DNA of 63,145 nucleotides, filler included, from Globobulimina sp. (Eukaryota): the NCBI GenBank assembly GCA_003354225.1. It is 16 parts of 16 records of this genome, joined end to end, with 100 filler letters (N's around TTAATTAATTAA, not from the genome) between each part and the next. Parts side by side here need not be neighbours in the genome. Positions count along the whole stretch, not along the records: positions 27,686 to 31,538 come from PIVH01001989.1; 15 more parts are not named here. One strand, written 5' to 3'. The notes below the pieces were generated by a model that saw only the letters and a program-made list of their open reading frames with translations, was not told where the DNA came from and did not search any database. The translations under genes and the position numbers were made by a program. Shown here in pieces: positions 1 through 63,145 of the stretch. Every line of letters starts with the position of its first letter. Position 1 is the stretch's first letter.

Positions 1-501
1 TCACCATCCATTACTTTATCAAATAATGGAACAGCTATCACAAGAAAGGTTGTATCGGCAAATTTACATCATTCATGCGGAGTATATGGTGTATTGCGGA
101 AAGGAAAACGATACATTGAATTTCAAATTATGTCGCATGGAAATAGAACAATTATGTTTGGCGTGACTGAAGCAGAGTGTTTTTTGTATGCATCATATCC
201 TGGACATCCCAGTGTGAAAGGTCTTTCTTATTATGCACAAAATGGACATTGTTACAGAAGCAATGCTAATGAAACTTGGGGTGCTGTGTTAAATTGGAAG
301 GATAGAGTTGGTATTTTAGTGGATGTCAGCAATGATCAAAGTGTTGCAACCATTGCATTTTATATCAATGGTACATTGGTTAAACAACCAAAAAATCTGA
401 AAGATTATATGGATGTTTCGAAAGGGATTGTGTTTGTTGTAAACTTGTATGGTCACAATGAGCAGGTGTTGATTGTACAAAATACAAATATACCTCAATA
501 A
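1..501 (+). CDS. SPRY/B30.2 domain protein, 5'-partial
   Basis: Frame open from base 1 (SPSITLSNNGTAIT...GKRYIEFQI...IMFGV...LSYYAQNG...DRVGILVD...IAFYING), a SPRY beta-sandwich pattern. Confidence 0.75.
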   Translation, partial: SPSITLSNNGTAITRKVVSANLHHSCGVYGVLRKGKRYIEFQIMSHGNRTIMFGVTEAECFLYASYPGHPSVKGLSYYAQNGHCYRSNANETWGAVLNWKDRVGILVDVSNDQSVATIAFYINGTLVKQPKNLKDYMDVSKGIVFVVNLYGHNEQVLIVQNTNIPQ

Positions 502-534
502 TAATTAAGTGTGAAAAACTCGTAGTTTGGTTCA

Positions 535-2649
535 ATGGCAGATTTAGATCTAAAATTGCAACTATCACTTTCAAATCGTTCAAGTAATTCAAATAAATTT
601 TTCACCCCAATCCCATCGCCAATAAAAAAGAAATTATTTTATACGCGATTACCGGATTATAAATTTGATAAAAGAGTGAGTTTCCTTCCATCATTTCAGA
701 ATACACTATCCGATAAAAAGAAATTAACAGCAGAAAAATTAAAAAAATGTGAAGCACTGCAACGAATCACATTGATTTTGACCAAATATCAAAAATGGAT
801 CAGGAAAAAAAAATGCATTGTCCAAAAATGGGATGACGACAGCGACTCCGATGAAGATTCAGATGAAGACAGTGACTCAGATTCAAGTTCTGATGACGAC
901 CAAATGAGTGATGAAGAACATATGAATTTGGCCATATTTCAACAAATGGCGTATGGCAACAGTTCCATGATGCGCAAAATCAAAGAAAATCAGGTTTATA
1001 ACTGGATCAACAAACATTTGAGTAAAAATTACAGCGAATCCCGGCTATTGGAGGATTACTTGCATTTATTAAACGAGCACGTCGATGAATTTGAGCAGAT
1101 TCATAAACATTTATGTGCTGCACTTGATAAACAGGTAAAAACCGATGACAATTTCAAGGGAACCTACATTCAATACACCTCAAAGCAAGAGGCTTCCTTC
1201 AACATTGAGATTAATATCGAACAGTTATTGAATGAGATACAACTATATTTTGGTGGTATATTTGATGTGGCCTTTTTTCATCAAAAATATAGAGTGCTCA
1301 AACAAATTGGTTCCGGCATCGAAGGCGATGTTCACAAAGTTAAGCTACGCACAAAATTTGATTCTTTCATTCTCGAAGACGACGCCGACGAGAAAGCACA
1401 AAGTAGCTCTGATGAGGAGGAGGAGGATGACGATGGATATTACTATGCAGCGAAAACCATAAAATATAATGAACGGACGATGAATAATTACCGCGTGATG
1501 GGCAAGTTTGAGATCTTGGATGATTTTGAAATGTATTTAGATAAAAAAAAGGATAAATTAATCTTAGTCTCGGAATGGTGGCACTGGGACATCTTTGATT
1601 ATATGCGGAAATACAACAAAGTTTTTAGTGAGACACAATTGCATAAAATGATGAGCTTTTATATATTGCCGTTGCTAATGAAGTTGCATTCGAATTGTTA
1701 TATTCATGGCGATATTAAGCCGAATAATTTTGTAGTGAACATTCTGAATGAAGACGAAAATGAATATGGTTTGATTGATTTTGGTACAATGTTGAAAATG
1801 AATGAATTGTCGGAAACAGTGCGAAGTGGTTTGTGTGGGTCAATGGGTTACTATGCGCCCGAAATATTATTTTTAATGTACGACGGCCCCGTTAAGATTG
1901 ACGCAAAAGTTGATATTTGGGCGTTGGGATTGACTTTTATTTATTTGTTGAGTGGGTGGCATCCGCTGATGAACGATGACTTGAATATTTTGGGGGAAAG
2001 GAAAATAAAAATGAAAATTGAGAAATGTTTGGCTCAAATGCGAAAAAGTAATAAAATATCGCAGCATTTGAAAGAATTATTGTTGAATATGTTGGAAATT
2101 CAACCATTGAAAAGATTTAATTTGTATCAGATTTTGAATGATAAATGGATCACAAAGAAAGAAAATGAGATCGAATCGATATTGTTTTTGGATATTGATG
2201 GCGTTTTAAATGATAATAAATCGAAAGCAAAAACAATGAGACCAGAATTAATTATGAAATTAAAAAAAATTATCAATTTGAGTCAGTGTCACATTGTGTT
2301 GAGTTCATCATGGCGGCGGGTACCTGAATTAAAGAGAAAATTTAAAAAACAATTCAATAAAATTGCGAGGATTAATATTGATGCAATATATGTTGGTGAT
2401 ACACCGTTTAATGGTAAAAACCCAACGCGAGTTCATGAATTAATGGAATATTTCGAAAAAAATGAAGCAAAAATAGCTGATGATGTTAAATGGGTTGTTG
2501 TTGATGACATGGATTTGATCAATGAAGATGTAGCATTTTCAAATCAATGTAAAGCATTTTTAGATGGACATTGGGTACAAACCGATATTCAAACTGGTTT
2601 AACAAATGAAAATGTACAAGAAATCATATCAATTTTGAACCGTGAATGA
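535..2649 (+). CDS. Ser/Thr protein kinase fused to a C-terminal HAD phosphatase domain (Swiss Army Knife RNA-repair HAD type)
   Basis: Kinase motifs IGSGIEGDV, AAK, HGDIKPNN, DFG, APE, DIWALG. C-terminal HAD motifs ILFLDIDGVLN, IVLSSSWR, GDTP, WVVVDDMDL, QTD..GLT. Confidence 0.85.
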   Translation: MADLDLKLQLSLSNRSSNSNKFFTPIPSPIKKKLFYTRLPDYKFDKRVSFLPSFQNTLSDKKKLTAEKLKKCEALQRITLILTKYQKWIRKKKCIVQKWDDDSDSDEDSDEDSDSDSSSDDDQMSDEEHMNLAIFQQMAYGNSSMMRKIKENQVYNWINKHLSKNYSESRLLEDYLHLLNEHVDEFEQIHKHLCAALDKQVKTDDNFKGTYIQYTSKQEASFNIEINIEQLLNEIQLYFGGIFDVAFFHQKYRVLKQIGSGIEGDVHKVKLRTKFDSFILEDDADEKAQSSSDEEEEDDDGYYYAAKTIKYNERTMNNYRVMGKFEILDDFEMYLDKKKDKLILVSEWWHWDIFDYMRKYNKVFSETQLHKMMSFYILPLLMKLHSNCYIHGDIKPNNFVVNILNEDENEYGLIDFGTMLKMNELSETVRSGLCGSMGYYAPEILFLMYDGPVKIDAKVDIWALGLTFIYLLSGWHPLMNDDLNILGERKIKMKIEKCLAQMRKSNKISQHLKELLLNMLEIQPLKRFNLYQILNDKWITKKENEIESILFLDIDGVLNDNKSKAKTMRPELIMKLKKIINLSQCHIVLSSSWRRVPELKRKFKKQFNKIARINIDAIYVGDTPFNGKNPTRVHELMEYFEKNEAKIADDVKWVVVDDMDLINEDVAFSNQCKAFLDGHWVQTDIQTGLTNENVQEIISILNRE

Positions 2650-2810
2650 ATGAATGAATTATTATATTTATATATATATCGTTTTTTGTTGTGTAAGGCC
2701 TCGACATTTGCTCTCAATATGCGTGTCAATTCGTTCTCTGCTACGAAGGCTAAAGAGCTTTTCACGCAAACGTGCAAACAATAAATATGTCCGTAAATTG
2801 TTATTGATTC

Positions 2811-3599
2811 TTAGTATGAAGATGATTCGAATATAAGTAAGATATTATCGATTAGTTTAATGATGGTCACTTTATTGTTATCACGACATGTTTGTTCATG
2901 TGATATTGATTCAAGTTTATGATCATTACATTGCTTTGATTGCAACTGTCTTTCCAAATTATTAGATGGCTTTGCAGAGTTTTTCAAAACAGAACATTTC
3001 CCCCAATCTTTTCCAAATATTTCTTTTTCATCCAACATATCATTGGCATGCTGATTCAGATTTTTTTTAAATGTAAATCGTTTCACCATATCCCATTCAG
3101 ATATTTTATTCTTTTGTGTTGGAGTTAGCCAAAGCTCAACAGAATCAATCGTAAATTCCGAAAAGTCTTTCTCTTTCAAATCAATTTCATTGCGAAGATC
3201 TTCCGGCACTTTATTTGGATCACAATATAATAGCGATAAATGAGGCATATATTTTGGCTCATCATATTTACAAAATAAATTCCTACAAATTGAATTCGCA
3301 GTAATTAATTCCGATGTTAATTCAATTGAAATATAAAGGCATTGGAAATATGATGTGCCGTAATCAATATATTTTAACTTTACTTTAAAGGGTGCCAATT
3401 TGTTACATAATTGCTCCACTTTGCTCATGACCATCGCTGTGGGGAATTCAAAGATTGCAGGCATTAAAGTTATATGTGGTTCAAATGCAATTGTATTATG
3501 TTGTTTGCTAAGAGTTGATATTATTGTTCTTAATTTATCTGATAGCTCCGGTGGAGGACACATCCACAATGAATAAATTGTGTGCGCTGAGGTGGCCAT
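2811..3599 (-). CDS. 2H phosphoesterase, 2',3'-cyclic nucleotide phosphodiesterase (CPDase-like)
   Basis: YSLW..P start and two Hx(T/S) motifs, FEPHITL and YMPHLSLLY. Likely ATG at 3599. Confidence 0.88.
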   Translation of the reverse strand: MATSAHTIYSLWMCPPPELSDKLRTIISTLSKQHNTIAFEPHITLMPAIFEFPTAMVMSKVEQLCNKLAPFKVKLKYIDYGTSYFQCLYISIELTSELITANSICRNLFCKYDEPKYMPHLSLLYCDPNKVPEDLRNEIDLKEKDFSEFTIDSVELWLTPTQKNKISEWDMVKRFTFKKNLNQHANDMLDEKEIFGKDWGKCSVLKNSAKPSNNLERQLQSKQCNDHKLESISHEQTCRDNNKVTIIKLIDNILLIFESSSY

Positions 3600-3858
3600 T
3601 ATCAAAGAGCAGTAAAAACTTTCAACTGAAGTGTAGTGGAACATCCATCGAGAACGAGAACGACATTATCAACAGACCACGTATAAAGTAACGTTGTCGT
3701 TGTTGCGAGATGTGGACGAATAAAGATAATAAATTATTAATTAATTAATAAGTTAATTTACATATTTTACATTATAATTTTGAATCAATTTGACAAGCTT
3801 TTTTAATGGCATTTTCCATATGTTTTTGGAAAAAATGTGGCCAAGATTCAAGATGTTC

Positions 3859-3958
3859 NNNNNNNNNNNNNNNNNNNNNNNNNNNNNNNNNNNNNNNNNN
3901 NNTTAATTAATTAANNNNNNNNNNNNNNNNNNNNNNNNNNNNNNNNNNNNNNNNNNNN
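3859..3958. other. Artificial contig linker N44-TTAATTAATTAA-N44 (first of 15)
   Basis: Identical 100-nt linkers with stops in all six frames at 3859, 7815, 11770, 15724, 19678, 23632, 27586, 31539, 35492, 39445, 43398, 47349, 51300, 55251 and 59199. The intervening segments never increase in length (3858 to 3847 bp). Confidence 0.99.
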
Positions 3959-4115
3959 ACAAAAGACAATAAAGCAGAGGAAGATGAAGATGAAAATAAT
4001 GATGATGATGGTATGTGTATTGTATACAAAATATATCCGATATACTAAGTATTGTATAACAATCAAATAAATAGGTGATGCCGATGCCGGAGGTGATGGC
4101 GATGGTGGTGATTGA
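3959..4115 (+). CDS. 3' end of an unknown gene with an acidic/Gly tail (intron 4011-4074)
   Basis: Open acidic frame, a GTATGT...ATAG intron, then DADAGGDGDGGD-stop. Confidence 0.45.
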
Positions 4116-4504
4116 CGGCTAAATTATGAAAAACCCACAATATATTAATACAAACTGTTTTTGTTTGTTTTTTTCGATTTGTATTAAGTTATTGTCCGTA
4201 TATTTTTATGTACTATATTTTCTTCGATATGTTAAGGCCCTCACTGGTGTCCTCCAATATGTTTGCTTTTGTTTTTATGTTTGTCCTTTAATATTTGCTA
4301 AAGACAAAAAAAAGCTGTATGAATTTTTACTGATGAAACTTTAATTAAATTATCATTGAGGTAACCGATATTATCAATAATGCGATAATAGTAATAATTG
4401 CGAAAACATCCTTGCACCTAAAACCCACGAAAAAAAAATCAATCAAACAATAAGAAGAAAACACATAGAATACAATGTTTTTGCAAGTCCTGTAAGAATG
4501 GAAA

Positions 4505-5112
4505 TTAATATTGCTGAGAGCTTGACAATTTAGAATGTCCAGAATCGCCTTTTTTCTTCTTTTTGGGCATCAATTCTGGCCGCACCTGTATACGTTGCAT
4601 GTGTTTTGGAGTACAAATTGTGTTTTTAATCACAAAGAAATGGAAATAAATGCGCGTAGAAGGCATACATTTGGCATAACGCCCGCCTGAACAATGGTCA
4701 CTTCGCTTAATAATGTTCGCAATTCGTCATCGTTTTTAATTGCCAACATGATATGCCGTGGGATAATCCTTTGTTTTTTATTATCTTTGGCTGCGTTTCC
4801 CGCCAATTCCAATAACTCTGCGGTTAAGTATTCCAAAACTGAGGCAAGATATATTGGGGCACCGCCGCCAATTCTCTGTGTATAATATAATATAAACATA
4901 TATGTATTGCATCAGTCAATGATAAAATGAGTGGACTAAACTCTGCCATATCCGCCGTCTCTCATATACCGAGCAATTCTGCCCACTGGGAATTGTAAAC
5001 CAGCTCTTTGTGAACGCGATCGCTGCTTTTTTGTATCACCAACTCCTTTGCCTTTCCCTTTACCCTTTCCGTGCTTTCCTGAGCCTTTACTGGATCGCTT
5101 TTTTGAGGACAT
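4505..5112 (-). CDS. H2A: Histone H2A, H2A.X-like variant; exons 5112-4942, 4875-4669, 4585-4505
   Basis: [53 protein letters not shown]. Two GT-AG introns restore the frame; the spliced product ends SSSQQY-stop. Confidence 0.95.
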
Positions 5113-5329
5113 TTCTTAGCTAATAATCGGTGATATTGATATCAAAAGAAATGAAGAAAATTAAATATTAATGTGTAAAATCTGTTATTTATCACAAAAA
5201 ATTGTTCATTTGCAGAATTGTTTTTTTTTATTTGATTGAAATTCTTTTGAGACCGTTTGTCATTATCATCGAATAAATGCGCTTTTATTTATTATTAAGT
5301 ACGCGGAGGAGAGACAATTGCATGCTGAC

Positions 5330-6478
5330 ATGGTCGAGACTGACGAGAGAGAGAGGAGACTGCTGATGAAAACTGAAGAAAAAACACTTTGGAAAACCTC
5401 CGTTAGAATGAACCGTTTAACGGCTTGCCTCATTGTTGGTGTGTTGGTTGCAGTTGTTGTTTATGTCTGGTTCTTAGATAGTAAAGAATCAGCGTATCCT
5501 AATACTGATACCAAGCAGTCAAATGAATCTAAGCAATCACCAAAGGATTCCACACTTGAACAAGAAGCGGAGCTAAACGACAAAGAAGAGCTGAACGACG
5601 AAGAAGAGCTAACCGACGAAGAAGAGATAAAAGATGAAGATAATACGGATGTGAATCATGTGATGGATGAAGGACTTATCAAATATGATTGTGAATGGAT
5701 TAAAGGTGACATAGAATTTAAAGCAATTGAAAAATTATTGAATGCACGAAATAAATTGCATGACTTGGGATTAATTGATGTATATAAAAATGGAATTGGA
5801 TTTGGAAATATATCACAAAGAATAATGCCAAATGATAATAGTAATAAAGTATCATTTTATATCACAGGTTCGCAAACAAATAAAATTAATAGCAATGATA
5901 TGAATGAATCACATTTTACCATCGTAAACAATTATGATATTGCACAGAATAAATTGAATTGTATTGGACCCATTGTTGCCTCATCAGAGTCAATGACTCA
6001 CGCCGCCATTTATGAATTAAATGCAAATATAAACTGTGTGGTACATGTTCATAATAATAAGCTATGGAATATATGTCTTAATAAATTACCAACAACACTT
6101 AAGAATGTTGCATATGGCTCGCCGGAAATGGCAAAAGAGGTTAAACGAATTTATAGCGGCAATGTTGGCAATATACAAAAGATTAAAGTATTTGTGATGG
6201 GTGGACATGAGGATGGTTTAGTTGCATTTGGTGATTCTATTCAAGATGCTACAAATTTAATGATTAATACATACGGCAAATATTGTGATGTGCGGAAGGA
6301 TGATGAATTACAGAATAATAATAGCAGTGGTAGCAGCAGTAAGGGAATGAATATTGAAATTATTGAAAACTATACACCAAAGAGAGTGGCTCAAAATGAT
6401 GGGAAAAATAATAATGGTGGAAAAAATGGTCAATTTGTTCAAGTGGAATCTCTCGATTCGGATCCATTTGTTCTTTAA
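5330..6478 (+). CDS. Class II aldolase/adducin-family protein with N-terminal transmembrane anchor and acidic stalk
   Basis: GFGNIS, FYITGS, ASSESMTHAAIY, VVHVH, YGSPEMA, MGGHEDG. Hydrophobic LIVGVLVAVVVYVWFL segment and 18-nt ELNDEE-type repeats. Confidence 0.85.
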   Translation: MVETDERERRLLMKTEEKTLWKTSVRMNRLTACLIVGVLVAVVVYVWFLDSKESAYPNTDTKQSNESKQSPKDSTLEQEAELNDKEELNDEEELTDEEEIKDEDNTDVNHVMDEGLIKYDCEWIKGDIEFKAIEKLLNARNKLHDLGLIDVYKNGIGFGNISQRIMPNDNSNKVSFYITGSQTNKINSNDMNESHFTIVNNYDIAQNKLNCIGPIVASSESMTHAAIYELNANINCVVHVHNNKLWNICLNKLPTTLKNVAYGSPEMAKEVKRIYSGNVGNIQKIKVFVMGGHEDGLVAFGDSIQDATNLMINTYGKYCDVRKDDELQNNNSSGSSSKGMNIEIIENYTPKRVAQNDGKNNNGGKNGQFVQVESLDSDPFVL

Positions 6479-6510
6479 ATTCTTGCACTGTTTGTATGCT
6501 TGCGTTGATA

Positions 6511-6708
6511 TCAAAAACGACTTTTTGTTTTTGTCATGACTTTGTTTATCATTATTATGCATTTTTTATAATTATAGCATCGGTTTGCATCAGATTTGCT
6601 GTTCTCCTGATGTTTGTGTTTACAATTTGGTCCATGTTTGTGATGATCGGTGAAGGTATGGCCATGCGAGTGGTTACAGTTTGGACCATGTTTGTTTTCG
6701 TGTGCCAT
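6511..6708 (-). CDS. Small His/Cys-rich peptide (HGPNCxH twice)
   Basis: ATG-initiated ORF with duplicated KHGPNC(N/K)H; no family recognised. Confidence 0.35.
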   Translation of the reverse strand: MAHENKHGPNCNHSHGHTFTDHHKHGPNCKHKHQENSKSDANRCYNYKKCIIMINKVMTKTKSRF

Positions 6709-7269
6709 GTTCGGTTAATGACTTACTGAGGAAATGATTTTTTTGAAAAACATACATCACATTACATTCAATATTAATACAACACAACAAAAATTCGAAT
6801 AATATTTTATTTAATACTTAAAGGGGTAATTTTTTTGGTCCAATAATTTGTCTCTTTAAGATTGCCACATTTAATCTCGATATTTCTCCTCTGACTCGCA
6901 TCCCGCATAAACACCTTTAATGTTTTCTGATCTCTAATAAAATGAAATGTGCCTTTCTTAAATACAATCAATCGTTTCTCTTTATAATTTGCTACAATTT
7001 TTGTGTCTTTATATTAGGCCTCTCCGATAATGCTGCAAATTTCTAAAAACTTTTCGAACTAACTTATTTTTTGCATTCAGTTTGAAAAGTCACACCTTGT
7101 GACTAATGGATTACAAATGGATTATAAATGGATGGGAATTGTTTTTATTATTAAAATGGGGCAAATATCGCAACAATAAACTATTGGCCATTGACTCACA
7201 AAATGCATCACCTATAGCAAATATTACAAATAATGCATCCATTCCATCGCCATTATCTGTATCAGAGAA

Positions 7270-7580
7270 TAATAAACAACAACAACACAACAACAATATT
7301 TGCTACAATATCAACAATATAAACAACAGCAAGATTATCAGCGGTATACTCAAGCACAAGCACCACAGCAAAGGCATAATAGACAGTAATATACACATAC
7401 ACATCAATATCAACAGCAACAGCAACAGCAACAGATGAGATATAATAATAATACCACAAAATACAAAGCAAACACATAATAATAATAATATACACTGTAA
7501 TACGCATATTATCAACAATTCAACATCAACAGCAACAGCACAATAAGCGCAACAATATGCGCAACAACAACAAAAATGCG
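7270..7580. repeat. CAA/CAG/AAT low-complexity, Q/N-rich degenerate coding-like region
   Basis: Runs of caacag, caa and aat with interspersed stops and frame changes. Confidence 0.6.
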
Positions 7581-7652
7581 TTACCATCCATCATAGAGAT
7601 TATTTTGTTATATTTAGCATTGGATATCATATTTGCGCGCATCTAATCTGTT

Positions 7653-7708
7653 GTGATGATGCTTAACGAGATCAAGCATATCTTTGGGTTCAAACCCCAA
7701 TCATCACA
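7653..7708 (+). ncRNA. tRNA-like fold lacking the anticodon arm
   Basis: 7-bp stem GTGATGA/TCATCAC, D-like arm TGCTT/AAGCA, 5-nt linker, T-arm TTGGG-TTCAAAC-CCCAA, followed by A-TTTT. Confidence 0.5.
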
Positions 7709-7914
7709 TTTTATTATTTTTCATGATATTTGTGCTGATTTGTTTGTTTTGTGTGGGTGCTTTGAGTGCAAGGACCGAAATAAAAAAGTGTAAAAATGAA
7801 TCTGCTGCAGTTTANNNNNNNNNNNNNNNNNNNNNNNNNNNNNNNNNNNNNNNNNNNNTTAATTAATTAANNNNNNNNNNNNNNNNNNNNNNNNNNNNNN
7901 NNNNNNNNNNNNNN

Positions 7915-7975
7915 GATTCGAACCTAGTATTCAAAGTTGAAAACCACTCTAGCTAACCCAAAAACCTTGCCAATC
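7915..7975 (-). pseudogene. Degenerate tRNA (Glu-TTC-like), truncated at the contig edge
   Basis: Minus strand GGTTAG-N6-TGGTTTTCA-N12-AGGTTCGAATC has canonical D-loop/anticodon/T-loop spacing, but the stems pair poorly. Confidence 0.35.
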
Positions 7976-8164
7976 ACAAAAGAAGTGTTTAGAAGTTTAA
8001 GCCTAAAAAGTCAAATATATTTTATTTCCATTTATATCACAGTCATATATATTTGCCACAGAATACTATATTGTGTTGTAAATGGAATCGTTTGTTATGA
8101 GTCATTTGAGTTCGTAGCAAATTGATGACCACAACTCAACATTCGATCATACAAAATAAAAAAG

Positions 8165-9259
8165 TTAATCTACCAAAAGTGTGTAGTGTGCTTGTTCTGA
8201 GTTTAGTACTGTACTGAATTGAATATTTGCATTTTGTAAATTATTTACATTATCAATCCATTTTAAATATGGTGAATATTTTACCAGTATACATTTTCCC
8301 TTCTTTACTATTGTCAAAATAGTTTGTTTCCACAGAAAAATAGATATTATTTGCGCTGCATTATTCATTACAGATAACAATGAAATTGAAATACCGATTG
8401 ATTTAATTTCCATTATTGAATCATCCTCATTTGTATATAAAAACCAATACCCAATGATGGTAGATACCGTATAATTCATTGATATCACACATCCCACAAA
8501 TATTTTAAACCTCACTCCCATTTGCAATGCATCGAACGATGAGAACACGACTATGCATAATATGTTAATTAATGAAAATACAACAATATATGATGTCGAA
8601 TAAGCTCTATAGATAGCACATGTTATTACAAATTGAATCGTGTAAAGTAATTTTAACCAAAACTCAAATGATGATATGATTAATTGAAAGCATCTTTTGT
8701 TTACAGCTAATAATATACAAAAAAGCATTGCAAATGAGTATGAATACAACATTACGTGTAACGCCATAAAAATATTCAACGCATATACGTTCGGTAAAAA
8801 TTGAGTAAATGGTATATAGAGTAAGATCATCATAAAAACAAATATAATCAACAAAATCAACGAACATTTTGAATTAATAATAATGAATATTTTTGTTGCA
8901 TATTTTTGACCAAATAATGAATGTAAAAATGTATTTGTTTTTTCAAAACAATATGTCCATTCTTCTGGATCTTCAGCTTCATGGATTTCTTTCTCATTCT
9001 TTCTTGTTACTAATTTGTAATTATTAGTACTTTGTTTTATTGTTTTATTATAAATTTGTGTTAATTGGTCATTATCTAATTTTACATCGTCAGACGATAA
9101 TAGTAATTTTAAGACAGTATCAATTCCACCAAATATATCAACTATCTCTTGTGTTTTATCATCATTATTGTAATCTGATTCATTTTCTAATTTTTGTTGA
9201 TGAATATTTAATAACACTGTTTTGCTTATATCTCCATTTAAAATGGAAGTTAATTCCAT
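8165..9259 (-). CDS. Multi-pass membrane protein of unknown function
   Basis: Long ORF; likely ATG at 9259 (MELTSIL); soluble N-terminus, then about 6 hydrophobic segments. Confidence 0.7.
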   Translation of the reverse strand: MELTSILNGDISKTVLLNIHQQKLENESDYNNDDKTQEIVDIFGGIDTVLKLLLSSDDVKLDNDQLTQIYNKTIKQSTNNYKLVTRKNEKEIHEAEDPEEWTYCFEKTNTFLHSLFGQKYATKIFIIINSKCSLILLIIFVFMMILLYIPFTQFLPNVYALNIFMALHVMLYSYSFAMLFCILLAVNKRCFQLIISSFEFWLKLLYTIQFVITCAIYRAYSTSYIVVFSLINILCIVVFSSFDALQMGVRFKIFVGCVISMNYTVSTIIGYWFLYTNEDDSIMEIKSIGISISLLSVMNNAAQIISIFLWKQTILTIVKKGKCILVKYSPYLKWIDNVNNLQNANIQFSTVLNSEQAHYTLLVD

Positions 9260-9330
9260 ATGATGTCCCTTCTCGAGTAACAACAGTTTTCTTAATTCAA
9301 CAAAAAATAATTTGTCTTGACAAAAAAAAA

Positions 9331-10761
9331 ATGACCACTCTAAACTTTGATTTGAGAAGAAACAGAAATGGATCCTTTTTACGATCACAATCAGCATCAT
9401 TTTTACGATCCCAATCAGCGCATATTCTGCCACCACCAACTCCATGTAAGTTATCGCGAAAACCATCGTTCCGAAAGACATTACGGCGAACAACAACTAC
9501 TTCAACTTCGGCCGGATTTAATTACAACAACAATTACAAGAAGGCCAGGCCTAAGACCTCGAGAATGCAAATGAATTTAAATCAGGGTCAAATCCAGTTT
9601 GTTAACGAAGGGTTGATAGGAAAAGGCTCCTTTAGTTATGTCTACAAAGTCAGAAAAACAACGACAAGCAAATTTTATGCATTGAAGAAAAATATAAAAC
9701 CATTTACATTCACGCGTGGTTCCCCAATTTATCATAATGACAATCCCTCCGAAATTATAGATTATATTCCCTGTCTTTCCGAAATTAAAATATTAAAAAA
9801 AATACAATCTCCAAATGGGCCTAATTCTGCATCTTTTTTCCATATAAATCTGTGTAAATTTCGTTTATTTTTCTTTTCCGACAATCGTTTACATCAAATT
9901 TATGAATTATATCCTTACGGGACCTTAGAACAATTGATTGAAAACGTAAAATTGAATTCGTTGCAGTTTTTGCAAGTCTTATTACAGCTCGTAAATGGTC
10001 TCTGTTATATACATTATCAGAATATAATTCATTCGGATATAAAACCCGAAAACATTTATATTGATTTGCACCAAGAACAAAATATGAATTTGTATGTTCT
10101 GAAAATTGGCGATTTCGGCGTTGCCACAGATATTAGCGATTCAAAAACAAAAAAGTTAAGATTGACCTCGGGCGATCCAATATTTATTGCTCCAGAAATA
10201 TTAAATCAAATCGATAATATTCATATCGTTGATGAGAGTTTAAAAAATATCGATGTATTCGCTTTGGGCGTGATTATGATTCAGTTATTATGCGATATTA
10301 AGTTACCATCACAAGGCCAAATATTTGCGCATTTAAGGAATATTGAACAAAATAAAAACGGTATTAATTGGAATTTATTTTTTGGCGATAAAATGATGAT
10401 CGATACAAATGATGATAGGATTACCTGCATACTGAAAAATGAAATTGTTCCGCAAATGATGTATAAAAATGCGAAAAACCGGACTTCTTCGAAAGAGTTA
10501 GCCATTAAAATGAATCAATATTTTAATAAAGAAATAAAGCAAAGATCGTTAATGGAATTTTCAAAGTTAAAACTATCGCCAACTGAGACGTATGCGCATT
10601 TTGATAGAGATCACAGTGCGATGTTTAGCTGTGACAAACAAAAAATTAATTATATTCCGATTAAATCGCAACGAAAAATGATGAGTGAGAGTGATGACGA
10701 CGATGATAAGCAGATGGAAGGGGATGATGAGGATGGATGTATTCAAAAATTATGTTTCTGA
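9331..10761 (+). CDS. Wee1/Myt1-family protein kinase
   Basis: IGKGSFSYVYKV, YALKK, HSDIKPENI, KIGDFG, plus family-typical GDPIFIAPE and LPSQGQIFAHLR. Likely ATG at 9331. Confidence 0.82.
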   Translation: MTTLNFDLRRNRNGSFLRSQSASFLRSQSAHILPPPTPCKLSRKPSFRKTLRRTTTTSTSAGFNYNNNYKKARPKTSRMQMNLNQGQIQFVNEGLIGKGSFSYVYKVRKTTTSKFYALKKNIKPFTFTRGSPIYHNDNPSEIIDYIPCLSEIKILKKIQSPNGPNSASFFHINLCKFRLFFFSDNRLHQIYELYPYGTLEQLIENVKLNSLQFLQVLLQLVNGLCYIHYQNIIHSDIKPENIYIDLHQEQNMNLYVLKIGDFGVATDISDSKTKKLRLTSGDPIFIAPEILNQIDNIHIVDESLKNIDVFALGVIMIQLLCDIKLPSQGQIFAHLRNIEQNKNGINWNLFFGDKMMIDTNDDRITCILKNEIVPQMMYKNAKNRTSSKELAIKMNQYFNKEIKQRSLMEFSKLKLSPTETYAHFDRDHSAMFSCDKQKINYIPIKSQRKMMSESDDDDDKQMEGDDEDGCIQKLCF

Positions 10762-11073
10762 TTATATGACTTTTCATTTCGTTTTATGTTGAATGGAGTT
10801 TTTCCTTTTTCCGAGCAATATTTATATAGTACTATGATCCTTTTTTTTTTCTCGACATGTACAGACAATTTTTTTCTTTTATTTATATTTGTGTTTTTTT
10901 CTTTTGTTTTATTATTATTTTGTATTTGTGTTTAATTTGTATTGTTTTCAAATAATTTTTTAAATTCCAACATTCGTCAGATGCAAATACGGAATTAATT
11001 ATGCAAATGTTCTGAATTATGAAAAAGTATTTGTCACAAAAAGTATATCTGCTATACAAGTTGTATTCAAATA

Positions 11074-11095
11074 TCACGAAAAGTACTTTTCGTGA
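11074..11095. repeat. Perfect 22-bp palindrome TCACGAAAAGTACTTTTCGTGA
   Basis: Self reverse-complementary; lies in the spacer between two convergent genes. Confidence 0.85.
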
Positions 11096-11312
11096 ATATC
11101 CAAGTGCTTGAATTTCTGAAAAGTTCTGAATATAATTTTGTTTTGATGCATTTGATACTAAATGTAAAAATGTTGTAATGCTAAAACTGTCATATTCATA
11201 TGTAGAATTAAGAATTTTTGTACATGTTCTTTCTTTGCGAATATTAATATCGACTGCTAGAGGACGGAAAGATTGAGGAACAAGACAGTGACTATTAAGC
11301 TAGCCGCAAGAT

Positions 11313-11769
11313 TTAGACATTTAAAGGACAATTTTGGTTATGTTTTGTAACCCATCGCCATGTCATATTGATTCTTGGACCAATATTTGCTATCAATTCA
11401 TTAATTATTTCTTGTTTTTCCTGTTCATCATTTGTAACAATCTTATCCAAATCAATATTATTTATATCATAGCGAGGCACTGCATGTTTCAAATTGTTTT
11501 GAAACATTCCTTCCATGGTTAAATATGCCATATTTGGCAATAATATAGATTTTATCAATACATATGCCCCATTTTCATCTGGTTGATAAATTTCGAATTC
11601 TCTTTCAGCACCGACTGAATAACTGATTATACGAATACGTTTTGTCAATCCTTCAAATAAACTCTCATCGTCTGCGTGTTTACCAATACCTGCATTGCCA
11701 TTAAAATACAAATTAATATTACATGAATTTGGTGCGTTATTTGGATCAATATCGAAAACATTGCACATT
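11313..11769 (-). CDS. AlkB-family 2OG-Fe(II) dioxygenase (ALKBH2/3-like), 5'-partial
   Basis: NSCNINLY, IGKHADDE (HxD), SYSVGAEREF, KHAVP, PRINMTWR. Confidence 0.88.
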
Positions 11770-11869
11770 NNNNNNNNNNNNNNNNNNNNNNNNNNNNNNN
11801 NNNNNNNNNNNNNTTAATTAATTAANNNNNNNNNNNNNNNNNNNNNNNNNNNNNNNNNNNNNNNNNNNN

Positions 11870-14127
11870 TATCTCTCCGTAATAACTAAATACATAATAT
11901 CCTGATTTGCATCGTCCTGAAATCCTCTCCGATATGTTTTTTCATCCGCTTCTATGCTATATTCTGACAAAAATTTTATATGCTTTACATTTTTGTATAA
12001 CTTACGTAATCGCAAAAAATCATAGTATGACGAGACAAATATTAATGTTTTTATATATTTATTTTTACGAAATATCGGTAACATATATTTTTTATATATT
12101 TCCAACCGTAATTCATTGGCATCACACTCATTATTTGCGTCATAGGAAAATCTATAAAATTCCTGCCTTACGAACGGGATGATTTTCTCTAAAATACCAT
12201 TGTGATTCCGTTTATTTTCGATTTTAATTTTGCCAAAAACATTCATCGATCTTTGTTGAAATAATTGTTTAATTTTTGGTGTCTGATGTTTTGTAATAAA
12301 AATGTTTTGTCGATAAAATTGAGCCACATCATCAACATAACAATATCTGTAAACACACAAAAAACATATATACATAAAGTATGTGATTGGTTGACAATTT
12401 CGAGAAAGTCTCAGCTTATCTTCACTTTAATTGGTTGCAATTGCGATAATTTCCAACCAATCAAAAAAAAGCAGCAAAAACGTAAAAAAAAAAGGTTTTT
12501 TAGCCATACCTCAATCGATTAAAATCGACATTTTTCATATCTTGGTCACTTCTCAACTTTGGATGCCAGTTAATTTTATGCAACGTATCAAACAAATGCT
12601 GGATATTTTGCATTTGAATGACATCCAATTGATCGAGAATCATAATCTCGACCGACGAGAAAAAGTCAAATATACTCTTCCCGTCTTTGGTTCTGCCGTC
12701 CTCGAAAATAAATTTTAAGCGCAATGGAGATATCAACACAATGTCCGAATAAAACCAACTTTGCAGGAAATTCACGCCTTTCCTATCTATGGCTATTCCG
12801 CACGAAAAGTCGTCATCGATATTGCCATAAAATGTTTCCTCAAATTCCTTGCCTCGGCCTTCCAATTTGTTATTTTTTGCTTCCTCACCGAAATAAGCTT
12901 TGAACTTTTTATACCGTTGGTTTATTAACGTCCGCTCCTTTGGCAAATTGGCCAATATATATTCCCCAAATTTGCGCACATTTTCCCGGAACGGAGTGAT
13001 AATGACAACCGATAATTTCTTAAACCCGCAATCGCGAATTATGCCGTCATCGCTGATGAAGCTTCTTCGTAATTTCATGTCATTTTCCCTTTGAATATCT
13101 TTTTTGCGTAAAATGTGCGATAATATATGCATAGTTAATATTTGTTTGATATTTTTATCGTTTTTATAAGTCCGGTCACAAAAAAGTAAGTCGCGATAAC
13201 TGGCCATTGCACTGTACAATAAACTGTCTGTGCCAACCAATCGATTTGTATTCGGTGTGGGTGCGTTTTTCCATTTTTGTTGGCTGCGTTGGTTGTATGC
13301 AGTGATAATATCGCGGTGGCAATTTAATAATTTACTGTTTATGTCCTCCGCAACGGCAAATGGCTCGCAATCAGAGTCAATAAAACAGGCATGGTCAGGA
13401 TGGCTGATTTGCATTTTGGTCATGACGGTCGATCGCCGACGGCGTAATTTTGGAAGGAGGTCTTTTTCGCGATCTTCGTATCGCGTGTTCCAATGCAATA
13501 AATAGTGATCTTTCGGAGTTATAATGTCGGGCTTATTGTCATCGTCTTTTTGTGTGTTGCTGTCATGATTTTGCGGAGTTATGGTGTCGGACTCATTATA
13601 TTTGCGTTCTTGTGTGTTTTGGTTTGGTTTTGGTTTCTTTTTTGGTGGTTGTTTGATGAGTGATGGTGTAATTTGTGGTCGATTTGATTCTGGAAATGAG
13701 CGTTTGTTGCGATTTGATGATGGTTCAAATGTAATATTGTTATTATTGTTATTTTTGTTGTCACCGTCGAGTGTTCTTAGTGACTTTTTGCGTTTACTTT
13801 TTTTTTTATTTGTGCTGGATGTATGTCTTTGGTTAAATATTCAATGCTTACTTGCTTTTGCTTTGGTTTATGTTCGTTTTTGTTGTCACTTTCTTGTTGT
13901 TTGCGAAGTCTTTTATTTTTGAAATAGTTTGATTTGTCGCTTGAAAATGCACTGATCACATCTTGATATGATTCGGCATTGTCATTGCTACTGCGGTCTA
14001 TTAATGTATTTATAGCTGGTAATTTGCGTGTTTTCTCTTCAAATGTTAACGATGTTTGATTGTTTTTGGATAATTTCCTCGATCTTTTTTTGAATCTTTC
14101 ACCTAAAGAGCTTTGTTTGGACGCCAT
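11870..14127 (-). CDS. UTP25: U3 snoRNA-associated protein 25 (DIEXF), 3'-partial; intron 12347-12509; apparent frameshift at A10 run 13798-13807
   Basis: YRDLLF, RDCGF..VVIITPFR, FYGNIDDDF, SDIVLISPL, DFFSSVEI..DQ....MQN..H, RQEF.RF, LIFVSSYYDFLRLR, SEYS, ITER. Confidence 0.88.
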
Positions 14128-14161
14128 TACAATTTAAAAAACTGTGCTGTTAAAAAAACTG

Positions 14162-15114
14162 TCAAAACAATTTTAAAATGGCAACAAATACCAAAATGAA
14201 TTGTGTAACGTGAGACAATTTGTGTGCCGAGCCACCATCGCATGTCCCTTTATATCCTCCACTGCCATCTTTCAAACATGACGGAGTGGAATTGCATGGA
14301 AAATCGCTGCAACGATAAACACAAGCATCCAAATCCCAATTCTTTGCTAAAAAATCAAAATTGTAATCATTGGTGGCCTCACAAAATTGTGTTACGGATA
14401 TTTCATATTCTGCGCCAAATACAGCCTTGTTACTTTGTGTGAACTTATTTAATACATCGCATTCATTGTAGCCATTGCATTCCTCATTAATTGCAAAATC
14501 AAAATAAGTCATCAAATCATCAATTTGCTCCAAATCATTTTTCAATCCAATTGACAGATTCCTAGCATGTGCTGCTGTGGATAAATGTTGATTGTATGTG
14601 AGCTGATCATTATATGTTAAACTAAATCCATTATCATTTTGGTATCCGTCAATATTATCTGCTTCGACTCCATCACATCCTTTACTCACTGCCAAATCCA
14701 ACCGATTGGTCATTATGGGACTTAATACGTTCCAGGCACTTATATAATAAATTAAATTGTTAATATATGTAAAAAGAGTAAATGCGACCTGATGTTTAAC
14801 CAATTTTCTCCATCCCAGCCGTCCAAAGGATTGCCAATGATATATGATGGGAATTGATCGTAATCAGATCGCCATGTTTCCGATGAACCTGCTGAAAAAT
14901 AACAAATTACTTTCCTTCCTTGCTCGTGTAATGTTGTTATTGTTTCTACAGATACATCAAATAAATCAATGTCGTACATATCAACATCAATATTTAGATC
15001 AATACTGTTTGAATTTGTCAATTGCCACTGCCATGTTGTCCCCGGTGCTGGCTTCCACCAACTTAATACAAACGCAATATTGCACAAAAACAGGCAAAGG
15101 TCAAGGTGCGCCAT
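14162..15114 (-). CDS. Endo-alpha-1,4-polygalactosaminidase (GH114), secreted, possibly GPI-anchored; intron 14739-14788
   Basis: WQWQL, YDIDLFD, GRKVICYFSAGSSE.WR.D, WDGENWL, KGCDGVEADNIDGY, GLKNDLEQ, FAINEEC. N-terminal signal peptide and hydrophobic C-terminus. Confidence 0.92.
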
Positions 15115-15304
15115 TCTAAAGCAACTATGATAGACACTTTTTTTTTCTAAAATACAATTTTTGTGTACAAAATACAGGCGAGTATGCACTGAGTGCTAGG
15201 ATAGGAGAAAAGGAACAAGCCTCATGTACATTGCTGTTATAACATTTGCAACATAAAACGTACAAATACTGTTACAACATATGCAAATACTGTATACATT
15301 AATT

Positions 15305-15723
15305 TTATTTAGACAATAAATAAGTAATTTGTGAAGGATTTGAGATTTGACGATGAACGATTGGGACTATTGGGTCCTGGTCATTTTCATAGCATATTTT
15401 TCCAATTTGCACATCAATAATAAATGTTAGACTTTGCACATGCAACAACTCACTCAATTTTATCCATGTCTTCGCACCGCGCGAATGATGATTTGCGCAG
15501 AACTCAGCTACAAAGGAACGTTGTGTCTCAACCGCATCGCAGGATATCTTATATTGAAGCTCCATCTGTTTCACATTTGGCGGCAAAGTACACAGTGTTA
15601 AAAAAATATGAATGTAATCATTTTCTGCCCTCTCTCTGGGATACAAAGTGATGCACCACATACTATCCACGACTTGGCTGCTCATCGATTTCTTGATCGT
15701 TCCTATTTGAAATAATGCCAATA
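15305..15723 (-). CDS. MATH/TRAF-like domain fragment
   Basis: WCITLYP...YIHIFLTL...LQYKISC...LTFIIDVQI beta-strand pattern; truncated by the linker. Confidence 0.55.
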
Positions 15724-15823
15724 NNNNNNNNNNNNNNNNNNNNNNNNNNNNNNNNNNNNNNNNNNNNTTAATTAATTAANNNNNNNNNNNNNNNNNNNNN
15801 NNNNNNNNNNNNNNNNNNNNNNN

Positions 15824-18800
15824 AATATTACATACTTTGACAGTATAATATTGATTATATGCCACGTTTTCAACTTTTGCGCGAGTCTGTCTTTGCGAAA
15901 TTAAGTCGTGTTCATCGATTTTAATAAATCCAAACAATGCAATGAAGAAAGCAATGCAGATTGACAATGAAACAAAGCACAATATGTATAATGAGCGAAT
16001 ATCCACTTCAAACGCAGTTATTGTGACCAAAATAATGATTAAAAATCCAAACCAAAGTGCCATAGCGACGATCTGTCTTACTTTCTGAGGACATTTAGAG
16101 CAGACAACGGCAAAGATTTCGATAAAACCAGCGGCCGGCAATAAAATACCAAATACTAAAGAAGTAACTGCAAATTTATACGTTTTCCACATAAAAAAGA
16201 GATTAAAAAGCTGATATAAATCACGCCATATTTTGGACACTTCAGCCTTTGCTATTTCATATGCTAAGTTCAACGTCATTTGCTTTTTTCCTCTCTTCTT
16301 CCCACCATCAACCAACGCAGAAATAAACTCAAATATGCGAACTAAAGTAAGTAAAATCAACAGTGTACACATCAGCAATCCCAATAAAGCTAATAAATCC
16401 TGTAGAATATCCTGAAAATGCGCCAACATTATCTGCTTGAAACCAAATCGTAAATGCGATCGTCTGACATAATATTTGAATTTCAATAAATTATATATAT
16501 TCAAAAACGGGATTATATAAATGGTCAACAATAACACCGCAATATAATAGAGCACAGTGTACAAAACCGTAATATCACGGCCCTCATAAATCACGCCATC
16601 AAATAGAAATGGTAAAGCCATTAAAAATGCAATGCCGCCAAAAAGAATCATAATCATAACGTCTACGATTGCTTTGTACACAAAAAAGCGTATAATTCTT
16701 TGACTCGTCGATAAATTCTTGGAAAATATCGCACATTTCACGTTTCTAAATTGTTTCGATTGTGCAGCAGCTTCGTCATGCGATTCATGGATAGTATGAT
16801 ATAAATGAATCATTTGTTGCTTCATTGTCCTTTGTTGGCAATGTAATTGTTCGCTGAAAATCGCCTGATGCTCCCATTTCAGTTGATTTTGTAAGGTTAA
16901 CATATTTGATTTTGACTGCATAACCTTTAAATACAAGCGAATATTTTGAATCTCAAATAATTCTGTCACCAATTGTTGGTTTGCTGGTTTTGGTTTGATG
17001 TCACGCCGTAAAATTCGCAATGCAGTCCGGACCACAAAATCATAGCAGTTTGGACCTAATGAGACAAAGTTTAAGTATTTCATATTAATATCATCATCGA
17101 TACCAGCTTCAATATTGTGTTCTATCTGCAATTCGTTTTGATATTCATTCCAATGTTGGTTAATTTTATCGCACCATTTCCTATATTCACTGTTATTATG
17201 TGCATTGTTAACTTGTTTTTGTGAATATCGTAATTTAACCATATCATTTAACATTGGCTCGAACAATAAATCATACAATTTCGTGTAAATAAAGTAAGAA
17301 TATTCGACAATACCAATTACGTACGATTCTCGTTTGAGATTCCAAAATGTTTCATGTGATAACAAATAATATAAACATTGGACGAGTCTCCATGGAATAA
17401 TTAATAAAATACAAAATAACATTAAGTGCGCGATGTCAATCAACCATTTAACAAATTCCATTGCCACAATCACCCAAAACATATCTACGATTCCTTTATG
17501 TTCAGTTCCTCGAATTTGATTAATTTCATCCAGTCTTAACCCAAAATTCTTATTTTTCTGCAATGGATGAATACCATCCTCACTCATTGCACAATCCATT
17601 AAATCCTGAATCGAAACCGCAATGATCCACAGTATGCCTTTTGTATCGTGTTCTAATTGGAATATAAATTGACGTTCAGGATCAGGAAACTTCCCTAAAT
17701 TGGATAAAATGGTGGTTCTCTTTCCAATAAATGCTTGGATCATAAATGGAACATCACTTAAATTTGTAGCCAGATCGTCCACCAAATCATAATTTAATCC
17801 ATTTGAAGTTCCATGATTTAGCCCACTTTTTAGATTAATACCATGCCTTAATTTGTTAGGTAACATTGAACGGCCCGCAGTGGCAATAGCAGCGCCAAAA
17901 ACGTGTTCAACATCGTTCCAAAAAGCATCACCAAGCACAAATAATCTCAAACAACTTTTCTTTGCGGCATCATTATCCAACGCAAAATGCAATGTTTTTG
18001 AACCTTTATTGATCCAAATCCGCGGTTTGCCCTTTTCTTGAAACTCTAATGAAGCTTCTTCGACAGCAATATTTATTGTATCGTGTACTGAGGTTCTGGG
18101 TATTCGAAGCTTTGATAAAATGGTTAATATCAACAGTGGCAAACGGAATAATGTGACAGCAATAATTGCAAATGGTATTAAAAATAATATATCACGTATT
18201 AGATATATAAATTGTAGGAATGAATGCTTTCGGAATTCGCTTGCTGTCAACGTTGATGTATCATTTGTGATAATGTTATACATCTTAAATGCGCGCCATA
18301 TGGTTACAAATACAATAAAACATAAAACAGCGCATGGAATATCAATAAATACGAAGCATGCTGTGACCATAATATCTTTTCTTTGCCTATATATTGCTCG
18401 ATATTCTTCCATGTAATCATCAGCTGTATCAATATCTGTATCTGCAGTTAAAATATTCCATAAATATGGTATACGATAAAGCGTGATACAAATTATAATG
18501 ACTGCGAGTAATAAAAATAAAACATCACATAATATAATTAATGCATTCATACAAATGTGAATACGACAGTTTTCTGGTGCTTTCTTCTCGCCATTTTCAT
18601 CATTTTTTGGTATCAATGTTTTTTCTTCCTCGCACGACCCGTAATTTTTGAGCGTAGAATGTAACTTCACATCAGGAAGAATACCGCGATTGCGGTTAAA
18701 ATAATACACTTCCCAGCTAAATCTGCAATGTTTGTATAACGGCGGCAATCTATACACTGTAACTACAATAATTACGGTCAACGGTAACATGAATAAAATA

Positions 18801-19677
18801 TCAAACAGCAAAACACAAAAATTAAATAATACTCTCTTTCGGATTAAATTCATTCTGTCCTCATCGAATTGTTTGGCGTCTTTCATCAAATGATAGATGT
18901 CGACGCCTTGATATCCGCTCAAAAAACAAATAATCAGCAATGGGACAAACAATATATCAATTAATAAGAATGAAAAATGTTTAATTATGCGGATTCTTAA
19001 TTTTATATTGTAATCAAGTTTATATTGCGTCAATATCACGTCTCGCTTTTCTACGGCATCAGCATAATAACTCTGTATCGCTTTGATTAAGGGATAGGTT
19101 CTAATGCAGGTACAAAACACGACGATGGCAGCAATAAAACAAACTAAATCCACAATGCTTAAAAGCAAATTAATACAAACTGCAATTCGCAACTTGTCAT
19201 ATTTATCTTCTTTGTATTCGGTGCTATATTTAAAATACAATTTAATTAATTCCGGTATCCGAACCACAAAAATAAAGGACAGCAATGCAACAATAATCAA
19301 AACCACAAAATCTAGCAATCCTAAATAAAAGTTCTTTATTCCAACGAATCTATATGCAAAATTATACTCCAATCCTTGGAATTTTATTACAGTTTCATTT
19401 CTTAAATGCGGTGAACTATTATAAATATCAGACAATTGTGTCACAAATAAATAAGTTCTGGTAGGTAAGAAGAGTGCTAAAATGCAGTGTGGAATGGCAA
19501 TTATATCAAACAATGCCAAAGCAAAATTTAATAAAAGTGCTAACCGTAATTCACAATAACGATCCCTTAATGTAGTACAGACGAAGTTGTTTAAGATAGT
19601 TGTTTCTCAACAAACGTTTCTGCGATGTTGATGCGAAAAATAATAATATATTTATACCTTAAATAACTGTCCCAATT
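15824..19677 (-). CDS. Very large polytopic membrane protein with repeated hydrophobic-hairpin units, partial at both ends
   Basis: More than 1230 open codons; at least 9 units resembling L-D-(I/V)-LF..P..II..T.YR; probable intron near 19567-19657. Confidence 0.8.
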
Positions 19678-19777
19678 NNNNNNNNNNNNNNNNNNNNNNN
19701 NNNNNNNNNNNNNNNNNNNNNTTAATTAATTAANNNNNNNNNNNNNNNNNNNNNNNNNNNNNNNNNNNNNNNNNNNN

Positions 19778-20633
19778 TTTTTTGATTTTATTATTCCACC
19801 ATGGTTTATGTCCACGGTAATAATATTTATATCCTATGGACTGTTCTGCAGTATACAGGATAAGATATGTAAGTTGTTCTGCATATGCATTTGGGTCTGG
19901 GTCAAATATTGTTTCGTTTATGTTATTTTGGAGCGTTTCTGAGTATTTGCTCCACTTTCTGCTGTCCGATAGGTTCCAGGTTTTTTTCGTCTCACTGAAA
20001 CCAAAGACATTTTCAACTTCAAAGGTGGATTAATGTTAGGTCGATCGAGGATTTTGTTTCAAAGGATTTATGGATATGGGTGTAGGATGGATTGGTTATG
20101 TTTAAAATCTGCATCCCGAGGTAGTTTAAACCATCAATGAAATTATTGGACTCATTTGTAGATCTATTACTGCCCCAAATCATATTCGGGATATTGAAAT
20201 CGCCCGCAATGACATTTTTATCTGTTGTTAGTGGGTAATCAAACACTTGGTCAATATTTGGATTGCGGGGGCAATTGTAAAGGGAATGGATTCCTTTGTC
20301 TTGGTCTCCACTGTGTAGGATCACACTGGTTATATGGCAGTTTTTTGTGCGAGAGCTGTGGTTATAATTTGGTGGGGAATTTAATGGAGTAATTTGTAAT
20401 GTATCTCTGTATAATATGGCTGTTTCCGTGCCAGTATAATGAACTTTGTATTTGGGGAAGAAACGGATTGGGAATTGAATGGAATGTGATTTGTTGTGCT
20501 TGTCTATATACGTGGAGTTATTCGGAGTTATGGCGAATCTCAGTGTGGCACTCCATTCTTGGATTAACAGGAGGTCAACTTGTCGAGATAGCATTATTTG
20601 GTGGATTCTTTTACATTTATGCTCTTGTGACAT
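19778..20633 (-). pseudogene. LINE ORF2 apurinic-type endonuclease with internal deletion/frameshift
   Basis: LLIQEW, TAILYR, SLYN.P, IAGDFN, WGS, SSIDLTL. The SDH motif is missing, and another frame continues KKTWNL...KPWWNNKI. Confidence 0.85.
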
Positions 20634-20657
20634 ATTTGTTGGACCAATTAGTTATAT

Positions 20658-21080
20658 TTAACCATAATTAGTTCGATATTTGAGACTTGAGTAAGTGCTT
20701 AGGTTTTCTTTGTGCAAATTTCTAGAAACAGGTATAGTGCCACAATAGTTACAAAATTGCAATTGAATTATTATTGGTTGTTGTAAAATTTTAGGGAACT
20801 TAGAAAAAACAAAGGGGGGAGAAGTAGAGTATTTTATTATTGTTATCAGATTACACTGAGATAAATTCTCAAATTGTATATCTGTAAAAATAAAATGGTC
20901 TCTGGCTTCATTAACATCAATCACAGAGAAAAAAGCAAGGCACAATTTAATAACAACTAAACAAAAAACCAAGAAACTTAAATGAGATAATAATAAAAAG
21001 GAATAAAATAAATTAGTATATATAATACAAATCGGAGCTTGACTGGTTGCTAATTGTTTGATAGATAACTTTTTAATCAT
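20658..21080 (-). CDS. Hydrophobic intermediate ORF between ORF1 and the endonuclease
   Basis: Its ATG overlaps the ORF1 stop (ATGA); 140 codons with an N-terminal hydrophobic stretch. Confidence 0.4.
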   Translation of the reverse strand: MIKKLSIKQLATSQAPICIIYTNLFYSFLLLSHLSFLVFCLVVIKLCLAFFSVIDVNEARDHFIFTDIQFENLSQCNLITIIKYSTSPPFVFSKFPKILQQPIIIQLQFCNYCGTIPVSRNLHKENLSTYSSLKYRTNYG

Positions 21081-23631
21081 TGGGTTTGCTTACGTTTAAG
21101 GGGGAGTTTGGATGGTCTTTTTGTTGGATTTTTCTCCTTTCTTTTTGGCCGTTTATTCTTAAATGGCAATAAATTGGTGGAATTATTCTGATTGGCCGAC
21201 TTTCTTAACTTTTCACTTTGCATATTTACACGGAATGTCTCTGCATTTTTATTTCTTCTTTTTACGTATTTTGGCATTTTTGGGGATATTTGCACAGAGT
21301 GTAATATTTGAGGAGGACGGGGTTTACGTTGGCGTTGGATATTATTGTTGTTATTTGATGCCATTGGCGGTCCATCATCGAAGCTATAAATTTCTGCGTT
21401 GAATCTCGGGGTTTTTGGATTATCATTCATATCGGTTGTCTGGTTATCGTTCGTTGTGGATAGATTTGCAAAGTTGTTGGTGAATTCTTGTTCCTTTTTA
21501 CTGGCATTAATCTCGTTATTGATGGCTTTTAATAATCCATTATCAATATATGGATTTGCATTGATTGGTAAAATCTGATTGGTGGATAATGGTTGTTTTT
21601 GAGTGTCGCTTTCATTCGCTGGCAATTCAATGTGTTTAGCTTCAGTAAATTCGAGATTTGGCGAACTATCAAAGTCTTCCGCCACTAATCCATGGTTTAA
21701 TAGCATTGCATCGGCTGATGACAATGTAGTGGTTGGTACTGAGTTGTTGTTATTGTTGTCATTCTTCATTGGAACTATAGGTTTATTATCATTGTTGTTT
21801 GTGTTTTTATTATTATTATGCCGGGCCATTTCGTTATAATTCTCTTGTTTTCTTTCTTTTTCATTCTGATTGGTTGTGTCTAATATAACTTGGTTGCTCG
21901 CATTTGTGTCAATGACTTTGTATAACTCCGATAGTTTTAATTGATTTGTTAATGTACAATGGATCAATTTATAATGATCAATATTCTCTAAATTAATATT
22001 GTTCCAATTTGTAATAATATTATCTAAATTTTCAAATAATTTTATCAAATTGAACGAATCTGAGCAAATCCATATATTTAATGTCCGAATATGGCGGGAA
22101 CAGTGGCAGCATAAACACGTTGACTCTTCGCATTTGCATTGATTTATAAAATGGCCAAAATGTCCACATTTGATGCATTTGACAGATATTATTTTATTCA
22201 TCTCAATCTCCGCTTGCTTTTGTGATATTTTTCCTTTTTTACATCTTTGTTTGATCGCATTTATTCTTTTCTTGATATAATTAGCCTGTTCTGGGCATTT
22301 ACAATGACCGGAAAATTTCTTCCCGCAAACACAGGTTGGCGCTGTCGCAACAAATTCGTAATATAAATTATTTCGCAATAAAATCATATATTTATCAATT
22401 GTGCCAAATGGGAATTTCATCGCGGGGTAATTTAATAAGTCATCACCAACAATCAATTTCGGATTAATACCTTTCATAATGATAGGAGTGACAAAAACGT
22501 TTTTATTATCGTAGTATAGGTCCGTTTTGAATGCTTTCTCAATACTTTGGACGCAATCATCAGCAGCAACAAAATCAATCATTCTCTTCCAACTTTCCAT
22601 TTTTATCCATCGCGGTATTTCTAATTCGCAGCCCGTCTCATTACTCATTTGGAATAGCATATTTTTGCACCATTGTCTATTTTTAATCACATTCGTTAAT
22701 ATAACATCCTCTGCTTTGACTGCATACTTATTAATTAATTTTATTATATTGGCACATTGCGAATGAATATCATTTGTTAACTCTTCAAACCATAGATCCG
22801 CATTCTCTGAGTCATCACTTTGCGATTCCGGTTTGTCGGATTTATCTTCTTTCATCGGACTTGGATCGGATTTCTCTTTATTTAATTCTAATTGCGCCAA
22901 TTTGAGCCGTTCTAATTTGATTTGTTGAGGGTTTATTAACGCCGTTATCAGCGGAATATAATCAATTTTCGTCATATCATAATCACATTGCATGGCACTC
23001 TTAATTGTAAACAGGAGAAATGTCGAATGGATATTATCTTTGATTTTGTTTGTAATAATGCTATTTAACGAATTATTGTTTAAAATCATTAATGGGATAT
23101 TGAACATGCACATATTTGTCGGCCGCCATATTAGGCTCTTTTTAATGTAATTTATTTCCAAATCATTGTGTTCAAAACGAGGGGGAGGAATATCCCAATT
23201 TAGGTCCATTAATACCGACTCTGTGCTGGAACCTACGATGGGGTCTAAATGGAGCATTCTTTTGTCATTTAATATAATCGTCGAAGGAATTAAATGGCGA
23301 ATAACTAGGCGATGGATAGGATGCGTTGTATTTGCATTTTGATATATTAATTTAATCGCTTTCTGGTAATCGGGGTTCTTTCCACTGATTAGATTCTGGA
23401 ATCTGTATGTTGGGGAATATACATTTAACGAATTCGATGAAACCTGGACATTACTAATATTGCACTCATTTTCTAATCGCCAGACATCTTTGAAATCACT
23501 CAAATTCGCCGCTTCCTTCTTCAAATCAATTTTATCGATACGACAGTCCCATATTTCGTCGTTTTTAATTTTATATTTGATGCAGGCACCAGTTCTTTTT
23601 ATATTTTTTATCTGTTCAGCAACGACTGCAG
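21077..23631 (-). CDS. Retrotransposon ORF1 (gag-like) with zinc knuckles, 5'-partial
   Basis: CIKCGHFGHFINQC fits CX2CX4HX4C; flanking Cys/His clusters; basic C-terminus; frame open to the contig edge. Confidence 0.72.
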
Positions 23632-23790
23632 NNNNNNNNNNNNNNNNNNNNNNNNNNNNNNNNNNNNNNNNNNNNTTAATTAATTAANNNNNNNNNNNNN
23701 NNNNNNNNNNNNNNNNNNNNNNNNNNNNNNNAGTTGGCATGGGTTTTTTTACTATTATTATCAGCTAACCAAACCCATGGCACTCGATCA

Positions 23791-25851
23791 CTAGACTCTA
23801 CTCTGCTCGGCTCGGCTCTGACTCTGACTCATAAACGACAAAGACTTAATAGTGGAATGTGTTTGAGTGGTTTGAGTGATGGGCAGTTTGCTTGGAATTT
23901 GTGTTGGAGAAACTGTCGGGAACGTATTTGGATTATCAGTTGGTTGCGGTGTCCGTTTTTTTGTTGGCATGTCTGTGACAGTGGGCTTTGCGGAAGGTAT
24001 TTTTGTTGGAGTTGTGGTGGGATTCGGTGATGGTGATCTGGTTGGATTTTCTGAAGGAACTCTGCTCGGTCTCTCAGTTGGATTTAGTGACGGATTTGGT
24101 GAAGGTGATGTTGTTGGCCTTGTGGTGGGATTCGGTGTATTCTCCGAGGGATTTCTTGTAGGAGCCGTTGGTGACGAGGTAGAAATAGTGGGTGCATTAG
24201 TAACGGCCGTTGGATTTGGATTGGGATTGCGGGTTGGACTGGGATTTGGATTAAGTGTTGGACTTTTTGTTGGAAGAGGAGTTGGATTAGGCACTGGACT
24301 CTGTGTTGGGATAGGCGTTGGACTCGGCGTTGCTACCTCAGTCGGACTGGGTGGACAAGGCGCCATTGCAGCATTTGAATCTAATGTCATTGCCTGACCA
24401 TTATAATAATACCATGTCCCGGCAGTACAATCCGCAATCTCCGCCTCATCGCAGTATCCATAAATAGTGGTGGAGCCTTGTGGTGGATCATGAAATGAGT
24501 TATATCCCCACGCACTGATCCACTCTAAATAATAACCACCGGTCGTATGCACATAAGAAGGTTTGGAATCATATAACCCCACATACTGCCATTCGCCATT
24601 AAACGAACTAAATTGATAATTTTCAAGCATATAACACGATGCTGGACCTGTCAACATTTGAATATTTTAATTTAAAAAAAAAAGGATATATATCATTACC
24701 TGACAAAGGGTTTTTAGTCGGAGCTGCTGTTGTTGTGGTTGGCGCAGTTGGCGCGGCAGAGGTAGTGGGGGCAGTGGGTGTTTTCGTGGTACTGTTTGTT
24801 GGTGCACTACAAATATCCCTCCCAGCACCTTTGTTAATAGTTCCATCGTTGCAATCAATATTGCTGCCATCACATCCTTATATTAAACACGTTTAAAATT
24901 AATGTTAATGAAATTAAACAATAAATACACAGTCAACGCACCTGTTCCATCACAGGTACCCGCACTATAAGAGCCACCATCGCACATTGTAGGACAAGCT
25001 CCACCGTCACACAACGCATTGTATGGCTGTGCTGGATATGAGCTGGCTGCAACTGATTGACTCACATAATCTGATTTGCATTCGGTTCGATCACTCATAC
25101 AATTTGTGCACGCCGTGCCTTGTTCGTACGGTGGAATGCTGTTAAAATTGCCAGCTGGGAAATAATTACACAGGAAAATGCCAGCCCAACCTCCGCTGCT
25201 ACAGCCATTGGTATAGCCACAGCCGATATATCTGGTATTGGCCCAAACCATTTGTGTGTAATGACCGCAGGCTCCGCTCGAACAGCCACTGTTATGATTG
25301 CCGAAAGTCCAATCTTGCCACTCATCGAACCAACCAGTCTCGATTTGAGATAATATATTCGACATAGCATAACTGCCAGCTGACACTGCGAGGTTTTCCC
25401 CAACATTAATACTGGAATAACCGCCGGAGTCTGGGCCCCATTTAATATTACCACTGTCGCGTTGGGCTTTGTACGCGGTCTGCCGGTTAGGATTATGGTT
25501 GAGTCCGGGACATGATTCTACATAATTTTGGGCCACATTTTCTAAGCCATCGTCCCATATCACGTGGTTCATATTTGTTGCGGATGGATGGCCTGGCAAA
25601 CCACCGCCGGCTACACGATCACGACTATGTATGTGTTGGTTGTATGTTTTGTATGTGTGTTTGGTATTAAATGGGCAAAGAGAATGATATATATTTATAT
25701 ACAGTTCATTATGGAGATCGAGTATTTGCTGTTTTTCGGTGGTGGACAATGGTGTACATGCCCCATTATTACAGTCTGATGAGAGAGACAATATTGTTGG
25801 GATTGAGAGTAATAATAAAAATATGATAACACTAAGAAAATACGACGCCAT
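23791..25851 (-). CDS. Secreted CAP (SCP/PR-1) domain protein with Cys-rich region and PT-repeat stalk; introns 25625-25702, 24877-24941, 24648-24699
   Basis: Signal peptide, ILDLHNELRDRVA after splicing, NMNHVIWD, VGENL, CGHYTQMVWANTRYIGCG, CNYFPAGN. Three GT-AG introns join the ORFs in frame. Confidence 0.88.
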
Positions 25852-25917
25852 TATTGTTCCTGGAGCGTTACTTTGAGTTTTTGAGTTTTTTAATACAAAA
25901 CATACTTCTCTGAACAT

Positions 25918-26733
25918 ATGGCTATTATTCTTTTTGCACTTTTAATTATCGCAATAAATCAAGCATTGGGTGTTCATACTGATCCTCACAATCAATCCGC
26001 AATTATAACGTTAAATGTTGGCGGTGTCATACACAAAACCTATCGTTCGACATTAACGAGAATCCCTTGGTTTGAACCACATTTTGATGAACACCGACTG
26101 TCATCCATTCCATTACAAAAAGATGATGCAGGCGCAATTTTTATTGATCGTGATGGGAATTTATTTGGCTGTATTTTGAACAGTGCTCGATCAGAATTAC
26201 CGTTTGTAATTCCTTCCGATTGGTCGATATCGCATCGCATTGCGTTGAGAAAAGAATTAGATTTTTTCTTGATGCCAGACCATCCAATTGCATCTAATGC
26301 AGATTTCCAATCTAAGCGTGCATTGATCATCGATGATTTGCTGATGTCGAAATTTCGGATTTATTTTGATTATTTGATTTATAGCGAAGGCAACAAAAAG
26401 CCGAGTGATAAAGTGAGATTTGATTGTCCTGGAATTTCTGAAAAGAGTTTATTGGATAAGTTCAATTTGCAAAAAGTTAAAGTAACTCCGAAAGCAGACA
26501 AACCTCTCATTTATCATTGGCGAATTGAAACAAATGAAGATGAACCAAATGCGTTGTTTTTGGACCACTTTGGAAGTGATTTGCGAAATGATTTGAAGTT
26601 ATCGCAGTATTTTAATGATTTTTATCCGGAACTTTTGGATAAATTCAATATGACCAGACATATGGATCAAGATAAAATTGCTGCTGCCACTGATGTGTTG
26701 CCGCAGTATTTGGAGTTTGTGCGAATTAAATGA
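25918..26733 (+). CDS. KCTD-type BTB/POZ (T1) domain protein with predicted signal peptide
   Basis: ITLNVGG...T.RSTL, IFIDRDG.LF..ILN, L.KELDFF; N-terminus MAIILFALLIIAINQALG. Confidence 0.85.
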   Translation: MAIILFALLIIAINQALGVHTDPHNQSAIITLNVGGVIHKTYRSTLTRIPWFEPHFDEHRLSSIPLQKDDAGAIFIDRDGNLFGCILNSARSELPFVIPSDWSISHRIALRKELDFFLMPDHPIASNADFQSKRALIIDDLLMSKFRIYFDYLIYSEGNKKPSDKVRFDCPGISEKSLLDKFNLQKVKVTPKADKPLIYHWRIETNEDEPNALFLDHFGSDLRNDLKLSQYFNDFYPELLDKFNMTRHMDQDKIAAATDVLPQYLEFVRIK

Positions 26734-26985
26734 GTTAATTGAAACACTTTTAATTATTCATTCATTGACATAATTGAGCTTAGAGTCTTTTAGAATGTAA
26801 TGTTTTGGTGCTCCGTGTCACAGAATCTAATAAAACCACAACTTTGACTAATCAGCATATGCATTATCAACCATGTTTTAAAAAACTGCATCGTCACAAT
26901 GCCGCAAAGATATTAAAGTAATCGATATAACACCGAATAATCTAAAATATCTTTTGATATGTGCAAAATAAGAATTTTACAATGC

Positions 26986-27238
26986 TGACTCAGGCAGGAT
27001 TCAAACCTACATTCATGTGCGTTATAACCACAACATTTAATTTGGAGCATCTCTATGTTGAGCAACAATGAGTTTAGAAATTAATTTGAATTGCAATATA
27101 ATGTCGTATTATTACTGCAAATACAAACCAATTTTTTCAAATGATATGGTACATCATTTGAAAAAATCAATGTTGAGTTTTTATTGGGTGGAACAGCCGA
27201 AACTGCAGACACACGCTCTATCATTGAGCTACTGAGTC
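26986..27238 (-). tRNA. tRNA-like gene, anticodon GCA (Cys, or drifted Tyr), with a 179-nt insertion at position 37/38; possibly a pseudogene
   Basis: Acceptor GACTCAG/CTGAGTC, D stem GCTC/GAGC, anticodon stem TGTGT/ACGCA, loop CT-GCA-G, T-arm GTAGG-TTTGAAT-CCTGC. Insertion 27024-27202. Confidence 0.65.
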
Positions 27239-28224
27239 ATTTAATTCATATTTGCTGTTGTCTTGTAATCATATCTTTCATTTTGTATTTAATGCAGTGA
27301 AATATAGTTGTCAATGGTTTATGGGAACTGCCCTCGATTGCAGCATCCACTCCATGTCATCAAATTGCTTTTTGTTGCTTTTCATGTCAATATTATCCAG
27401 TTTGTAATTTATGTTCAGTTAAAGCACTAAAAGGTTTTTTATGATGATTTCTGAGCAACAATGAAATATTCATTATTTATGGTAAACTAATGATAAGTTT
27501 ATAAGAATGCGGTTGAATGATCATTTAATCCTTCATTATGTTGTTTGGTTAATTGTTGTATTGCATTATTTAATGCTTTTTTTATNNNNNNNNNNNNNNN
27601 NNNNNNNNNNNNNNNNNNNNNNNNNNNNNTTAATTAATTAANNNNNNNNNNNNNNNNNNNNNNNNNNNNNNNNNNNNNNNNNNNNTTATAAAGAATGAGT
27701 TAATAATTTATTATAATGAAAGAAAAGCAGAAACAAGAACATTATTGGATAATTGTAAAAAATTAACTTTTGCGATTTGTATGTATGAAAAGAATAACGA
27801 GATAGAAATCACAAATTATGAATTTTTGTAAAATAAAAACTTAATTTTGGCGGACTTTTGTTAAAAATTAAGGCATTGTAATATTTGGTTAAAAAAGTTT
27901 TATTCACTCTCTTTTCAAACCTATTCGATAGTATTTACCAAAATAAAAACGTTTTTCAGATCTTTATTGGGGAAGGTAGAAGCAAACCGTTTCTTGTATT
28001 GTTATATAGTTAAAGTAGTAATTATGATCATGTGTATTAGACAGTTTTCTGTTTTCCACCAAGTACCCAGTACCCCGGCATTTTTCTAGTATAAGTAAGA
28101 TATTCAAAAAAATATTTAACCGCTGTGCGTTAGTGACGGTAGCGATCGCAGTTGGACGAAAAATATTGTACCCACTCACAAAAGAAATATATAATAAAAA
28201 AGGGCATTCTAGTTTTAATTGTCA

Positions 28225-30966
28225 TTATTTTTGTGCATTTGCAATACATTCTAGTATTTTTGATTTGAATTTTCCATTATTACTATGTTGATATGCGGTC
28301 TTATTATCATAACAATTATTTGATTCATGTTGAATATATTTTACTCTTTGATTTGAATCAGTAATATAACTCAACAAAATCTCAACACATTGAATAGTTG
28401 CATTTGAATGTGATATGGATAAAGCACAATATATTAAAGGAGTGAATCCCTTCTTATCAACATCCAAAATCAGTTGCATCCGAAATGTATAATCAATATT
28501 TGCCAATAAAGTGTCAACAGCTTTTGCATTTCCTTTAAAACAACATAGCATTAACGGTGTGTTACATCCATTGTTATCTTTCATTGTCAGCAATTGCATA
28601 CTGTCTATATTTTCATTATGTGTCCATTCCATTATATATTTAATAATGTCAATTTGCGAATAATTACAAGCAGAAACCAATGGAATATAACCATTTTCAT
28701 CTTTAACCTACAAACAAATATTCATTACACACGATATGAAAAGGAAAAGGAAATTAATTTATATATACCTGCAACAAACGTGTTTTCTCTTCGATTGTTT
28801 TATTTTGCATCTGTTTTAAATACCATTTTAAAAATTGCATATTGCCATTCTGACTCACAAAATGTAACGAATGTTTACCGCGCATTTTATATTTGTCATG
28901 GAAATGTATCATTAATTTTGGATGAGTCTCGCATAAAAAGTTGATTATATTTATCGAATTTGCATTTAAAGCTTCACCAATCGGACTCCACTCTTCCTCT
29001 GTTTTGTCATTTAATTGCAATGCATTTGTAAACTGCTCCTTTGTTAACAATGTTTGTAATAATTTCAGCGATTTAATATGATCAAATTCACATATTTTAT
29101 TCATTAGCGTCTTGCCAGATTTCTGGTGTGATACTAATAATTGATTTGCTTTTACATCGTATGTGACAATTAAGTTCAACATTGATTTCCTGTGCCCAGT
29201 GCACGCATAGTTGAATAATTGGCTTTGTACATCCAATAAAAATGGAGCAATATCCACATAATTTTCGCGAATAAACGCTTGCCTTCGAAATATGTCATAA
29301 TATTTATGTGAGCCAATTTTGAATGTTTCCATCAATGATAGCAAAATTTGGATTTCTCCCACCATTCCAACATTATTCCCAACATCAATTACAACATTAA
29401 ATTTAATGTCGGAATATTTTGGCTTTGAATCGATAAAATCCGTCGAATTCCAACCATTTTTGCATCGGACAACTTTTTTAATACAGGTTTTCTGCGAATT
29501 TATAACATCTATAAACATTCTGATCCCTTTCATCATCGATGGCAAATCATTAAACGTCAAACTGCACCGATTTATATCCAATAAATGTGCCGCCGTTGGA
29601 AATTCTTCATTGACATATTTATGTTCAATCTTAGCAATGCAACGTTTAATCAATTTAATTGGCCCTCTTTTATACCGCACTTTGATGCCATTATCATTCG
29701 CAACTATCTCTTGCATGATACTTTCAACCGCACTCTGAAACTGTTCATCCACAATGCTTCCCCGAAAAAATAATTTATTCAAATACTGACTCAAATCATA
29801 ATGATTTATCGGATTGAAATTGGTATAATACGGCTTATTGCGAAGTAACTCCTTTTTGGTGTATTCAGCTTTGATGCCATTCTCAATCTCATCCTGTCGG
29901 ATAATCGACACTTTATTAGCACCCATTGGATTTTCACAATTATTCACCTGGAATTTCTTCAATTCCCTCCATAACAAACTATGCTCTTTTTTCATGCGAT
30001 TGATACTGGACAGCAGCACAGCTCTCGATAACTTATCATTTGCTTTCTCCGCGCCAATGAACAACTCGTTAAACAGTGTCCGAGTGCTGTCGTGTTCGTA
30101 GGTACTCAGCCAAAGAGTGGATGGTATCAAATAATGTTGCAACCACGACCAAGCTCTTGCGTTTGTGGTGTCGTTCACAATTCTGCTGTACGTTGCTAAT
30201 AACAACTGGAACAACGCAGAGTTGATTGGTTTCTTATTCTGTGTTTTGATGTGATTCCAAGCAATGTGCATCATATCGTCGCTGAAAGGCAACTGTTTGT
30301 CGACACAGTGCATCATCAAAGCAACAATGCCATCCAATGCGTCTGCCTCTAAATTATCCAACGCACACTGCGTAGCTCCATTTTGTTTGTGGAGGATATC
30401 AATTTTTTTCTGCACTTCTGGGCCTAACGCAGTGCCTAAATCTTCAAACTGTAACAACTGTGCAATATGATAATTTGCCCATTTTTCAGCATAATTCAGC
30501 GCAGAACACTTGTTGCCAAAAATACAGGATTTCATCAACAAAGTCATGTTTTTGTGTCTGGTGTCTGTTTGTTCCAAATTGATATCAGTTTTGGTGATTA
30601 AATCTTTGATGTGATTGATATTATGAGTCCGCAAGGAATGATCTATTTGTTCCCAAATAAATTTTTGCTGCTTAGTAATGTTTTGGTTTGGTTGATTGTT
30701 TGGTGATGGATTTGGCTGTTTTTCGTCATCGTTAATCTCGTCAGACATGTTTTTCCTTTGTTTCTCCGATTTATAGCGTTGCAGTTCGGCTTTAACAGCT
30801 TTTAATTCGTGTCGTAACATTCTATTTTCTTCTTCTAATTGTTTACTTATCAAAGCCTTTGTTATGTGTATCAATATTAGTATCTGGCAGTATTAAACAC
30901 ATTCTGTTGTGGTACCTGGATGTGGCTGTTTGCATAGCGAGTACTTGTTGCTGTTTGTAACGCCAT
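28225..30966 (-). CDS. Ankyrin-repeat protein with a central RelA/SpoT-like nucleotidyltransferase domain; introns 30857-30915 and 28708-28768
   Basis: RGPIK..RC.AK, LLDINRCS, VRCKN, YSDIKFNV, GEIQI, SHKYYDIFR. Ankyrin motifs TLLMKSC, SLHFVSQNG, TPLMLCC..GN, FTPLIYCA. Both introns are phase-0 GT-AG. Confidence 0.8.
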
Positions 30967-31017
30967 GATTCACAAGCAAACGATCTTCAAATACTCGAAA
31001 AGCTTTTTTTGCAAAAG

Positions 31018-31538
31018 ATGGCAGATGTTTCTAGTGAAATAAGTGATTGCGTGTGCAACAGCTTTGATTTCCCTCCAACACTTAAATACCACATATTGGA
31101 AGGTCATGCGCCAAGGCAATATTATTATTTTTGGATCATAGGAACAATTTGTTGCGTCATATCCGCATTTATAATGATTCCAAGAATAAAAGAAATACAC
31201 AACGAAGCATCACTACTCAGAGAAAAAATGGATACTGCATTGCTACCGTATGCATATCAAATAGTGTCGATACTGCTGACATTTCCGTTAATCGGTGCAT
31301 TTTTTAATGAATTGGTATTGCTCGCACCAATAACACACGATGTGTTTGTATTTATATTAAACTTATACAATGCAATAACTTTATACGTATTTGCTCGTTT
31401 AGTAATAATGTACCTCGGATCGTATAAATCCGCTATGAATGCCTGGCGAAAGGAATCGACCAAACCCACCAAATATTATGCATCCAAACCATGCTGTTGT
31501 TTGTCGATATGCATCAAAGAAAGAAAAATAAATAAAAA
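31018..31538 (+). CDS. Organic solute transporter alpha/TMEM184 family, 3'-partial
   Basis: TM helices with IL..FP, Y.A..LY.F..L..MYLG and a PCCC motif. Confidence 0.7.
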
Positions 31539-31638
31539 NNNNNNNNNNNNNNNNNNNNNNNNNNNNNNNNNNNNNNNNNNNNTTAATTAATTAANNNNNN
31601 NNNNNNNNNNNNNNNNNNNNNNNNNNNNNNNNNNNNNN

Positions 31639-31985
31639 CTTTGTTTGATTGGCTTGGTTTGGGGTTGCTTGATGGCTCTAAATGTTTTATTTGGGTTTTT
31701 ATGGCATTCTTTGATTAAATTACAAATAAACTTTTGTTTTTCACTTGCATGTTTATTGTTGTGTTGTGGAGGAAATGGGAAATCTTCATCAAAGTCAAGA
31801 TACCCACAATTTTCTGGATCTTCTAATTCTTCATCGATATCATCTTCATCATATTCGTTGTCATCACAAAATGCTAAAAATTTACCAGTTCCTTTAGCAT
31901 TTAAATAATCATTGCCTCTGCCTAATGATGCGTAATATCTTTGTAATGCTTTGTCAATTTTTTCAAAAGCTGACAGTTGTGACAT
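31639..31985 (-). CDS. Hypothetical protein, 3'-partial
   Basis: ATG-initiated acidic domain (DKALQRYY...GKFLAFCDDNEYD...YLDFDEDFP) running into the linker. Confidence 0.65.
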
Positions 31986-32026
31986 TCCAACACTTGCTAC
32001 TCACTACACATCCATAAACAGTAATA

Positions 32027-33286
32027 ATGGCACCATGTCCTGTAACTCTGCATAAATTGTCAGAAGTAGTGTTATGTATTTTATTCGCATTCATATTGAC
32101 ATCATTTATATACTGGATTGGAAACGGTACAAATCACATACGAACCTATTTAAATTATCCAATTTCGGAGCGTCTGTACCATCTGAACATTTTAACAGAT
32201 GACCAACGGATTAGATATTATTTGGGCAAGTGGCATAAACACAAACTATTAACACTGCACCAAGACTGGACAGCATTTAACATCAGTTCAGATATTGATC
32301 ATTTGTCCATATTTAATCAAATGAAAAATAAAAAACAATCGCAAATACAGAAACATTTGCATCTGAGCCAACGTGGATTTACAGGCAAACAAAACAATTA
32401 CATTCAACCCGTTTTGCAGCTGTTACAGTATGCCATATCAAATAACTTTAAATGCGGCAACAAACAAAATGAGATATTAGTGGTCAGTGGAGATCTATGG
32501 AGACATGAACAATATGAAAACTATCCAGTCTTTGGTAAAGCACGCACAATATCCGTAAATGGGAATAATTCATTGATACTGCTGCAAGCAATGAAATATG
32601 CCAGACATTGGAACACTGCATGTAATAATTTACACACATTTGATATTGCATGGGATAACAAACAAAATGGTATTGTATTTAGGGGTGCATCGACTGATGG
32701 ATTTGTACGGAGATCATTTGTCAGACAGTACATTAATTATAATTATAGTTATAACATCGACGTTGGGTTTACAAAGTTATCACTTTTGCCACACGAAAGT
32801 ATCGAAGATCTATTGCCATTGCAAAAAGCTGTGATGAATATATCACAGTTATTGGAATATAAGTATTTGGTCAGCATTCAAGGGAATGATGTTGCATCTA
32901 ATTTGAATTGGATATTAATGTCGAATTCTGTGCCATTTCTGGCTAAACCAACGAGAGAGTCGTGGCTAATGGAAGGGTTATTGGAGGCATATATTCATTA
33001 TGTACCATTGGAAATGGTCAAAGCAAGATGGAATGTTGAACAACAGTATCAATTTTGTTTGGATAATGATGAGTTATGTCAGGAGATTGCACAAAATGGA
33101 AAGAAATATATGGTCGGAAATAATTTTTGTGATAGTAAGCACGAAATGGAACTACAGAGAAAGATATTGGATATTTATTGTCAACAAAATAATTTGAGTT
33201 TTATAGATCAAACAGTGATGGTTCAGCGGGTTACAAATTTTGTGGAAAAACAGAAACATTTTGAAGGGATGCATTCAAATGGATAA
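32027..33286 (+). CDS. Glycosyltransferase family 90 (CAP10/KDELC-like), type II membrane protein
   Basis: WDNK...VFRGAST, DVGF, YKYLVSIQGNDVASNLNW..SNS, HYVP; N-terminal TM segment. Confidence 0.88.
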   Translation: MAPCPVTLHKLSEVVLCILFAFILTSFIYWIGNGTNHIRTYLNYPISERLYHLNILTDDQRIRYYLGKWHKHKLLTLHQDWTAFNISSDIDHLSIFNQMKNKKQSQIQKHLHLSQRGFTGKQNNYIQPVLQLLQYAISNNFKCGNKQNEILVVSGDLWRHEQYENYPVFGKARTISVNGNNSLILLQAMKYARHWNTACNNLHTFDIAWDNKQNGIVFRGASTDGFVRRSFVRQYINYNYSYNIDVGFTKLSLLPHESIEDLLPLQKAVMNISQLLEYKYLVSIQGNDVASNLNWILMSNSVPFLAKPTRESWLMEGLLEAYIHYVPLEMVKARWNVEQQYQFCLDNDELCQEIAQNGKKYMVGNNFCDSKHEMELQRKILDIYCQQNNLSFIDQTVMVQRVTNFVEKQKHFEGMHSNG

Positions 33287-33465
33287 TGGCACAAACTAAT
33301 GTTTTTTTTGTTTAATAATAGTTAAATAGTAGTAGTCGTACAAAATTCAATCAGGACGTAAGTCATATTCCAGAGTCAGTCTTATAGATTGTTGGGGATG
33401 TATAGATGTTTATTTTCTTCGAAGCTTAGATTATTTCCAAAAACATTTAACTTAGCAAAGTGACA

Positions 33466-34586
33466 ATGTCTGACGCTAAAGCACCAGAACCTGAGCCAGA
33501 ACCAGAGCCAGAAGAAGTAAAAGAACAAAAAAAAGACGAAGATGTGGATGCAGATAACAAAGATGACTCCAAAGAGCCAAGTTTCAGACCAGAAAGAATA
33601 CCCAAAGACGATCCAGGCGATGGATTGCCTCAAAAAACACCGGATTTTATAGAATTTAAATGGAACAAAGAAATGAAAACCAAGAAAAAATGTGATACAC
33701 AACACATGCTCTTCTTACTTCAGTTGGCATTGAATTTAGTCCGTTTACGAACCATTGAACGCAACAAATATTTTAAATCCATTGGGCGTACTGATCGCTT
33801 TATAAATCAATTAGATTCGCCGCAAATCATTACCAATTTCCTTGACTGGCATAACGCAGATAAAGAAAAGAATAAATTCGACGGTGAGTTATTAGAAGGA
33901 TCCGAGAAATTATTCATGATCAATGACATGATCAGTGATATCGGTTTGTGTTATTCTATGTTATCTTGTTTGTTTATCCTCGCACAGTGCGAATATCCGT
34001 ATATGTCCCTTCTTATCTCAATATGCCATGTATTGTGTATATAGGTGACACAAAGAAAGGGCCGGCCACCAAAATCTTTACCAAATTGAAGAAAGATGTG
34101 GTGATTGAGACGACGACGTGGTTGGAATTGCCGCAACCAAAGCTAAAATTGAAAAATTGGGGTTATAACAAAATGTATAAAGGCGAGAAGGTGATCGATG
34201 AGTGCACCGTGGAAGAAATCATCCAGTTATTGACCTATGTGAACGATGAGGAGGAGAAGAAAGGGGATGACAAATATGTGCAAGGTGTGTTTGCTGTGGT
34301 TATCGCGCAAAATGAGAAGAAGGGGAAGTCGACGGCATTGGAACAAGAGGCGGAATGGCAAAAGAAAGTGATTAAATTCTTTCGTGATAATAAATTAGAC
34401 GGTAACACCTTCATTACGTCGTCGGTTAAGGTGATATGTCAGAATTGCATGGATGCATTGATAGCGCCGGAGATATTGAATAAAAAAGGAAAACCTGAAA
34501 ATACCAAATTGAGGGGTGGTGTTAATCAAATCTTAAGGGCTCTTAAAAATTGTTATGTCAATGCAATATTAACTGCTTCTAAATAA
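33466..34586 (+). CDS. Hypothetical protein with two divergent SAM-like repeats; intron 33944-34044
   Basis: A GT-AG intron joins the two ORFs in frame; repeated F...DG..(L/F)...K...G...(K/Q)I...LK pattern. Confidence 0.6.
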
Positions 34587-34788
34587 TTAAAAAAACTTTT
34601 AAATTATAAATACATATTAAATACAATTATATTTTTGCTTATTTTTTTGTTTGTTTTTGTTTCGTGTGTAAAGCACTTGTAAATTTGTTTTTTTTTTGTT
34701 TTTTTTTGTTTTTTTTGTTTTTTATTTTTTTTTTTGTTGCTAAATGGATAATGTAGGACAAAATATAAATGTAATTAAAAAATAAAGT

Positions 34789-35491
34789 TTATGTAGCTAG
34801 GTCCGATTCGTTCAAATAAATATTTACAATATAAAAAGCGACACATATTAACATCAATACCACACCATGGAATCGTTTGAAATGTAAACAATATAACATG
34901 GCACATAAATAAATCATAACACCCACCAATATGACACTATTTATCATGTCTAACGGTCTCCATTTCATGGACAATAATATAAATCCACAAATTCCATATG
35001 AAAAATTCAAATTAAAAAACATTTTCCCAATCATTCCACCTAAACCAATCTGAAATTGATTTTTTTTCACAGATTTAACAATTAATGTAATTTCCTCGAT
35101 ATTGGTCACAAACGCAATGATTAAATAACCAAATATAGATTGATTAACCCATGGTATGCGTTCAATTAATTGTTCAGAGGACCAAACTAATAATTCACCA
35201 CCGCCGATCACCATCAATAACCAGAAAATCGAAAATAATATCTTTCTGCTTTTGAGTCGAATACATTTACATTTTAAACACCGTATAAATCCGTTTTCCT
35301 TTTGTTTATCCTCTCCTCTCTCTCTTTTATCTGACGATGAAGAACTCGATGAAGAAGAACTCGATGACTCCGGATCAATAACAATATCCATAGATCTATC
35401 ACTCAAATATCTGTCAATATTCTTCCCAATATATACAACAAAACCAAATGAATTAATACTTGCAGTGATTAACAAATTATATTCATAATCT
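34789..35491 (-). CDS. Cation/Ca2+ exchanger (CaCA, YrbG-like), 5'-partial
   Basis: GGELLV.SS..L, FGYLIIAFVTNIEE (alpha-repeat like), GGMIGKMFFNL. Confidence 0.7.
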
Positions 35492-35591
35492 NNNNNNNNN
35501 NNNNNNNNNNNNNNNNNNNNNNNNNNNNNNNNNNNTTAATTAATTAANNNNNNNNNNNNNNNNNNNNNNNNNNNNNNNNNNNNNNNNNNNN

Positions 35592-35795
35592 TGAAATTAA
35601 TGATAAGATTGCCGGATAAAAAAGTACATGCGACATAATTCTGTCAGGATCATCATCGGAATCATCATCGGAATCATCCAGTGCGCGCCTACAAAGAATA
35701 ACTATTATGATTAACCCAGCACCCAAAATGAGTTCGCAAATTGAAATCAATGCAATGCCAACTCTCCATGGAAGGCAAAAGCAACAGGTCACCAT
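35592..35795 (-). CDS. Small multi-pass membrane protein, tandem paralogue of the next gene, 3'-partial
   Basis: CCFCLPWRVGIALISICELIL resembles the neighbour's RIALISCCELLL. Confidence 0.55.
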
Positions 35796-35930
35796 GCTAA
35801 CATTTGGAAATCAATTTTTAACGGAAAATAACTAAACTAATTTAGTTATCTTGGCTCACGGTACATCTCAAAGATTACTTTAATTTGTTTTAATGCATAA
35901 TTATAGAAACACTAAAAAGTCAAAACAAGA

Positions 35931-36647
35931 TCACATTAAACCAAATAACAGATTGGTGTTTGCTATTTTATGGTCGTGTATTCCTTCCTTATTCGATATA
36001 CATAGCTCATTGCCACCAATGTATTCAATGTCCATTCCATAATTATTACCTTGCCTCATTCTCGCACTCTTACTCTCCTTTATTGACTTTATCTTGATTT
36101 GACCGTTTGTTGTGACTGAGATGCTTTCAATATCAATGTCATGTTTTAATTGTGGCGATACGTGTTGTTTGATTCTGTTGTTATGTGTATTTGAAACACT
36201 ATCTATTTGTTGCGTAAATCCATGAATAATAATATTGAAATAAATGCGTGTTGTTACTAAGACTACACACATCAAACTTATACCAGTCGATGCCAATTGA
36301 AGATGATAATCACTTTCTTTTCCACAAAAAAAGACCGTCTCAATACAGATGCTAAAACAAATAACGCCAAAAAAGCACCAGGCAGTTGTTGTAATAAGAT
36401 AAGAAATTAAAAATGTGAAATTTACTGATTTATGTTTGCTTTCGCAGCATGCGACCATAAAGCCAGAGATGAATGAAATGGTGGATATAATTGCAGCATA
36501 CAGGAATGCGTAAAAAAAAGGAATATGATCTTGTTGATCTTTGCTAGCTGCTATTCTCACATAGCCAGCTATACAAATCAGGAAAGCAGCAAGCAACAAT
36601 TCGCAACATGAAATTAATGCAATTCGTGTTTGTAATGGGTTAGCCAT
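35931..36647 (-). CDS. Four-pass membrane protein of unknown function
   Basis: Four hydrophobic segments; likely ATG at 36647 because upstream starts would overlap the primase gene. Confidence 0.65.
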   Translation of the reverse strand: MANPLQTRIALISCCELLLAAFLICIAGYVRIAASKDQQDHIPFFYAFLYAAIISTISFISGFMVACCESKHKSVNFTFLISYLITTTAWCFFGVICFSICIETVFFCGKESDYHLQLASTGISLMCVVLVTTRIYFNIIIHGFTQQIDSVSNTHNNRIKQHVSPQLKHDIDIESISVTTNGQIKIKSIKESKSARMRQGNNYGMDIEYIGGNELCISNKEGIHDHKIANTNLLFGLM

Positions 36648-36687
36648 TAAGTATAATAAAATTCGATGTAAGTTTTCTATATCAACA

Positions 36688-38211
36688 ATGGCCGCAAACT
36701 TTGAGTTGTGCGGTGATTTTAACCTCTCCATTTACGACCAAAAGCCACAAATGGAAGTAACATTTGATAAATTTGAACAAATTGCGTTATCACGATTGAA
36801 TATGTTACGATGGATTGAAACACAAAAATTACAAAAAAAGCAATCATCATTTGATAAAGGAAACGATTTACTCAATGTGTTGACACAAAACAATCTCACA
36901 AATAACAGACAATACGATAACTTGTCACATTTTATCTGTCGTTTGGCGTTCACGGAAATAAAACAATATTCATCGTGGTTTGTAAAGCACGAAGTCACTT
37001 TATTTGAGTTAAAATGTAAAATGTCGAGCTATGATAAAATGAAAGAGATTGAATGCAAATTATTTAACAATATGACCTATCCATTATATACAGCAAATGA
37101 TATTATTTTGAATGACTTAAATGGTCGATCACCAATTCCCTTTTTTCAATTCAATACATCGCTATCCAATGTATCCAAAACAGCACAGCAGAAACAAGCA
37201 AAATATTTCCCATTTCATATTGTTCCATTCCAAGACTGTCCAAACAAATTCATTGCGAACAGGTTACTTTATATCCGCAACGGATATGGATTTGTTCCAC
37301 ATTTCCTTTTTTCACAAATAATTCGCGATAAATATTCTCAATATTTGCATAAAAAAGTCAGACAAACCAAATATGCATTAAATAAAATGAAGCAAGACAG
37401 CGAAATAATGTTTCAATTATCAAAAGTTATGTATTTGATCAAAAACTTGGATAAAATATCTTCATTTCAGCAGCATATAAATATAAATATAAATAATTGC
37501 GCATTGCCATCCAATGTGAATGTCGTAAATCATTTGAATTTGCATAAATATGTAAACTTATTTCCACTTTGTATGCGATATTCGTATGAATCATTATTAA
37601 ATAATGGCCATTTAAAGAATAACGCTCGAATACAATTGACATTATTTCTTAAAGGCATTGGTTTGCCATTGACCGAATGTTTGATATTTTTTAAGAAGCA
37701 TTTAAAGCAAAAACAAGCAAACTTTGAGAATCATTATGCGTATTTTATCCGTCATCAATATGGAAAAGCTGGCGGCTCCAAAGATTATGCACCATTTTCA
37801 TGCTCCAAAATCATATTAAAAAGTAAAAGTAAAATAAGCAATGATGATAATTATGGATGTCCTTTTCAATTATTTGGGGAGCATTCATTGAAAATGTTTG
37901 TCAGAAAATATTATAATTTGGAATATAATGTATCAAAAAGTAATTATAAAGGAAATATTTGTCAGTTGAAATGCAAAGAATTGTATGGTTTGTTGAATGC
38001 AAGTAAATTAAGAGAAATTGAGATGGATATTGAGGATATTTATTCTTGTTGGAATCATCCAAATAAATACTTTGATGTCAATCATGAGTTACACAGAGGG
38101 AAAGAGACTCAGTTGAAACAGAAATACCATCGAGCTGTCATTCACAAAGGAGCTTCTCAGTCTGCGTCAAAATCTCACCATTCTCATGTTGCAATAAAAT
38201 ATAATGTATAA
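36688..38211 (+). CDS. PRIM2: DNA primase large subunit
   Basis: DNLSHFICRLAF, FPLCMR, HLKNNARIQL.LFLKGIG, Y.IRHQYG, PFSCSKII, GCPF, HPNKYF; four Fe-S cysteines. Confidence 0.93.
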   Translation: MAANFELCGDFNLSIYDQKPQMEVTFDKFEQIALSRLNMLRWIETQKLQKKQSSFDKGNDLLNVLTQNNLTNNRQYDNLSHFICRLAFTEIKQYSSWFVKHEVTLFELKCKMSSYDKMKEIECKLFNNMTYPLYTANDIILNDLNGRSPIPFFQFNTSLSNVSKTAQQKQAKYFPFHIVPFQDCPNKFIANRLLYIRNGYGFVPHFLFSQIIRDKYSQYLHKKVRQTKYALNKMKQDSEIMFQLSKVMYLIKNLDKISSFQQHINININNCALPSNVNVVNHLNLHKYVNLFPLCMRYSYESLLNNGHLKNNARIQLTLFLKGIGLPLTECLIFFKKHLKQKQANFENHYAYFIRHQYGKAGGSKDYAPFSCSKIILKSKSKISNDDNYGCPFQLFGEHSLKMFVRKYYNLEYNVSKSNYKGNICQLKCKELYGLLNASKLREIEMDIEDIYSCWNHPNKYFDVNHELHRGKETQLKQKYHRAVIHKGASQSASKSHHSHVAIKYNV

Positions 38212-38300
38212 CAAAAGTTCGGAGTTCAGACAACATTGAGAGTACAAAGTGCTTTTTTTGGTTTAACTGCAAGTTTTTCTGAGGTAAGTTAGTTGAATGA

Positions 38301-39444
38301 ATGGAAGGGACAAGAATGAATGGAGAAGATAATAAGGATGAAAGCCACGAATTTGAATTTTATGAATGGATGATGTCACAAAAGGCATCCAAATCATTGG
38401 TTAATACTCTCATTGAAAATAGTATTGATACCTTGTATGTGTCCGTCCTATAGACCTAAATCTGTAGAATCATAATTAATATTTTATAAGTTCATAACAC
38501 TGATAACAGCGATGCATTGAAAACACTCGGTGAGATTCATGAATATTTTGAGGAAGCAACAAAAGAAATGGGTATAAAAATAATGGACAAAATTAAATTA
38601 AAAACGATCATAAAAAATATACCAAAAAAACATGTTATGTGCATATTATCTTCTATATACACACTAATATTACTATAATAAGCAGGCAATCGTTGATAAA
38701 GAAGAAACTGAAGCAATCCAAAAAATGGAAAAGAAATTACTATCAATTAAAGATTTAATCCATTTGGCTGGTGCTACCAAACAAAGTTATAATATCATAT
38801 ATATTTTTCCTTTCACAATCATTACAATGCTTAGCGTATATTTAGAAATTGATGAACAAATTGCAGCGCATACAATAGCCATTAAAGCTGTATTTGAAAA
38901 ATGCCATCAATTATTAACAGAAAGAGAAGCAAATCTAATTAAAAAATTGAATGAAATTGGTATTGACAAAAAAAATAAATTAGAAAATACATCAAAAACA
39001 TTAACAAAACAATCAACATTCTCTGAACAAGTTATATGCTTTATTCATTTTTTTGTTTCCCAAATATATGTTTTTAGAAAAAATCCAGATTTATGTTGGA
39101 TCGATTGACAAATACTAAGGAAATATTTGCATTTATTTTTAATTGTATAGATAATTAATTCGTGTCATAAACGATTGAGTAAATCTATTGAACTCAACCA
39201 AATTGAAGCTCGTAAGGTGGATATTTTAAAGCTTGCTGAAGAGATTGCTGATGTTCAAATTATGGCTCAGGAAGATTATGTAATTAGTAACAATAAAATT
39301 GATATTTTAATGGATGAGACATTGATCGTTGAAACCATCAATTCATTTTGTGAGGTAACTGGTGGTGTTATACCGGTATTGTTGTCTGTAAAGAATAATA
39401 AAGATACCACTATTACCATGAAATGGAAATTATTTGGGACTCAA
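38301..39444 (+). CDS. Multi-exon protein: SAM-like domain, coiled coil, possible FN3 start; 3'-partial
   Basis: Several short exons separated by GT-AG introns of about 60-120 nt; IKAVFEKCHQLLTERE coiled-coil pattern. Confidence 0.55.
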
Positions 39445-39655
39445 NNNNNNNNNNNNNNNNNNNNNNNNNNNNNNNNNNNNNNNNNNNNTTAATTAATTAA
39501 NNNNNNNNNNNNNNNNNNNNNNNNNNNNNNNNNNNNNNNNNNNNGCAAAAACAGAACAGACATATAATGCTAATATGAATAATTTTTGAAAAGTTGTCAT
39601 TGCTACGAACTAAACAAACGTGTCCAAAAAAAAACAGCTACGAATTTAAAACAAC

Positions 39656-41227
39656 TCAGTCAATATTTATAATTTTAATTGGCGTAGGTTCCGATGGAAA
39701 TCCTCCAGGTCGATTATGCCAATGTCCATAAGCACCACAATCATGACAATATGGCACTCTTCGACTCACATCTCCTTTCCTTAAATCTTTTACCTTTTCC
39801 CGTCTTTCTTTTGCATGATCCAATATTATATTAAAATCATTCTCCTCATCATTGTGAATTTTATATTTTGGATCAACCAACATACAAATTACAGCTTGTC
39901 TTCTCTTGTCATTCCCATCTCCATTTTGAATGAATCCTAATCGATGTTGTAATTGGTAATTATTCCAAACCACACATCTGCCGCAATTTGTTCCTATACC
40001 AAAATGTTTACCATTTCCATCCTTTTTTATTTCCTTTTTATCCTCCTCATCACATAAATAATTCCACCTGGCGGGTCTTCCAATTTCCTCGACATCGGCA
40101 CTCAATTCTAACATTCCACATTCATTTAATTCATTCAATGTATACAGTATACCAACAGCACAAATGTGTTCAATGTCTTTTATCCCTTCATAATGCCATG
40201 TGGTGCCATAACAACTTCCCTTTGCCATGTTATATTCAATTGCTTTACAAATAATTTGCAATTCGTTGCCGTTTTCGATTAATTTTTGCTGCGTTATATC
40301 CTCAAAATGCGGCAACATTAAACTGATAATATGTTCATAAATTTGAAATAATTTTTGATGTTTTTCTACATTTTTAAATCTATTAATTGAAGAAATAATT
40401 TTGATTTTACATAAAGTGTCATCAATAACTCGTATCGTGGACGGAATCCATTGATATTCATTGTTGATACATTTAACAAACAAAGAGGGATCAATGATAT
40501 CTTCAACTTTGCCATAAATTGTTTTGGAATTTCTATCGACCGGATCTGAGAACCTTGACCGAAGCGTTTTTGATGCGGGGAGACTCCGAACATCTTTTGA
40601 TTCATTGTTCATTTTCGATAAATATTTATAAATCTCTTTCAATTTTGATTCACTCAATAAATTCAATGAAAAGCTGACAGCGATAATACTTTCGTTTAGT
40701 AAACAAAATGAAGCAATAATTTCAATTATTTGTATTGGAATATTTAAACATTTTGATAGAAATTTAATTAAATTATCTGGTGTTAATATTAATGGGATGC
40801 CATGATTATATGATTTATAATTATTGATTGAAAATGTGTTGATTTTATTATTATGTGTATTGATTTGTAGAATATGTCTTGATTTATCATTATAGTTTGA
40901 ATCGATTGGTATTAGTATATTTTTCGTAAAATAATCATGAATCGGTTTAGTTACATTTGACACATACCAATGTTCAATATTCATTAATTTTTGAATTTGT
41001 GCGTCTGCCATATTTTCAAAAGATATACCATCAATGTTGTTTTTTTGAATTATTTTTTTCAATTTTGCTTTATATTCATAACTAATTTCACTGTCAATAA
41101 TGGATAATAATTGTTCAACATTACAGTCTTTTAATTTTTCTGGAAATAAAGTTGAATGTTCTATTATTTGAGAGCTTGGCAAATTTCGCGCAGATGATAT
41201 ATTCTTCTGTTCTTCTGTTTGATCCAT
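39656..41227 (-). CDS. DUF4246-like (putative 2OG-Fe dioxygenase fold) protein with N-terminal SAM-like domain
   Basis: DIIDPSL, YQWIPS, LQIICKA, WHYEG...EHICAVGILY, GRCVVWNN..QHR, LVDP. Confidence 0.75.
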   Translation of the reverse strand: MDQTEEQKNISSARNLPSSQIIEHSTLFPEKLKDCNVEQLLSIIDSEISYEYKAKLKKIIQKNNIDGISFENMADAQIQKLMNIEHWYVSNVTKPIHDYFTKNILIPIDSNYNDKSRHILQINTHNNKINTFSINNYKSYNHGIPLILTPDNLIKFLSKCLNIPIQIIEIIASFCLLNESIIAVSFSLNLLSESKLKEIYKYLSKMNNESKDVRSLPASKTLRSRFSDPVDRNSKTIYGKVEDIIDPSLFVKCINNEYQWIPSTIRVIDDTLCKIKIISSINRFKNVEKHQKLFQIYEHIISLMLPHFEDITQQKLIENGNELQIICKAIEYNMAKGSCYGTTWHYEGIKDIEHICAVGILYTLNELNECGMLELSADVEEIGRPARWNYLCDEEDKKEIKKDGNGKHFGIGTNCGRCVVWNNYQLQHRLGFIQNGDGNDKRRQAVICMLVDPKYKIHNDEENDFNIILDHAKERREKVKDLRKGDVSRRVPYCHDCGAYGHWHNRPGGFPSEPTPIKIINID

Positions 41228-41285
41228 TAAATGTGATGATTTTAGGTTAAAGTTTTTGTGAAAAAAATTAATTTGAAAAACATCA

Positions 41286-42101
41286 ATGAATCTCCGTAGT
41301 GAATACCACCCAGAATTTCTATTTATCCAACATGATGCTTCTTGTCCACCTGAACTGGGAGCTAAAACATTGCAACTAAGAAATATAGATTTTCAAGTTG
41401 TCTATGCAAATTATGCAAATGCATTTAGTCGTATCAATCCAACATTTTTTAAAGGAATTGTTGTTTTAGGGGGACATATTGCTGCATGGGAAGATGATAA
41501 ATATCCATGGTTAAGAGCTGAAAAGTTATTTCTGAAACAAGCATTGGATTTAAATACACCAATTCTTGGCATTTGTTTGGGAGCGCAAATATTAGCCAAT
41601 ATAATTGGTGGTAATAACTATGTTGGTGATAAAGGAAAACAATTTGGTTATTATGATGTGAAATGGACTGCAGAATCTTATAATGATGTGTTTTGCGAAT
41701 ATATTCGAAGCTATAAATTACATAAAACGATGCCATATTCTCATGGCGACACATTCTCATTGCCACAAAAACGATTTTATCTCACACCAAATGGAAATAA
41801 ATTGTCGATTAATATTTTAGCCACAACGAATGCGCCATATATTGCAATCTTTGGTGTTGGTGACTTTTGTTATGGAATACAAGCACATCCAGAAAGTGAT
41901 AATGAGCTTCATAATGTATTTATATGTTTAGATGGAGAGGACATGTATGCAAATGGTCAAAATCCAGATGTTTTACGGAATGATTCCAAATCGCAAATGA
42001 TGGAACAGGATAAAAATGGATGCAAATTACTTGGGAAATGGTTTGATTTGTGTTTGCAAAAAGCATCCAATCATAAACACAATATTCAGTGCAAATTATA
42101 A
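41286..42101 (+). CDS. Class I glutamine amidotransferase-like protein
   Basis: VVLGG, YPWL..E, nucleophile elbow PILGICLGAQ, HGD, GIQAHPE. Ends CKL. Confidence 0.9.
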   Translation: MNLRSEYHPEFLFIQHDASCPPELGAKTLQLRNIDFQVVYANYANAFSRINPTFFKGIVVLGGHIAAWEDDKYPWLRAEKLFLKQALDLNTPILGICLGAQILANIIGGNNYVGDKGKQFGYYDVKWTAESYNDVFCEYIRSYKLHKTMPYSHGDTFSLPQKRFYLTPNGNKLSINILATTNAPYIAIFGVGDFCYGIQAHPESDNELHNVFICLDGEDMYANGQNPDVLRNDSKSQMMEQDKNGCKLLGKWFDLCLQKASNHKHNIQCKL

Positions 42102-42235
42102 AATATTTATTAGTGTGCAAGATCGCCTCAAACACAACCAATTAATCGGCTGCATTGGTTGAAGCACACACTAATATTTAGAGAGACATGCTTGAGCGAA
42201 GTGGAATTTTAATTAAAACTTAACCGCTAGACAGC

Positions 42236-43397
42236 ATGGCCATGGACATTGATGTTAAAAACGTGTTAAACGTGGTCTACCCCAAAAACAAGACTGATTC
42301 CATCGGCTACGACGCCATTGGCATTTGTCGCATCAACTTAGACAAAAACGACAGCCGCAACAAGGAAAAATGCGCCTTTTCCCAATTTCTGTTAGGTGAT
42401 TGCGACTCGATTGGATGTATTATTTATAGCATCTGTAACGCGAATGGCAATCAATGGTATCCCTTATGCAAACAACATATTTTTGATGTGGATTATTTAC
42501 GCACTTGGATTGACTTAAAAGGCTGTGAATATATCCAATGTCCGTTATGCAAAACGGGTATAACCGAACAAAAAGAACATATCCAAGAGCATGACATTGA
42601 TTCTATGGAACAATTAGTTGAACGAAGGTTAGCCTCCAAAAAAGAAAATGACTTAAATATGACGTATCATATCGAACAATTAATATTAGACAAAGCCTGT
42701 TCTTCGCGTTGGGACCGCCATCAAAATGAAAATAAAATCTTATACAACCAAGACATATTACGGCAAGTCTTAAATCACTGGATAAGCAAGAAAAAAATGG
42801 AAGAATTTCGCCATAAAATTATAGAATCGACCAAGAAATGTATCAGCAATGACAGCTATCAAATTTTGAAAATAATATTAAAATATTGTGGCTATGATAG
42901 CATCAAAACGCACAACAATTCGACGATAATCTTATTTATAAATACTGCGGCGAGATATGCTGCGTTTGATTGCATTAAATTGTTATTAAAATATCCACAG
43001 AAATTAGATTGGAGCGAAGAGAAACGACCATTGGTATTATTGAATGCGGTCAAATTCCATCCGGAAAATATTGAGATTATAAATTTTATAATGCAGCAAT
43101 TGGAGACGTTGAAGATTTCCTTTGTTTGCGATGATGTGATGGAACAAGTGATTAAATTTGATTTGGTGGACATTGCAAAGCGAATTGTCAATAATCGATG
43201 GCATAAAATCAATGAAAAAGATGAGAAGTTTGCGAAACATATAAATTTAAATTGTTATTTGTATCTTGAAGAAAGATCGAATGCGTTTAATTTTAATGCG
43301 GGTCAAATGAATTGCGATGATGGTAATCAGTTGGATTGGGACGATGAGTGGGCCGCAGATCCAGAGGCCAAAAATGACAATGATGACGAGGATGGAT
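42236..43397 (+). CDS. RING/U-box-like plus ankyrin-like repeat protein, 3'-partial
   Basis: CKQHIF...LRTW...CPLCK; TAARYAAFDCIKLLLKY. Confidence 0.6.
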
Positions 43398-43497
43398 NNN
43401 NNNNNNNNNNNNNNNNNNNNNNNNNNNNNNNNNNNNNNNNNTTAATTAATTAANNNNNNNNNNNNNNNNNNNNNNNNNNNNNNNNNNNNNNNNNNNN

Positions 43498-44000
43498 AAA
43501 GGGGGAGGACTCTCAAATCCTTCTTCAAAGATTGCGTCTCAACTTGCTCATATTGCCATTTTTCAAATTCACTTCGCGCTCTAGATCTTCTTCCGATGCA
43601 TTGTACGAATACGACTCAGACTTTCTTTCTTGTTCACGTTCCCGCTCTTTCATAGAGGACACATTCTGTTTGACACTGCTTTGCTTCACTCGACGCATCG
43701 GGGACAGTGAGGAAGTCTAAAATTAATCGATTGCCCACTAATTCTGGATTGGATAGGATTTTCTGCAAATATTCTTCTAATTCTTTTTGTCGCTTTGAAA
43801 CCACGTCGGGAGCTTTGGCGGGAGATTTAATTTTTACGTTTAATGATTTAATTTTTGAAGTTGCGTGTAAATTATCAAAATCACGAGAACGTTTGTATAA
43901 TAACCACGGCATTGTGGAGGACGATCGAACTTCCATTCATAGATTGTGTAAGGTCGTTTGCCACGCACTGCGTTTGAGGCTCTAAATTTTACACAAGTAA
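43498..44000 (-). pseudogene. Frameshifted PX-domain gene remnant
   Basis: RPYTIYE shifts frame into MEVRS..WLLYKRSRDFDNLH...RQKELEEYLQKIL...LILDFL; further shifts and stops downstream. Confidence 0.6.
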
Positions 44001-44074
44001 ATCGCTCAGGGTTACAAAAAGAGTTTAAGTGAAAAATGCTAAAACCTAATATGAAATCCAAAATATGTGATACC

Positions 44075-47000
44075 ATGTGGTTGCTGTGTATACCAGTAAT
44101 TTTGTTTGGGAATGTATTATCAACAGACGTTAATTTAAATCAATTGTATACCGTTAACACCACGTTATTATCGTCAACAACATATAATGTAATTAATGAT
44201 ATCGTAATCAGTGAAAATGTATTTGTGACTGTCCAAGACAGTGTAACCATTATATTCAAAGGAGATTTCTCAATATCAGTCTATGGCCATTTAATAATGG
44301 GATGTGATGCAGTAAACACTTTGAATGACCATACCATTGGGATTTCATCCGCAGCCCAAACCATATTTGTTTATAATAATAACACTGCGACTAAACAAGG
44401 TCGAATATCAATTGCATCGTATGGATCAGGGTTTTTTTGTAATGTTAAATTCAGCCATCTGTATTATGCAATAGATATAAATGCAAATTATGGTGATTAT
44501 AAAGTGGATAATTGTGAGTTTTATAATAATTATTATGGAATTGTTGGAAGAGCTTATACAAATATTGACATACAACGTGGTATAACAGATAGCAATTTTT
44601 CATTCAATCAACAGTATGATATATATTTTGCATATCAGGTAAATATTACAAATAATTTATTTAATGGCAATGCATATAGATCCATATATTCATATCAGTA
44701 TTGCAACATACATAACAACACATTTATTGCTTCAAATACTGTACAATGTGCTATATATGTCCGATATGACACAAATTATATCACATTTAATACATTTTAC
44801 AATTTCCCATCTTATGCAATTCAAACATATGCTTCTAATATACACTTTACTTCATATATATTATACAATACATTTATTAATAATAATATTGTTGTTAGTA
44901 TTCAAGGTTCTGCACTCATAGCCATACATTATAATAATTTCATTAATAATTCAATCAGCATTGAGTTGACAGCAAATGTGAACGAACCAAATTGTAGTTA
45001 TAATTATTACGGCACAGCATCAACAAATCAATCTATTGTATCACAGCAAATTGTTGATATTTGTGCTGGGGAATCCGGAGGTATGTTCTTAAGGACGTTA
45101 ACAAATATTTTTTAAAATGATCCAAATTACATTTTTAGTGTTGTTCAACTTTATATTGTGCCAATATAGTGAATATAGACATTTTTTTTGAACAATAACT
45201 AGCGTTTCTAAGATTCCATTTTTTTTTTGCAAGAAACATTATTAAAATGAAATTCCGATCCACTAACTCCATTCATTACATTCACATTCTTAATAACAAA
45301 GGTTTAATAACATGGTGGCCGTGGTACATTGAGGCGATTCCTATCACCGCATTGCCAATAACATATCCGATGGAAGCAACATTTAGCACATTAGAATGCG
45401 TTGGACCTGATAATCACCCTCAGATTATTGGTAATAGATTAAGTGTATTATATTTGCAAAATATTACATTAACTTCAGCTAATTCACCATATTATGTTGT
45501 AAATCATGTATGGTTGCAAGATGGCGTTACAATGACAGTACAACATTCTGTTACAATCATATTTGTTGCTGATTATACTTTCAATGTAAGGGGCCATTTA
45601 ATAATGGGATGTGATGCAGTAAACACTTTGAATGACCATACAATTGGGATTTCATCCGCAGCCCAAACAATATTTGTTTATAATAATAATACTGCGACTA
45701 AACAAGGTCAAATATCAATTGCGTCGTATGGATTAGGATTTTTTTGTAATGTTAAATTCAGCCATCTGTATTATGCAATAAATACACATGCACATTTTGG
45801 TGATTATAATGTGGATAATTGTGAATTTTACAATAATCTTTATGCAATTTATGGGGGAGGTTATACAATTGACATAGGTCGAATAACAGATAGTAATTTT
45901 TCATTCAATCGGGAAGATATACATTATGCAGATCGGGTAAATATTACAAATAACTTATTCGTAGGTAGTGAATCCAGATCCATATATTCATCCCAATATT
46001 GCAACATACATAACAACACTTTTATAGCTTCCAATACTTCAATAGATGGTCTATATGTTCGATATGAAGCACATATTACATTTAATACATTTATTAATTT
46101 CCCATCTTATGCAATCCAAACAGGCTCAAATGCCTTTACTTCATATATATTTTACAATACATTTATTGATAATAATATTGCTGTCAATATTCAAACTTCT
46201 TCGATAACACCAATACATTATAATAATTTCATTAATAATTCTTACAATATTGCATTATTCAGCGACAGCAATCAACCAAACTGTTCTCATAATTGGAATG
46301 GTATTGTCAATAATATCACTGATCCGAAGCAAACAGCGAATAAAATGTTGCATTTTTGCAGTGGCAGTGAATATAATGGAATCATAACATTTTGGCCATA
46401 TTTTGCAGCTCCACTATTTTTGAATGAATTGTCGAATTTGCCTGCTTTGTACACATTTAATTTTTCAGACTGTTCATCCATAAATCAAGCTGGAACAGCC
46501 ATTTTAGTGCCAAATCAACCAACGCGTTCACCCACATTTGCTCCTTCCATTCCATCAATAAATCCAACATTGACACCCACCGTTTATCCAACTCCGTCAC
46601 CGACACAGATTCCAACCAAAAGTCCATCAAAAACACCAACTAAATCACCAACCAATACAACACAGAATCCATCAAATAATCCAACATTAAATCCAATAAC
46701 ATCTGTGTCTCCAACTAAAGCACCAACAATTTCACCGTCTAATAATCCGACTTCATTTCCATCCCTATCACCAACAATAAATCCAACCAAAACTCCAACC
46801 CCTTCACCAACAACTAATCCATCAATGCATCCAACAAATCATCCAACAAATCATCCAACTAATTCACCAACAACTAAGTCACCAACAACGGAGCAACCCA
46901 CAGATAATCCATCCTATTATTCCAATATCACAACACCGCAACCCACAAATAATCCAATTATAGCTGGACCACCAACTCCTTCGCCAACACAGAATCCATC

Positions 47001-47348
47001 AAATAATCCAACCTCTATTCCGAGCACAAAGTCGCCCACAAACAGTCCAACCACAATACGGAGAGCTTTCCGCTTTCGATGCTTTTATAATGATAGAAAG
47101 ATAAATTATTATTCCATTTATATGACATTGCCACAGTACGCGGACTTACTGATAAATGCGACATTATCCTCCATTGAGTCCATCACATTTTCATCCACCA
47201 ACTATGAGGAAACACAAATGAATCAACGTGCTGCTTGGAAAAGAGGTGGAATTTCTCATTTTGAGATTTGTTCTATTTTTACGAGTGTTGATTTAAAACA
47301 AAATTGTTCAGCTTACCAAGAAGACTCAGATTCTGATGAAAAGGATGT
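44075..47348 (+). CDS. Secreted parallel beta-helix protein with internal duplication and PT-repeat stalk; intron 45081-45301; 3'-partial
   Basis: Signal peptide MWLLCIPVILFGNVLS; repeated I.NN.F / N.F.NN; the intron joins the two ORFs in frame; PTxxP repeats at about 46520-47055. Confidence 0.85.
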
Positions 47349-47764
47349 NNNNNNNNNNNNNNNNNNNNNNNNNNNNNNNNNNNNNNNNNNNNTTAATTAA
47401 TTAANNNNNNNNNNNNNNNNNNNNNNNNNNNNNNNNNNNNNNNNNNNNCGATGTGATTCATGACCATATCATTAAAGCGTGTCTATCAAAATCGTTTAAT
47501 GACATTAATGATACGACGCAGTATATCATATCTGAAGGATATCCGGTCGCGTTGATATTGCCCAAGTATTTGTTGAACACCAATTGTGGTTGGAGGGATG
47601 GCTGTGGCTGTGTAGACACTAGTGTCTAACGTGTCAAGTTGTTTGATTGATTGTGGTGTTGGTGAGCGATAAGCTCCGCCAGAGCTAAAGATCATTCTAC
47701 CACCCATCATTTTTTACTCAGAGAAGTTTTGCAACACAATTAAATTAATAAAATCATCAATTCA

Positions 47765-47885
47765 TTACAAACTGAATTTAGCACACATGAACTTGTGATA
47801 TCCAATTGTCCAATCTTTTTTTTGACATTTTTTGCTACAATATCTTGCAACACGACATTCTTTACATTTATACATTCGATCGGTA
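47765..47885 (-). pseudogene. MYND zinc-finger fragment
   Basis: CKECRVARYCSKKCQKKDW...HKFMC; the first CxxC pair is absent. Confidence 0.7.
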
Positions 47886-47936
47886 TCAAAATGATTCGCT
47901 GTGGTGCGGCATTTAGTGAGATAAAATGGGATAAAA

Positions 47937-48190
47937 TGATTGAATTGAATGAGGTTCAATTGCGAGGGCATTACATCTCACAAATGGATTTTGAAAACGC
48001 TTTATTGCATGTACAGCCGAGCAGTCGAAGAGAAGGGTTTGCGACCATTCCGGACGTGTCATGGGAGGATATCGGGGCATTGAGTCATATCAGCAATGAA
48101 TTGACACTCAAAATAACAGCGCGCATCAGATATAAGTCAATGTTCAGTGCATTGCAGATTGACAATGCGTGCGGAGTGTTACTGTACGAT
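47937..48190 (+). pseudogene. Fragment of an NVL/Rix7-type AAA ATPase
   Basis: DFENAL..VQPSSRREGFATIPDVSWEDIGAL...GVLLY, ending just before Walker A. Confidence 0.8.
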
Positions 48191-48943
48191 GACTATAGAG
48201 TTTGTGGCGAGTGAAACTTGGATGGAAATTATGTGGTGGTGCGGATGCGCCCACATTTGGTGCTGCATATGATGGTTATTTTAAAAAAATAAATTAAGTT
48301 ATTGAATGACATTTTCTGTGTTGAGGGTAAATGGAAAGCATCGAAGTGGATGGCAATTGCATCACTTTTATTGAATACGCGAGTTGGGTATTATTTGGAG
48401 ATTCGAATTATGACACAGACAGATGAGTCACAGATCTCCACAAATTCCAGCCTCAAAAGATCAATTTAAAGCACAGTTGGAAACAGATAAATTGTGTCAA
48501 TAGGGAAATGTGGGAACATGCCCGAAGTACCGACTGGGAACGATGCACACGTTTCAAACAACAAAGAAAAGCACACGTTTCAAAAAATTGACACACTAAT
48601 ATTTGAAACACAAGAGATTGATCAATTGAATTCAAATATTACTACAATCAATCAAAAAGAAATCATTAAATACCTGTTATTTCCAATCGCAAACGGTTTG
48701 AACAAAGCCCAACACAATACCATCACAAAATCACTCATCAAATATATAATTGATACGCATCGGTTCGATAAGGAGCTGCTGTTATTGGATTTGGATTTCT
48801 TCAAACACACATGACCACTCGTCAAATCCATTATTATCACTGTAAAATAGCTAATATTTCCAACATTATTTCCATTTCTGCAATCCACAAAATTGGAAGT
48901 TGTACTTTGTATACTGTGTATGTTATAGAAATGATCACATGAA

Positions 48944-49279
48944 TCATGTGATCGAGACTAGTATTATGATAATGGAAATAAACAAAGTCATTCCATCATT
49001 AATACAGTCTATCAAACTCAGATACTCAAAATAAACACACTTTATTATCGCCCCTATGAAATCCATATTCGTACTGCTTTGGTCATCAATCATTAGATTA
49101 CATCTTCCATCGTCAGTATTTGTAACTTCGCAGATTTCGTTATTGTTTTTTAGATTCGCCATTAATATCCGCTGTGTTGTCAGACTTTGTGATATTGCGT
49201 GGTGATAGATAGCGAATGCGATTAGGACTTGGAGGACTGTGAGGAGAATTGCTGTCTTCAAAGGAAACATGTTTGACAT
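48944..49279 (-). CDS. Small hypothetical protein with N-terminal hydrophobic segment (possibly a truncated pseudogene)
   Basis: ATG ORF with a signal-anchor; degenerate tandem copy at about 49700-50095. Confidence 0.4.
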   Translation of the reverse strand: MSNMFPLKTAILLTVLQVLIAFAIYHHAISQSLTTQRILMANLKNNNEICEVTNTDDGRCNLMIDDQSSTNMDFIGAIIKCVYFEYLSLIDCINDGMTLFISIIIILVSIT

Positions 49280-51399
49280 GCTTTGACTTTAGTAGCTCAG
49301 AAGTTTTTCTTACAGAATTTTAAACATTTAAATTTTCAAACCTCAAGACACATTCATTGATTAACATTACAATTTATCATTCACACAAATTTCAAGTGTT
49401 ACTATTTGTTTTCATTATTATTATTCATCATTATTCATCTGTGAAATGTCCATTTATTACGACAGTAATTCCTATTCCTGCACTCCAGCATTTGCTTATC
49501 TGCCCTTGCTGTCGATCCAATCAGAAATACAATCTGGACATACACAATCACAGAATCACAGACATGAATTTCAGTGTCAGAAAAACAGAGACGAAAACAC
49601 ATAATTTGGTACCTTTCATCCAATCATTTTATTCCATCACAAGTGAACGTTATCATTGTTTGAGATCACGGAATTAAAACAGATTCAATATATCATTCCG
49701 TTTCTGTTTGACATTCAAACTGGCCACAAATTATCAAGCATTACTCCGTTGGATCAAACATATTATTCCCATAAATTTATGCCTTTTCATTGTCCAAAAA
49801 TTATTTGATTTATCAATTATTAAAGTGCCATTTCTGAATGAATAAAATCACATTTTGTGCCGGATTTCATCCACATAAATGGCAATCATTCTATCATTAT
49901 TATCGAAAATCCTCTTTCAGATTACTTTCGCATCAATCATTGCTGTCGTCACTTTTTCCTATCAATATCCGCTGTACTGTTAAACTTTGAGATATCCATT
50001 AGTGAACGATACTAGATCGATGGTGACTGAGAGAACTGTGTTGAACTCCCTTGTCGAGAGCATTTTCAAAGACTTGACACTGAAGAGTTTTTTCACACAG
50101 CATTTAATTATTTCAAGACTAGTTTTACTTTCTATTATATTATTTACTCTTACACATTAGAAATTAGTACAACCATTTCATTCATACCACATTATCAAAA
50201 TTTATCTTTATTTCACGATTTATACATTTCCGCAAATGTTAACTTTATCTGATTTATTATTTCATTATTAACATTTTATTATTCTCAACATTTCACTTAT
50301 TTAAACACTTCTATTTTTTCATCCACATTGAACATTTTCCTCACATTTTACATCATTGTTGAACATAGTCCAAACAATTGAACAAAATCTAATTTAATTT
50401 GACACATTTCCCATTTTTCAAATTTATTTTATGAGTTTTCCTTTTCTTTTCTTTACTTTGTTTGTTTTTATTGTTTGTCTTTATTTAATTTTGGGGCAAG
50501 GCGACAGGATTCTTATACGATGTCGTTGTGATTCATTTCACTATATTCTGAGCCTTTCCCTCCACATTTTTAATTCAAATTGTTCCACCCAACGTTCTAA
50601 AATGGACTGTGATATGGATACAAAAGGAAATACAACCAAAGGGGCAGCTGTTGATGTAAAACATATGGCACAATCATACAGTGAAGGGATGGAAACTCGA
50701 AGAAATATTAATGCGAAATACAATCAACTTGTCATTGCTGACAATATTAATGATAATGACTACAAAGAGACAGAGAATAGACACCAAAACGAGGAAGAAA
50801 TGAATGATGAGATGAAATAGTATCCCTGTGTGAGGTGTTTAATAACACTTTGTTCTTTGAAAAGCAAACTCGTATCATATCATATAACTGCCACCCACTA
50901 ATCATATCATGTTTTGCAGGTTGTGTGTGAGATTGCCATGCAAAGTATAAATGTTTTTTTGAGTTGTTCCTCACTGAGTAATGTCAACAATGTCAACAAA
51001 AGTTATTACGATATTGTATAAAGTGTCAGTGTAATAATTAATTAACAATGCATTCACATTGGAATGTCTTTAACTTTTCCGCATTTTCATCAAACGAGAT
51101 AGATAATTTTCCCTCTCATTTTCCGCTGATCTTTTCCTTTTATTTCTCCTTTTCTTTTTCGCAGTTTTGTGCTCAAATCCATTATTTTTACACTCATTAC
51201 ACAAATCGAAATCCACACATTCACAACACCTCCACCTCATTTTCAAATATTTCGTGTTTGATTTGTAATGAATCTGTGCATGTATGCATGAACGGAGTTN
51301 NNNNNNNNNNNNNNNNNNNNNNNNNNNNNNNNNNNNNNNNNNNTTAATTAATTAANNNNNNNNNNNNNNNNNNNNNNNNNNNNNNNNNNNNNNNNNNNN

Positions 51400-52510
51400 T
51401 TTGGGCTCATGGAACTCTTTAAAATATGGATGTTGTAATGCTAATGATACAGAAATTCGTTTATACGGAGAATCTATATAAAAAACATGAGTTTTGTAAC
51501 GATGTAATATAATATGAAACATATACACTTAACATTGCAACATTTTTGTCAACAAATCAATAGCAACATCGCTTGTTCCGGGAAGTATTTGTTTGAGTGG
51601 TTGTGGTGCATAATAACGTTGCGATTGTATCCATTTTATAATTGCTTTATTTTCGATTTGTTGGATAAAATCATTTGATGGGGTGCCTAAAATAGAAAAT
51701 ATTTTTCTTAATTGATCTTGCAAATCATGCCCAACGAACAATGGTTTGCGTGCTAATAATTCAGCCATAATACAGGCAACACTCCATACATCAACTTCAA
51801 ATCCATAGGCTTTCCACATCATAATCTCCGGCGCTCGGTACCAACGCGTTGCTACATATTCAGTCATTGGCACAAATGCATTCGGATTGTAATCAATCAC
51901 TTTGGCCATGCCCAGATCACCAACTTTTATGTCACAATTTAAGTCCACAAAAATATTTGAAGGCTTGAGGTCGCGATGGATAACGCCGGCTGATTGCATG
52001 TAAAGTAAACTGCGAAGGATTTGATAAACAAAAAACTGTACATGTTTATCTATTAATTTCTGACTGGACCGGATTACTTTATGTAAATCAGTATCCATTA
52101 ATGGAGAGACAATGTACAAATCATTCAATGTATTATCCATATACAAATCGTTAATTTCAACAATGCCGTTATGATGCAGTTGTTTTAATATCTTAACTTC
52201 ACGGATTGCTCTTTTTGCATGGATTGGATTACGGAAAATATTTTCTAATTTTTTAATTGCGTAATATTTGCCTGTTGACACACATTTGCATGATACAACT
52301 TGACCGTACGCGCCATGACCTATTATTTGATTTACTTTGTATCTGGTTGGTATTTCAAACTCTATTCCACCAAATGATTTGTGAATAAATACTTGAGGTT
52401 TTGCTTCTGATTTGTTGTCTAAAATTGTTATTACTTAAATTTCATATCAGGCGATCAGAAAATTCAGAAAATAAATAACACAAACCTTCATTTTTTAATG
52501 GAAGAGCCAT
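51400..52510 (-). CDS. Mitogen-activated protein kinase (TEY), 3'-partial; introns 52419-52485 and 51474-51533
   Basis: IGHGAYGQV, AIKK, AKRAIREVKIL, HRDLKPSN, MTEYVATRWYRAPE, ALQHPYF. Confidence 0.93.
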
Positions 52511-52757
52511 TTTGAATGAAATTATAATTGAGTCAATAACTAAATTTATGCACGGACTGTATTTTGTAATTTGCGCAGATGCGTACGGAGTTATTCATAT
52601 AAATTACACAGCTGCAAAATCAGCTACATTTTATTACTGTTATTGGTATGATACTCGTTTGTTGTGCATGGTCCAGACCGTCCAGTGTGTAGAACTAATG
52701 TTTTTATTTTTCAAAGCAGAAGCTAACAACCTTCATTTCAACTACCCACTGGCACAA

Positions 52758-54166
52758 ATGGAACCAGCTGACGAAAAAGCACCATCAAAGTCAAACCTGA
52801 GCTTACAAGTGCAAGGTCATCCAAATCAAAACAAAAATGATTCAAATCAACAAAAAGCAACAGAACCAGAATACGCTGCATTACCTTATTACGCCGTATG
52901 GGTTTTATTTTTTCTTATTGGAACGTTTAATAATTTTGGTTATGTGGTTGTATTGGCAGCAGCAAAATCGTTAGCAGATTGTTTTCATGAATCAAACTTA
53001 ATTGGTATTGAAACCTGGGCATTAATAGGTTCTGGTTTTATTGTCAAATCCATCAATGCATTTTATTTAGAATCAATATCACATCGCATGCGTGCGCATA
53101 TTGCAGGCATTTTGTTTTTAACTGGATATACTTTGTTATCCTTCTCTGTTTATATTAACTTCGGCTTTGCTATATTTTCCATATTGATCATCGGCACAGC
53201 ATGTTCATTTGGAGAGTCTGTCATATTGGGATATTGCAAATTATTCCCAGCAAAGATGAGTGGTGCCTGGTCGAGTGGCACTGGCATGGCTGGCTTAGGT
53301 GGTGCTGGATTATATTTATTATTGGCTGAAGTCTTAAAATTTTCAAACCAGCAAATTTTTCTGCTCATGATACCATCAGCAATTATTTATATAATCGCTA
53401 TTGAATTGAGTTGGAGCTCTTCATTAAGGTATTTGTATTTTTTTTGCAGGATAAATCTGCATTTTTGTACTCAAACATTCACAGAAAAGCATGGATTGAC
53501 AGTGACAGTGATGACGATGGGTCAGCGTCTGAGGAACCGCTACTTATCAATGACGGTGAAGTAGTTGGCGATAATAACGAAGTGGAAGCTGTTGAAAGTA
53601 AATGGACACAAATACGCAGATGTTTTATGGTAAGTTGGTATAGAAATTTGATGTTATTATTAGTTTATGTGTTTGAATATGTTATCTCTGTTGGATTGGC
53701 TCAAATTGCCAATACACAACGCAGTGACACTCGGCAGGACTTTGATTACGTTTTATTGGCTGTATGTTATCAATTTGGTGTTTTCTTATCACGTTCTTCT
53801 GTTTCTATTATTGAATTACCTTATTTTGGAACAATGACATTGCTGCAATTTGCAAATGTTGTCTTATGGGCGATACACTGTGAAACAAATCTTTTTCATT
53901 ATGAAGCTATTCAGTTTATATTGATGATTTACGTGGGATTATTGGGAGGCGCAATGTATGTGAATTGTGCATACAGTATTTTAACTGATAAGAATATTGA
54001 TAATAAAGATCGAGAACTCTGTATAAATATGATGGCACTCGCTGTTAATATTGGTATCACTGCCTCGGCCATTGTTGAACTGGTTATGGACAACACATTT
54101 TTTTCCGATCTTGTGAATAAATCGGATACTGGCGGATCTTCAGCAACTGGATGTTCTACGTTCTAA
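52758..54166 (+). CDS. CLN3: Battenin/CLN3 (BTN1) lysosomal membrane protein; intron 53429-53484
   Basis: FFLIGTFNNFGYVVVLAAA, SFGESVILGY, AWSSGTGMAGLGGA, LLVYVFEYVI, YQFGVFLSRSS, GLLGGAMYVN, DRE. Confidence 0.92.
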
Positions 54167-54376
54167 ACTCGAAAAACTTCAAAGCTTTTAAGAAATTAAA
54201 ACATTATTTATATTTTTTTTCTTTAAAAAGATCCTAGAATCAATTAATGACTCTAATCAATTGTATTTTGTGTAAATATTTGCTATATATCAAATTAGTT
54301 TGTATAAATTATTAAAGAGTTAAAATTATAATATTACAACATTATATATGGAGTCTTGTCAAGATACATTCGAAAT

Positions 54377-55250
54377 TCATTCATGGGCAAATTGTGGTTT
54401 TCGTTTTTCTCTAAACGCAGACATTCCTTCTTTCTGATCTTTGGTAGAAAACGTCGAATGAAACAATCGTCTCTCAAATAACAACCCTTCTTTTAAACTG
54501 GATTCAAATGCACGATTCACGCACTCTTTTGCAATAGCAACAATTGGCTGTGATTTGGATGTAATTTTATTTGCCATTTTTATAGCCTCATCCAACACAT
54601 TGGTCTCATTTGGTATAACATCCGATATTAATCCCCATTCTTTGGCTTGTTGTGCCGTAAACATATCGCCGGTAAGACATAATTCCATAGCTTTTGATTT
54701 GCCAACAGCTCTCGTTAACCGTTGGGTGCCACCAATGCCCGGAATTGTACCTAAATTAATCTCAGGTTGACCGAATTTCGCTTTCTCAGACGCAATAATA
54801 ATATCACAGGTCATCGCTAATTCACATCCACCGCCCAACGCAAAGCCATTCACGGCGGCTATTATTGGTTTACGCATTTTATTGTATATTGTCTCTGCTA
54901 TTCCAAACATGTCTTCCTTATAAACATCCATATATGTTTTTGGTTCCATTTCTTTTATGTCCGCTCCGGCACAAAATGCTTTTTCTATATACCGGCATAT
55001 CGTTTTTGTTTTGTTTTTAATGTGAAATTAAAAGAAATTTCCTCATATATATATACCTCCTGAACCGGTGATAATTATGGCTGAGATGTTATCGTCATTC
55101 TCAAATGACAGCAATGCAGAAACTATTTCGTCCAACAAATCAATACAAAGTGCGTTTAGTGCGGTTGGTCTGTTTAATGTTATAATTCCTATGTTATTCT
55201 CTCTTGTTTCAATTAAGAGATGTTGATACGAATAAGATTCAGTTGGTGAT
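54377..55250 (-). CDS. ECHS1: Enoyl-CoA hydratase (crotonase), 5'-partial; intron 54985-55056
   Basis: [74 protein letters not shown]. Confidence 0.95.
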
Positions 55251-55394
55251 NNNNNNNNNNNNNNNNNNNNNNNNNNNNNNNNNNNNNNNNNNNNTTAATT
55301 AATTAANNNNNNNNNNNNNNNNNNNNNNNNNNNNNNNNNNNNNNNNNNNNTTTTTATTTTTATTTGTTTTAGTAACTTAACTATATCGACAACA

Positions 55395-56876
55395 ATGACT
55401 GGTCTTTCACACTGCAAAGCATGTATTGTGTATGCCATACTGCTAATTGTCACAATAACAACGAATTTTATTTTGCGTGGCCTTGGCAATCTGATATGGT
55501 GCTCATTATTATCAACAGCAACGTTACTAATCATTATTTATTTCTTATGCACCAAACCATCCCCAAGCATACCACCATTAGCAAAGCCCCAACAACAACA
55601 AGCAAAACAATCAGAACATGCTGACTCTCTCGTTTCTGTGAATTCGGCACCACCAACGCGTCCCTCTCGTCTTTATTATTTGGATAATTTGAAATCAATT
55701 TTAACCGCAATTGTAGTGATCCACCATACATCGATGGCATTTAGTTCCGGTGGCGGTTGGTATTATAACTTAGCAAATTATTATAATGGTTTTCAAATTG
55801 TTTCCCTTACTCTGCAACTATTGGACCAGTCATATTTTATGTGCTTATTTTTCTTTATATCCGGCTATTTTACGCCAATATCCTGTGACCGCAAAGGTGT
55901 CAAAATGTTCCTTTGTGATAAGTTTAAAAGATTGGGTATTCCGTTTATAATTTACGAGTTAGTGTTGGGTCCATTGGTTGCCTTTTTTATCAATTTTTTA
56001 TTCATTTCACACAACTCATGGTCTTATGGCCCCGATCCTGGACCGTGCTGGTTTTTGTTGTGGTTGCTTATTTTTAATGTTTGCTATGCCGCAATTGATG
56101 GAAACGCTTCTTTTTTAAAAGTAAAACTGCCCTCCGTAGTAATGCTAATTGTATATGGCGCGTTGTTAGGATTTGTCCAATACATTGTAGTGATGGCAAT
56201 ACCCGATGGGAATTATATATTTATGCCTATAACGATTGGTTCGTTGCCATTTGATATTGTTTTTTTTATGTCCGGTGTTGCTGCAAAATATAATGGCTGG
56301 TTAGTTCAAACCATACCGAATTTATCAAAATATAATGTGTTTGCTATGCGGATTTTAACTATATTTTGTGCGTTGGGAATGTTTAGTTTCTGCGTGTTTT
56401 TGTATGTGGTTGATTTTGGACATGGATTGATAGCAAAAAAGAACGAATCAGACCATGACTGTGACTCAGATGATTATGATTGGAGTGAGTGGTATATAAC
56501 GATTGTTATGTGTGGTGTTTTTATGTTTGCTGGCATTTGTTGTACGATTATTAGTGTATCATTTGTTGAATTTGCTCATTCGTTTTTAAATTTTAGCAAT
56601 AAAAGTACGGTATTTTTTAGTAAATCAGCATATACGGTGTATGTCATTCATCCATTGGTTGTTGTTCCTGTTACTTGGTCATTTCAGGCATTGTTGCAAC
56701 CTTCGAATGGACAAACAATGTATTTCTGTAAAGATACAAGTGTGAGCAAAACCCATTTTAGTAATAATTGGTTAGTTTGGATTGGTTGGATTTATTCCGT
56801 GATCTTGTCATTAACCATTTTATGGCCTTTGGCTTGGTATATCAGGAAACTCCCAGGTCTCAATAAAATATTATGA
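55395..56876 (+). CDS. Acyltransferase-3 family (OpgC/MdoC-like) membrane acyltransferase
   Basis: RLYYLDNLK...VVIHH, FMCLFFFISGYF, DKFKRLGIP, GPCWFL, SAYTVYVIH; more than 10 TM segments. Confidence 0.9.
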   Translation: MTGLSHCKACIVYAILLIVTITTNFILRGLGNLIWCSLLSTATLLIIIYFLCTKPSPSIPPLAKPQQQQAKQSEHADSLVSVNSAPPTRPSRLYYLDNLKSILTAIVVIHHTSMAFSSGGGWYYNLANYYNGFQIVSLTLQLLDQSYFMCLFFFISGYFTPISCDRKGVKMFLCDKFKRLGIPFIIYELVLGPLVAFFINFLFISHNSWSYGPDPGPCWFLLWLLIFNVCYAAIDGNASFLKVKLPSVVMLIVYGALLGFVQYIVVMAIPDGNYIFMPITIGSLPFDIVFFMSGVAAKYNGWLVQTIPNLSKYNVFAMRILTIFCALGMFSFCVFLYVVDFGHGLIAKKNESDHDCDSDDYDWSEWYITIVMCGVFMFAGICCTIISVSFVEFAHSFLNFSNKSTVFFSKSAYTVYVIHPLVVVPVTWSFQALLQPSNGQTMYFCKDTSVSKTHFSNNWLVWIGWIYSVILSLTILWPLAWYIRKLPGLNKIL

Positions 56877-56976
56877 ACTGCGATACATGTACAGTATTAT
56901 TAGTATCATACCCTTGTTGTTTTAATTATATATTGTAATTATAACCTAAATATAAAATAAACTTTAAACTCAAAGC

Positions 56977-58855
56977 ATGGGTGCGTTGTTTTCAAAAATG
57001 TGGCACGTTGCCACGAAATCGTTACCAGTGCTGATGTTTATGTGCATAGCCTATATAGCACCACGAATACAGCGTTATTTCAGACGCATTCGCCTAAAAT
57101 ATTTCGCCAAATACCAACCAAAAATCATAATCATAGGTATATTTGTTTCGATATCATATCTTTGTTCACTCCATCATTGGCATACAATTTCCTTAAATAC
57201 ATAAGGCGCAGGTTTCAGTGGTATTTGTTGTGCAATTAAATTGAAAAAAGAATTGGGTTACAATAACTTCATCATATTAGAAAGGCATAAAGAAGTCGGT
57301 GGCACCTGGTACACCAACACCTATCCAGGCTGCGAATGCGATATTCCATCGTATTTATATTCCTATTCATTTGCACAGAAACATAATTGGTCCAAAATGT
57401 ATGCACCGCAGACCGAAATCTTACAATATATTAAAAATGTCGTCGCCAAATATGATATATCATCACATATACAATTTAACGCAAATGCAGATTCGTTGAA
57501 ATATGACGAAGCGAACTGTGAATGGACTGTAAATATCAAAGAATTTGATAATATGCATTCTGATGCAAGACAAATGAAATGCAATCTTGTAATATCATGC
57601 CAAGGTGGCTTGACCTCAACAAATATAAAATATCCATACCCAACAGAAATGTTATCGAAGTATAAAGGTATTTATATGCATTCGGGTCGATGGGATGCAT
57701 CATATTCATGGCAAAATAAAAGAATTGCAGTGGTTGGTAGTGGTACGTCTGCATTACAAATATTACCAATCTTACAAAAACAAGCGAAAAAATTATACGC
57801 ATTTCAACGTTCGCCAACCTATATATTCCCCAAAGTGGATAAAAAAATATCACCTAACATACACACATTGTATTATTATGTGCCTTTCTTTATGCATTTG
57901 CGTAGATTTATGATATATTTGATACTGGAAACATTTGTATACCGATTGTTATTGAAAAAAAATAAATTATTTCAACAACGTGCAATTAAGTTATGGCAGA
58001 AACATAGAGACCATCCAAAATATGGAATTCCAAGCGAGGCAAAATATGATTATATTCGAGATGCAGTCACACCAAAAGGTATATAATTATATAAGTGTTT
58101 TTGTGTGTTTTTATATCGGAGTTATATGGTTTTGTAAAGGTTATACGCCGGGATGTAAGCGTATGAGTATGAAAAATGATTGGTATGTGTTTTTATGTGG
58201 TTTTATAACGGATTTATACGGAGTTTTGTTACCAACAAAAAAAAGGTATCCAGCATTAACAGCATCCAATACGGAGTTTATTGTAAATAGAAAAGAATCG
58301 AAAAATCGTATTGTTGATTTTTATGAACACGGAGTTATATTGGCAGATGGCCGTAAAATTGAACTTGACGCAATTGCGTTTTGTACCGGGTATAATGTGT
58401 CCGATGTCTCTAAGTTTGCGAGTGGTGATGTATATGGTATAAATAATGAAACACTTCGTGCAAAATGGTCAAAATCGTATGGTCCATATTGTTATAAAGG
58501 TGTGTTTGTGTCGGGGTTTCCGAATTTTTTTCTATGTTTAGGACCGGGTTCCGGTGTTGGTAGCAATTCATTTTTAACTTCGATAGAAATTGGCTGTGAT
58601 TATATTATGAAATGTATTGAAGATATGATGATAAATAGTTACAAATCAATTGAAATTAAGAAAAGTGCAGAAACTGAATATAATAAAAAAATGGATGAAA
58701 GAATGAAGGAAATGATCTGGACACAAAGTGAAAGAAGTTGGTATAAATTAGAAAATGGTCGCGTCCATGCATTATTTGGATATTCTATGGCTACGTGGTG
58801 GTGGTACCTAAGAAAGCCATTTTGGGAGCAATTTAATATTGTAAATATAAAATGA
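56977..58855 (+). CDS. Flavin-dependent monooxygenase (Baeyer-Villiger type); introns 57137-57205, 58079-58139, 58183-58245
   Basis: IIGAGFSG after splicing, GGTWYTNTYPGCECDIPS, YKGIYMHSGRWD fingerprint, VVGSGTSALQ, GCKR, CTGY, GFPNFF. Confidence 0.93.
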
Positions 58856-59298
58856 GTGTAAATATATTGTTTATTATTTAATATTTCACATTTTATATGT
58901 TTCCATTCATGAAGTCCGATTTTAAAACACTGTTTTTGTTAAATCATGTGGTTGTGACTACAGTGAATCCTGCAAAGGTTTGGAGAAGATTAAGCAAAAC
59001 ACATTTAAAAAAGGTGTCATTTAAATCTTCCCTTCAAAAATTCCATCAATAAATTGACGGTAAAGTAGGTACAAAGCGACAAAGCGCTGAGAGGAACCGG
59101 AGAGAACATTGCCTTTCCACAAAACAACTAAAAAAAGAAAATACTTTTGGAATAATATACTTTCTAGCACTGATATTGCACAGTTAAACAAGAAAGTGNN
59201 NNNNNNNNNNNNNNNNNNNNNNNNNNNNNNNNNNNNNNNNNNTTAATTAATTAANNNNNNNNNNNNNNNNNNNNNNNNNNNNNNNNNNNNNNNNNNNN

Positions 59299-59665
59299 TT
59301 AAGGATTCGCGCATCACAATTTGTATTTGCTTTTCTGAGAGGTTTTTGCCAGTCACACGCATTAAGTCTAAGACAGCGCCAGCCCCACAATACTCCATTG
59401 CTAGCCAGATGTTGCCGTCTTTGATGTAGGATCCACGGAAGTTTACGATGTATGGGGAACGACACGAACGTAATAATTGGATTTCTTTGTCCATTGAGCC
59501 AGCCTCTACTTCAATGGGCATTATTTTGATGGCAACTAATTCTCCATCACGTTTGTCGAGCGCTTTATATACCATACCATAGGCGCCCTCGCCTAACGGT
59601 TGGATTATGTCAAATATGTCTTCTGGATCTTCTGAGTTTGTTTGTTTCCATGATAACTGACTCAT
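59299..59665 (-). CDS. STE20/MST (Hippo-like) protein kinase, 3'-partial
   Basis: EDPEDIFDI...LGEGAYGMVYKA, VAIK, KEI.LL..C.SPYIV, IWLAMEYCGAG. ATG at 59665. Confidence 0.88.
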
Positions 59666-59826
59666 TTTTGCTGGTGGAAGGACTAAGAAAGTTTTGTCGG
59701 TTAGATATGTCATAAAAACGTTCCTTCTGAAATGAAACTCTGTTAATTTGTACGTCACTTCCATTACATATATACACAACATAACAAGTTCAGTATTTAA
59801 TTACATATTGGACCATATCATTGTGG

Positions 59827-62651
59827 ATGGCAACCCAACCACCAACCGATGAGCCCGGCGCAGACGAAACCATATTTGTCCGTGTATACATAAACAAACA
59901 TTCTGAATTGACAGAAGGCTTTGATCACCACCAAGATGTCTGGAAATTGGCAGAATTGGACAAATCCAAAATTGATCTTGAAAGTTTAAGAAAGGACATA
60001 CCGCTGGCCTTTAGAAATGCAAAATGGATTCAACCATTATTCGAAAACAAACAAGAATATGAATGGAAAATCTTCAGCCACGATCCATCCACAGCTGAGA
60101 TAGAAATGGAAGATGATGATGACTTGGAAACAGATATCATTGCATTTATGAGCAGTGATTCAGATGGATCGTCCGATGGTGACTCAGTTACCAATGAAGA
60201 TAAATACTTAAAATTAAGAGTGGTATTCTTCAAAAAAAGTGTGTTTGCTTCATACATCACATAACATTTATCCTCGCACATAATATATCTTATCCTTGCC
60301 ACAGTTTTTGAAGATGATGATTATAAAAGCGATGGTAATAACACTGACATCAGCCACAATAACAATGAATTTGAAGAACTGAATCCATTCGATTTAATAC
60401 CACCCGAATTGAGTATAAAGCGCATCCGCCATATCTACGTAGCCCAGGAAGAGCGCATGGCTTTATTAGCCGACTTGGAATGGATAATATCCACTGCCAC
60501 ATTGCACTACTATCCATCAAGCAGCTTCACCTTCACCTTCGAAATCAAAGAAAACCTACAATTTCACCAACATGAATACGTGTCGCGCATCACAGACAAC
60601 CAAACGAGTGTTGATTTATCCCCGTTGGAAGTGGACACGCCGTACGAGTTTCAAATTAGAATGTTTGACCCTGAGATGATGCCATTCGTACCACCTTCCC
60701 CATGGAGCAAACCTTTGCATATCCACACCATCAAACCACCAAAAAGATTGCCCACACCCACATACTTACAAGTAACTACCTTATTGCCCGACGTACTGCA
60801 ACTTAGATGGGACCCTGGCTTTGCTGCCCCTACACAAACTGTCATGTATGTCATTAAAGAATACTTACAATACAGTCAACATCCATTCGTAGCACAGTAT
60901 GCATTGCCCACTGGCAAATTATCACCGTTGCAGCCCAATACACGCTATCAAATCACGGTATATACCTCAAGGAATGCCAGGGATTCACCTGAAAGTAAAC
61001 CATTATATATCATGACACCGTCGATACAGTTTGAACAGTTATATCAAAGTAGCAAATGTAAGTCATCTCCGCCAGTTAATATTGAACAGATTGTGGATAA
61101 AAAATACAATGAGATATTATTAATGTGGAGCATACCGCCCAATACATTTGGAAATGTGATATTTTATCAGATATTAGACTTACCACAACGAGATGTGTTC
61201 ACATTGTATGAGTTGCCGTGTCGGATTCCACGGCCAGAGAGGGATATCTATGTACGGATTGTGACCGTTGTGCGGATTAATGTGAATAATGCGGATATTG
61301 AGTTGAAATCTGCAGCAACACGGATTAAATTGAAAGGTGCTCGGGGTCCCACTAAATCGACGAGGAAACATACAGCTTTGCCAAATCAGACAGTAATCGT
61401 TGGTGAGATGGCCATGGTGGATTATAGAGCAGTAATACCCTCCGCGCCTTTTCACGATAATACAATGAGTGGAGAGGCGTCGCATGAATATTCTGATGAG
61501 AAATCACGGCTATCTGACCATATTAATGTGAGTATAGAAGATGATGATGATTTTGTGCTGGAATTACCTCCACTTAAAGCAAAGAAAATTTGTGTGAACA
61601 ATGAGGAATACATTGTTGGACAAAGGTTACTAATCACTCCTTTTTTCAACAAATTAATGAAAATATGGGCAATAATAATCGATGTGCATGAAGACGGCTG
61701 GATTGTGGTTAAATATGTTGATTGGCAGTATAACAATCAGAATACGGAAAAGTTAGATGTAGCAAATGACGGTATTTCTGTCGACGTCCGAAGGAGGTCA
61801 GTGATCAGAAAATGTGATCAGTACATACCAGCCATATCTAATAAGTATTCATGGAAATATAAGAGGATGGAAAGTTGGACCAATGATGAAATAATAAATT
61901 GGATAAAATGTATGAATTTAGATACAGAATACAGTGAGAAAATATTGAGTATCATTGAGATGAATGAGTGTGACGGAGAAGATATCATTGAGTTGCAATG
62001 TTTGGAGGATATTAGTCAAGCTTTTGAAATTACAGATAATTACAGTTTATGTAAAATAATATTGAAACAAATCACAGGTTTTAAGGCTAATTTAAAAGGA
62101 GAAGACGATAGGATTAGGATAAATATTTTGGAAAATGTAGTTTCAAAAACGGATACAATCAAAACAATTAAGAACTTGTATCAAACAGAACGTGGCATTG
62201 ATTTGGAGATTGATCACATTCATTTGAAATATAATAAAGTGGAGTTATGCGATGACAAAACATTGCAAGAATATGGTATTGAAAATGAGAAATATTTGAT
62301 AGAGGTCGAGTTCGATGATGTGTTTGCAATTCACATTTATGCGCAGGGACATAATTTAACATTAAACCAAAAAGTAAGCAAACAATGCAAAATATATGAG
62401 ATTAAGCAAATGTACAAACAGCAGTCGGGTGTTCATGCAAATATGGATGATATTCAATTTTATAAACAAAAGAAATTGCTATATAACAATGTATGTAACC
62501 GTTAATTGTTTTGTATACATTGTAAGTTGCAAACTATTTTGGTTTATATCCACAGACAACATTGCAACTTTGTGGTATTGTTGACGATAAACATTTAATT
62601 ACGGTCAAATTTGAAGCGGACGGTGGTGGCCGTACGTCGTTGAATTGTTGA
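59827..62651 (+). CDS. Multidomain protein: FN3 repeats, SAM-like domain, tandem ubiquitin-like domains; introns 60239-60304 and 62491-62555
   Basis: FN3 LSPLEVDTPYEFQIR and LQPNTRYQITV; SAM WTNDEIINWI...CDGEDI; Ubl DTIKTIK...LCDDKTLQEYGI; spliced end FEADGGGRTSLNC-stop. Confidence 0.75.
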
Positions 62652-63145
62652 AACAATAAATTGTTGTTTGAATATGTTATTTGAGCAACAGTTGGGTTCT
62701 TTGTTTTTATTTTTAATACGCATGAATATAAAAGAAGTGACATAAGTCTCACAAAATAATCTTTTAAAATTCATATGTGCCAAATTATAGCGGATATCCC
62801 TTCGATCTGTAATATCTGTATAAATTATATAAGTATTTTTGTCAATTGTTTTTTGTGACTGTTTGATTATATAAGTATACAAATTAACAGAGTTTCATTT
62901 CAGAAGGAACGTTTTTATGAGCCGATGAAAGGACAAATTATTATTATACCATTAAAATAGATGCAATTTAGTTGTCGGATATTTGAAGCGTTTCTGAGGC
63001 TAAATTTTAGTTACAAACTGGTCACACCTATTACCATTTTCGATACCATCTACCCTTTTTTTTTGTTGAATTTGTAAAAATGTAAATATCTTGATTTCTC
63101 AAAAAGCTTCAAAACCGTAAAAAGTCCAATTTCTCTAAGACTTTA

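Follow-up and report, generated by a model that had tools for sequence, protein, structure and literature searches.

To our knowledge, synthetases of the RelA/SpoT-homologue (RSH) superfamily are poorly known beyond bacteria and plastids; Metazoa have only the hydrolase Mesh1, and (p)ppGpp synthesis in the eukaryotic cytosol has no established enzyme. Among the bacterial groups, the RelV/VpEAS proteins are small alarmone synthetases of Vibrionaceae, now termed exported alarmone synthetases (EAS). RelV is a single-domain protein of about 258 amino acids with a signal-peptide-like N-terminus, and (p)ppGpp synthesis is reported for it and its relative VpEAS (PMC12691689). The same account reports that SaEAS makes both alarmones and that Tas1 makes (p)ppApp (PMC12691689). 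SaEAS (PDB 8vx3) and Tas1/Apk1 (PDB 6ox6) are secreted or injected bacterial enzymes that lack ankyrin and helical modules. RelP, RelQ and the long RSH enzymes (RelA, SpoT and Rel) belong to Pfam PF04607, and tRNA-targeting toxSAS enzymes have also been described (PMC11245113).

Two groups of eukaryotic proteins resemble the protein described below. The nearest precedent comes from fungal NLRs that have a RelA_SpoT effector domain. In these proteins, whose families are expanded and variable, an RSH-type domain of non-plastid type is recognised by PF04607, lies N-terminal to a NACHT or NB-ARC NTPase, is combined with ANK, WD40 or TPR repeats, and has been proposed as the direct effector of the sensor (Dyrka et al., 2014; PMC4986451). 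The divRel proteins of Dictyostelium, Aspergillus, Gibberella and diatoms are unplaced eukaryotic proteins with a synthetase domain and no paired hydrolase domain, proposed to have arisen by transfer from bacteria (Atkinson et al., 2011; PMC3153485). The words "ankyrin", "Rhizaria" and "protist" are absent from the paper's main text, and the relevant parts of the two accounts (PMC3153485, PMC4986451) describe no assay of the divRel proteins or the fungal NLR effectors.

The window analysed here is a 63,145-nucleotide stretch of DNA from Globobulimina sp., assembled from 16 unrelated contigs of about 3.85 kb each with N/TTAATTAATTAA linkers between them. On the contig at 27686-31538, a spliced gene on the minus strand (28225-30966) encodes a multidomain protein whose central domain belongs, as a very divergent representative, to the RSH synthetase superfamily, with its nearest detected relatives in the RelV/exported-alarmone-synthetase group of bacteria. 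From the N-terminus, a probable coiled coil is followed by an ankyrin pair, then by a conserved helical domain and the RSH-type synthetase (SYNTH) domain, with ankyrin repeats at the C-terminal end. A divergently oriented membrane-protein-like gene is its sole neighbour on the contig, and a family HMM run over the whole window matched nothing besides this gene.

The coding region comprises three exons with 873 codons followed by TAA, and the only stop in the 2622-nt spliced coding sequence is the terminal one. Exon 1 (30916-30966) holds the ATG and 16 further codons, and its reading (..YANSH..) runs on into exon 2 as in the homologue P0004. Exon 2 (28769-30856, 696 codons) encodes everything from the coiled coil to the first C-terminal ankyrins, and exon 3 (28225-28707, 160 codons plus TAA) encodes further ankyrin repeats and the tail. 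Both introns begin with GT and end with AG: intron 1 (30857-30915, 59 nt) is absent from contigs of the public sequencing runs X2 and X4, and intron 2 (28708-28768, 61 nt) from those of X1, X2 and X4. In these contigs, which come from studies P1 (X1 and X2) and P3 (X4), the segments are removed exactly, with CT..AC ends on the plus strand, and a contig of X2 continues past the intron 1 joint from 30915 to 30993; run X3 (study P2) retains both segments. No library type is recorded for these runs, so we can only infer that the joined contigs represent RNA. The 873-residue product aligns unbroken over both junctions to the homologues P0003 (58.5% identity, 892 columns) and P0004. The exact removal of both introns in contigs from two studies bears out an earlier sequence-only reading of this DNA, which had called the gene spliced, with two GT-AG introns, and nuclear.

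That reading had also placed a coiled coil and an ankyrin fragment at the N-terminus. The coiled-coil-like stretch (30752-30856, residues 1-35 of the exon 2 product) is a heptad-like, charged sequence that gave weak matches to coiled-coil families only in Pfam (RILP, E 0.055; Rab11-FIP3, E 0.47). The ankyrin element stands as a pair (30437-30670), since residues 4-81 of the predicted model match ankyrin structures with Z scores of 5.4-7.3, and a profile of the whole family searched against the PDB retrieved ankyrin chains only. It is not a true fragment: it looks like one because 60 nt (20 codons) are missing from the window between 30511 and 30512. Contigs of all four runs carry these 60 letters and skip none of the window at this site, X3 having both forms, and homologues have about 20 extra ankyrin residues here. 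The C-terminal helical and ankyrin region (28228-29131) is split by intron 2, with a weak Ank_3 match at residues 660-683 of the exon 2 product (E 0.0048) and strong ankyrins in exon 3 (Ank_2, E 8.2e-18; Ank, E 7.6e-11), in agreement with the C-terminal ankyrins that had been proposed. The PADLOC model PDC-M72A matched 10 of 52 family members, a match assumed to reflect the ankyrin part.

Between the ankyrin pair and the SYNTH domain lies an all-helical domain (29954-30433, model residues 83-242) with the motifs PFSDDMMHIAW and WSWL..YLIPSTLWL. It is conserved throughout the family and modelled with block pLDDT values mostly of 79-98, and it has no assigned fold: Foldseek returned no structural relative at E<=0.001, and VIA-align returned only cullin/HEAT-like bundles at Z <=6.4. 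A degenerate HD hydrolase domain is conceivable at this position, N-terminal to SYNTH; no Pfam HD family matches there. Neither a TGS nor an ACT/RRM domain follows SYNTH, where Pfam gives ankyrin repeats only; the absence of HD, TGS and ACT domains noted from the sequence thus holds as far as Pfam matches go. No hydrophobic stretch is visible by eye at the N-terminus, which is followed by the coiled coil, so the export signal of exported alarmone synthetases appears to be lacking. Pfam detected no NACHT, NB-ARC or other P-loop family in the window protein or in nine family members. Likewise, neither NACHT nor NB-ARC appeared among the 25 families listed of 49 for 40 members or the 25 listed of 55 for 52 members, the sole P-loop exception among those listed being a weak AAA_24 match (E 0.0065) in one of the 52.

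The SYNTH-like domain (29285-29824) was modelled by AlphaFold2 with a pLDDT of 92.2, and the predicted structure has the SYNTH fold known from RelP, RelQ and Rel, with helices on the flanks of a central mixed beta-sheet. Foldseek returned 46 PDB matches at E<=0.001 (best 5.2e-6); among the matches listed, all are RSH synthetases, including RelP, RelQ, exported small alarmone synthetases, Rel, RelA, SpoT, CapRel, Tas1 and annotated GTP pyrophosphokinases. In a VIA-align comparison with 48,161 chains, ranks 1-8 all went to RSH synthetases over 136-166 aligned residues (Z 12.2, 11.7, 11.7, 11.2, 10.5, 10.2, 9.9 and 9.3), ahead of the best non-RSH structures, pol-beta-type transferases at Z <=8.4. 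The top match is SaEAS (Z 12.2, rmsd 3.7, 162 residues). RelP, RelQ and the long RSH enzymes share the fold (Z 9.3-11.7; Foldseek E 5e-6 to 6e-4) and have the same order of secondary structures and catalytic motifs. Both searches thus place the model with RSH synthetases ahead of all other nucleotidyltransferases. Among the checks suggested beforehand, structural comparison upheld the Rel-type nucleotidyltransferase fold, whereas a search for PF04607 gave no match.

Six active-site motifs occur in the order GPIKLIKRCIAK, LDINRCS, RCKN, YSDIKFNV, EIQ and HKYY at 29297-29665, within a 246-residue domain. All had been recognised from the sequence in this order (at about 29280-29780), and their proposed mapping onto the RSH set is essentially right. 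In domain numbering, they read G69-P-x-K72-xxx-R76-xxx-K80, D98-x-x-R101, R135-x-K137-N138, Y152-x-D154-x-K156-x-N158, E172-x-Q174 and H188..Y191. In an alignment of the query and 141 homologues picked by similarity to it, D98, R101, N138 and D154 are invariant (142/142 each), as is E172 (139/139), and K72 (138/139), R76 (138/140), K80 (139/140), K137 (141/142) and Q174 (135/139) are nearly so. The motifs are not due to chance: conservation at these positions extends over 142 homologous domains, and they align to the RelV family.

The acidic residues fall where catalysis would require them. D98 aligns with an Asp of RelV, which in turn aligns with the DxxGxR Asp of Bacillus subtilis RelP/YwaC; E172-x-Q174 aligns with the ExQ of RelV and RelP, and K72, R76 and K80 with their equivalents in both. 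By this alignment, they correspond to the SYNTH hallmarks of a catalytic Asp before strand 2, a Glu-x-Gln on the last strand and a basic R/K cluster for the ATP phosphates. In SaEAS, the residues named as active-site or ATP-binding are D121, R124, K154, N169, E182 and Q184 (PMC12691689). Judged by spacing rather than by a tool alignment, D98, R101, K137, N158, E172 and Q174 appear to parallel this set in order and spacing; D121/R124 has the same DxxR spacing as D98/R101. Compared with canonical RSH enzymes, DxxR replaces DxxGxR, YxDxK replaces GYxSxH and KNG[FW] replaces PKxNGY. Given the changes to DxxGxR and GYxSxH, the substrate or chemistry may differ.

Sequence comparison connects the domain to RSH synthetases only indirectly. 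PF04607 was matched neither by the window protein (E<=1) nor by nine (E<=10) or 52 family members (E<=5), and it was not among the 25 families listed of 49 for 40 members (E<=0.01). NCBIfam likewise gave nothing for the central domain, nor did PADLOC. Applied to 27 bacterial domains of PF04607 type, the family HMM (142 sequences) singled out one real sequence, a Vibrionaceae RelV-type open reading frame (L116) whose 41.1 bits were reached by none of 1350 shuffles. The RelV/VpEAS group is also the sole bacterial RSH group with a significant profile match: hhalign aligned query residues 16-195 with a 48-sequence RelV alignment over 153 columns (98.0%, E 2.2e-13). The RelV profile itself matched a diverse RSH (PF04607) profile (98.1%, E 1.1e-13). 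In a PDB search, L116 found Tas1 as its best match (3e-7), followed by RelP (3.3e-4, 3.7e-3), and a further RelV-type open reading frame, L193, scored 28.2 bits against PF04607 (cut-off 27) and 44.7 bits against the family HMM. The two families share the motifs K-xxx-R-xxx-K, D-x-x-R, K-N, Y-x-D, E-x-Q and H..Y. In contrast to RelV, the window protein is a spliced, 873-residue, multidomain eukaryotic protein with a non-hydrophobic N-terminus, 19% identical to RelV over the aligned columns.

Direct comparisons were not significant. Profiles of E. coli RelA and SpoT, of 20 long RSH enzymes and of mixed small alarmone synthetases and long RSH enzymes gave hhalign probabilities of 0.1-0.3% against the family, and a joint family-plus-RelV profile reached only 10.6% (E 0.0029). 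The domain profile reached Tas1 alone in the PDB, at motif 1 and without significance (E 2.8), and neither SaEAS nor Tas1 gave a significant direct sequence match. A single row for tankyrase in a single-sequence PDB search (E 1.5) was judged a chance match. In a word-index search, the domain alignment gained short eukaryotic fragments only and no named bacterial RSH. In a language-model Atlas, the clusters closest to the domain bore the name of one Pfam family only, PF04607 (score 0.92; 14 of 30 named-cluster matches). These clusters are eukaryotic; of the few members for which a record exists, diatoms form the commonest phylum, which is a lead only. On sequence evidence, the domain is homologous to RSH synthetases through a two-step chain, from the family to RelV and from RelV to the RSH superfamily, direct comparison being not significant. 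Relative to RelP, RelQ and the long RSH enzymes, it thus combines the same fold with no detectable direct sequence similarity, the altered DxxR and YxDxK motifs and no HD, TGS or ACT domain.

The family is large, with at least 591 representative clusters (50% identity) at E<=0.001. A species name was found for 18 of 30 proteins looked up, and all 18 are foraminiferal and uncharacterised, annotated as "hypothetical protein", "Uncharacterized protein" or "Ankyrin repeat-containing protein". The homologues come from foraminiferal transcriptomes and the Reticulomyxa filosa genome, and paralogues bear RCC1, WD40, ZZ or C1 modules beside the ankyrins or in their place. No paper on this family was found in open-access full text or bioRxiv, and the annotations of the named members give no sign of a family already characterised under another activity. 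The closest non-eukaryotic relatives occur in Vibrionaceae and other Pseudomonadota, some of these bacterial relatives having no Pfam match at all. RelV-type open reading frames were present in 121 of 151 Vibrionaceae genomes searched; with a single RelV protein as query, one of 201 sampled Gammaproteobacteria matched, namely RelV itself. A scan of 185,579 prokaryotic species genomes gave 32 pattern matches and no relative, which is weak evidence of absence because it relied on two peptide patterns only.

In their eukaryotic, apparently synthetase-only state, the family members are like divRel proteins, and the association of an RSH-type domain with repeats in a diversified family recalls the fungal NLRs. 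The window family differs from the latter in that no NOD module was detected, SYNTH is central and follows a private helical domain, PF04607 does not recognise it, and the named members are foraminifera (Rhizaria). It also departs from toxSAS modules, in which a bacterial operon includes an adjacent antitoxin or immunity gene; here the gene is spliced and eukaryotic, and its neighbour is the divergent membrane-protein-like gene.

The protein, with its divergent RSH synthetase domain, is most likely a regulated nucleotide pyrophosphokinase (probability about 0.6). This reading builds on the fold of the predicted model, the two-step homology to RSH synthetases and the conserved catalytic residues, all three shown above. 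The SYNTH domain would be an active pyrophosphokinase in a probably cytosolic protein. With ATP-Mg bound through K72/R76/K80, D98/R101, K137/N158 and E172/Q174, it would pass the beta,gamma-pyrophosphate to the 3'-OH of a purine nucleotide, and the product would be (p)ppGpp and/or (p)ppApp. On binding a protein or ligand, the ankyrin repeats and the helical domain may restrain the enzyme or set it free. The earlier reading had likewise proposed an alarmone-synthetase-type domain, which the analysis supports, in an enzyme that may be cytosolic, coupled to a sensor and involved in defence or stress signalling.

The RSH fold could instead have been kept for another activity or for none: the nucleotidyl or pyrophosphoryl group might go to a protein, a sugar-nucleotide or some different small molecule, or the domain might serve a scaffold protein as its nucleotide-binding regulatory module. 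The non-canonical acceptor-side motifs would suit such a role, as would the missing direct PF04607 match, the conserved neighbouring helical domain without a known fold and the fact that we know of no established enzyme for (p)ppGpp synthesis in the eukaryotic cytosol. A non-catalytic module is hard to reconcile, however, with a donor-ATP/Mg set (K72, R76, K80, D98, R101, E172 and Q174) that is invariant or nearly so in 142 sequences, and RelV has DxxR and Y-x-D too, yet is reported to be an active (p)ppGpp synthetase (PMC12691689). On balance, a changed or lost activity seems unlikely. We consider it distinctly improbable that the protein is a toxSAS-like switchable translation inhibitor that makes no free nucleotide messenger. 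One of the best structural matches is CapRel (7ztb; Z 10.2, 155 residues, model range 1-195; Foldseek E 2.3e-4), and the large number of paralogues with variable repeat modules fits the logic of a sensor coupled to a toxic effector. Nevertheless, the significant sequence links lead only to RelV-type proteins, which are reported (p)ppGpp makers (PMC12691689); PADLOC listed no CapRel model for 52 members; and EAS, RelP and RelQ rank above CapRel in VIA-align, a weak argument given the difference of 1-2 Z units.

The short contigs of a fragmented assembly, the 60 nt missing at 30511|30512 and the Vibrionaceae and other Pseudomonadota as nearest non-eukaryotic relatives might suggest bacterial contamination or an assembly artefact rather than a eukaryotic gene. 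This explanation is hardly conceivable in view of the two exactly removed introns, the foraminiferal homologues, including those of the R. filosa genome, and the eukaryote-like ankyrin, RCC1 and WD40 architectures. Genes typical of eukaryotes (protein kinases, the DNA primase large subunit, and fn3 with ubiquitin) lie on further contigs of the window, and the two-pattern scan of prokaryotic genomes also speaks against it. The regulated-pyrophosphokinase reading may be extended to a speculative proposal that we rate as quite unlikely: foraminifera may have recruited a bacterial RelV/EAS-like alarmone synthetase as the effector for intracellular sensors that lack a NOD module and form a large, diversifying family. 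On sensing a cue such as an infecting virus, an intracellular bacterium or a stress, the private helical domain and variable ANK, WD40 or RCC1 modules would unleash a very fast pyrophosphokinase, so that (p)ppGpp/(p)ppApp would flood the cytosol as a signal or ATP and GTP would be drained, as in abortive infection.

The family, apparently expressed from spliced nuclear genes, has been overlooked by standard annotation; its complete catalytic set is strongly conserved. Coverage by PF04607 is incomplete in the RelV/EAS-like wing of the superfamily, where some bacterial relatives, too, lack any Pfam match. If active, the protein would provide a concrete enzyme for alarmone chemistry in the eukaryotic cytosol and add to the cases in which multidomain proteins of eukaryotes put a bacterial conflict or secretion enzyme to new use. 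Should the NOD-less-sensor proposal prove true, the family would be to eukaryotes what CapRel/toxSAS immunity is to bacteria, and a non-photosynthetic eukaryote would have a true cytosolic alarmone synthetase.

In direct profile comparisons, the foraminiferal family of the central domain encoded by the minus-strand gene at 28225-30966 gave no significant match to E. coli RelA plus SpoT, to 20 long domains of RelA/SpoT homologues (RSH), or to a mixed profile of 27 domains of the Pfam RelA_SpoT type (PF04607; probability 0.3%). The last of these alignments, itself non-significant, placed K72, K80, and D98 (numbering of the 246-aa middle part) on the expected RSH residues. When the family HMM, built from 142 domains, was scored against the 27 domains and 1350 shuffled versions, the sole real sequence standing out was L116, with a score of 41.1 bits against 6.1 for the best shuffle; 0 of the 1350 reached 41.1. 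L116, an open reading frame (ORF) of 258 aa in a Vibrio genome (L116:1186-1959, plus strand), is a small alarmone synthetase of the RelV type. It scores 24.1 bits with PF04607, slightly under the cut-off of 27, and its PDB matches are Tas1 (3e-7) and RelP (3.3e-4 and 3.7e-3). Relatives occur in 121 of the 151 Vibrionaceae genomes searched; among 201 sampled Gammaproteobacteria, only L116 itself was recovered. A profile of 48 RelV-type sequences matched both the foraminiferal family (hhalign, 98.0%, E 2.2e-13, 153 columns) and the mixed RSH profile (98.1%, E 1.1e-13). Therefore, with direct comparisons having failed, these two profile matches establish at the sequence level that the family is homologous to the RSH synthetase superfamily, through the RelV wing only.

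Used to search 401 Pseudomonadota genomes, the family alignment returned four matches: two RelV-type ORFs and two longer ones, L195:1411-2640 (plus strand, 410 aa) and L196:1318-2508 (minus strand, 397 aa), which score 44 and 26 bits with the family HMM. L193, one of the two RelV-type ORFs, scores 28.2 bits with PF04607, above the cut-off. L195 and L196 share the motifs Y-K-D-[VI]-K-F and E-L-Q-L, have no Pfam match at E<=0.001 (two chance-level rows, E about 0.1), and appear to be bacterial members of the RSH superfamily's RelV/Tas1-like wing that lack annotation. Sec signal peptides are present on RelV and VpEAS, which produce (p)ppGpp only and halt bacterial growth when retained in the cytoplasm, according to a 2025 mBio article (PMC12691689); the hydrophobic, signal-peptide-like N-terminus of L116 is consistent with the export described there.

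The predicted structure agrees with the RSH-type fold proposed in the sequence-only reading. AlphaFold2, given a 52-row alignment, produced a confident model of the central domain (pLDDT 92.2, pTM 0.79), with a predicted order of helix, strand, helix, strand, helix, three strands, and a long helix. Foldseek searches of the PDB with this model gave 46 matches at E<=0.001 (best E 5.2e-6), and those listed are RSH synthetases throughout, comprising RelP, RelQ, the Streptomyces exported SAS, Rel, RelA, SpoT, CapRel, Tas1, and annotated GTP pyrophosphokinases. VIA-align, a fold search independent of Foldseek, likewise ranked RSH synthetases in the top eight places among 48,161 chains, with 136-166 residues of the model aligned (Z: 8vx3, 12.2; 6ewz, 11.7; 6fgk, 11.7; 5dec, 11.2; 8acu, 10.5; 7ztb, 10.2; 6ox6, 9.9; 7qps, 9.3); the best non-RSH rows were generic pol-beta-type transferases, at Z 8.4 or less. 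In a protein-language-model Atlas, the nearest clusters are eukaryotic and unnamed (score 0.95), and the sole Pfam family named among the neighbours is PF04607 (score 0.92, 14 of 30 named-cluster matches).

All six motifs reported earlier from the middle of the gene were found in the same order, at 29297-29665. The hhalign and HMMER alignments pair K72-xxx-R76-xxx-K80 with the R-x-K-xxx-S-xxx-K motif, Y152 with the Tyr of G-Y-x-S-x-H, E172-x-Q174 with E-x-Q, and H188 and Y191 with the downstream H..Y. D98 falls on the Asp of D-x-x-G-x-R, a motif that both RelV and the window family have as D-x-x-R. The proposed D/E catalytic correspondence holds. Across 142 aligned domains (the query and 141 of 150 listed matches), D98, R101, N138, and D154 are invariant (142/142 each), as is E172 (139/139), and K72 (138/139), R76 (138/140), K80 (139/140), K137 (141/142), and Q174 (135/139) are nearly so. 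The exported synthetase SaEAS (8vx3) produces both alarmones, (p)ppGpp and (p)ppApp, at a rate near 1e5 per minute, is inactive when D121A, and binds ATP through R124, K154, N169, E182, and Q184, as given in the same article (PMC12691689). Judged by order and spacing rather than by alignment, D98, R101, K137, N158, E172, and Q174 would match this set.

The gene opens with an ATG at 30966 and a 17-codon exon ending in CAG/GT, followed by a 59-nt intron (30915-30857, 3' end AG), a 696-codon exon (30856-28769), a 61-nt GT..AG intron (28768-28708), and a third exon closed by TAA (28707-28225). The spliced coding sequence of 2622 nt specifies 873 aa, and its product aligns across both junctions with the homologous proteins P0003 (58.5% over 892 columns) and P0004. 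The two GT-AG introns anticipated from sequence are skipped exactly in public contigs of two studies: the 61-nt segment is precisely absent from runs X1/X2 (one study) and X4 (a second), and the 59-nt segment from X2 and X4, the skipped ends reading CT..AC on the plus strand. Contigs of X3, from a third study, retain both segments. Similarity to the window is ~95% for the X1/X2 contigs and at least 99% for those of X4. Library types are unrecorded for these runs; we infer that the joined contigs represent mRNA, other explanations being difficult, and on that reading the gene is expressed, spliced, and eukaryotic. Because a spliced X4 contig stops at 28202, 23 nt beyond the stop codon, before Illumina-adapter-like sequence, the 3' UTR may be very short.

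In the protein as a whole, Pfam and NCBIfam detect ankyrin repeats only, strong in exon 3 (Ank_2, E 8e-18) and weak in exon 2, and neither recognises the central domain. The predicted model of the N-terminal 286 aa (pLDDT 81.6) contains an ankyrin pair at residues 4-81 (VIA-align to ankyrin structures, Z 5.4-7.3) and a confidently predicted helical domain at 83-242, for which Foldseek found nothing at E<=0.001 and VIA-align nothing convincing (Z 6.4 or below). The helical domain could conceivably be a degenerate HD domain; Pfam lists no HD family for this protein or nine family members. Ankyrin sequence at the N-terminus had been described as a fragment; the ankyrin assignment stands, and the fragmentation does not. 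Sixty letters are absent from the window between 30511 and 30512 (in exon 2, after codon N115 and before K116), equal to 20 in-frame ankyrin-repeat codons. The apparent fragment reflects a gap in this assembly or allele, since contigs of all four runs carry the 60 nt and all close homologues carry ~20 extra ankyrin-repeat residues there. X3 contigs include both short and long forms; the difference therefore stems from an allele, from a paralogue, or from collapse of the assembly. Pfam found no TGS or ACT domain, as expected, and no NACHT or NB-ARC domain in this protein or nine family members. By eye, no hydrophobic stretch is present at the N-terminus, which makes a cytosolic location likely.

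The 246-aa query (window:29132-29869, minus strand), scored against 1.84 billion representative proteins, retrieved 591 with E<=0.001; of these, 324 reach E<=1e-10 and 71 reach E<=1e-30. Thirty listed proteins were checked for origin: nine are from Bolivina argentea, seven from Nonionella stella, two from Reticulomyxa filosa (labelled 'hypothetical protein' and 'Ankyrin repeat-containing protein'), and 12 are nameless. All 18 species-named proteins are thus foraminiferal, and none is characterised, let alone with another activity. Pfam assigned ankyrin repeats to 32 of 40 members, RCC1 to three, and WD40, ZZ, and C1 to one each; among the matches listed (25 of 49 families), none covered the central domain. 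Most members share the order ankyrin pair, helical domain, central domain, with common helical-domain motifs such as PFSDD..W and W.WL..Y...S.IW. Two Nonionella stella proteins from EukProt, P0005 and P0006, are identical across the synthetase-like domain and wholly different beyond it, one tail being ankyrin repeats and the other unrelated sequence; they are either alternative isoforms or a transcriptome-assembly chimera.

The window joins 16 contigs of 3,847-3,858 bases by N runs around TTAATTAATTAA and is not one locus; the contig that holds the gene spans 27686-31538 (33% G+C), and Rfam has no match in the whole 63,145 bases. A divergent neighbour (30961-31538, plus strand; ATG near 31021) appears to encode a multi-pass membrane protein; its match to the Ostalpha solute transporter family (PF03619, E 7e-4) is weak and falls below the cut-off. 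The ~55 nt between start codons, with X2 and X4 contigs starting at 31042 and 31016, points to a bidirectional promoter region that is very short. On a separate contig, a single open frame (526-2646, plus strand) uncommonly combines a protein kinase (E 2.7e-30) with HAD_SAK_2, the 'Swiss Army Knife RNA repair' HAD (PF18143, E 1.6e-23). Long open frames at 15824-19606 (minus, 1261 aa), 21080-23629 (minus, 850 aa), and 45199-47346 (plus, 716 aa) have no Pfam match at E<=0.001.

By residue conservation, the catalytic set is intact and strongly maintained. The central domain would transfer pyrophosphate from ATP to a purine nucleotide, yielding (p)ppGpp and/or (p)ppApp, under the control of flanking ankyrin and helical modules that vary among paralogues. 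The foremost rival is another acceptor, or a non-catalytic role for the domain; behind it comes pyrophosphorylation of tRNA 3' ends, as by CapRel and FaRel2. Contamination is effectively excluded, and other window contigs encode products typical of eukaryotes (protein kinases, the large subunit of DNA primase, and a protein joining fn3 to ubiquitin).

For an alarmone synthetase-like enzyme, the closest architectural precedent is fungal NLRs, in which RelA_SpoT (PF04607) is an N-terminal effector and the repeats are ANK, WD40, or TPR, as described by Dyrka et al. (2014; PMC4986451). Atkinson et al. (2011; PMC3153485) class RelV as gamma-proteobacterial and list as divRel unplaced SYNTH-only proteins of Dictyostelium, Aspergillus, Gibberella, and two diatoms; the main text of that paper contains none of the words 'Ankyrin', 'Rhizaria', and 'protist'. 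Open-access main texts and bioRxiv yielded no account of such a domain in foraminifera or of an ankyrin-flanked RelV-like protein. The original observation is confirmed and its interpretation supported as far as computation goes: a known enzyme superfamily gains a new variant in the foraminiferal family, one that Pfam misses, that has expanded within its lineage, and whose architecture and host group are also new.
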